Assembly (NCBI GenBank): GCA_016931955.1 | Contig: JAFGDV010000013.1 | Span: 1 to 27,642, forward strand | DNA: 27,642 nucleotides | DNA from: Candidatus Altiarchaeota archaeon | Lineage (GTDB): Archaea; Altiarchaeota; Altiarchaeia; IMC4; QMZM01 | Direction: 5' to 3' | Shown here: positions 1 to 27,642 of the stretch, piece by piece | Numbering within the stretch: position 1 is the stretch's first letter | How the letters are laid out: every line of letters starts with the position of its first letter | Position numbers and translations under genes: made by a program | Notes under the pieces: model-generated | Told to the model about the DNA's origin: nothing | Seen by the model: the letters and a program-made list of their open reading frames with translations, nothing else | Databases searched by the model: none

Positions 1-32
1 GGAGGTAGAAGCAAGGGTAAAAATATTTTACG

Positions 33-74
33 TCGCAATTCCTCCGTGGACTAAAGTCCACGGTATCCTTGCGA
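33..74. repeat. Palindromic element resembling an IS200/IS605-type end (PATE/REP-like)
   Basis: Perfect inverted repeat ccgtggact(44-52)-aa-agtccacgg(55-63) with outer tcgcaa(33-38)/ttgcga(69-74). The caattcctcc...ctaaag...ggtatccttg context recalls IS200/IS605 subterminal hairpins. Confidence 0.55.
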
Positions 75-81
75 GTTTGTA

Positions 82-936
82 ATGAAAGGCTATGAGATCC
101 TGCTCAATGAACTGCGGAAGATAAAAAAGGGCTGGCAAGTCAGGGACCTGATGACGACTAACGTGAAAACCATAAAGCCTGATGCAACTGTCAGCAAAGC
201 CGTCAGAGACATGAAGAGATACGGCATCCACGGCCTCGTTGTTACAGATGGGGGGAAACCAAAGGGTATCATCACAACATACGACGCCCTGTTCGTTATC
301 GCCAGAGGGGAAAGCGGCGACAAGGTGCTTGTAAAAGACGTCATGTCTACTGGACCCATAAGCACACACCCAGAAGATGACATACTCAATGCACTGGAGA
401 GGATGCTCGACAACCAGCTTACCAAGCTGCCGGTTGTCTCGGATGACGGACTCGTGGGCATACTGAGTGCTACAGATTTAGTGGACGCATTGGATAAAGG
501 CATATTGGAGAGGAAACCAACTAAACTTGGGAAGTTGGAAGGCTACCGAAAGGTGAAGCTGACGATAAGGGATGTTATGCGCGAGCCAACCATCCTGGAG
601 CCTGAGATAACCGTATACGAGGCGGCGAAGAAGATGACAGAAAAAGGCATAGAGTCTGTGTTGGTCAGGAAGAAGGACTTACTAGGAATAGTAACCCAGA
701 TGGACATATTCAAGAAGGTCATCGCAGAAGGCCATGATACAAAAACCGTCAAAGTCTCAGATGTGATGAGTTCACCATGCCACATGATAGGACCTGATGA
801 AGGCATAGGAGACGCAAGCAAGCTCTTCAATGAACACAACATAGGAAGACTGCCTGTCGTAGAAGACAACAGGGTTATCGGCATAGTGTCTATAAGAGAC
901 ATCTCAAAGACAATAGCGATGAGGTACAGGCTATAA
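82..936 (+). CDS. CBS-domain protein (two CBS pairs)
   Basis: Repeated VRDLMT/VKDVMS/IRDVMR/VSDVMS starts and LPVV...GILS, LPVVEDNRVIGIVSIRDI motifs. Confidence 0.93.
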   Translation: MKGYEILLNELRKIKKGWQVRDLMTTNVKTIKPDATVSKAVRDMKRYGIHGLVVTDGGKPKGIITTYDALFVIARGESGDKVLVKDVMSTGPISTHPEDDILNALERMLDNQLTKLPVVSDDGLVGILSATDLVDALDKGILERKPTKLGKLEGYRKVKLTIRDVMREPTILEPEITVYEAAKKMTEKGIESVLVRKKDLLGIVTQMDIFKKVIAEGHDTKTVKVSDVMSSPCHMIGPDEGIGDASKLFNEHNIGRLPVVEDNRVIGIVSIRDISKTIAMRYRL

Positions 937-1770
937 ATGAAGAGAATAATAGGAGTAGTTATATTAATTCTCGTGGTCACTGGGGTGTATTACCTGAGTG
1001 GGGAAATAGCGGTCAAGTCATTCCCGCATCTACCCTCCTATGCTGACATCCTAACGCCAGAGAATCTGGCTGTGGCACTTACTGGGAGCTTCATCTTCGG
1101 TTTGATCATCGGCTCAACCTCCTGCCCAGTCTGCTCACTGCCATTGATAGGCTACGTGATGGGCGCCGAACCCACAGCCAAGAAGGCCTTCTGGGCATCC
1201 ATCACATACCACCTAGGTCGCTTAATAACATTCTTCCTCCTTGGAATCATCGTACTGGTTTTAGGGTACTCCCTAAGCGAAGGATTTGAAGGTGTCGGTG
1301 GCGGACTAATCACAACCCTTGCGAACATCTTTGTTGGAATCCTGATGATCCTATTCTCCATGGAGTTGTTCGGTTTGATAGACTTAAGCAAGCATTTCTC
1401 CATAAGGATGATGCAGAGGCTGAAAATCCCATTAATTTCAGTAGATCACCCCCTGCACTTGCTTGTTTGGGGAATGTTCGTTGGACTAGGATGCAGTATC
1501 ACACAAATAGCCCCCCTACTTGCCATCTTCCTAGGTACTTCAGAGCACGGTCTTGTTTACGCAGTTATTGCTGTATTGTTATTCAGCGTCGGAACGATGA
1601 TTACTCCGACAATCCTATTGGTCCTGGCCGGCAGCTCAGTCGAGATAACAGAGAAATACTTTGAAAGCGGCCTGAGGAAGTACGCCGGCTGGCTTGGAGG
1701 ACTCATATTATTGTATATTGGACTTCAGTACCTGATCCTTGAGATAATAAGACTGACCGCCGCCGGTTGA
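937..1770 (+). CDS. CcdA/DsbD-like (DsbD_2/TauE-like) membrane protein
   Basis: Multiple TM helices, TM1 SCPVC, YHLGRLITF motif, second Cys in GLGCS; start abuts the CBS stop. Confidence 0.75.
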   Translation: MKRIIGVVILILVVTGVYYLSGEIAVKSFPHLPSYADILTPENLAVALTGSFIFGLIIGSTSCPVCSLPLIGYVMGAEPTAKKAFWASITYHLGRLITFFLLGIIVLVLGYSLSEGFEGVGGGLITTLANIFVGILMILFSMELFGLIDLSKHFSIRMMQRLKIPLISVDHPLHLLVWGMFVGLGCSITQIAPLLAIFLGTSEHGLVYAVIAVLLFSVGTMITPTILLVLAGSSVEITEKYFESGLRKYAGWLGGLILLYIGLQYLILEIIRLTAAG

Positions 1771-1780
1771 AGGGAAAAAA

Positions 1781-2071
1781 CTAGGGCCTTCTGTCCTTGT
1801 ACCAGAGCTTTTCCCCGCCAGAGCTCTCCAGCTGTCTGATATTCCACAACCTCTGCAGTTCGGACTTCAGCTTCTCCCGGGAGGCTTCATCACCAGCCGC
1901 TATGAACTCCGAAGCCGGGCTGGATCCCTCACAGATGATGTTTAGGAGTTCTTCGTCTTGAGGATACCGCCCGCAGAATTTTTCACAGATATCCTTCACC
2001 TTCTCTACGTCGTTGCTTTCGACCACCACTATGAGGTCGCTAATTACGTGGTGCCCTGCTAAGACCATCAT
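1781..2071 (-). CDS. Small hypothetical protein coupled to gcvH
   Basis: 96-aa ORF overlapping the gcvH stop; normal composition; family not recognised. Confidence 0.6.
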   Translation of the reverse strand: MMVLAGHHVISDLIVVVESNDVEKVKDICEKFCGRYPQDEELLNIICEGSSPASEFIAAGDEASREKLKSELQRLWNIRQLESSGGEKLWYKDRRP

Positions 2072-2481
2072 CTATGCTCTCCTATTTGAGTCTTAAGCCA
2101 TGCAACTGCTGCATCGCCTTGATCCAGGTTCTTCAGTTCAGAGGAGTCCTTCATCCCTATCTTGTAAATCCAACCCTCACCATAGCAGTCCTTGTTTATC
2201 AGCGTAGGATCATCATAGAGCTTCTCGTTTGTTGCCAGCACCTTCCCCGAGACGGGCGCATACAACTTACCAACCCACTTCCCAGTCTCCACCGTGCCTA
2301 CTTCGTCGCCCTGCTTGACTTCATCCCCCTCAAAGGGCATCTCCACATAGCTTATGTCCCCAGCCAGCTTTTGTGCGAAATCAACAAGACCGACTATTAC
2401 ATTGCTGCCATCCACTCTCGCCCACATGAATCCCTTGTCATAGTAGAGGTCTTCTGGCATCCCATATCCTTCCACGTTCAT
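2068..2481 (-). CDS. gcvH: Glycine cleavage H-family lipoyl carrier protein
   Basis: DFAQKLAGDISYVE, VETGKWVG (lipoyl Lys), APVSGKV, INKDCYGEGWI. Confidence 0.93.
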   Translation of the reverse strand: MNVEGYGMPEDLYYDKGFMWARVDGSNVIVGLVDFAQKLAGDISYVEMPFEGDEVKQGDEVGTVETGKWVGKLYAPVSGKVLATNEKLYDDPTLINKDCYGEGWIYKIGMKDSSELKNLDQGDAAVAWLKTQIGEHR

Positions 2482-2532
2482 TTTTGATCACACTCGCAGA
2501 AATAATTATAATTATCAAACATCATATAAAAA

Positions 2533-3420
2533 TCATAACAGCCCTCTTAACCATATCTTATGTCTCCCAAGTTTTCCGCCATAGTTGCCCGCGGAAATCT
2601 TCAGGATTCCGGGAACATCTTTCACACAATCCATGGCAGCCTTCATCGCAGCCTTCACCGCATCTAGGGAAACCCCATTGATCACTATCTCTGGGATGGA
2701 TGCCACACCTTCAGGTACCAGACTGTCGGGGATCTTCCCCCCGAGGGTGGGACAGAATAGATGGTTTGTTGTAGGCCCGATCTCTGGATAGTTTGTTTCC
2801 ACCTTCGAGCCGGCAGAGCAGATGTCGAAGGACGTTATAGTGCCTTCAATCTTTGAGACGGCTTTAACTGCCAGATCCCCAGCCTCCAATGCAGATTCTT
2901 CTGAGTCACAGAAAAACCAGACGTTGCCTCCCATCACACCCATCCCATAGTTGAGTTTTCTCTCTATTAGGAACTCGCCCATCATCAATGGGATGTTTAT
3001 CATCTCTCTACCAAAGCTCTCCTCAACGAACTCATAGCCGTCACCGCAGTGCCCTACCTTGTTCATGATGTCTATCCCATCACCCGAATCAAGGAGATTA
3101 AACACCCGCGTAGTGGGAACAACAAGAATCCCCTGCCTGATCCTCTTACCGAGCTCATATTCGAGTTTTTTCTCAGACCCCTTACCATAGTTGACCCAGA
3201 CCTGGATTACTGCGCCCCTCCTACCGTCAGGCGTTTTTTCTCCTGGGAGATAGCCTTCAACGCCGCCCTCCGATTCATTGAATACCGTACAAGGCAATGC
3301 CGTCGCTCCAAAGGCTGCCCTATCAAGCCTCTTCCTGTCTCTAGCAGTGACCAACAACCTAGAGAATAAACCATCAAATGCCTCACAGTAGGTGTCTTCA
3401 ACCTCTATAGGAAACCCCAT
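2533..3420 (-). CDS. ftr: Formylmethanofuran:tetrahydromethanopterin formyltransferase (divergent type)
   Basis: [51 protein letters not shown]. Confidence 0.93.
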
Positions 3421-3450
3421 ATTTAACTATTGGATTATTTAGTATATTAC
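3421..3450. promoter_or_regulatory. Overlapping bidirectional promoter for ftr and purE
   Basis: Only 30 AT-rich bp between divergent ATGs; TATA-like tttaa (3422) and tatat (3443) lie about 25-29 nt from the opposite start. Confidence 0.5.
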
Positions 3451-3837
3451 ATGGACGTGTTAGTTATCGCGGGAAGCAAATCCGATGAGAAGATCGTTCG
3501 AGACTTGGAAAAGATCCTGGGTGAGCAGAAGGTAGACTACAGAACAGAGTACTGCTCCTTTCACAGGGAGCCAAACAAGCTCAGAGAGATCGTGGAAAAC
3601 TCCGATGCTAAGGTCTTCATCTGCATTGCCGGGTTGTCGGCTGCCTTACCCGGAGCCGTCGCAGCCTACACAGATAAACCAGTCATCGGCGTACCAGTCA
3701 ATTCGAAATTGGGCGGCTTGGATGCATTGTTAAGTATCGCGCAGATGCCAAACGGTGTGCCAGTCGCCTGCGTGGGAATCGACAACGGAGCTAATGCAGC
3801 CCACCTCGCCATAAGGATCCTAGGAATCTGCGAGTGA
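3451..3837 (+). CDS. purE: N5-CAIR mutase / AIR carboxylase
   Basis: [47 protein letters not shown]; ATG 3451 preferred over TTG 3430. Confidence 0.95.
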
Positions 3838-4739
3838 CAACCCCCATAATGAGCAACCTTACTGTAGTATTTTTGGTTGTCTTAGGTTACATACTTAAGA
3901 GAGGGGGCGTTGTCAGAAAGGAATTCGCAGACTCCATGATCAAGCTGGTGTTCTACGTCTTTCTCCCAGCGACCTTGTTCTATTCCCTAACCCAGTTGGA
4001 GTTGGAATCCAAGCTATTAATTCTGCCTTTGTCTGGCTTCTTCGTCGCCTTGTGCTGCTACATCTTCGCCTACCTAATAAGGAAACCCTTTCATATGGAC
4101 AGGAAGACTGAGGGTTCCTTTATAATAACCTCAGGCGCCATGAACCAGGCCCTGTTCATCTACCCCTTCTTCCTGGTCTACAAAGGCGCTGAGGGTTTGG
4201 GTTATGCGGCATTCTACGACTTCGGTCAGGCGCTTCTCAGCTTAACTCTTGGATATTACATAGCGACCAGATATGGCAGAGGTGTTTCAGGGGTAAAGAA
4301 GACACTAGAAAACATGCTGCGTTTCCCGCCCCTCCTCGCCCTCGTCTTCGCACTGACAGTGAATTATCTCGGACTGTATCCAGTAATCAAACCAGCTGAA
4401 GCATTCATCATAATGTTGCACAACTGCACCACGCCCTTGATCATGCTGTCGCTTGGAATATTCTTGGAACCACGGATATCGAAGCCTGCGCCGATGTTAG
4501 GCGTAATATTCAATAGGTTCATATTCTCACTGTGTGCTGCAGCCTTCTTTGTTTTCCTCTTCCAGCTTAGCGGCCTCGAAAAAACAACCGTCTTGATAGC
4601 ATCAGCCGCCCCACCCGCAATGCTGACACTAGTCTACTCAGTCGAAGAAAAACTGGACACAGAATTCACCGCCAACCTAATATCAACCACAATACTAATA
4701 GGACTACTATACATACCGCTACTGTTCACAATACTGTGA
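3834..4739 (+). CDS. AEC (auxin efflux carrier) family transporter
   Basis: About 10 TM helices, [34 protein letters not shown]. Confidence 0.88.
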
Positions 4740-4754
4740 GCAGCCTACGGCATA
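4707..4754 (+). repeat. Direct repeat copy 1 (3' end of AEC gene)
   Basis: 24-bp identical core ctactgttcacaatactgtgagca at 4719-4742 and 6350-6373, with similarity extending on both sides. Confidence 0.9.
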
Positions 4755-4839
4755 TGTTCTTAAGATTAAGATCACTTATCCGCGGAAAAGACGCAGAACA
4801 CAGACGGAACTACCTGAGGCCTTATGTGGAAATACGAAA

Positions 4840-5640
4840 TCATCTCTCAGCTGCGTAGTTTTCCAGGAATTTTTTCGCGTACTGCGGGGCTTTTTCTATC
4901 ATTTCAGTGTCTTGTTCTTTGAACAGGAAGGGCTGCACCTGTTTAGCCAGCCTGTGCAGTTCCTTGGACTCCAGTTTTTCGAGGCGTTCCATGACCAGTT
5001 TTTCTGGTGGTTCAGTGTAGCTGTTTTCTTCCAGTATCTTTGAGTCGAATGGGAACTTCTTTTTCAGCATGTACAGTAGGTCATAGACGTCCCGGCCGCG
5101 GTTCCTGCTTAGGAGCGCGAGCAGTTTCTCGGTTATAAGAGACGATTCCGCCATAACTACTGCAGTATAGTTCAGCCCATAGTAGCTTAATACCTGCGTC
5201 TGCGTCTTCTGAGGCCACTGGGGCTGATTCACCTCCAGTTTCACCATGAGGTTCATTCCCCGCTCATCGGTTATCCCGTACCGCTTCATTACGCCGGGGA
5301 AGTTTATGTGGGCGCTGTAAAGCTTACCTCTTTTTTCATATTTTATTTCAGCCCTGAATCCTTCAAGGCTTGTTTCTTTTGCTGCGGCTTCGGCAATCTT
5401 CTGAAAACTTTCATAGGATAGATTAGTTGAGTTAAAGTCGAGGTCTTCGGAGAATCTGGGCAGACGGTAGCAGAGACGGAGGGCTGTTCCACCCATAAAG
5501 TAAAGTTTCTGCCCTAACCGTATCCGGTAGATGCCTGCAAGCAGGATATTCTGGAGATATTCTCTGATTACTGCCCTCTTCTTGTTTATTGGCAGGCCGA
5601 TGTCCTTTGCTTCTTCAAGCAGGTATTCAAGAGACAACAT
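4840..5640 (-). CDS. abiEii: AbiEii-family nucleotidyltransferase toxin (type IV TA)
   Basis: FMGGTALRLCYRLPRFSEDLDF, EKLLALLSRNRGRDVYDL. Confidence 0.93.
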   Translation of the reverse strand: MLSLEYLLEEAKDIGLPINKKRAVIREYLQNILLAGIYRIRLGQKLYFMGGTALRLCYRLPRFSEDLDFNSTNLSYESFQKIAEAAAKETSLEGFRAEIKYEKRGKLYSAHINFPGVMKRYGITDERGMNLMVKLEVNQPQWPQKTQTQVLSYYGLNYTAVVMAESSLITEKLLALLSRNRGRDVYDLLYMLKKKFPFDSKILEENSYTEPPEKLVMERLEKLESKELHRLAKQVQPFLFKEQDTEMIEKAPQYAKKFLENYAAER

Positions 5641-6244
5641 CTTCCAGCAGTTCTTTTATTGTTTCGCGGGTTCTTTTATTATATTTGGCAGCGTATTTAA
5701 TCGTTTTTTCAGCTTTTAGTCTTGTCAGATTCAGACGCTCATGCGTGAAATCTTTTTCGCCGTCAAGAAGCCGGAAGTAGATGAAGTCCACAAAGGCCTT
5801 CTCTCTGTCGGCGATAAGCGTTTTATAACCTTCAATTTTTGTCATCTGATAGCCGGTGAATGCCTCTTTTTTGCAGTTTCGGTAGATGAATGTGCCGTGC
5901 TTGTTTCTGAAGATTCTCGTCGGCCGGGTGGATACGGAAGTTGCTGACGCCGCTTCTTCGGGGATGATTCCATAGAATGAGAGAGCGGCTTCCAGAGACA
6001 CATAAGAAGGCGCATAAAGCCTGTTTGCCAGATAGTAATCCGGGACACGGGTTGGCGTCCCCGGCTCGACGACCTCATAGAGACCTCTTCTCAGCCGCTC
6101 TAAGTAGCCCTTACGCAGCCAGTTGGTGAGGTTATTTTTGATTGTTTTACGTGCTGTTGTCGGGAACAACGCTTCAATGTCCCGTAGGGTGAAAAGAACC
6201 ATCTTTTTCTCCTTCAGGGTTTTTGAAAGGGTAAAATAGTCCAT
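5627..6244 (-). CDS. abiEi: AbiEi-family antitoxin / transcriptional regulator (type IV TA)
   Basis: N-terminal wHTH with LERLRRGLY, PSYVSLEAALSFYGIIPE, IADREKAFVD; overlaps the toxin start. Confidence 0.92.
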   Translation of the reverse strand: MDYFTLSKTLKEKKMVLFTLRDIEALFPTTARKTIKNNLTNWLRKGYLERLRRGLYEVVEPGTPTRVPDYYLANRLYAPSYVSLEAALSFYGIIPEEAASATSVSTRPTRIFRNKHGTFIYRNCKKEAFTGYQMTKIEGYKTLIADREKAFVDFIYFRLLDGEKDFTHERLNLTRLKAEKTIKYAAKYNKRTRETIKELLEDVVS

Positions 6245-6256
6245 CTTATTTCAATT

Positions 6257-6276
6257 AGTCCTATATATGTAGGACT
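6257..6276. promoter_or_regulatory. Inverted repeat, probable AbiEi autoregulatory operator
   Basis: agtccta-tatatg-taggact, 13-32 bp upstream of the abiEi ATG, enclosing a TATA-like stretch. Confidence 0.6.
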
Positions 6277-6337
6277 TACAGAAATAAAAATACCTGCAGG
6301 CCGAAACAGCTTCAGATGAGCCTCCACCCAACCAACC

Positions 6338-6386
6338 CTATATATCCCACTACTGTTCACAATACTGTGAGCACACCTACAGCATA
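6338..6386 (+). repeat. Direct repeat copy 2 (displaced AEC 3' fragment)
   Basis: Translates to [10 protein letters not shown]-stop, identical to the AEC C-terminus, with three synonymous changes. Confidence 0.9.
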
Positions 6387-6425
6387 CACTCGACAGCTTA
6401 AATAGAACGAATCGAGTATAATACC

Positions 6426-6844
6426 ATGAAAAAATTATAAGAGAAAATTTAATAAAAAATATTGTTTTGGCAGTACTTCTCGTAGTCGTTTATTTTCTGG
6501 TCAAGGATTATTTAGCCGGCAGTAATATTGCAACCGATAAAGCATCGGCGGGAAATATTCTTGTAGCCGCCTCTATCATAGCAGTCACCGCCTGTTTTGG
6601 TAATTTCGCCTTCACCTACGAAAAAATAGATTCTGAAAGCGCATATCAGAGAATTTTAGCTCATTTCACAACAGGTCTTCTGATGTTGGTCATCGGAACC
6701 TCACTAATTTTCACCAGCATACTCATATCATCCATAATGGGGCACTTTATTTTAGTCGACATCATACTCTTAGCATTGTACACAGCATGTGTAGCCTATG
6801 ACTTCTGGGATATCCTGAGATTAACGAATAATAAGGTCTCTTAA
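6426..6844 (+). CDS. AT-rich 4-TM hypothetical membrane protein, probably frameshifted just after its ATG
   Basis: Frame open back to about 6422; ATG 6426 is out of frame by one base in an A6 tract; adding one A gives MKKIIRENLIKNIVLAVLL. Confidence 0.65.
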
Positions 6845-7022
6845 AACCAAGAGCGTGGAAGATCTCTCCCTGCTGATTCTGATTATTTACGCTACGAGCT
6901 CGATTCTCTGGACAATCTACGGGTTACTGATAGGAAGCCTGCCTGTGGCTTTGACAGACGGATTCGCATTCTTCGTCAGCTTAACCCAACTCTACCTGAA
7001 GATCAGATACACCAAGAGATAA
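6828..7022 (+). pseudogene. 5'-truncated SemiSWEET (PQ-loop) transporter
   Basis: Reads IIRSLKTKSVEDLSLLILIIYATSSILWTIYGLLIGSLPVALTDG...LYLKIRYTKR*. TM1 and the PQ motif are missing; in-frame stop at 6822. Confidence 0.85.
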
Positions 7023-7057
7023 GGCGGCTTTATCTTATACCAATTCGATAATCTATC

Positions 7058-7254
7058 ATGTTCGAAGATGTTTTTGGTTATCATGGTCAGCTTCATCCCA
7101 CAGGAGGTTAAGTCCTATAAGACAAAGAGTGCAGGCGACCTCTCACGTTGGATGCTTATATTATCAATGGAATGCCAGTCATCGCCATGAACACCATATT
7201 CGACCTAATAGTCTATACCTGCTCTACCTAAGAATCAGACACGAGAAAAGATGA
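7058..7254 (+). pseudogene. Degraded second SemiSWEET (PQ-loop) transporter
   Basis: Fragments MFEDVFGY / MVSFIPQEVKSYKTKSAGDLSRWMLIL / GMPVIAMNTIF / LLYLRIRHEKR* in shifting frames; final TGA overlaps the next ATG. Confidence 0.82.
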
Positions 7255-7550
7255 TAATTGCGGAAATCAGTGTCGTCCCATTAGGGACGAAAACACCCAG
7301 CGTCGGCAGTTATGTGAGGAAGGCAGTAGACAAGCTCAGAAAAATGGGGCTGAAGCCCGAACTCACTGCCATGGGCACTGTATTTGAGGCAGAAGATATC
7401 GAAGTGATACTGAAGGCGTATAAGGCAGTCCATGAGTCAGTCTTCAAGGAAGGAGCATGCCGGGTGATAACAACACTGCGGATAGATGAGAGGAGAGATA
7501 AGGAAGGCAGCATAAGACAGAAGATAAAATCTATAAGCCCTGACAGGTGA
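7251..7550 (+). CDS. MTH1187/UPF0045 thiamine-binding family protein
   Basis: AEISVVPLGT-PSVGSYV, LTAMGTVFE, RVITTLRIDERRDK. Confidence 0.93.
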   Translation: MIIAEISVVPLGTKTPSVGSYVRKAVDKLRKMGLKPELTAMGTVFEAEDIEVILKAYKAVHESVFKEGACRVITTLRIDERRDKEGSIRQKIKSISPDR

Positions 7551-8614
7551 AAACCATGAGAGGGATAAGGATCCTGGGCGGCGGCCTTTCAGGTCTGACT
7601 GCGGCGATAAACCTGGCGAAGGAAGGCTATGACGTGACAGTCTATGAAAAAAACGGCGACGTTGGGATGAGATTCCACGGCGACCTCCAGGGTTTAGAGA
7701 ACTGGTCGGAAAAAAAAGACATCATAGAGGAACTAAGATGGATGAACGTTGAAGTCAACTTCGACTGCGACTCATTCACTCACATAAAACTGACGAACTG
7801 CGCTAAAACCCGGGACATCCACAGGGAAAAGCCCCTGTATTACTTGGTGAAGAGGGGTTCCTTTCCGGGGACTCTTGACTACGGCCTGAAAGAGCAAGCA
7901 CGAAAGTCCGGCGCCAGAATACTCTTCAAGGAAACGCTCCCACCAGAGGACGCAGACATCGTAGCCACAGGCCCTGTACCCAGTAAAGCACCGGCTGTTG
8001 TTAAAGGGATCACCTTCAAGACAAGAAAAGGGGATACTGCAGTCTTAGCACTAAACGCTGACCTCGCCCACATGGGATACTCTTACCTATTCACCACGAA
8101 AGGATACGGCTGCATGTGCGCAGTAGTTTTCACTGAAACAAATAAGGTCAGCGACTGCTTCGAAAAAACCAGAGAGTTTTTCGTGAAAGAATTCAACCTA
8201 GAAATTCAATCCCCTAAAGAAGTTGGGGGAATAGGCAACTTCTCCCTGAAAAAAGTCTACAGGAGGGGAACCACATTATATGTTGGAGAGGCGGCAGGAT
8301 TGCAGGACTTCCTGTGGGGCTTCGGCATGAGATACGCTATTGAGTCAGGTTATCTCGCAGCTAAGAGCATCATCGAAGACAAAGACTATGAGAAAATGGC
8401 TGGAAAACGCTTCGGCAAAAAATCAAAAGCAAGCTTTGTAAACAGGTATCTATGGGAGAGGACAGCTGAAAAGGATTACTCCTATCTAATCAACAACGCA
8501 GAATTCGTAGCAAAAAATCTCCATTCATTCCACCACTATAATCTCTTACAGAGGGGGATCTACACTCTGGCTTTATTCAATCTAAAGAAAAAATATCCCC
8601 AAATAATGGAGTAG
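7547..8614 (+). CDS. FAD-dependent oxidoreductase, geranylgeranyl reductase-like
   Basis: GGGLSGLTAA Rossmann motif, YVGEAAGLQDFLWGFGMRYAIESG. Confidence 0.82.
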   Translation: MKTMRGIRILGGGLSGLTAAINLAKEGYDVTVYEKNGDVGMRFHGDLQGLENWSEKKDIIEELRWMNVEVNFDCDSFTHIKLTNCAKTRDIHREKPLYYLVKRGSFPGTLDYGLKEQARKSGARILFKETLPPEDADIVATGPVPSKAPAVVKGITFKTRKGDTAVLALNADLAHMGYSYLFTTKGYGCMCAVVFTETNKVSDCFEKTREFFVKEFNLEIQSPKEVGGIGNFSLKKVYRRGTTLYVGEAAGLQDFLWGFGMRYAIESGYLAAKSIIEDKDYEKMAGKRFGKKSKASFVNRYLWERTAEKDYSYLINNAEFVAKNLHSFHHYNLLQRGIYTLALFNLKKKYPQIME

Positions 8615-8650
8615 ACAACTTTTTACCGTATCTTCTTCATACATATAAGC

Positions 8651-9571
8651 ATGAAAAAAAAGAACAGCCTGGCATTCGGGGTCGGATTCATCATTCTGGC
8701 GTACATAATTTACACCCTAGAGCCTGAAAAGATAGTTGATACATTCCTTAAGACGAAACCTGAATATTTTCTGGTTGCTGGAGTATTCTACTTGACCAAT
8801 GAACTCATCGCCGCAGTCGCTCTGAGGATGATAAGCCCCGGAAAGATAAGCCTCATTGAGACCCTCATATCCCACATGTGCGGGATGTTCTACAGCAACG
8901 CAACACCTGGAAGAATCGGCTACTACTATACTTCGCTGTCCATGGCGAAGAAAACAAAGACTTCAAGGAGGGGAAACATAGGATTACTCACCCTGTTCCA
9001 GGGGATGAATTTCTTCATAAAGGTCTTCCTCTGCGTCATAGCAGTGATCTATTTTTCAACATATGTCATGGATGCCGAATCCCTGAACTATCTGCTGCTA
9101 GTATCCATATTCCCCCTGATAGGCGTGGTCCTGCTGGTGGTAATATTCTACACGAAGATATTCAACAGGTTCATGGCTAGGATCCCATTAGCCAGAAACT
9201 TCACAGAGCACGTTAAAGACATGCAGCAGGCAGTCCGCGAAGTGAAGAAAGAAAAGCTGTTTAAACTCTCCGTTCTCTTAATCCTTGGCTGGCTTTCCAT
9301 GGGCGCCCAATGGTATTTTCTCGCGAAATCAATAAACCTTGAGATAAGCTACCTCATGGCCTTGATGCTGCAGCCCCTCCTCACCACAGTAATGTTCATC
9401 CCGATATCGCCGTCAGGATTAGGGATCACAGAAGCTGGAAGCGCCCTCTTATTCAATGTAATCGGGTTTACCGCTGCAGACGGGGTGGCTTTCATGCTCC
9501 TGTTCAGGCTGAACTCCATCCTAGTAGACTTCATCGGGATAATAGACATGAAGATACACGGAAAAGACTAA
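8651..9571 (+). CDS. UPF0104 / lysylphosphatidylglycerol synthase TM-domain (flippase-like) protein
   Basis: GMFYSNATPGRIG, PISPSGLGITEAG, LLFRL, multiple TM helices. Confidence 0.88.
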   Translation: MKKKNSLAFGVGFIILAYIIYTLEPEKIVDTFLKTKPEYFLVAGVFYLTNELIAAVALRMISPGKISLIETLISHMCGMFYSNATPGRIGYYYTSLSMAKKTKTSRRGNIGLLTLFQGMNFFIKVFLCVIAVIYFSTYVMDAESLNYLLLVSIFPLIGVVLLVVIFYTKIFNRFMARIPLARNFTEHVKDMQQAVREVKKEKLFKLSVLLILGWLSMGAQWYFLAKSINLEISYLMALMLQPLLTTVMFIPISPSGLGITEAGSALLFNVIGFTAADGVAFMLLFRLNSILVDFIGIIDMKIHGKD

Positions 9572-10815
9572 ACGATTTCACCTCTCAGGTCATAGTAGGT
9601 CGCTTCGGTGATTCGCACATCAACGAATCTACCAAGCAGATCCTCACCTGACTGCAGGATGATGGGCTTATAGGAGGAATTCCTGGCACAGAATCCGTTA
9701 GAGGTTTTCTCGGAAACCAATACTTTGCCTTCCCAGCCAACCCATCCGCGGTTTTTTTCCAGACCAATCCTCTTGAAGGCTTCATTCACTATCCTCGACC
9801 TCATCTTCGTTATTCTGCCTGGGAGCTGCTTCATCTCCTCGGCTTTCGTCCCAGGCCGAACCCAAAACCTTGAGATATTCAGTACTTCGGGTTTGACTTC
9901 TTCGATGACTTTCACAGTATTCTTGAAGGCTTCTTCACCCTCTGATGGAAAACCCAGGATAACGTCAGTAGACAACGTAAGTTCTGGGAAGCCTTCCCTG
10001 AATCTGGAAACGATCTCTTTAAAATCTCTGACGCTGTAGTTTCGGTTCATATCAGACAAAACACGGTCGTCACCAGACTGCAAGGGCAGGTGGAGGAACT
10101 TATAGATTTTCTCGTTGTCGTATGCATCAACCAGCTCATCCAAGAAGCCGAGAACGTGGGCAGGATTCATCATACCAACACGGACTCTGAAAACGCCCTC
10201 TATGGCCGACACGGATTTAAGCAGGGAAGGCAGGCTCTCCCCGATGTCCAGCCCATAGGCGCCGGTATCCTGAGCTGTGAGCCACACCTCCTTCACGTTC
10301 TCAGAAAGCGCCTTCTTCATGTTCGCTGCAATCAGCTCAGGAGGGTAAGAAATAAGACAACCCCTCGCCAGCCTCGTGATGCAGTAGCTGCAGTCCCCCA
10401 CACAGCCCTGCGCTACAGGGATTATTTCTACAACAGGATTCTGTCTCTTTTTCGGGAGACGAAGTCTACATTCTCCCGTATTTATTCTAACGAATCTTTC
10501 CCCGCGTTCAACCGCCTTGACCGCTTCAACCACGTCTTCGACATTCAATCCGAGAAAGGAAAACTCAGGAAATTCCCCAACAACAGAGGGTGTTGCGGCA
10601 GGAAGGCATCCTGAGACGACAACCTTTTTTCCTCTGAGCTCTTTCAGCCTCCTCAGGATCTTTCTCTCAGTGGGTGTTTTAACAGTGCAGGTGTTTATGA
10701 CTAGTATCCCTGAGTCACCGAAGCTGAAGCCTGCTTGCTCTAGAAGCCCCATCATTGCCTCAGAGTCCGCCTTATTCATAGAGCAACCATAGGTCTCAAT
10801 CCGAACATCAGTCAT
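9568..10815 (-). CDS. mtaB: tRNA t6A37 methylthiotransferase (archaeal/eukaryotic MtaB type)
   Basis: ETYGCSMN, INTCTVK, radical SAM CVGDCSYC, RVGMMNP, HLPLQSG, C-terminal TRAM domain. Confidence 0.9.
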   Translation of the reverse strand: MTDVRIETYGCSMNKADSEAMMGLLEQAGFSFGDSGILVINTCTVKTPTERKILRRLKELRGKKVVVSGCLPAATPSVVGEFPEFSFLGLNVEDVVEAVKAVERGERFVRINTGECRLRLPKKRQNPVVEIIPVAQGCVGDCSYCITRLARGCLISYPPELIAANMKKALSENVKEVWLTAQDTGAYGLDIGESLPSLLKSVSAIEGVFRVRVGMMNPAHVLGFLDELVDAYDNEKIYKFLHLPLQSGDDRVLSDMNRNYSVRDFKEIVSRFREGFPELTLSTDVILGFPSEGEEAFKNTVKVIEEVKPEVLNISRFWVRPGTKAEEMKQLPGRITKMRSRIVNEAFKRIGLEKNRGWVGWEGKVLVSEKTSNGFCARNSSYKPIILQSGEDLLGRFVDVRITEATYYDLRGEIV

Positions 10816-11777
10816 CTTTTGTCTGAGAATATGAACTCTGAAACCCTTCTACAGTCTTCTCCATTCTCGGCTGAGATAACCAAGGCAGTAGGCACGTTCA
10901 ATCTCGCGGATAACTCTTCGAGGACTATGGGCTTAACAGCATCCCTTTTGTTTATTACAACAGTCAACGGAACCGTGAACTTCTTCTGTACATCCCTCAA
11001 CAGGTTTATCTGAGGCTCTATTTCCTGAGTTGGGTCGAGGATGAACAGGACCCTATCAGCTAATTCGCTTAATGCGAGAATGGCCTGTAATTCAATCCTG
11101 TTTCTTTGCTCCATCGGCCTATCCAACAGCCCAGGAGAATCTATGACCTGATAGCGAGTATATCCCCTCTTGAAATACCCCACCAGTATCTCCTGCGTAG
11201 TAAACGGATAAGAGGCTATCTTAACCTCCGAGCCCGTGAGATTCCTCATAAAGGTTGATTTTCCGACGTTAGGATAGCCTGCGACAACCAACGTAGGCCG
11301 GTCCTCTATGGTAGGAAATCCCCTGAAGGCTTTCTTTATCTCGATGAGTTCATCGAGTTCATCGGATATCTGCTTTATGAGAGAAGACGATCTGCCGAGG
11401 AATTCCCGGGCATAGGAGGTATCTCTAGTTATCCTGATATCGGCGAGGGTCTTGTTTTCCAGACCTTCTATCCGCTTAAGACACCATTGCACGGCTCCGA
11501 GGCACTTCTTGTACCTGTCCTTGTCCACCTTTATGTCAAGGAGCCTTTGATAGAAGGATGGGAGCTGCTCGTAGCTGGGGAAGTTCTTCACTATGGATTT
11601 CAGGTCGGAGCGGATTATATTGGCTACGGCTTTAACCCGCTCCTCCTCGGACTTCCTGAGCCTGGTTTCCCTATAATCCTTCCGCGTCGACCTCTTCTTT
11701 TTCGCCTTCTCCGAGCCGTGCCTGAAGGCCTTGTCTACCAGGTTATCTGAAGTTGGGACATAGGGCAGATTAAACAT
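10812..11777 (-). CDS. NOG1-family GTP-binding protein
   Basis: AGYPNVGKS, ASYPFTT, IDSPGLLDRP, RNRIELQAI, NKRD. Confidence 0.93.
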   Translation of the reverse strand: MFNLPYVPTSDNLVDKAFRHGSEKAKKKRSTRKDYRETRLRKSEEERVKAVANIIRSDLKSIVKNFPSYEQLPSFYQRLLDIKVDKDRYKKCLGAVQWCLKRIEGLENKTLADIRITRDTSYAREFLGRSSSLIKQISDELDELIEIKKAFRGFPTIEDRPTLVVAGYPNVGKSTFMRNLTGSEVKIASYPFTTQEILVGYFKRGYTRYQVIDSPGLLDRPMEQRNRIELQAILALSELADRVLFILDPTQEIEPQINLLRDVQKKFTVPLTVVINKRDAVKPIVLEELSARLNVPTALVISAENGEDCRRVSEFIFSDKR

Positions 11778-11799
11778 AGAAGGATATAGGAAAGAGCAG

Positions 11800-12900
11800 C
11801 TAAATGATGCCCTCTAAGTCAGCTATGAAGTTGCAGATGACCTCTCTTGTGACGTGGGGCATTACGACGATTCGCAGACTTCCAGTCTGGGAGTCCAGGA
11901 GGATATTCCAATCCCTGCTCTTCAGTTGACTCCAGACCTCCTCGATTTTTTGGGTTCTTATCGCCACAAAATTTATCTCCGGTTCTGCAACGATTTCAAC
12001 ACCAATACGCTTCAGTTCACTGCAGAGAAAACGAGTGTTTTCCATACACTCATCCACGATCTTCGTGTAACCTTCCACGCCAAGGTATTTAATTGCAGCC
12101 CACGTCGCAGCTACCGCTCCACCAGGCCTACTACCGCTGAGCGTCCAAGTCTTAACGGGTAGATAGGTCGGAAAAAAGGTGAGCCCCTTAGTGTAAGAAT
12201 CACCCCTGAACAATATCACCCCCGACGGTATCGGGACCAAACCCATCTTATGCGGGTCAACTGTGATAGAGTCCACGTTTTGTAGAGAGAAGTCAGCCTT
12301 CGGCCCCTTCCTCAGGAAGGGGAGAACGAAGCCGCCGAAGGCCGCATCCACGTGAAAGAACACATCCTCACAGAGTCCGTTGATCTCCTCAATGGGGTCA
12401 ACGACGCCTAATGCAGAGGTTCCCGCTGTTGCAATAACGGCCAAGGTCTGTTCGTCGATGGACTCCTTTATGGCGGAAACGTCAGCCTTAAAGTCTTTGT
12501 CTAGAGGGATCCACTCAACATCCAATCCAATGATGTCAGCTGCCTTAGGAACTGAATAGTGAGCGGATTCAGGGACCAAGACCCTCTTTCTATCAGGGTG
12601 AAGCTTCTTAGCAGCCCACAAAGCGGCTATGTTCGACTCCGTTCCACCGGATGTTACATACCCTGCAGTCTTCTTGCTGTGGAATACCTCAGCAAACCAG
12701 GATATCACCTCCTTCTCTATCCCATGAACACTCTTGAACACGTGAACATCAAGTGCATTGGTGTCGGAGAATATCTCAAACGCCTTGACGGCGACGTCCA
12801 AAGGCTGCGTGCATACGGAAGAGAGTACTCTACCACATGAGTAGGACGGATCCGTGCTTCTCAGCCTCTTAAGTTCTGAGATGATTTCACTCTCATCCAT
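11800..12900 (-). CDS. mfnA: L-tyrosine/L-aspartate decarboxylase (PLP-dependent)
   Basis: TSGGTESN, SAHYS, HVDAAFGGF, SITVDPHKMG, GSRPG, LRIVVMPHV; ATG 12900 overlaps the upstream stop. Confidence 0.88.
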   Translation of the reverse strand: MDESEIISELKRLRSTDPSYSCGRVLSSVCTQPLDVAVKAFEIFSDTNALDVHVFKSVHGIEKEVISWFAEVFHSKKTAGYVTSGGTESNIAALWAAKKLHPDRKRVLVPESAHYSVPKAADIIGLDVEWIPLDKDFKADVSAIKESIDEQTLAVIATAGTSALGVVDPIEEINGLCEDVFFHVDAAFGGFVLPFLRKGPKADFSLQNVDSITVDPHKMGLVPIPSGVILFRGDSYTKGLTFFPTYLPVKTWTLSGSRPGGAVAATWAAIKYLGVEGYTKIVDECMENTRFLCSELKRIGVEIVAEPEINFVAIRTQKIEEVWSQLKSRDWNILLDSQTGSLRIVVMPHVTREVICNFIADLEGII

Positions 12901-13567
12901 CTTTGAATATGCTCCCACTATGAAGTGCGGCTCCAACAAGGACCTTGTCCACGCCCAGCTTTTCCAGGACGTAAACATCATAGAAGTCTCGAATCCCTCC
13001 GCCGTAGATCAACTTCTTCTCAGGCAGGCGTGGGACAACGCTCCTGCAGAGTTCCAGGTTAGGGCCCTGCGAAAGCCCCATTCGGTTAAGATCCAATAGG
13101 ATGATCTCTTGGATCCTGGTGCTGTCTTTGATGAGGTCGATTAGGGTGAAGAGTTCGCCACATGTTTCGGCGATTAGTTCACCCTCTCTGGTGTCTATGC
13201 AGAGCACGACCTCGTGTGGGAACTCCAGGAGATCTAGGGTGCAGAAGGTCTCTGATGCGATCACGGGTTTGACTTCCTCCATCAGTATTATCATCTCCTT
13301 CGACCAGATGCCGATATCCAACATCACCGAAAGGTTTGTGCTCGTGACGATCTTCTCTATTATCTCAAGGTTCGGCTTCGAATCCAAGATGCCATCAAGG
13401 TCTGCTATGTAGACCTCCTCAAAACCCAGATCCTCGTAGGTCTTTGCTACATCAAGTGGGTCGGAGGACTTGCAGACCACGCTCCTAAGCTCCTCATATT
13501 CGCCGAACTTGCCGAGTTTCCCACTCACCGCTTTCTCATCCTTTATGTCGATTACTGGTACGATCAC
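12893..13567 (-). CDS. HisA/HisF-related TIM-barrel protein of the type found with methanofuran/H4MPT genes
   Basis: IVPVIDIK, EVYIADLDGI, ILLDLNRMG, YGGGIRD, VLVGAALHSG. Confidence 0.8.
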   Translation of the reverse strand: MIVPVIDIKDEKAVSGKLGKFGEYEELRSVVCKSSDPLDVAKTYEDLGFEEVYIADLDGILDSKPNLEIIEKIVTSTNLSVMLDIGIWSKEMIILMEEVKPVIASETFCTLDLLEFPHEVVLCIDTREGELIAETCGELFTLIDLIKDSTRIQEIILLDLNRMGLSQGPNLELCRSVVPRLPEKKLIYGGGIRDFYDVYVLEKLGVDKVLVGAALHSGSIFKDG

Positions 13568-13656
13568 TTTTTAGGTGCTCAAAAATTCTGACATAAATTA
13601 TACAAATTCCTAATAAGTTAAGTATTTATACAATATAAGACAAATAGTTAATTGCA

Positions 13657-14127
13657 ATGAAAATCGACAACCTCGATCTGGAGATAATCAAAAACCTGCA
13701 GCAAGATGCGCGTTTGAGTTTTAGGGAACTAGGTCGGAAGCTTGGCGTACCCCATACTACAGTATTCACTCGAGCTGAGAGACTGCTGGAGAGGGGCATA
13801 ATAAGGAACTTCTCCGCGATACTTCACCCACACGACCTAGGACTTCAGATCGGTTTCATTATAGTGGATTCTCCACCAGCGCAGTCAAAGGACACCGCAA
13901 GAAGGCTGGCAGGATTCGACGAAGTCAGAAAGGTCTACAGGACATTCGACGGCAAGGTGATAGCCAAGATCATAGTATCTGAAGGACACCACGGGCTTGA
14001 GGAGTTTCTGATGAAGCTCGGAGACCTGAACATGAAAGCCTATCCAGTGCATGATGTTGTGAAATACGACCACACCATTCCAGAATCTGGACTGAAGAAC
14101 CTGGACCTGTATAAGGAGAAAAAATAG
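13657..14127 (+). CDS. Lrp/AsnC family transcriptional regulator
   Basis: LDLEIIKNLQQDARLSFRELGRKLGV HTH followed by a RAM-like domain. Confidence 0.93.
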   Translation: MKIDNLDLEIIKNLQQDARLSFRELGRKLGVPHTTVFTRAERLLERGIIRNFSAILHPHDLGLQIGFIIVDSPPAQSKDTARRLAGFDEVRKVYRTFDGKVIAKIIVSEGHHGLEEFLMKLGDLNMKAYPVHDVVKYDHTIPESGLKNLDLYKEKK

Positions 14128-14667
14128 CTACAAATCAACCCAGAACTTAAATTCTTCCAACTGCTTCTTCAGTTTATAGGGCATCGCTCGCCCCCACTCA
14201 GACAGCCACCCATCATCTTTAAAGCTATTCCTGAGCGAGTCGTCGGCTATCTCAGCCCTCTGCAAAAACTCCGCTAAACCGCGGTTCCTGATCACTGAAT
14301 TCTTCGGCTTGAAGACGCCTGACCAGATAGCCCACACCTTGAATACGGTGTCAGGGTATCTTCCGCCGCCCAAGTCAACGGCCAACACATCACATTCTCT
14401 AGTGAACCCCATCACCCGCCTTACGGTGGGGAAAATCCTGGCATCCCCCCGGATGAATCTAAGTTGTGGAAAGCGCTCCTCCAAGGGTTTGAAGAAGTCC
14501 TCCGACTGCTTGCCTTTGTCCACAACAACGGCAAGCTTCGCCTTATCGATGTATGAAAGCGTGCTCTTCCCCGTATGGGGTCCGAGCTCTACGACCACAT
14601 CCCCTTCCCTGACAATCCCGGCTAGCAACCTCCTGTAGGCTTTGACTTCATAGACTATTGATATCAT
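14128..14667 (-). CDS. Putative SAM-dependent methyltransferase (archaeal)
   Basis: VVVELGPHTGKST motif I, FIRGDA, DLGGGRYPDTVFKVW. Confidence 0.7.
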   Translation of the reverse strand: MISIVYEVKAYRRLLAGIVREGDVVVELGPHTGKSTLSYIDKAKLAVVVDKGKQSEDFFKPLEERFPQLRFIRGDARIFPTVRRVMGFTRECDVLAVDLGGGRYPDTVFKVWAIWSGVFKPKNSVIRNRGLAEFLQRAEIADDSLRNSFKDDGWLSEWGRAMPYKLKKQLEEFKFWVDL

Positions 14668-14720
14668 CCCCAAAACACATTAAATTATAAACGTGAAGCA
14701 ACTATAAATTTACACACAAA

Positions 14721-17700
14721 ATGCACCTTGAGAGACTGGAGATCCATGGATTCAAATCCTTTAGGGATAAGACAGTGCTTGAGTTCCCGGACAAGTTCAC
14801 GGCCATTGTCGGCCCCAACGGCTCGGGGAAAAGCAACATCGTCGACGCCATATGTTTTGTCTTGGGCAAGTCCAGAGGCCTCAGGGTGGGAAACCTCAGG
14901 GAATTAATCTACAACGGGGGGGTTGACGGCAAAGAATCAGATCACACAAAGGTTTCGATCTACCTAAACAACGGCGGCAAGAAGATAAGGATAAGCAGGG
15001 AAGTAAACACTGAAGGACAAAGCCTCTATAGGATAGATAAAAAACGCGCTTCAAGGCAGGAGGTCGTAGAAATCGTGGGCGACAATGAATACAACATAAT
15101 CCTCCAAGATGACGTGACTGGTGTCATAGAGATGCTGCCGAAGGAGAGACGACAGATAATAGATGACCTCTGTGGCATAGGTGAATACAACAAAAAGAAG
15201 GCCAAGGCTTTGAAGGAACTGGAGACGGTGGAAAACAGGATATCTGACACACACATAATCCTCGGAGAAAAACAGGGCTACATGGAGCAGCTTGGAAAGG
15301 AGCGGAATGACGCACTCCAACATCAGGAGCTAAGCAAGGATCTGGAGAAATGCAGGGCAAGCATACTCTACAAGAACATCGAAGGCGTAGAGAAAAAGCT
15401 CGAGGGGATAGACTCAGGTCTTACTGAACTCATGGATGAGGAAAACAACCTCAAAGAGAAAATCAACAAGATAAAGAGGGACATAGAAGAGAAAAACAAG
15501 GAACTTAAGCAGATAAACTCGGAAATAGTCGGGCTGGAGGAGGAGAAGAGCCTGGGGAAGATCCCAGGGATCAGGGGTGAACTGAGCCGGAAGCAGGACA
15601 AACTGGAGAGCCTGAATAAGGTGCTTGAAGACGACAAAAAAACGATTCACGAGAAAAAAGAAAAAAGAAGCAAGCTTATCTCCAACATAAACTCGCTTGA
15701 AGCAAAACTGAGGGCTGCCAAAGAGAGGCTTGAGTTTCTCAACGACCAGATACTTGAGGAGTCAAAGAAGATCAAAGGCCTTGAGGTCGAGGAAAAAATA
15801 GACACATTAAAGAACCACATTTTTGAGCTTAGGTCAAAGGTTACTTCATTGGTTGAATCCGAGGAATCGAACAAGAAGAGGATCGAAGACTTCCTCAGAC
15901 AGAAGGATGGAATAACTGAGAGAATACATGAGCTTCTGCAGCAGGAGAAGGAGCTAGAAAAAAGGATAAAGGAGAGAGACAAACAGCATAAGGGCGAATT
16001 CGAGGAATTCGAACAACTCAGGAAGAGGCTGCCCGAACTAGAGGAAAAAATAGATGGAATGCAGAGCCGTTTGGAGAGCCTCCGCGTAGAATACGCCGCA
16101 AAGAAGACCGAGATCGAAACAGTGGAGAAGAGCAGCGGCGGATTGAAGGGTGCGATCAGCGCCATAAACAAACTGAAGGGGATAATCGATGGGGTTCATG
16201 GACCTGTATTCCAGTTGGGCAGGGTGCTGAACCCAGAGTACGATGAGGCTATGAAGATCGCCGCTGGCGGCAGAATGTATGACGTACTCGTCGAAAACGA
16301 GGATACAGCAATAAAATGCATAAAATACCTGAGGGAGAAGAAAATCGGGAGAGCAACCTTTCTGCCGCTAAATAGGATAACCTTCAGGAGACAGGATAAA
16401 GCGCCGAAAGGGGCAATAGGTTTCGCTCGAGACTTTATCACAACAAACGCGAGGTTTAAGCCTGCATTCGACTACGTCTTCGGGAACACCTTGCTCGTGA
16501 GAAGCCTTGAGGATGCGAAGAAGATCGGAGTCGGCAGGTTCAGGATGGTGACGCTCGACGGCGACCTGCTGACTGAAAGCGGTGCAATGACCGGCGGATA
16601 CACGAGAAAGATAGAGATTGGGTTTTCGAGGGCTGATGAGCTAGAGAAAGACCTAAAGGAGCTGGAGCAGAGAATAATAGACCTCGATGGTGAAAGACAG
16701 GAGCTGCTGCTGGAAAAGAAGAAGGTAGGGGATATGCTATCGAAACTGGAGGCCCCAGTGACGAACATAATAACAGACGTGGAGAGGATAAGGCTTGAGA
16801 AAGGCTCCCTCGGAGACAAGTTGGGGGACCTCCGGTATAGGACGGAAGAAATCGAAGACATCGTCAAAAAGATAAAACAGGAGATTACAGAGAACAAGGG
16901 CGAAGCCAGATCACTTGAGGGGGAGATAAAAAACAAGGAAAAGGAGCTTGCTGTCCTCTTGAAGAAGCGCTCGGAGACGAACATCGACAAACTTGAGAAG
17001 CTTAAGGATGACTACCGTGACCTGGAGGTGGAAGAGAAGACCCTGACAGAGAAAAGAGAGCTGATAAAGCAGCAGATAGGTGACTTAGACGACGAAATCG
17101 AGAAGCTGAACGAAAAGAAGACAGGCTTAGAGACAGATATCCAGGAGGTCATGGAGTCCTGTGAAGGGCTCGAGAAGGAGCTCCAAGTCATGGAGAAAGA
17201 GAACACTAAGCTGATGGAGAAGCTCGGAGTTCTTATAGAAGATAGGTCTGCCATCGAAGATGAGATAACGTCATTGGGCTCGGGTAGGGGTGAAACTGAA
17301 CTCAAACTGGAGTCTGCGAAGGAGGAAATAAATTCCCAGCTAATAAAGAAGGCCTCCCTGGAGACAAGGTTGTCAGACCTCAGGGAGGAATATAAGCCTT
17401 ATCTTGAGATGGAGGTCTTAGACGAAGGCCTAAAGAGGCTTGAGTCCAGGATTTCTGAGATAACAACCAGTCTAGAGGCATTAGGCTCTGTTAACATGAG
17501 GGCTATTGAAACCTATGAAATCATCAGGAGGGAATTCGATGAAACTGTGGAGAAACTCGAAACCTTAAAGAATGAACGCCAGTCGATATTCGACTTCATG
17601 GAGAAGGTCGAACAGAAGAAGAGAGAGACCTTTATGGCGGCCTTCGACTTTGTCAAAAATGGTTTTGAACAGATCTATGGAGAGCTTGCGAACGGAGAAG

Positions 17701-18062
17701 GCACATTGATTTTAGACAACCCAAGAGACATATCCGATTCTGGGCTGATCATTAAGGCGTCTCCTGAGGGCAAGAAGCTGATAAACATCGACGCCATGTC
17801 CGGCGGCGAGAAAGTCCTCACCTGCTCCGCTTTCCTGCTTGCGATTCAGAGGTATAAGCCCTCATATTTTTACATCGTAGACGAGATCGACGCCTCCCTT
17901 GATAGGGCAAACTCCCTTAAGCTGGCTGATATCCTGAGGAATTCTGCCGCCCAGTTCCTGATCATCTCACACAACAATGAAGTGATCAAGAAGGCTGAAT
18001 CCGTTATCGGCGTCTCAATGAGTAACGGAGTGTCTCAGATAGTGGGTGTAAAATTGACTTAG
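14721..18062 (+). CDS. smc: Chromosome segregation protein SMC
   Basis: GFKSF, GPNGSGKSN, hinge GRATFLPL and VTLDGD...GAMTGG, LGSVNMRA, MSGGEK, IVDEID, coiled coils. Confidence 0.97.
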   Translation: MHLERLEIHGFKSFRDKTVLEFPDKFTAIVGPNGSGKSNIVDAICFVLGKSRGLRVGNLRELIYNGGVDGKESDHTKVSIYLNNGGKKIRISREVNTEGQSLYRIDKKRASRQEVVEIVGDNEYNIILQDDVTGVIEMLPKERRQIIDDLCGIGEYNKKKAKALKELETVENRISDTHIILGEKQGYMEQLGKERNDALQHQELSKDLEKCRASILYKNIEGVEKKLEGIDSGLTELMDEENNLKEKINKIKRDIEEKNKELKQINSEIVGLEEEKSLGKIPGIRGELSRKQDKLESLNKVLEDDKKTIHEKKEKRSKLISNINSLEAKLRAAKERLEFLNDQILEESKKIKGLEVEEKIDTLKNHIFELRSKVTSLVESEESNKKRIEDFLRQKDGITERIHELLQQEKELEKRIKERDKQHKGEFEEFEQLRKRLPELEEKIDGMQSRLESLRVEYAAKKTEIETVEKSSGGLKGAISAINKLKGIIDGVHGPVFQLGRVLNPEYDEAMKIAAGGRMYDVLVENEDTAIKCIKYLREKKIGRATFLPLNRITFRRQDKAPKGAIGFARDFITTNARFKPAFDYVFGNTLLVRSLEDAKKIGVGRFRMVTLDGDLLTESGAMTGGYTRKIEIGFSRADELEKDLKELEQRIIDLDGERQELLLEKKKVGDMLSKLEAPVTNIITDVERIRLEKGSLGDKLGDLRYRTEEIEDIVKKIKQEITENKGEARSLEGEIKNKEKELAVLLKKRSETNIDKLEKLKDDYRDLEVEEKTLTEKRELIKQQIGDLDDEIEKLNEKKTGLETDIQEVMESCEGLEKELQVMEKENTKLMEKLGVLIEDRSAIEDEITSLGSGRGETELKLESAKEEINSQLIKKASLETRLSDLREEYKPYLEMEVLDEGLKRLESRISEITTSLEALGSVNMRAIETYEIIRREFDETVEKLETLKNERQSIFDFMEKVEQKKRETFMAAFDFVKNGFEQIYGELANGEGTLILDNPRDISDSGLIIKASPEGKKLINIDAMSGGEKVLTCSAFLLAIQRYKPSYFYIVDEIDASLDRANSLKLADILRNSAAQFLIISHNNEVIKKAESVIGVSMSNGVSQIVGVKLT

Positions 18063-18469
18063 TCGAATATCAGGTTTATTGAATCCGACTTCAAGGACTT
18101 TATCTTGGAGTCTAGGACGTGCACTAGTTTGGCTTTGGCGTCCACTTCTATGGAGGGTCTTATCAATTCCAGATCTCCGCTGAGTTCTCTATCCCCTATG
18201 ATCTCTCTAACCCATGTGGCGAAGTCGTTCCTTCCTTCAAGGTGGTGTAGAACTGCCTCTTCCGGCGCTTCCTTGATCGCTTCCTTCAGCTCCTCCAGTA
18301 GGAAGCATTCGTCTATGATCTCGTGGTCGTTTTTCTTGAGCTTGAATCCATGATGGGGGTGTACGCGCCTTAGGTGTGGGTGCGTGATCACCCTCTTGTC
18401 GTGTATTATAGAATTGACTATGCCCCAGTACAGGTCTTCATCGTAGTCTTTTTTCGCCATGTCCACCAT
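18059..18469 (-). CDS. DUF5752-like small protein
   Basis: LEELKEAIK...HH...RNDFATWVREIIGD pattern. Confidence 0.65.
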   Translation of the reverse strand: MVDMAKKDYDEDLYWGIVNSIIHDKRVITHPHLRRVHPHHGFKLKKNDHEIIDECFLLEELKEAIKEAPEEAVLHHLEGRNDFATWVREIIGDRELSGDLELIRPSIEVDAKAKLVHVLDSKIKSLKSDSINLIFD

Positions 18470-18560
18470 CTAGAATGAGTTTATATACATAACTTTATAA
18501 AACAACTATAAATACTTTGGGTATTTGCAGTATCCAGGTCAACATATTTATATATCTAAA

Positions 18561-18577
18561 ATCCTAAATATTAGGAT
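18561..18577. promoter_or_regulatory. Inverted repeat, probable ArsR operator
   Basis: atcctaa-ata-ttaggat overlapping the arsR ATG, downstream of a tttatata TATA box near 18547. Confidence 0.5.
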
Positions 18578-18836
18578 GAAACACAGTCTTAGAATTTTCA
18601 AGGCCCTTAGCGATGAAACACGGCTTAGGATAGTGGAATTCCTCCTCGGCGGAGAGAGATGCGTCTGCGAGATAATCCCATACACGAAGAGGGCGCAGTC
18701 CACCGTCTCCCTCCAGCTCGCAAAACTCGAAAGCCTTGGAATACTGAAATCAAGGAGAGACGGCAAGAAGATATTCTACAGAATAGCCAGCAACAAAGTC
18801 AAAAAGATACTGGAGTGCATGGAAGATGAAGATTGA
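18576..18836 (+). CDS. arsR: ArsR/SmtB metalloregulator
   Basis: FKALSDETRLRI, ERCVCEI, QSTVSLQL, SRRDGK; heads the ars operon; ATG 18576 preferred. Confidence 0.9.
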   Translation: MKHSLRIFKALSDETRLRIVEFLLGGERCVCEIIPYTKRAQSTVSLQLAKLESLGILKSRRDGKKIFYRIASNKVKKILECMEDED

Positions 18837-19059
18837 AATACTTGGAATGGGGTGCATCAAATGCAATACCCTCTACGGAAACGTTAGAAAAGCAGTTACT
18901 GAATTAGACATGAAGCCGGAAATAGAACATGTAAGAGACCTCAACAAGATAGTGGAATACGGCGTCATGTCGACACCCGCGTTGGTCATAGACGGAGAAG
19001 TGATGGCCTCCGGGAGAATACCCTCCGTAGAGGAGATAAAGGGGTGGCTTAAAGAATGA
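18826..19059 (+). CDS. Small thioredoxin-like protein (MTH895/thioredoxin_3 type)
   Basis: ILGMGCIKC, YGVMSTPALVIDG, GRIPS. Confidence 0.92.
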   Translation: MKIEILGMGCIKCNTLYGNVRKAVTELDMKPEIEHVRDLNKIVEYGVMSTPALVIDGEVMASGRIPSVEEIKGWLKE

Positions 19060-20180
19060 GAGACAGATACAAGATAGCGTTGATAATAGTAGCGTTCTTC
19101 GCCTTCTATTTTATTCCACACTATCTGCCGCAGGCAGCTCAGGCCTCAAAAGACCCGCTGATGAACGGATTATTCATGCTCTACGACTACGCAAAAGCCC
19201 ACACATTGACCTGCCTTCTGCCAGCGTTCTTCATTGCGGGGGCAATATCCGCTCTTATGCCAAAGGAGAGCATCAGCCGCCACCTAGGACAGAAGGCACC
19301 TAGACATATAGCGTATCCGCTTGCGATACTAGGCGGATTACTTTTAGCAGTCTGCTCCTGCACCATCCTCCCATTGTTTGCGGGGATAAAGAAGAAGGGC
19401 GCAGGTTTGGGGCCGGCGATAGCGTTCCTCTACACCTCTCCGGCTACGAACATTCTAGCGATAGTCTTCACCGGCGGAGTATTAGGCTGGCAGCTTGCAG
19501 GCTCAAGGATATTTCTCTCAGTCATATTCGCAACCCTCATCGGGATCATAATAACGGCCATATTCAAGGAAGACGATGTAAAACCCACCGAATCCCAGGA
19601 AAAAATCCGGTGGAATCTGAAAAACATCCTCACAGACAGAATCTTCCAGTTCACCGCCACACTCATCCTGATCCTGATAACAGGGACGAGGCTCACCGGC
19701 ATGGAGAGGATCGTGGCATTCCTCGGGTTGACGTTTCTCCTAATACTGCAGGCAATATACCGGCTGAGCAGAGAGGAAGCCAAGGCGTGGCTTTCCGAGA
19801 GCTACCTTTTCACAGCTAAAATATTCCCATTGCTTCTCATCGGAGTCTTCGTCGCAGGAGCCATCTCCGCCCTGATGCCAGAAGACCTCTTAGAGAACTA
19901 CGTCGGAGGAAACACCATAACAGCAAACCTTTTCGCAGTATTGTTCGGCGTAGTAATGTATTTTCCAACACTCGTTGAAGTCCCGATGGCGCAGATGTTC
20001 CTCAGCCATGGAATGGGCAACGGACCGCTGCTGGCTTACCTATTAGCTGATCCGGTCATCTCGCTGCCCAGCATATTGGTCGTAAGAGGACTCATAGGCA
20101 CGAAGAAGACGGCAGTATACATTCTGCTGATAACATTCTTCTGCACGCTCGCAGGACTCATATATGGAACATTAACCTAA
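19056..20180 (+). CDS. ArsP/DUF318-family permease
   Basis: CLLPAFFIAGAI, LAVCSCTILPLF, YFPTLVEVP, GPLLAYLLADP. Confidence 0.9.
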   Translation: MRDRYKIALIIVAFFAFYFIPHYLPQAAQASKDPLMNGLFMLYDYAKAHTLTCLLPAFFIAGAISALMPKESISRHLGQKAPRHIAYPLAILGGLLLAVCSCTILPLFAGIKKKGAGLGPAIAFLYTSPATNILAIVFTGGVLGWQLAGSRIFLSVIFATLIGIIITAIFKEDDVKPTESQEKIRWNLKNILTDRIFQFTATLILILITGTRLTGMERIVAFLGLTFLLILQAIYRLSREEAKAWLSESYLFTAKIFPLLLIGVFVAGAISALMPEDLLENYVGGNTITANLFAVLFGVVMYFPTLVEVPMAQMFLSHGMGNGPLLAYLLADPVISLPSILVVRGLIGTKKTAVYILLITFFCTLAGLIYGTLT

Positions 20181-20181
20181 G

Positions 20182-20949
20182 ATGGAAAACGAAAAGATGA
20201 GGAAGGCTGTTAGAGAGGGCTACGCCAGGATAGCGGAGAAAGGTGGTTGCTGCGTTCCCAGTAATTCATGCTGCGGAGGCGCTGATCTTACAGAGAATAT
20301 CAGCAGGAAAATCGGATACTCTGAGAGGGAGCTTAGGGCTGTTCCAGAGGGATCGAATCTCGGGCTTGGCTGCGGGAATCCAATCGCCCTCGCCTCTCTA
20401 AGAGAGGGTGACATGGTTCTCGACCTCGGCTCAGGGGCTGGATTCGACTGTTTCTTAGCTGCCAACGTAGTCGGCGGAAAAGGCAGGGTTATCGGCGTAG
20501 ATATGACGCCTGAGATGATCGAGAAGGCCAGGATGAACGCCAAAGAAGGCAGATATAAGAATGTGGAGTTCAGATTAGGGGAGATCGAGAACCTTCCCGT
20601 AGGCGATAATTCCGTCGACGTAATAATCTCGAACTGCGTCATCAATCTCTCACCGGACAAGGAAAGGGTCTTCAGGGAAGCCTTCAGGGTGCTGAAGCCA
20701 GGCGGCAGATTAATGGTTTCAGACATTGTTCTGTTGAAGGAACTCCCAGATTCCGTAAAGGATAGTATCAAAGCATATGTTGGCTGCGTCTCCGGTGCCT
20801 TAATGAGGAACAAATATCTTGACTTAGTAGAGGAGGCTGGTTTTCATGATGTCAAGGCCATAGAGGATTCCAGCTTCCCCATTGAGTGCATTGCCGAGGT
20901 TGCGGATTCGATTGCAAGCATAAGGGTCTCAGCAATAAAACCTGGATGA
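20182..20949 (+). CDS. arsM: Arsenite S-adenosylmethionine methyltransferase
   Basis: Cys-rich N-terminus, NLGLGCGNP, LDLGSGAGFDC, ISNCVINL, GCVSGA. Confidence 0.95.
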   Translation: MENEKMRKAVREGYARIAEKGGCCVPSNSCCGGADLTENISRKIGYSERELRAVPEGSNLGLGCGNPIALASLREGDMVLDLGSGAGFDCFLAANVVGGKGRVIGVDMTPEMIEKARMNAKEGRYKNVEFRLGEIENLPVGDNSVDVIISNCVINLSPDKERVFREAFRVLKPGGRLMVSDIVLLKELPDSVKDSIKAYVGCVSGALMRNKYLDLVEEAGFHDVKAIEDSSFPIECIAEVADSIASIRVSAIKPG

Positions 20950-21007
20950 GAAGATTTTACTCGGTCGTATTCATCTGCATTGGAGTCTACTACTCTTGTG
21001 AGTTATA

Positions 21008-21748
21008 GTGGATAATAGCCTATATTATTCTGTGAAATCATATGCAGTATTCCTTATCTTTGTGTTGCTTGCATTTCCAGTCAACGGAGAATCCTATTAC
21101 GCCGACGTGTCTGTGGAGGTCGAAGAATCAGGTGTCTCATCTATCTCTGGAATAAGCAATCACCCGCTCCTCCAAGAGAGGGCCACCGACTCCCTTACAT
21201 CCAAGAAGGGTGGACATTGGCTCTTCAACCTGACGCTGCCCGAGGAAGACCTGTTCTCTGATTTTGTATATACTGTAGACCTCCCTGATGGAGCGGAAAT
21301 CAACTACGTGAAGACCACCGGGAGGTTCAGGATAACCTCTTCTGAAGGCAGGATATCCGTGAGCGGCACCGGAAGCGACATGGATATGAGCGTACTCATA
21401 CAGTACCGTTTAGCTGCCCGCGAGGAGACCAACAGTTGGTATCTGCTTCCTGTTGCATTCTTCACCGTCCTAGCGGTTGCTTTAATCTATCTCAAATCAA
21501 GGAGGAAGCCTGCATCCGAGGAAGCTAAACCAGAGGAGCCCTTCCTTGATGTCTTGACTGAAAGGCAGAAGGCTATTCTCCAAATTATCACTGAATCCGA
21601 TAAGCCAGTCAACCAGTCCTTGATCTGTGAGAGGCTTAGCCTCCCGAAGTCTTCTGTTTCGAGGAACGTGAATTCATTGGCTGGACTAGGCCTCATAGAG
21701 AAGAGGAGGGTGGGTGTTAGCACCTTCCTCTCATTGAAGAGGTCCTGA
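21008..21748 (+). CDS. Membrane-anchored winged-HTH regulator (signal peptide, extracellular domain, TM, C-terminal HTH)
   Basis: N-terminal hydrophobic signal, TM WYLLPVAFFTVLAVALIYL, LTERQKAIL...NQSLICERLSLPKSSVSR. Confidence 0.82.
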   Translation: MDNSLYYSVKSYAVFLIFVLLAFPVNGESYYADVSVEVEESGVSSISGISNHPLLQERATDSLTSKKGGHWLFNLTLPEEDLFSDFVYTVDLPDGAEINYVKTTGRFRITSSEGRISVSGTGSDMDMSVLIQYRLAAREETNSWYLLPVAFFTVLAVALIYLKSRRKPASEEAKPEEPFLDVLTERQKAILQIITESDKPVNQSLICERLSLPKSSVSRNVNSLAGLGLIEKRRVGVSTFLSLKRS

Positions 21749-21836
21749 CTTGTTCCGCCTTTTTCCACCTGTTCCGGCCGGAATCTTTTATGTTGTTCCA
21801 GCTAAATCACTGATAGAACACTTAGAGGTGCTTGAG

Positions 21837-22862
21837 ATGAAAAAATTGTTTATCTTTGCGGTTATGTTTCTGTTGGCATTAAGTATTACGTCAGCAGATA
21901 ATGAAACAATAGAACCACCCGAGGAGAACGAGACAGTGGAACCACCGGAAGAGAACCAGACAGTAGATGAGGATGTTGATGCCTTTGGATCTGTTTTAGG
22001 TGCTGAGATCAGGCTTCTGCAGCTTGAAAGTGCTTTGACGAAGAACATCCTCTGGGGGGAGGAGATTGTTGCAGCGATCTTGGGGAAGAATTCAAGCGCT
22101 GATGTAAGCGAGCTTGAGGCTATTCTCGCAGAGCTGCAGGTCTTGAGGAATGATGTCGCATCCACTGCCCCTGAGTCAGGCAGTGAATCTGCTCTGCTGT
22201 TTGTGGACTTGAAGAAGGATGCCATAGATCTGACCCATGAATTCCGGACTATTGCGCAGAACATGCTTAAACCGAACGAAGCCGACGGCCTTCGCAGAAG
22301 GCTTCAATTGATCAAGTGGGATGAGACGAAGGCTCGGAATGGGAGAATCCACGCCCTCCAAAGGGAATACAACGCCCAGAAGGTGAATGAATCCCTTTCC
22401 ACGATCGGTGTAAGCAATCCTCAGCTGTTAGATAGGGTGCGTGCAGGAAATGCATCTCTCTCCGAGGTGAAGGCGTCTCTTAAGGCTGCAATACAGAACA
22501 TGGGTGCATACAACAAGACTCAGGCGATGGTAGCATTACAAGAGAATGTTGCCAGGAAGAATGTCTTCAAGAGGGCTGTAATTGAAAAAGTGGGATACAA
22601 GAAGCTTGAGAGGCTTCAGACGCGGACCGAAAACAGGATCGCTGCCGCCCAGAGCCTCAATCTCTCGGAGAAGACACATGCCAGGCTTGAAAACCGCCTA
22701 CAGAAGGCAATTAAGAAGGAAGAGCGCATACAGAACAGAACCGAGGAGGAGATTAACAGATCAGAGCAGGTCTCTGAGAAGACGCCTTCACAGGCGCAGG
22801 TCAAAGGCGTGAATAAATCCCAGAATGGTAACGGTAATGGTGTTGGAGGTGGTAGGAGATGA
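21837..22862 (+). CDS. Secreted alpha-helical/coiled-coil hypothetical protein
   Basis: RBS gaggtg then MKKLFIFAVMFLLALSITSA signal; NETIEPPEE/NETVEPPEE repeat; many N-x-S/T sequons; NG-rich tail. Confidence 0.8.
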   Translation: MKKLFIFAVMFLLALSITSADNETIEPPEENETVEPPEENQTVDEDVDAFGSVLGAEIRLLQLESALTKNILWGEEIVAAILGKNSSADVSELEAILAELQVLRNDVASTAPESGSESALLFVDLKKDAIDLTHEFRTIAQNMLKPNEADGLRRRLQLIKWDETKARNGRIHALQREYNAQKVNESLSTIGVSNPQLLDRVRAGNASLSEVKASLKAAIQNMGAYNKTQAMVALQENVARKNVFKRAVIEKVGYKKLERLQTRTENRIAAAQSLNLSEKTHARLENRLQKAIKKEERIQNRTEEEINRSEQVSEKTPSQAQVKGVNKSQNGNGNGVGGGRR

Positions 22863-23041
22863 AAAAATTTTTGGTTTTTTTCCTGGCTTTGTCTCTGCTC
22901 TTCCTAGGCTGCCTTGACGGAGGTATTGAAGAGAAAACGCCTTCATCTACTACCTTGGCTTCTGAGGACCTCTCCTTGGAAGAATTAGATGTTTCCTTTA
23001 TGTTGGAGAATGACTCAGTAGAAATCGGGGACATGATCTAG
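22859..23041 (+). CDS. Small acidic lipoprotein
   Basis: ATGA overlap, MKKFLVFFLALSLLFLGC lipobox, acidic tail ending VEIGDMI. Confidence 0.72.
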   Translation: MKKFLVFFLALSLLFLGCLDGGIEEKTPSSTTLASEDLSLEELDVSFMLENDSVEIGDMI

Positions 23042-23045
23042 GTTT

Positions 23046-23573
23046 TTACTTACAGAATGCGAAGGCCCAGTCTCCGCAGCCTTGTTTGCCGCTTGGGACT
23101 GATGGGTTGCATTCTACGGGCTGACACCACCCCTGTGAGCCAATCATACAGCCTTCGCTGCAGTTTCCGTCCGCGCAGGGCGGCTGAAGCTCTCCCCCAC
23201 AGGGCTGACATAATCCCAGGGTTCCTACCACGTAGCCTTCCATGCAGCCGAAATCACAAGAAACCTGAAAGACGCCTCCACAGAGGGTTGTAGTGGTTGA
23301 GGTGGTTGTGGTCGTCGTAGTTGTAGTGGTCGTCGTGGTTGTAGTGGTCGTTGTCGTAGTCGAAGTGGTCGTAGTCGAAGTGGTTGTCGTAGTTGTGGTC
23401 GTAGTGGTCACGAATACTACAATGGATACTGCACTTATCGTCAGCATACCCAGTAACACTATTGTTATGAAAATGACAACTGTCGTTGACGTGTTCTTTC
23501 CCTTCTCTGGTTCCTCTTCTTCGTCGAAGAGCGTGCTCCTCTTCTCCCTAAAATTAAAGGACTGCAGACCCAT
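23046..23573 (-). CDS. Membrane-anchored surface protein with poly-Thr stalk and Cys-rich head
   Basis: Single TM, 41-residue Thr/Ser run, two CGGxxQxxC repeats; ATG 23573 preferred. Confidence 0.78.
   Translation of the reverse strand: MGLQSFNFREKRSTLFDEEEEPEKGKNTSTTVVIFITIVLLGMLTISAVSIVVFVTTTTTTTTTTSTTTTSTTTTTTTTTTTTTTTTTTTTSTTTTLCGGVFQVSCDFGCMEGYVVGTLGLCQPCGGELQPPCADGNCSEGCMIGSQGWCQPVECNPSVPSGKQGCGDWAFAFCK
23286..23408 (-). repeat. Poly-Thr codon repeat (ACN)n
   Basis: 41 Thr/Ser codons with mixed third positions; internal 15-bp tandem duplication at 23353-23382. Confidence 0.9.
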
Positions 23574-23740
23574 ATTATGTTTAAGTATGGTTTTCCACGG
23601 ATAAAAACAGCCCCAATAAGCCGCCTTAGATCCCATCAAGACTTGTTTTGTGTTTTTGGAGGGCATGAATCCTTAGAAAAGTTCAGAAAATATGCTATTT
23701 ATTGGATTGTTTCCATAGTTTAACAGTAGGAGGTGCTTTC

Positions 23741-24196
23741 ATGGTCGGCCACTTAGGGCATATATTAGGGGGCGTGCTTGTATTAGCATTCTGTGCCTGG
23801 CTTCTGACGCTTGTTGGAGTATGGGATTTCATCCAGATCATAGCCGTTCTATTGATTCTCTTTGTCTTATCGTGCGCTGTTTATTATATCAAAACAGAGG
23901 CTGACATAATAAAAAGGCGCGAAGAAGATAAAAGAAAACGCGAGGAACAGGAGAAGAAACAGAAGGGAGAGAAAGAGAGACAGGAGAAGGAACGGCAGGA
24001 GCGGTTGGAGAAGGAAACCGACATCGCATTGGGTCAGGTGAAAAAATTGAGGGACGTGGACCTCTATGGTCTCACAGAGGAGCAGAGGAAGTATCTCATA
24101 AATGAATGGAAGAAACAGATTCGCACTTACCTCCAGCGGGGCTGGACGTGGGAGAAGACCGTAGAACAAGTATGCAAAGGAGTACCTCCAGTCTAA
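23741..24196 (+). CDS. Hypothetical 2-TM protein with charged coiled coil
   Basis: Strong RBS aggaggtg before ATG 23741; two TM helices then an E/K/R-rich helix. Confidence 0.72.
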   Translation: MVGHLGHILGGVLVLAFCAWLLTLVGVWDFIQIIAVLLILFVLSCAVYYIKTEADIIKRREEDKRKREEQEKKQKGEKERQEKERQERLEKETDIALGQVKKLRDVDLYGLTEEQRKYLINEWKKQIRTYLQRGWTWEKTVEQVCKGVPPV

Positions 24197-24683
24197 TGGT
24201 GGTTGAAGTGACTGAATCCTTTTTTTTTTCTTGCGAACTTGGGGTATTCTCTTAAGAAGCGTTTTGGTTATGGCGGATTTCAGATAATTAGATCTGGGTC
24301 TATTGGCGGCTTTGCAGGTTTTTTGATTTTTTTGTTAGTCATCGTGGTAAGTAGTCTGTTTATAATGATTTTTCCCTTTTTCAGGGCTGTTGGCTTTATT
24401 TTTTTTCCGCTCATTATTTTATGTGCTTTTTTAAGTGGTCTTTTTTCAAGTCATTCTCTAAGCCGCAGCATTCGCTCCCCAAGTTTGTTTAATCATCTAA
24501 CAGCAGCTATTGTAAGCGCTGTGTTTTTTTTCATTAGATCATGCTCTCTGTGTTTATCTGTTTATGTTTTCTTCCTCTGCATTATTCCTTACTTTCATAT
24601 CTTCCTTCGTATTTACTTTGATTCCCAGTTTCTTGGGCGGACTGATAGGTGGAATTCTTTCAAAGAAAAAAAAGAGGGGATAA
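24196..24683 (+). pseudogene. Multi-TM membrane protein gene with two +1 frameshifts in poly-T tracts
   Basis: Removing one T from T10 (24220-24229) and one from T8 (24524-24531) gives one ORF from MVVEVTESFFFLANLG to LIPSFLGGLIGGILSKKKKRG*. Confidence 0.6.
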
Positions 24684-24747
24684 ATAGTCTCAAAAAAAAC
24701 TGCCTTTTTATCTGGTTGTCTCCATTAGATAAATTGAGGTGTTTCGT

Positions 24748-25758
24748 GTGCGAGGTTTTGTGTTTTTGTTTGTTGTTTTGTTTTTGTTTTCGTGTTGTGT
24801 TGAGGAGCGGGTGGATTCTCCGATCACTTGTTGTAGCGGTGGTGGATTTGAGGTTGTTTTGGGTTTTGATGAGCCAGTAACCGGTTCGGAATTGACGACG
24901 TATGAGGGCATATTAGGGGATCGGTTAGGTTATATTGGGTTTGAGAGATACTATCTGGTTTCTCAGGGAAACCGGAGTATTCTGGTTCAGGTCTGCAGTG
25001 TCTCATCTGAGGATTTAGACAGAGTTCTGAAGCCGGGTAGGTTTGAAGCCAGGATAGACGGAGAACTCGCGATACTGGGTTCTGAGGTAAGCGCCGACTT
25101 GGGTCCGCAGGGAAGCGCTATTAGCGGCAGTGGATCTTATTATAGTTGGTACGTCTCCCTCAGATTAGATTATGACGGTGGTCAACGCTTCTGTGAGATT
25201 GGGGGGGATAAGAAGGGCAGGCCCATTGACATGTTCCTCGACCGTCCGGAGAACACGATACTTGTCGTGGATAAGGTCACATACACTATTCTCGGTGAAC
25301 TCACTGAAGATAAAGACGATCCATCCTATGATTCCTATGTCCAAATTGTTGAAAACCGTTCACTGATACCCCTTCTGGTGATAGAAAACAACACATTTGA
25401 CCTTGAGCGGCTTTCAGCATTAAAAGACTATAAGAAAGCGATCTTAGCCGGCGACGAAGAGCATATACCTGAGGCTGTCAGAGAGAAACTTGAGGGACAC
25501 GGCTTTACTACTGTGAGGAAGCCTCGAGAAGGTAAAGACTATGAGGAATGGGTTCTGGATTTGGTGGGTCTAAGGTCGTCTCCACGGCTTAGATGTGATC
25601 CCTGCACTCAATGCAAGTATGCTGCTCAGATCGCCGGCAGCGCCTTTACCTTAGAAGGAGCTAAACAGGATAGGGATGAGATCATGTCTCTTTTGGGGTT
25701 CGGTATGTTGCCTGCCAACTTGGGGATAGAATCTAAGACAACGATTCCGGCATGCTAG
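24748..25758 (+). CDS. Putative lipoprotein consisting of an archaeal SecD extracytoplasmic (P1)-like domain without the TM bundle
   Basis: Signal ending FLFSCC; ILGDRLG..G..GNRSILVQV, KPGRFEARI, WYVSLRL...GGQRF, PIDMFLD, AQIAG, LGFGMLPANL; RBS gaggtg before GTG 24748. Confidence 0.72.
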   Translation: MRGFVFLFVVLFLFSCCVEERVDSPITCCSGGGFEVVLGFDEPVTGSELTTYEGILGDRLGYIGFERYYLVSQGNRSILVQVCSVSSEDLDRVLKPGRFEARIDGELAILGSEVSADLGPQGSAISGSGSYYSWYVSLRLDYDGGQRFCEIGGDKKGRPIDMFLDRPENTILVVDKVTYTILGELTEDKDDPSYDSYVQIVENRSLIPLLVIENNTFDLERLSALKDYKKAILAGDEEHIPEAVREKLEGHGFTTVRKPREGKDYEEWVLDLVGLRSSPRLRCDPCTQCKYAAQIAGSAFTLEGAKQDRDEIMSLLGFGMLPANLGIESKTTIPAC

Positions 25759-25762
25759 GATG

Positions 25763-25774
25763 TAGTGCCTAACT
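25763..25774 (+). repeat. 12-bp direct repeat, left copy
   Basis: tagtgcctaact, identical to 26348-26359; brackets the TA pair. Confidence 0.7.
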
Positions 25775-25853
25775 GAGATGCCGCCATATTGAGGAAGGCG
25801 TAGTTGATAATATTTATGTCTTAAACTGATAATTATCTATTGAGGGAGAAAAA

Positions 25854-26015
25854 ATGGCTGAGATGATACATATCTCAAAGAAGGAATATGAGGAGATGAA
25901 GGCTACAATAGAGACCCTCCAAGATCAGGAGGTTTTGAAGCAGATTGCTATGAGTGAAAAAGAGATCCTTGAAGGGAAAACCCACAGATGGAAGGATGTG
26001 AGGGATAAAATCTAG
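25854..26015 (+). CDS. 53-aa antitoxin-like protein (RelB/Phd C-terminal type), absent from the ORF track
   Basis: MAEMIHISKKEYEEMKATIETLQDQEVLKQIAMSEKEILEGKTHRWKDVRDKI*; purine-rich RBS upstream. Confidence 0.78.
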   Translation: MAEMIHISKKEYEEMKATIETLQDQEVLKQIAMSEKEILEGKTHRWKDVRDKI

Positions 26016-26293
26016 TATTCCTTTTCGGCTTCTTTCTTGCTTTTCAGGGCTACCAGATGCAGCAGATTTTTTGCTTTGTCTTCTAAGAACCACAGCCTCC
26101 AACTGCCAATCCTCTGCTGGAGGAATGGGTGGAGTCTTCCCTTGAGTCGTTTTTCTATCACCTTCGGGGGTTCGATGTCGAGCTCTGATATCTTGTATTC
26201 TATGTCGCCCAGTTTTTTCTTGATTCTTTCTCTGTCCGTTCCGCTCAGAGTCAATAATTTCTTTAGGATATGGTCTGGTATCTCAAGTTCCAT
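26012..26293 (-). CDS. RelE/ParE-like toxin
   Basis: 93 aa, basic; KKLLTL...RERIKKKL, KRLKG, LQQRIGSWRL resembling YRLRIGDYRV. Confidence 0.72.
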   Translation of the reverse strand: MELEIPDHILKKLLTLSGTDRERIKKKLGDIEYKISELDIEPPKVIEKRLKGRLHPFLQQRIGSWRLWFLEDKAKNLLHLVALKSKKEAEKEY

Positions 26294-26347
26294 TGTTAAT
26301 ACTATAGCATACGCTCATAAAATTCTGGATGGATTTTTGCGAGGCCA

Positions 26348-26359
26348 TAGTGCCTAACT
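26348..26359 (+). repeat. 12-bp direct repeat, right copy
   Basis: tagtgcctaact, identical to 25763-25774. Confidence 0.7.
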
Positions 26360-26376
26360 TTTTAACTGCGGAACCT

Positions 26377-26709
26377 TCAGGCAGGAACGGTCTTATCCTG
26401 CTTTTCCAGCTCTTTCTTGATGAAGTAGTCGGAGATCCTGACGTCAACCTTTACCAATTCCTGGACAAGAGGGTTTTTCTCGTCAAGGCGGTATAGTCTG
26501 GCGTTGGCTATCGTCCGGGTCTGCTCTACAATACCTGTTTCCAAGAGCCCTGGAAATATCCTATGCAGGGTGGACCATGAAACTCCTGAGTTCTTGGAGA
26601 TGTCTGATAGTGTGTAGTCATACAAGCCTCTTTCAGCTAACAGAAAGTCTATGACTTTGATCGTCGGCGAGTCCCCGAAGACCCTCTTGAAAGCGGATTT
26701 TTCCTCCAT
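26377..26709 (-). CDS. Winged-HTH DNA-binding protein
   Basis: FGDSPTIKVIDFLL, DYTLSDISKNSGVSWSTL, TRTIANARLYRL. Confidence 0.85.
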   Translation of the reverse strand: MEEKSAFKRVFGDSPTIKVIDFLLAERGLYDYTLSDISKNSGVSWSTLHRIFPGLLETGIVEQTRTIANARLYRLDEKNPLVQELVKVDVRISDYFIKKELEKQDKTVPA

Positions 26710-26809
26710 CGTTAATTATTATTATTCATAGTATTTAAATTTAATTATTTGAATTAAATTTTTGGTATACTACACATATGGATATAAACGCCCGACTCTA
26801 TATATTTTT

Positions 26810-27046
26810 ATGGATAAGCTTAAAGTTCACATACTCAGAAGGCTGCACAGGCACACCTACGTCGGCAGACGGCATATGGCAATAACGGACCTGATGTAGG
26901 GTTTGCCCAGAGAGGAAAGAGTTCTCAGAGATATAAAGCAGGTAGCCAAGGAACTGATAAATGAGGGCTATCTACTACCCCAACACACCGACAGAGTATC
27001 CATCAACCCAAGAATGCTCAAGGAGATCAGAGAAATCGCCAGTTAA
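26810..27046 (+). pseudogene. 78-codon small basic archaeal protein with in-frame amber at codon 30
   Basis: MDKLKVHILRRLHRHTYVGRRHMAITDLM*GLPREE...KELINEGYLLP...VSINPRMLKEIREIAS*; protein-like on both sides of TAG 26897-26899. Confidence 0.72.
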
Positions 27047-27048
27047 AG

Positions 27049-27169
27049 TATAGCCCCGCCAGGATCGAAATAAGGGCATCTTATACCCTTATCAACCCTA
27101 AGAATTCGCCACAGGCGAATTCCTTTTTCTTTTGGGATGATAGACCTTTTCTTTCGCAAAGAAAAGGGC
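27049..27169. repeat. tRNA-linked structured repeat, unit A (behind tRNA-Gln)
   Basis: 17-bp duplication tatagccccgccaggat (27049 and 27170), motif cccttatcaaccc, three hairpins, gggatgatag. Confidence 0.88.
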
Positions 27170-27171
27170 TA

Positions 27172-27244
27172 TAGCCCCGCCAGGATTCGAACCTGGGTCT
27201 CCGGGTCCAAAGCCCGACAGGATTGGCCACTACCCTACGGGGCT
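27172..27244 (-). tRNA. tRNA-Gln (TTG)
   Basis: AGCCCCG/CGGGGCT acceptor stem, anticodon arm TCGGG-CTTTGGA-CCCGG, GTTCGAATCC T-loop; CCA not encoded. Confidence 0.97.
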
Positions 27245-27270
27245 ACGTAGAAGGGATAAATTCCTCTTGA

Positions 27271-27341
27271 GTCGAATTTGCCATAAGGTGAATTCCTTTT
27301 TCTTTCGCCAGCGTTTCTTTTTCCTAAAAAGAAAGGCTGAA
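27271..27341. repeat. tRNA-linked structured repeat, partial unit B
   Basis: Hairpins gaatttgcc-ataa-ggtgaattc and tttcttttt-cct-aaaaagaaa, homologous to units A and C. Confidence 0.8.
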
Positions 27342-27482
27342 GGCTATTTATGCGCCCGCCAGGATGAACATAAGGGCGCCTCCCCCGCCCTTATCAACCC
27401 ATCCGAGCCGTCGAATCCGCCTTGTGGCGGATTCTTTTTTTTTCTTTGGGATGATAGCACTTTCTTTTTCTTAAAAAGAAAG
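27342..27482. repeat. tRNA-linked structured repeat, unit C (behind tRNA-Gly)
   Basis: 19-bp duplication ggctatttatgcgcccgcc (27342 and 27483); same motifs and hairpins as unit A. Confidence 0.88.
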
Positions 27483-27491
27483 GGCTATTTA

Positions 27492-27564
27492 TGCGCCCGC
27501 CGGGATTTGAACCCGGGTAATCAGCTTGGAAGGCTGAGGTCCTACCAGACTAGACTACGGACGC
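27492..27564 (-). tRNA. tRNA-Gly (TCC)
   Basis: GCGTCCG/CGGGCGC acceptor stem, anticodon arm TCAGC-CTTCCAA-GCTGA, GTTCAAATCC T-loop; CCA not encoded. Confidence 0.97.
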
Positions 27565-27601
27565 ATAAGTGTGAGAACCTACGATTCTCCCTTATCAACC
27601 C
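27565..27601. repeat. tRNA-linked structured repeat, partial unit D
   Basis: ataag...gagaa-loop-ttctc-ccttat hairpin and exact cccttatcaaccc at 27589-27601. Confidence 0.65.
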
Positions 27602-27642
27602 ACCTCTCCCTTAAGATGAGCATCATCTAGGGTTTTGATGAA

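Follow-up and report, generated by a model that had tools for sequence, protein, structure and literature searches.

The DNA between positions 27050 and 27601 of the window (the whole 27,642-nt stretch that we analysed) is probably a pile-up of small, gene-less hairpin modules, non-autonomous elements that inserted at the ends of two adjacent tRNA genes and in doing so duplicated the target up to the gene end. On our best reading, the mobile core is a hairpin that we call M4. That the repeats might be a miniature non-autonomous mobile element had already been proposed in the original prediction, and the idea is backed by many copies, by filled and empty sites in relatives, by patchy numbers and by an enrichment of flanking duplications. 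If the reading is true, a tiny hairpin element colonises the ends of tRNA genes and of some protein genes among many uncultured archaea as well as some anaerobic bacteria, and its insertion preserves a whole gene while stranding the former end next to it. None of the described transposase families that we found accounts for such an outcome.

Module composition in the window and the genome

The repeat family described in the original prediction is real: all of its listed parts occur where they had been placed, the hairpins and their variants A to D are as described, and the start-to-start spacings are 121, 179 and 141 nt. The invariant CCCTTATCAACCC was confirmed at 27086, 27388 and 27589, and GGGATGATAG at 27134 and 27448. 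On the minus strand, which is the tRNA sense strand, the gene order is tRNA-Gly-UCC, then tRNA-Gln-UUG, and a full unit runs from the tRNA through a pyrimidine/purine hairpin (H3), CATCCC, an A-rich run and a second hairpin (H2) to M4 (Table 1). M4 itself consists of the invariant GGGTTGATAAGGG, a freely varying but always paired upper stem, and CCCTTAT.

What had been missed is that each full unit closes with a copy of the neighbouring tRNA's 3' end. For tRNA-Gln this copy is exact over 17 nt (27050-27066 and 27170-27186, 17/17 identical), and for tRNA-Gly it agrees at 23 of 24 nt (27342-27365 versus 27483-27506, 96% match). The T-loop part of the dead tRNA-Gln end has a 1-nt deletion in 27067-27069, and that of the dead tRNA-Gly end is shortened. 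Copy C of H2 differs from copy A by compensatory changes; copy B would be the remnant of an older unit behind the displaced tRNA-Gly end. A 35-nt direct repeat has one of its copies across the start of tRNA-Gly and the distal part of M4-long; the other lies past the contig end, on contig C27, and a 77-nt insert that includes 27591-27642 separates the two.

Table 1. Coordinates of the tRNA genes, hairpin modules and dead gene ends in the window
Feature	Position	Strand	Basis
tRNA-Gln 3'-end dead copy, T-loop to 1 base beyond the tRNA	27050..27069	-	Repeat and sequence comparison
M4 hairpin copy A: GGGTTGATAAGGG, variable stem/loop, CCCTTAT	27070..27098	-	Hairpin 1 of the original prediction and invariant 13-mer
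H2 hairpin copy A: GAATTCGCC / GGCGAATTC	27102..27122	-	
Unit A A-rich run and CATCCC motif	27123..27139	-	
H3 pyrimidine/purine hairpin copy A, with T-runs, immediately after tRNA-Gln	27140..27172	-	
Intact tRNA-Gln (UUG)	27172..27244	-	
H2 hairpin copy B: GAATTCACC / GGCAAATTC (minus-strand letters)	27274..27295	-	
Unit B A-rich run	27296..27308	-	
H3 hairpin copy B, variant b	27309..27339	-	
tRNA-Gly 3'-end dead copy and 9 nt of trailer	27342..27369	-	Repeat and sequence comparison
M4 hairpin copy C	27370..27400	-	
H2 hairpin copy C: GAATCCGCC / GGCGGATTC	27413..27434	-	
Unit C A-rich run and CATCCC motif	27435..27453	-	
H3 hairpin copy C, immediately after tRNA-Gly	27454..27488	-	
Intact tRNA-Gly (UCC)	27492..27564	-	
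35-nt direct repeat, one copy: first 9 nt of tRNA-Gly and distal M4-long	27556..27590	-	
M4-long (copy D) with inner GAGAA..TTCTC hairpin; touches tRNA-Gly 5' end	27565..27601	-	

Further copies were found in number. The 1.55-Mb assembly of this genome (G000) contains the M4 13-mer 17 times, far above chance expectation, and a covariance model of the A-run, H2 and M4 has 36 matches there. The notion of one fixed three-hairpin unit proved too simple. The entire H3-CATCCC-A-run-H2-M4 block occurs at three places in the genome, elsewhere there are sites where M4 stands without the other hairpins, and by pattern search H2 lies upstream of M4 in 12 of the 17 copies, with a degenerate H2 in one further copy (C9b). 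The hairpins are separate modules that occur in differing combinations. Some M4 copies lie upstream of gene starts.

A module sits at 9 of the 92 contig ends, compared with 28 of 5000 random windows. Such repeats interrupt assemblies beside tRNA genes, and breaks at modules may partly account for the low number of tRNA genes recovered by ARAGORN (14, or 19 with the intron option) from a bin rated 92% complete.

Duplicated gene ends and empty sites

The family had been described as interleaved with tRNA genes. Its modules do lie beside them, but interleaving is an insufficient description: the elements occupy the ends of tRNA genes, and duplicated ends come after them. Nearby copies of their own 3' end accompany 8 of the 14 tRNA genes, and in this genome the M4 hairpin lies behind at least six different tRNAs, in every case with the end of the tRNA concerned. 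Within 200 nt, an intact tRNA is located 5' of M4 in 32 of 37 cases; the intact tRNA-Gly 3' of M4-long is a case of opposite polarity. Behind tRNA-Pro, the first fragment after the gene agrees with the tRNA end at 16 of 16 positions, the second carries 2 mismatches in 16, and no tRNA fragment follows the third unit. We rejected a split or permuted tRNA as the source of the fragments, since a fragment comprises no more than the portion between the T-loop and the 3' end and has a full tRNA directly upstream of it.

The flanking target repeats measure 17 to about 100 nt and occur at the ends of protein genes as well (about 37 to 100 nt). In genomes of other species, an exact direct repeat of at least 12 nt flanks 31 of 131 M4 sites versus 9 of 568 control positions, and one of at least 20 nt flanks 15 of the 131 versus 3 of the 568. 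The downstream copy usually begins 0-10 nt past CCCTTAT. Because 100 of these 131 sites had no exact repeat of at least 12 nt, and the third tRNA-Pro unit lacked a tRNA fragment, duplication may not go with every insertion.

Related genomes supplied both filled and empty sites. The spacer from tRNA-Gly to tRNA-Gln measures 245 nt here versus 24 nt in a genome of the same genus (G001), 26 nt in G005 and 32 nt in G008, and the tRNA-Pro trailer, with its three units, spans about 470 nt here versus 76 nt in G001. G014 carries an insert of about 185 nt together with a 21-nt repeat of the tRNA-Gln end, and G018 has neither. Likewise, G002 contains H2 and M4 along with a repeat of about 100 nt from the end of a gene for a PEP-utilising enzyme, all of which G011 lacks. 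By eye, both repeats in G002 share states unlike those of G011, a pattern of sequence that favours duplication in place; alternatively, the repeat may have come from a donor in a very close relative. At the same gene, G018 and G014 were dropped as a filled and empty pair, their difference of about 340 nt being complex. The elements are insertions, flanked by target duplications. Across the order, in which all genomes compared were metagenome bins, the covariance model has matches in 29 of 49 genomes, with 31 in G010 and a single weak one in the same-genus G001; copy number is patchy.

The M4 core is also spread across archaeal phyla and some bacteria. Genomes of other species hold its exact motif in at least 120 stretches, from DPANN, Altiarchaeota, methanogens, Clostridia and others, with 20 nt exactly conserved across archaeal phyla and Clostridia. 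The motif is found in only six viral contigs, with nothing informative nearby, and blastn of the window unit and of a Clostridial 187-nt element against plasmids gave no match. At the gathering score, Rfam matched only tRNA in the window and in 10 other M4-bearing loci, and an E-value scan of 26900-27642 yielded weak matches, all below half of the respective family's gathering score. Searching the open literature for the literal motif returned primer coincidences alone, although supplementary MITE sets (e.g. PMC11602168) might hold related sequences, and searching it by topic returned no description of such hairpin elements. We thus found neither a known description nor an Rfam family for these modules, in agreement with the earlier statement that they did not belong to a named one.

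The order of events and the duplication route that we infer are as follows. A putative enzyme acting in trans would insert the element where a gene has an exposed site; in the tRNAs here, this would be the T-loop. Repair of widely staggered breaks, or repair synthesis, might then leave the element with the target on both sides, a segment reaching from the insertion point to slightly past the gene end. The gene-proximal copy would keep the gene whole, and the copy 3' of M4 would be dead and decay. New insertions would strike the live copy, so that the youngest unit would lie nearest the tRNA and arrays would grow outward.

Candidate enzymes, the folding strand and rival readings

Searches of this genome, 92% complete, for Y1_Tnp (PF01797), the TnpB zinc ribbon (PF07282), Cas1, RVT_1 and DDE_Tnp_1 gave no match; metagenome bins often lose transposase genes. 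The DDE_Tnp_1 domain is missing from G024 and G002 as well and has 36 matches in G022, which is without the element, and across the order its presence does not track element numbers. Clustering of open reading frames near M4 in the loci examined (at least 90 aa within 2.5 kb, and 50-200 aa within 800 nt) revealed no recurrent family, the top cluster of small frames being read-through of the Clostridial repeat itself. In the loci examined, no gene was enclosed by convergent M4-like ends 0.3-4 kb apart; the matches in that search were iteron-like arrays or separate M4 copies. A diversity-generating retroelement was rejected, as the repeat differences at locus L058 are not adenine-specific and reverse transcriptase has no match in the genome.

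The only tyrosine integrase of this genome (PF00589; C38:51245-52453) belongs to another element, 9.6 kb long, that sits at tRNA-Cys and has a copy of the tRNA-Cys end at either boundary. It offers one true case for the view that the modules descend from tyrosine-integrase elements, either as scars or in miniature form (cis-mobilisable att cassettes); the tRNA repeat would then be the identity segment of an att site, and M4 an arm site recognised in trans by the integrase of a larger element. Repeats from the T-loop to the 3' end fit that view. However, the att-proximal end of the 9.6-kb element has no M4, integrase homologues show no relation to element numbers across the order, and they are missing from the element-bearing G002, G011, G007, G014 and G034. 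Moreover, a single attP cannot carry the own ends of at least six tRNAs in addition to those of protein genes, and the repeat copies in G002 appear to be each other's closest relatives, which favours in-place duplication rather than an imported end. We consider an origin from integrase elements unlikely.

Across 12 genomic copies, 96.1% of cells in the H2 and M4 stems are standard-paired, compared with 32-44% when the partners are slid, and the co-variation of stems noted in the original prediction was upheld: four pairs changed on both sides, in 18 cells, a count matched in none of 500 shuffles. Among 101 distinct inner sequences of M4, the first inner pair (CG 32, GC 27, AT 14, TA 10) is Watson-Crick or G:T in 85%, versus 37.8% for mixed halves, and over the first three inner pairs of the stem there are 25 G:T against 5 A:C. 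Because the stems co-vary and G:T exceeds A:C, one strand folds, and the hairpins are maintained by selection on that strand. Minus-strand folds are far stabler than shuffles (z = -4.4 and -5.7). The proposed back-pairing of GGGATGATAG to TTATCAACCC is feasible on paper (8 Watson-Crick pairs and 1 G-U of 10, by eye) but absent from every minimum-energy fold computed; the M4 partner of GGGATGATAG is invariant among the copies seen, and the GGGATGATAG side nearly so.

This folding would also suit modules that act as RNA or DNA signals (tRNA trailers, terminators, processing sites or promoters, or else a small RNA such as the structure-selected ncRNA suggested in the original prediction), with recombination or gene conversion rather than selfish mobility behind their spread. 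In 24 of the 32 upstream cases the strand that folds is also the sense strand of the tRNA, H3 with T-runs lies directly 3' of many tRNAs and might, to judge from its sequence, double as an archaeal tRNA terminator, M4-long touches the start of tRNA-Gly, and copies upstream of gene starts point the same way. Yet the same-genus genome has no modules at the same loci, a signal has no use for a defunct duplicate of the end of the gene next to it, and Rfam holds no match. M4 as an ordinary tRNA promoter was rejected, as the other tRNAs of this genome are preceded by TTTATAA-like boxes at about -30. The 20-nt exact conservation between archaeal phyla and Clostridia and the patchy numbers fit spread better, and we regard the signal explanation as improbable. 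Least probable is that the hairpins trigger local replication slippage or unequal crossing-over, the repeats being secondary tandem duplications around a pre-existing hairpin: plain tandem arrays of repeat plus M4 do occur at some loci (L050, L066, L183, L187), but such duplication would give two M4 copies, whereas G002 has a single M4 between its two repeats and the empty G011 allele has none, and the downstream repeat mainly begins just past CCCTTAT.

Returning to insertion of a mobile M4, a bolder version can be put forward only tentatively: M4 may represent an undescribed class of mobile element that crosses between archaea and bacteria, a strand-specific hairpin of 26-45 nt moved via a single-stranded intermediate by a putative, perhaps host, enzyme and inserting in exposed gene loops, with the gene end re-synthesised. 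Re-synthesis of the interrupted gene end would explain why the duplications vary in length and stop just beyond the gene end. If the main reading, insertion of hairpin modules, is true, the 13-mer and the 7-mer would provide a concrete sequence handle toward the enzyme.

Comparison with known systems

Tyrosine-integrase elements classically leave direct repeats that extend from the tRNA T-loop to the 3' end. The modules share such repeats with the attL and attR sites of archaeal integrative plasmids, viruses and integrase-less derivatives, and they also share the intact gene and the serial stacking behind one tRNA. Unlike those elements, the inserts here are gene-less and only 30-170 nt long, one hairpin family serves many tRNAs and protein genes, and the repeats were apparently made in place, with no integrase tracking them.

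IS1634 and IS1549 (IS1634 family, DDE transposases) are reported in PMC2266710 to generate long direct repeats of variable length (8-514 bp) upon insertion, with no mechanism proposed; the same paper portrays the IS1634 family as diverse in archaea, its members encoding their own large transposase. The modules share the long, variable repeats, here 17 to about 100 nt, with that family as so described. They differ from it in that DDE_Tnp_1 is absent from this genome and that the loci examined contained no full-length element with M4-like ends.

With MITEs, the modules have in common a small non-coding size, many copies, and filled and empty sites between relatives. Unlike MITEs, M4 has no terminal inverted repeats: its left end is GGGTTGATAAGGG and its right end CCCTTAT, short of the CAACCC that a complete inverted repeat would need, and the inverted repeat that it does have is its own hairpin. 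Nor is there a short target duplication of fixed length, many sites having none detectable, and in the loci examined we saw no parent insertion sequence combining M4-like ends with a transposase. A large MITE census (PMC11602168) relied on MITE-Tracker detection and a check for TIR-flanked sequences; its main text contains the word 'hairpin' 0 times and 'tRNA' once.

In hairpin form, strand-specific folding, copy number and mosaic clustering, the M4 modules resemble REP, BIME and REPIN elements. These, like the palindromes derived from IS200/IS605, are short extragenic hairpins with a conserved foot, a 5' flanking motif and a variable upper stem; both kinds fold strand-specifically, reach high copy numbers, cluster in mosaics and depend on a Y1 (HUH) transposase. 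To our knowledge, neither REP/REPIN elements nor IS200/IS605-derived palindromes make long target duplications, and we know of no REP family common to both domains. The modules described here differ on each count: this genome has no Y1_Tnp, the flanking repeats are enriched, and M4 spans the two domains.

Hairpin modules and duplicated tRNA ends

The repeat region forms the final 600 nt of the contig and contains every motif listed in the original prediction. Read on the minus strand, the sense of the tRNAs, a full unit begins 1-5 nt past a tRNA gene with H3, a hairpin of a pyrimidine run and a purine run that may act as a terminator. It continues through CATCCC, an A-rich run, the hairpin H2 (stem halves GAATTCGCC...GGCGAATTC, plus variants) and M4, which consists of the 13-mer GGGTTGATAAGGG, a variable paired segment with its loop, and CCCTTAT. 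The part that the prediction had missed follows M4: a copy of the 3' end of that same preceding tRNA. In both of these dead copies, the T-loop portion adjoining M4 is slightly shortened.

Features of the window and of related loci in the genome under study (G000)
Feature	Position	Strand	Remarks
Two small ORFs, 53 aa and 93 aa	25854-26293	plus (53 aa), minus (93 aa)	overlapping ends; no Pfam match
Winged-helix regulator, 110 aa	26377-26709	minus	HTH_IclR-like; neighbour of the 53-aa/93-aa pair
ORF, 47 aa	26903-27046	plus	ends 3 nt before dead tRNA-Gln copy
Dead tRNA-Gln copy	27050-27066		identical to 27170-27186, the last tRNA-Gln bases plus one
tRNA-Gln(UUG)	27172-27244	minus	intact; ARAGORN and Rfam
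Unit B	27246-27341		older H3b, A-run and H2 set behind displaced tRNA-Gly end
Dead tRNA-Gly copy	27342-27365		96% match to 27483-27506, the tRNA-Gly end and 9 nt of trailer
tRNA-Gly(UCC)	27492-27564	minus	intact; ARAGORN and Rfam
Copy D, long M4 form	27565-27601		abuts tRNA-Gly 5' end
GTGCA..GGTGCT module loci	G000:C21:11450-12050 (L167); C22:7550-8100 (L163); C30:18400-18855 (L168); C14:24650-25250 (L160)
Integrated element at tRNA-Cys, ~9.6 kb	G000:C38:51049-60750 (L223)		last 15-16 nt of the tRNA present at both boundaries

Upstream of tRNA-Gly, a 77-nt insert lies between direct repeats of 35 nt, each comprising the gene's first 9 nt and part of the long M4 form; the second copy lies on contig C27. 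A publicly available contig, from what is likely the source sample, extends beyond the window end and back to 27556 and confirms the repeat. Another contig of the likely source sample links the start of tRNA-Gln to the end of tRNA-Gly, skipping 247 nt (window 27244-27492). A contig from a marsh metagenome has identical tRNAs, with 85 letters in the Gly-Gln spacer as against 244. Strains or relatives with shorter spacers co-exist.

ARAGORN found 14 tRNA genes in G000, or 19 with its intron option. Eight of the 14 (Pro, Met, Arg, Phe, Val-UAC, Gln, Gly-UCC and Glu) have their own 3' end copied once or twice nearby downstream, the Glu copy spanning a contig break; for a ninth, tRNA-Cys, the end copy lies 9.6 kb away and bounds an integrase-bearing element, and five have none. 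M4 precedes the tRNA fragment at Gln, Gly, Pro (twice), Glu and Met. At Met, Arg, Phe and Val-UAC, the junction involves a different module, in which GTGCA, a T/A-run hairpin and GGTGCT are followed by that tRNA's end copy from the last T-loop bases. The duplicated stretch at tRNA-Met, ~38 nt, extends into H3. The tRNA-Cys element encodes a 403-aa tyrosine integrase, a 951-aa protein weakly matching DUF3987 and another that weakly matches a histone fold; past its distal repeat lie H3, two more hairpins, an A-run and an H2 module.

The family has further copies, the 1.55-Mb assembly containing 17 instances of the 13-mer. CCCTTAT lies 4-45 nt downstream of every 13-mer in G000 (one copy reads CCCTTAA), and GGGTTGA stands solely on the 5' side of all such hairpins, three unrelated chance palindromes excepted. 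A pattern search placed H2 upstream of M4 in 12 of the 17 copies, with a degenerate H2 in one more (C9b), and the full H3-CATCCC-A-run-H2-M4 block lies behind Gln, Gly and Glu. Thus, the hairpins combine as modules and do not form one fixed unit. Modules lie less than 200 nt from 9 of 92 contig ends versus 28 of 5000 random internal windows, an excess indicating that they evidently break the assembly.

The structure is under strand-specific selection. The predicted co-variation of the stems was borne out in an alignment of 12 copies of A-run, H2 and M4, with statistics covering the H2 and M4 stems: standard pairs filled 96.1% of stem cells versus 32-44% when partners were slid, and four pairs (18 cells) had changed on both sides, a result equalled by 0 of 500 shuffles. 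Minus-strand folds of the two full units were far stabler than shuffled sequences (z-scores -4.4 and -5.7). H3 copies differ chiefly in the position of a lone C:G pair within a T:A run, with complementarity kept; their low-complexity stems make the alignment ambiguous.

Filled and empty sites in related genomes

Comparison within the order revealed the units as insertions. The tRNA-Gly/tRNA-Gln pair is syntenic in relatives, with a spacer of 24 nt in the congener G001 and of 26 and 32 nt in G005 and G008, respectively, versus 245 nt in G000. The tRNA-Pro trailer runs 76 nt to a convergent gene in G001 versus ~470 nt, with three units, in G000, where the stretch beyond the last M4 corresponds to the native G001 spacer in a by-eye reading of both sequences. 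The tRNA-Pro fragment closest to the gene matches the tRNA end at 16/16 positions, the following one at all but 2 of 16. In G014, from another genus, a ~185-nt insert is accompanied by a 21-nt repeat of the tRNA-Gln end, and G018 runs straight into the common flank.

Protein genes are affected as well. In G002, an element of H2 and M4 lies ~100 nt before the end of a gene for a PEP-utilising enzyme (Pfam PF02896, on the G000 orthologue), and the last ~100 nt of that gene, stop codon included, flank the element left and right. In the congener G011, the gene ends without an element and the same flank follows. By-eye comparison showed that the two G002 copies share states differing from G011, which indicates duplication in place rather than an imported gene end. 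Comparable gene-end repeats of 37-50 nt occur in G018, G014 and a Methanobacteriota bin.

A covariance model of A-run, H2 and M4 (E at most 0.001) matched in 29 of 49 genomes of the order, very unevenly (36 matches in G000, 31 in G010, 10 in G024, 1 in G001); 20 genomes had none, five of them at least 90% complete. The original prediction had offered an ncRNA or a miniature non-autonomous mobile element, and insertions relative to relatives, flanking duplication and uneven copy number support the mobile element; the modules may also act as an ncRNA.

Other inserts occupy similar positions. Genus g7 (G014, G007, G018) carries a different, mutually similar Gly-Gln spacer of ~250-270 nt without M4, and in G007 the 5' end of tRNA-Gly is also present as a short, degenerate copy, with a GGGGGGATCGTAGGTTCTCAC module, immediately upstream of tRNA-Gly. 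A further small insert, found in a second family of the order, lies behind tRNA-Gly (L018, G027) and tRNA-Gln (L019, G034): inverted 10-nt and direct copies of the tRNA 3' strand enclose an inner hairpin, which makes the dead tRNA end the 3' arm of an extended foldback. Since H3, CATCCC, A-run and H2 follow this insert too, these modules are common to different families.

Spread of the M4 core

The M4 core is broadly spread. An exact-pattern scan of species-representative genomes gave at least 120 stretches. Among the matches listed (80), 61 records are archaeal and 19 bacterial, as tallied by title; the former include Woese-, Pace-, Nano-, Aenigm-, Micr- and Iain-archaeota, Altiarchaeota, Methanosarcinales, ANME-1, Nitrosotalea and others, the latter mostly Clostridia bins, also Anaerolineales, Atribacteria and Desulfuromonadales. 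Matches in Saprospiraceae/Bacteroidota and elsewhere (L064, L082, L093, L111, L145) were rejected as palindromic arrays of GGTTGATAA/GGTTGATGA-like 10-mers, matched by chance of pattern design; these resemble iterons or origin-type repeats and have no relation to the hairpin element.

Flanking duplication recurs across this set. Among the matches listed, exact direct repeats of at least 12 nt on both sides within 160 nt were present at 31 of 131 M4 sites versus 9 of 568 control positions, and repeats of at least 20 nt at 15 versus 3. The downstream copy starts mostly 0-10 nt past CCCTTAT. Some repeats are tRNA parts beginning at the T-loop, including one of 66 nt; others are opposite-strand tRNA 5' ends, ends of protein genes or other sequence. 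At L051, where the insert is smallest, just M4 and 4 nt separate two exact 66-nt repeats. The placement is polar: where an intact tRNA lies within 200 nt, it is 5' of M4 in 32 of 37 cases, the 5' case of tRNA-Gly in the window being an exception.

The variable inner segments comprise 101 distinct sequences, in which the first inner pair occurs in all four Watson-Crick types (CG 32, GC 27, AT 14, TA 10) and is Watson-Crick or G:T in 85%, versus 37.8% with halves mixed. Over the first three inner pairs, G:T exceeds A:C by 25 to 5; thus, it is the GGGTTGATAAGGG-bearing strand that folds, either as RNA or as single-stranded DNA.

Clostridia bins carry a conserved non-coding element of ~130-180 nt that has M4 as its 5' end (L043 and a further 16 Clostridia-type loci); at L043 it is flanked by a 48-nt direct repeat. 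In a Woesearchaeota bin (L148), M4 sits between TTCGCC and GGCGAA, an H2-like stem core, as if in a hairpin loop, and long M4 forms with an inner GGAAC..GTTCC hairpin (G000 C10, C14, C18, C22) look nested. Judging from such arrangements, the element may as a rule insert into the loops of hairpins.

A proposed mechanism and known systems

We propose that a non-autonomous hairpin element would be put at an exposed site by an activity acting in trans, and that the target, from the insertion site to just past the gene end, would be duplicated within the same event, possibly through repair of widely staggered breaks or through repair synthesis. Survivors would be only those outcomes that leave the gene whole; the copy 3' of M4 would decay, and fresh insertions into the live copy would shift older units outward. 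Against this scheme, an exact repeat of at least 12 nt is missing at 100 of the 131 M4 sites among the matches listed, although decay or intergenic insertion could explain such sites. One tRNA-Pro unit without a tRNA fragment and one case of reversed polarity also speak against it.

In G000, rated 92% complete, Y1_Tnp, the TnpB zinc ribbon, Cas1, RVT_1 and DDE_Tnp_1 gave no match. The sole tyrosine integrase belongs to the separate tRNA-Cys element, whose att-proximal end lacks M4, and neither its homologues nor DDE_Tnp_1 track with element numbers across the order. In the loci examined, no ORF family recurs beside M4 and no gene lies between paired M4-like ends. The motif occurs in only 6 viral contigs and in no plasmid record. 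These absences are weak evidence, since repeated transposase genes are often lost from metagenome bins.

In agreement with the prediction that this is no named family, an Rfam search gave no match to the units. Within the article texts of the open literature that were searched, the literal M4 motif was found solely in unrelated primers, and topic searches found no description of such elements. MITEs require terminal inverted repeats and a fixed short duplication. REP/REPIN and IS200/IS605-derived elements are not known to make a long duplication and require a Y1 transposase, but they follow a hairpin logic like that of the M4 elements. For IS1634 and IS1549, direct repeats of 8-514 bp have been reported without a mechanistic model, and the family is called diverse in archaea (PMC2266710); no such transposase was found in G000. 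The closest likeness of footprint is to the att duplications of integrases in tRNA T-loops. In contrast to these, one hairpin family here serves many tRNAs as well as protein genes, with repeats that seem home-made, and its mechanism has a real chance of being new in kind.

What the first reader, a model, noticed from the sequence alone, without database searches (positions are those of the whole stretch)
27049..27501. Each tRNA is followed by a duplicate of its own 3' end, with the same element in between
Seen: the tRNA-Gln 3' end is repeated 121 bp away (17 bp) and the tRNA-Gly 3' end plus trailer is repeated 141 bp away (19 bp). Both duplicates continue into a shortened T-loop (minus strand TTCGAT versus TTCGAAT; TTCAT versus TTCAAAT). 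Established: tRNA 3'-end duplication is the footprint of tyrosine-integrase islands, and E. coli has tRNA-linked repeats such as the tyrT repeats. Inference: a minimal, gene-less element that integrates into different tRNAs using an enzyme supplied in trans; no integrase is present in this window.
Basis: partly seen in the sequence, partly recalled or inferred. Interest (0 to 1): 0.78.

Follow-up and report, generated by a model that had tools for sequence, protein, structure and literature searches.

The report
Gene-less hairpin element duplicating tRNA ends
Each of the two tRNA genes is followed by a small, gene-less, hairpin-built insertion and then by a copy of the tRNA's own tail, and the same kind of insertion, marked by one conserved hairpin, sits behind many tRNA and protein genes in this archaeon and in distant archaea, always with a copy of the neighbouring gene end.

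Summary
The last 17 nt of tRNA-Gln and 19 nt of tRNA-Gly plus trailer recur 121 and 141 nt away, with two homologous hairpin cassettes (84% alike) in between. It is not a local oddity. In this genome 8 of 22 tRNAs carry a 3'-end copy and 6 of 22 a 5'-end copy. Related genomes have the same tRNA-Gly/tRNA-Gln pair with only 3-33 nt between them, so empty sites exist.

Each cassette ends in a conserved hairpin, "C" (GGGTTGATAAGGG-stem/loop-CCCTTAT). In 96 C copies across the order, 56 are followed at once by a copy of 14 to at least 70 nt that lie just upstream. These are tRNA ends, but also the last codons and stop of protein genes. The copied stretch tends to begin at a GTTC (T-loop) or GTTGAnAAGG-like site. 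The same architecture occurs in records titled Methanosarcinales, Woesearchaeota, Nanoarchaeota and others.

My reading is a non-autonomous, hairpin-ended mobile element with long, variable target duplications that keep the neighbouring gene whole. It is not a tyrosine-integrase att footprint. No matching enzyme was found, so the mechanism is inferred. I found no description in Rfam or in the papers I searched.

The parts
27492..27564 (-). tRNA-Gly(tcc), intact
   Evidence: ARAGORN; Rfam tRNA 67.5 bits
27565..27601 (-). Long form of hairpin C (GGGTTGATAAGGG...CACTTAT). Its last base abuts position +1 of tRNA-Gly.
   Evidence: The same arrangement is seen at tRNA-Gly of G024. Two further copies of the tRNA's first 16 nt lie upstream, on contig C27, which overlaps this contig's end.
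27454..27488 (-). Module A of the Gly element: a T-rich 16-bp hairpin directly after the tRNA
   Evidence: Inverted repeat I2; fold
27413..27434 (-). Module B of the Gly element: GAATCCGCC...GGCGGATTC hairpin
   Evidence: family D3
27370..27400 (-). Hairpin C of the Gly element, at the element's distal end
   Evidence: Family D5; fold
27342..27369 (-). Copy of the tRNA-Gly 3' end plus 8 nt of trailer: 19 nt exact, then a shortened T-loop
   Evidence: D2; score 13.5 against control 7
27275..27339 (-). Second A-like hairpin (27309-27339) and B-like hairpin (27275-27296) between the Gly copy and tRNA-Gln
   Evidence: Inverted repeat I4 and family D3
27172..27244 (-). tRNA-Gln(ttg), intact
   Evidence: ARAGORN; Rfam tRNA 61.8 bits
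27140..27172 (-). Module A of the Gln element: T-rich hairpin
   Evidence: Inverted repeat I3; fold
27102..27123 (-). Module B of the Gln element: GGAATTCGCC...GGCGAATTC hairpin
27070..27098 (-). Hairpin C of the Gln element
   Evidence: Family D5; fold
27049..27069 (-). Copy of the tRNA-Gln 3' end: 17 nt exact, then TCGAA with one base missing. It lies 3 nt from the stop codon of a converging small ORF.
   Evidence: D1, D2; score 17 against control 7

Best explanation
The two repeats are target duplications made when two copies of one gene-less mobile cassette, about 100-120 nt long, were inserted at the T-loops of tRNA-Gln and tRNA-Gly.

The cassette is a mosaic of hairpin modules. A is a T-rich hairpin that probably also terminates transcription, B is a GAATTC-type hairpin, and C is the last module. 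C reads GGGTTGATAAGGG, then a variable stem and loop, then CCCTTAT. It defines a family spread through this order and found in several other archaeal phyla.

Shown: C sits at one end of the insert, and its last base is joined without microhomology to a second copy of the 14 to at least 70 nt that lie upstream of the insert. That copied stretch tends to begin at GTTC or TTCG of a T-loop, or at a GTTGAnAAGG-like site that resembles C's own 5' arm. The far boundary of the copy varies. The upstream gene, whether tRNA or protein gene, stays whole.

Inferred: an enzyme not yet identified nicks 5' of such a site and joins the 3' end of the incoming hairpin strand to it. The other junction forms at a variable distance after some re-copying of the target, in a target-primed, copy-and-paste manner. 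tRNA genes are hit so often because every one of them carries GTTCRAAT.
For: Genome-wide in G000:
- A 3'-end copy lies within 420 nt in 8 of 22 tRNAs (reversed control at most 8, against scores of 13.5-19). A 5'-end copy lies upstream of 6 of 22.
- There are 17 copies of the 13-mer in G000. It occurs in 25 of 41 genomes sampled in the order, against 2 hits for the reversed pattern, and in 26 of 61 genomes of the phylum, with 0 to 28 copies per genome.

Empty sites:
- The tRNA-Gly to tRNA-Gln spacer is 3-33 nt, without modules or copies, in G001 (same genus), G005, G008, G009 and G025. It is 245 nt in G000.
- G012 carries a 63-nt hairpin insert plus an exact 22-nt copy of the tRNA-Gly tail that its congener G005 lacks.

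Census of C copies:
- Of 96 C copies with usable flanks, 56 are followed within 8 nt (41 at 0) by a copy of upstream sequence, and 11 more further on. None of the 96 reversed controls reached the threshold.
- Copy length is 14-70 nt, median 33, where 70 is the limit of the comparison.
- Protein-gene ends are duplicated in the same way: 27 of 34 non-tRNA cases have a co-directional ORF ending in the copy or in the insert.

Junction and target:
- In 36 primary junctions the shared suffix is 0 nt in 27, 1 in 6, 2 in 1 and 3 in 2, about what chance gives.
- The first 10 nt of 22 non-tRNA copies match GTTGATAAGG at 4.82 of 10 positions. The null is 2.66 +/- 0.30, 0 of 20000 permutations reach the observed value, and the signal appears at offset 0 only.

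Hairpin and wider spread:
- The two free pairs of the stem are paired in 18 of 18 distinct 27-mers, with 3 and 4 pair types.
- The same tRNA-spacer-C-copy layout occurs in loci titled Methanosarcinales, Woesearchaeota, Nanoarchaeota, Nanobdellota, Micrarchaeota and Pacearchaeota.
Against: - No enzyme was found. G000 (92% complete) gave no match to TnpB, Y1 transposase, reverse transcriptase or Cas1.
- Reverse transcriptase was found in 6 of 41 relatives, but not in the C-rich genomes.
- The Y1 transposases of G010 and G024 have no C motif beside them.
- 29 of 96 C copies show no copy after them.
- Some arrays, such as tRNA-Pro on C9, L008 and L155, have one copy fewer than C hairpins. That also fits tandem amplification of a tRNA-tail/spacer/C unit.
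- The 5'-end copies in G000 start exactly at tRNA +1 and are not preceded by C, which the proposed nick site does not explain.
- No excised form, circle or fresh insertion was seen. Only assembled contigs could be laid, not reads.
- Target duplications this long and variable are not known for any characterised prokaryotic transposase (this last point is recalled, not from a call).
- Related genomes are not independent, so the census counts overstate the number of events.
Confidence: 0.55

Rival explanations
1. Local tandem duplication without transposition. The hairpin modules are ordinary flanks of tRNA and other genes (terminators, processing signals). Replication slippage or unequal exchange between the T-loop GTTCGAAT and the T-loop-like bases after C (GTGTCGAAT, GTGGGAAT) duplicates the unit made of tRNA tail, spacer and C.
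For: Arrays of repeated units exist with one copy fewer than C hairpins: tRNA-Pro on C9 and L008, L007, L155, L153, L060 and L039. In several lineages C is followed by GTG(T/G)(C/G)GAAT, which resembles a T-loop.
Against: tRNA-Gln and tRNA-Gly in the window each have one C and one copy, and the Gln copy abuts a neighbouring ORF's stop. Two inserts at one site can carry different C forms, as in L152. There is no microhomology at 27 of 36 junctions. Relatives have empty sites with no module at all. The same conserved hairpin sits behind unrelated genes in distant phyla.
Confidence: 0.15
2. Remnants of integrase-mediated integration. Plasmids or viruses integrated at tRNA 3' ends by a tyrosine recombinase. 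Internal deletion then left attL, a short piece of the element, and attR.
For: The genome holds one such island. tRNA-Cys (C38:51049-51124) is followed by a 403-aa Phage_integrase ORF (E 1.5e-11), and a 15-nt copy of the tRNA tail lies 9.6 kb away. That copy also starts in the T-loop. Partial tRNA genes left by integrated elements are documented in Thermococcaceae (PMC9897764, abstract read).
Against: There is no integrase fragment or other coding remnant in the inserts. The far end of the tRNA-Cys island has no C hairpin. Copies of tRNA 5' ends and of protein-gene ends, with lengths of 14 to at least 70 nt, do not fit an att core. One cassette family would need a different attP for every tRNA. 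In the tRNA-Glu case the T-loop part of the copy (TCGAAT) differs from the tRNA's own (TTCAAAT).
Confidence: 0.12
3. A functional RNA or DNA signal rather than a parasite. C plus the copied tail forms a T-arm-like extended hairpin in the pre-tRNA trailer or in the 3' UTR. It could act as a processing or decoy site for a tRNA-binding enzyme, or as a protein-binding DNA site, and would be kept by selection.
For: The motif is conserved across phyla and the stem covaries. The predicted folds are far more stable than shuffles (z -4.4 and -5.0), and an outer helix pairs GGGUUGA with the T-loop and T-stem part of the copy. In the order, C is co-directional with the upstream gene.
Against: Distribution is patchy: 0 to 28 copies per genome, none found in 35 of 61 genomes of the phylum, and empty orthologous sites. 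The copies decay, with shortened T-loops in the window. C also lies antisense to tRNAs in other phyla. No RNA run holding the stretch was listed, so expression is untested.
Confidence: 0.1
4. Assembly artefact of a metagenome-assembled genome at a repeat-rich contig end.
For: The region lies in the last 600 nt of the contig, and many contigs of this genome break inside the same modules.
Against: Independent Logan contigs cover both junction sets without a difference. The same architecture recurs in dozens of other assemblies.
Confidence: 0.02

Closest known systems
tRNA-targeting integrative elements with tyrosine integrases (attL/attR repeats of the tRNA 3' end)
   Same: An intact tRNA is followed by foreign DNA and then by a direct copy of the tRNA's 3' part, starting near the T-loop. 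One true example sits in this genome at tRNA-Cys.
   Different: There is no integrase and no coding DNA. One cassette family serves many different tRNAs. It also duplicates tRNA 5' ends and protein-gene ends, and the copy length varies from 14 to at least 70 nt.
IS91-family rolling-circle (HUH) insertion sequences
   Same: Both have a subterminal palindrome at the element's end. That end abuts a short target motif, 5'-GTTC or 5'-CTTG in IS91 relatives (PMC13181058, passages read). Here it is GTTC of the T-loop or nTTGA. The opposite end is variable, recalling one-ended transposition.
   Different: IS91 elements make no target duplication and encode a Y2 transposase. Here the copies are long, the element is 40-250 nt, and no such gene was found. 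That search was uninformative, because its controls were silent.
REP/BIME elements and MITEs
   Same: Short, gene-less, multi-copy intergenic hairpin repeats that combine into mosaics and depend on an enzyme encoded elsewhere.
   Different: There are no terminal inverted repeats and no short fixed target duplication. No RAYT-type gene lies beside C. The long copy of the neighbouring gene end has no counterpart in REPs. MITE features are as summarised in PMC11602168 (passages read).
Casposons and CRISPR spacer integration (Cas1)
   Same: Insertion at tRNA 3' ends with duplication of the tRNA tail (casposons). Insertion of a short DNA with duplication of a flanking unit of about 30 nt (CRISPR repeat). 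Both points are recalled, not tested here.
   Different: No Cas1 was found in G000. There are no terminal inverted repeats, and the duplication length is not fixed.
SINE/LINE-type target-primed insertion
   Same: One precise, structured end of the element is joined at a site-specific nick. The other end is variable, and the target duplications vary in length.
   Different: No reverse transcriptase was found in the C-rich genomes. No A-tail is present. This mode is unknown in archaea (recalled).
Archaeal non-canonical tRNA introns and their proposed transposition
   Same: Module sequences lie inside tRNA introns of G000: the tRNA-Leu(taa) intron matches the window's cassette at 91%. In 3 of 12 loci tested, cutting out C plus 4-21 nt restores a tRNA-Val across the T-loop.
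   Different: In the window the tRNAs are not interrupted, because the cassette lies behind them. A bulge-helix-bulge motif was not tested.

Membership tests
Integrase-type tRNA island (tyrosine recombinase) | Integrase gene, or its fragments, inside the inserted DNA | tested here: not met
   There is no ORF in the 100-120-nt inserts. The only PF00589 match in G000 is at C38, beside tRNA-Cys.
Integrase-type tRNA island (tyrosine recombinase) | Direct repeat equal to the attB core, at one specific tRNA | tested here: not met
   Copies are found at 8 of 22 tRNAs on the 3' side and 6 of 22 on the 5' side, and at protein-gene ends. Lengths are 14 to at least 70 nt.
MITE | Terminal inverted repeats | tested here: not met
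   The left ends (module A or other sequence) and the right end (C) are not inverted copies of each other.
MITE | Short target duplication of fixed length | tested here: not met
   Copy length is 14-70 nt, median 33.
MITE | Multi-copy, non-coding, variably present among relatives | tested here: met
IS91 / HUH rolling-circle elements | Element end with a subterminal palindrome next to a GTTC/CTTG-type target tetranucleotide | tested here: met
   C abuts GTTC or TTCG of T-loops, or nTTGA sites. The IS91 features are taken from PMC13181058.
IS91 / HUH rolling-circle elements | No target duplication | tested here: not met
   56 of 96 copies carry long duplications.
IS91 / HUH rolling-circle elements | Y2 or Y1 HUH transposase in the genome or next to a master copy | tested here: inconclusive
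   PF04986 and PF01446 gave no match, but the control genomes were silent too. PF01797 is absent from G000. It is present in G010 and G024 without C nearby.
Casposon | Cas1-family integrase | tested here: not met
   PF01867 has no match in G000. Relatives were not searched for it.
Retroposon (target-primed reverse transcription) | Reverse transcriptase available in the host | tested here: not met
   PF00078 is absent from G000, G010, G024, G011, G034 and G002. It is present in 6 of 41 genomes, which hold 0 to 4 copies of the C 13-mer (G022 and G023 none, G030 one, G014 two, G017 three, G018 four). MAG incompleteness applies.
Rfam RNA families | Match to a curated covariance model | tested here: not met
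   Only the tRNAs reach a gathering score in window 25000-27642 and in 15 loci from other archaea and bacteria.
Archaeal tRNA intron (bulge-helix-bulge) | Lies inside a tRNA gene, and its removal restores the tRNA | tested here: not met
   Not so in the window, where both tRNAs are uninterrupted. It is met for C in L017, L024 and L107, 3 of 12 loci tested. The BHB fold was not tested.

The most novel reading that the evidence does not exclude
A previously undescribed, archaea-wide class of gene-less mobile DNA. Its only constant part is a terminal hairpin with a 13-nt arm. It is pasted 5' of GTTC/GTTGA-like sites by an unknown, possibly host-encoded nicking-joining enzyme, while part of the target is copied again. 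The neighbouring gene end is thereby always preserved. Such an element could settle at the very ends of tRNA and protein genes and inside compact gene junctions. When it lands in the other orientation in a T-loop, it could become a non-canonical tRNA intron. It would then be a source of tRNA fragments, disrupted tRNA genes and T-loop introns.
Probability: 0.3. Interest if true: 0.9.

Novelty: new variant of a known kind. Interest (0 to 1): 0.7.

Why it matters
Three things would follow if the reading holds.

1. A transposition mode with long, variable, gene-preserving target duplications and no recognisable transposase would be new for prokaryotes. It would also point to an enzyme still to be found.

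2. It offers a concrete, testable route for how foreign sequence gets into archaeal tRNA genes. A 2026 preprint on Asgard tRNA introns states that how introns arrive remains open (10.64898/2026.10.13.758758, abstract and passages read). Here the same modules lie behind tRNAs, in front of them, inside their introns, and, in three loci of other archaea, in the T-loop itself.

3. There is a practical side. These cassettes break assemblies at tRNA loci, since many contigs of this genome end in them. They also create partial tRNA genes that annotation tools may miscall, a problem raised for Thermococcaceae in PMC9897764 (abstract read).

Tried and rejected
- **Rfam:** nothing but tRNA, in the window and in 15 loci.
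- **Literature:** no relevant paper came from searches by motif (GGTTGATAAGGG, its complement and its RNA form; 7 unrelated papers). The same holds for searches by MITE/T-loop/archaea terms, partial tRNA/integrase terms, Altiarchaeota terms and intron transposition terms. So the element is not in print in those searches only. Supplementary MITE sequence files of PMC11602168 were not opened and could hold it. bioRxiv supplements are closed.
- **XerA/dif mimicry:** the dif sequence is in a figure that I could not read. C has a variable spacer of 9-60 nt, unlike the 6-bp spacer described there. Dropped.
- **C as a promoter:** its distance to tRNA +1 is fixed at 0 while its length varies from 24 to more than 80 nt, and it is not A+T-rich. 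Dropped.
- **Split-tRNA 3' halves:** the intact tRNA stands beside each fragment, and the fragments are too short. Dropped.
- **TnpB/omega-RNA guide idea:** no TnpB found. Dropped.
- **Clostridial hits of the pattern:** a TIR-bounded MITE of about 240 bp, probably unrelated. A search of it against plasmids found nothing.
- **Viral contigs:** 39 stretches, nearly all non-hairpin matches in coding DNA, and none in an archaeal-like layout.
- **Chance level of the collection scan:** I estimate roughly 470 chance matches in 596 Gb for the 18-base pattern (my arithmetic). Single hits therefore carry no weight, and only context was used.
- **Long-range search in G000** for a copy of the post-C sequence up to 15 kb upstream, looking for an autonomous copy: none.
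- **Sequencing runs:** no RNA holder was listed, and only contigs could be laid. A contig joint 27244->27492 (27 letters on its shorter side) and a joint in another run with 85 letters in between look like relatives with short spacers. They are not excision products.

Full report
**1. What is there**

The window is a whole contig (C24) of a 1.55-Mb, 46-contig archaeal genome with 46.8% G+C. Its last 600 nt hold tRNA-Gly(tcc) and tRNA-Gln(ttg) on the minus strand.

Read in the tRNA direction, each tRNA is followed by four parts:
- Module A, a T-rich hairpin.
- Module B, a GAATTC-type hairpin, after an A-rich linker.
- Hairpin C: GGGTTGATAAGGG, a variable stem and loop, then CCCTTAT.
- Directly after C, a copy of the tRNA's own tail.

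The copies are 17 nt exact for Gln and 19 nt exact for Gly (including 8 nt of trailer). Both run on into a T-loop that has lost one or two bases. Shuffles of the region never give a direct repeat longer than 11 nt, against 19 observed. The two cassettes are 84% alike. Each folds far better than shuffled sequence, with z of -4.4 and -5.0. Contigs assembled independently from the one run that holds the stretch cover both sets of junctions without a difference.

**2. It is a genome-wide and order-wide pattern**

I counted 22 tRNAs in the genome: 21 from ARAGORN with introns allowed, plus one intron-bearing tRNA-Leu found by eye.
- Eight have a copy of their 3' end within 420 nt downstream. These are Pro (twice, in tandem), Val-tac, Met, Arg-tcg, Gln, Gly-tcc, Phe-gaa and Leu.
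- A ninth, Glu, is cut by a contig end.
- Six have a copy of their first 13-22 nt upstream: Ile, Ser, Phe-aaa (possibly a spurious call), Phe-gaa, Arg-gcg and Glu.
- tRNA-Gly(tcc) has two further copies of its first 16 nt on contig C27, whose start overlaps the end of this contig.

Fourteen tRNAs showed no 3' copy. For four of them (Arg-tct, Arg-gcg, Glu and Ser-gga) less than 200 nt of downstream sequence is available.

The C 13-mer occurs 17 times in this genome. It is found in 25 of 41 sampled genomes of the order, with 0-28 copies each, while the reversed pattern gave 2 hits in all. In the phylum it is found in 26 of 61 genomes, and in none of the 12 genomes of two other families.

**3. 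Empty sites exist**

The tRNA-Gly to tRNA-Gln pair is syntenic across the order. The spacer is 3-33 nt, with no module and no copy, in G001 (same genus), G005, G008, G009 and G025. It is 245 nt in G000.

G011 and G024 have their own hairpin inserts with copies of tRNA tails. G012 has a 63-nt two-hairpin insert plus an exact 22-nt copy of the tRNA-Gly tail, and its congener G005 lacks both. The spacer that follows is collinear in the two genomes.

**4. The copy belongs to the hairpin, not to tRNAs**

I collected every exact copy of the 13-mer in the order: G000 plus loci from 24 other genomes. That gave 102 copies, 96 of them with usable flanks.
- In 56, the sequence starting within 8 nt after CTTAT (at 0 in 41) repeats a stretch lying 0-281 nt upstream of C.
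- In 11 more, a repeat starts further on.
- In 29, none was found.
- The same test with the downstream sequence reversed never reached the threshold (0 of 96).
- The repeated stretch is 14-70 nt long, median 33, where 70 is the limit of the comparison.

Twenty of the 56 are tRNA 3' ends by ARAGORN. The others include the last codons and stop codon of protein genes. In one case the copy spans the junction between one gene's stop and the next gene's start, so that both genes stay whole. In 27 of 34 non-tRNA cases a co-directional ORF of at least 150 nt ends inside the copy or the insert.

The part of the insert left of C varies from 0 to more than 250 nt and is a mosaic of other hairpins. The smallest inserts are about 40 nt.

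**5. Junction and target**

At 36 primary right junctions, the bases before the upstream copy share no more with the end of C than chance predicts: 0 nt in 27, 1 in 6, 2 in 1 and 3 in 2. The join is therefore blunt and not microhomology-driven.

The copied stretch does not start at random.
- At tRNAs it starts at G53/T54 (GTTC or TTCG) in most cases.
- In 22 non-tRNA targets its first ten bases match GTTGATAAGG, the 5' arm of C, at 4.82 of 10 positions. The same genes give 2.66 +/- 0.30 elsewhere, 0 of 20000 permutations reach the observed value, and the signal is confined to that one offset.
- Where two inserts sit at one site (L152), both copies start at the same base but end at different ones, and the two C hairpins are of different forms.

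One boundary is thus site-specific and the other variable.

**6. Spread beyond the order**

Roughly 470 chance matches are expected for such a pattern in 596 Gb (my arithmetic), so only context counts.

Records titled Methanosarcinales, Woesearchaeota, Nanoarchaeota, Nanobdellota, Micrarchaeota, Pacearchaeota, Altiarchaeota and Aenigmatarchaeota show C as a true hairpin. Except in the Aenigmatarchaeota-titled loci, where C lies at or in the T-loop of a tRNA on the other strand, C is there followed by a copy of the upstream tRNA tail, of an antisense tRNA 5' part, or of other sequence.

Among 18 distinct 27-nt versions, the two stem pairs not fixed by the search are paired in 18 of 18, with three and four pair types.

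Loci carrying the same A, B and C modules as the window are titled Candidatus Altiarchaeales or Altiarchaeota (L043, L072, L085, L087). The lineage is therefore probably Altiarchaeota.

In three of twelve loci tested (L017, L024, L107), C lies antisense inside a tRNA-Val gene at the T-loop. Cutting out C plus 4-21 further bases restores a complete tRNA.

**7. Enzymes**

G000 is 92% complete. It gave no match to TnpB, Y1 transposase, reverse transcriptase or Cas1. Searches for Y2 transposase and Rep_1 were uninformative, because the control genomes were silent too.

Reverse transcriptase is present in 6 of 41 relatives, but not in the six genomes richest in C. G010 and G024 each have an IS200-type Y1 gene, but it is flanked by other hairpins and not by C.

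The one Phage_integrase gene of G000 lies directly after tRNA-Cys. A 15-nt copy of that tRNA's tail lies 9.6 kb further on, making a textbook island, and the sequence before that copy has no C. No copy of post-C sequence was found up to 15 kb upstream of any C in G000, so no long master copy was detected.

**8. Interpretation**

Several things are shown:
- A family of short, gene-less hairpin cassettes is variably present among relatives.
- Each has a conserved terminal hairpin.
- Next to that hairpin lies a second copy of the sequence upstream of the cassette.
- The copy starts at a preferred motif and has a variable end.

The mechanism is inferred. A nick forms 5' of a GTTC/GTTGA-type site. 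The 3' end of the incoming strand (...CTTAT) is joined to it. The target is partly copied again, and the second junction closes at a variable distance.

The closest working analogies are IS91-type HUH elements and target-primed insertion. IS91-type elements share the palindromic end next to a GTTC/CTTG target, but make no duplication. Target-primed insertion shares the one precise end and the variable duplications.

Membership in these classes, or in the integrase-island, MITE, REP or casposon classes, fails on at least one defining feature that I tested. For REP this is the RAYT-type Y1 gene: none was found in G000, and none lies beside C in G010 or G024.

Three things remain unexplained. The 5'-end copies in G000 begin exactly at tRNA +1 without C beside them. 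Arrays occur with one copy fewer than C hairpins. And 29 of 96 C copies have no detectable copy after them.

**9. Verdict**

The finding is real and is the local face of a widespread archaeal element. I could not find it in Rfam or in five literature searches.

Noticed in passing
G000 contig C38:51049-60750 (locus L134 covers the start): A classical integrated element of about 9.6 kb. tRNA-Cys is followed by a 403-aa tyrosine-recombinase ORF, and a 15-nt copy of the tRNA tail lies at C38:60736. Hairpin modules of the same kinds as in the window follow that copy.
   Followed up: partly
window 27565-27642 and G000 contig C27:1-250: The end of this contig and the start of C27 overlap (about 24 nt alike), so the two contigs probably join. 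Upstream of tRNA-Gly(tcc) lie two more copies of its first 16 nt, each followed by a short hairpin.
   Followed up: partly
G000 contig ends (C3, C10, C14, C27, C28, C30, C31, C44, C45, C46) and window 27642: Many contigs of this assembly start or stop inside the hairpin modules next to tRNAs. The cassettes seem to be a main cause of assembly breaks, and tRNAs may be under-recovered.
   Followed up: no
G000 C8:44124-44324, C31:19172-19318, C10:27976-28153: Long tRNA introns (Leu-taa 115 nt, Asn 72 nt, Trp 105 nt). The Leu intron contains B-like and A-like modules in the opposite orientation and matches the window's cassette at 91% identity. The Trp intron has a GATGATGA box, like the known C/D-box RNA in archaeal tRNA-Trp introns (recalled).
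   Followed up: partly
G000 C10:3173-3321: A tRNA-Leu with an unusually long interruption is missed by ARAGORN. It is followed by modules, hairpin C and a copy of its tail.
   Followed up: partly
window 26810-27046 (+): A 78-codon reading frame converging on the tRNA-Gln copy has an in-frame TAG at codon 30 (26897-26899). It may be two small ORFs, a pseudogene or read-through.
   Followed up: no
window 23046-23666 (-): An ORF with a run of about 60 threonines (a few serines among them) followed by a cysteine-rich tail. It looks like a secreted or surface protein.
   Followed up: no
G000 C22:7591-7780, C30:18450-18650, C14:24709-24850, C21:11800-11991: A second hairpin family, ending in ...AAAGAAAAAGGTGCTTCGCA, is also followed by a copy of the tRNA tail (Arg-tcg, Phe-gaa, Val-tac, Met). 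The copy starts a few bases later in the T-arm than after C.
   Followed up: partly
loci L020, L021, L029, L032, L034, L036, L053, L057, L094 and others: Records titled Clostridiales or Clostridia carry many copies of an element of about 240 bp. It is bounded by TGTC.AAAAA ... TTTTT..GACA, and its left part happens to contain the same GGGTTGATAAGGGG hairpin.
   Followed up: partly
L127, L060, L039: In records from other archaea, units of C plus 20-100 nt are repeated head to tail two or three times. In L127 the array ends directly at the 5' end of a tRNA-Cys.
   Followed up: no
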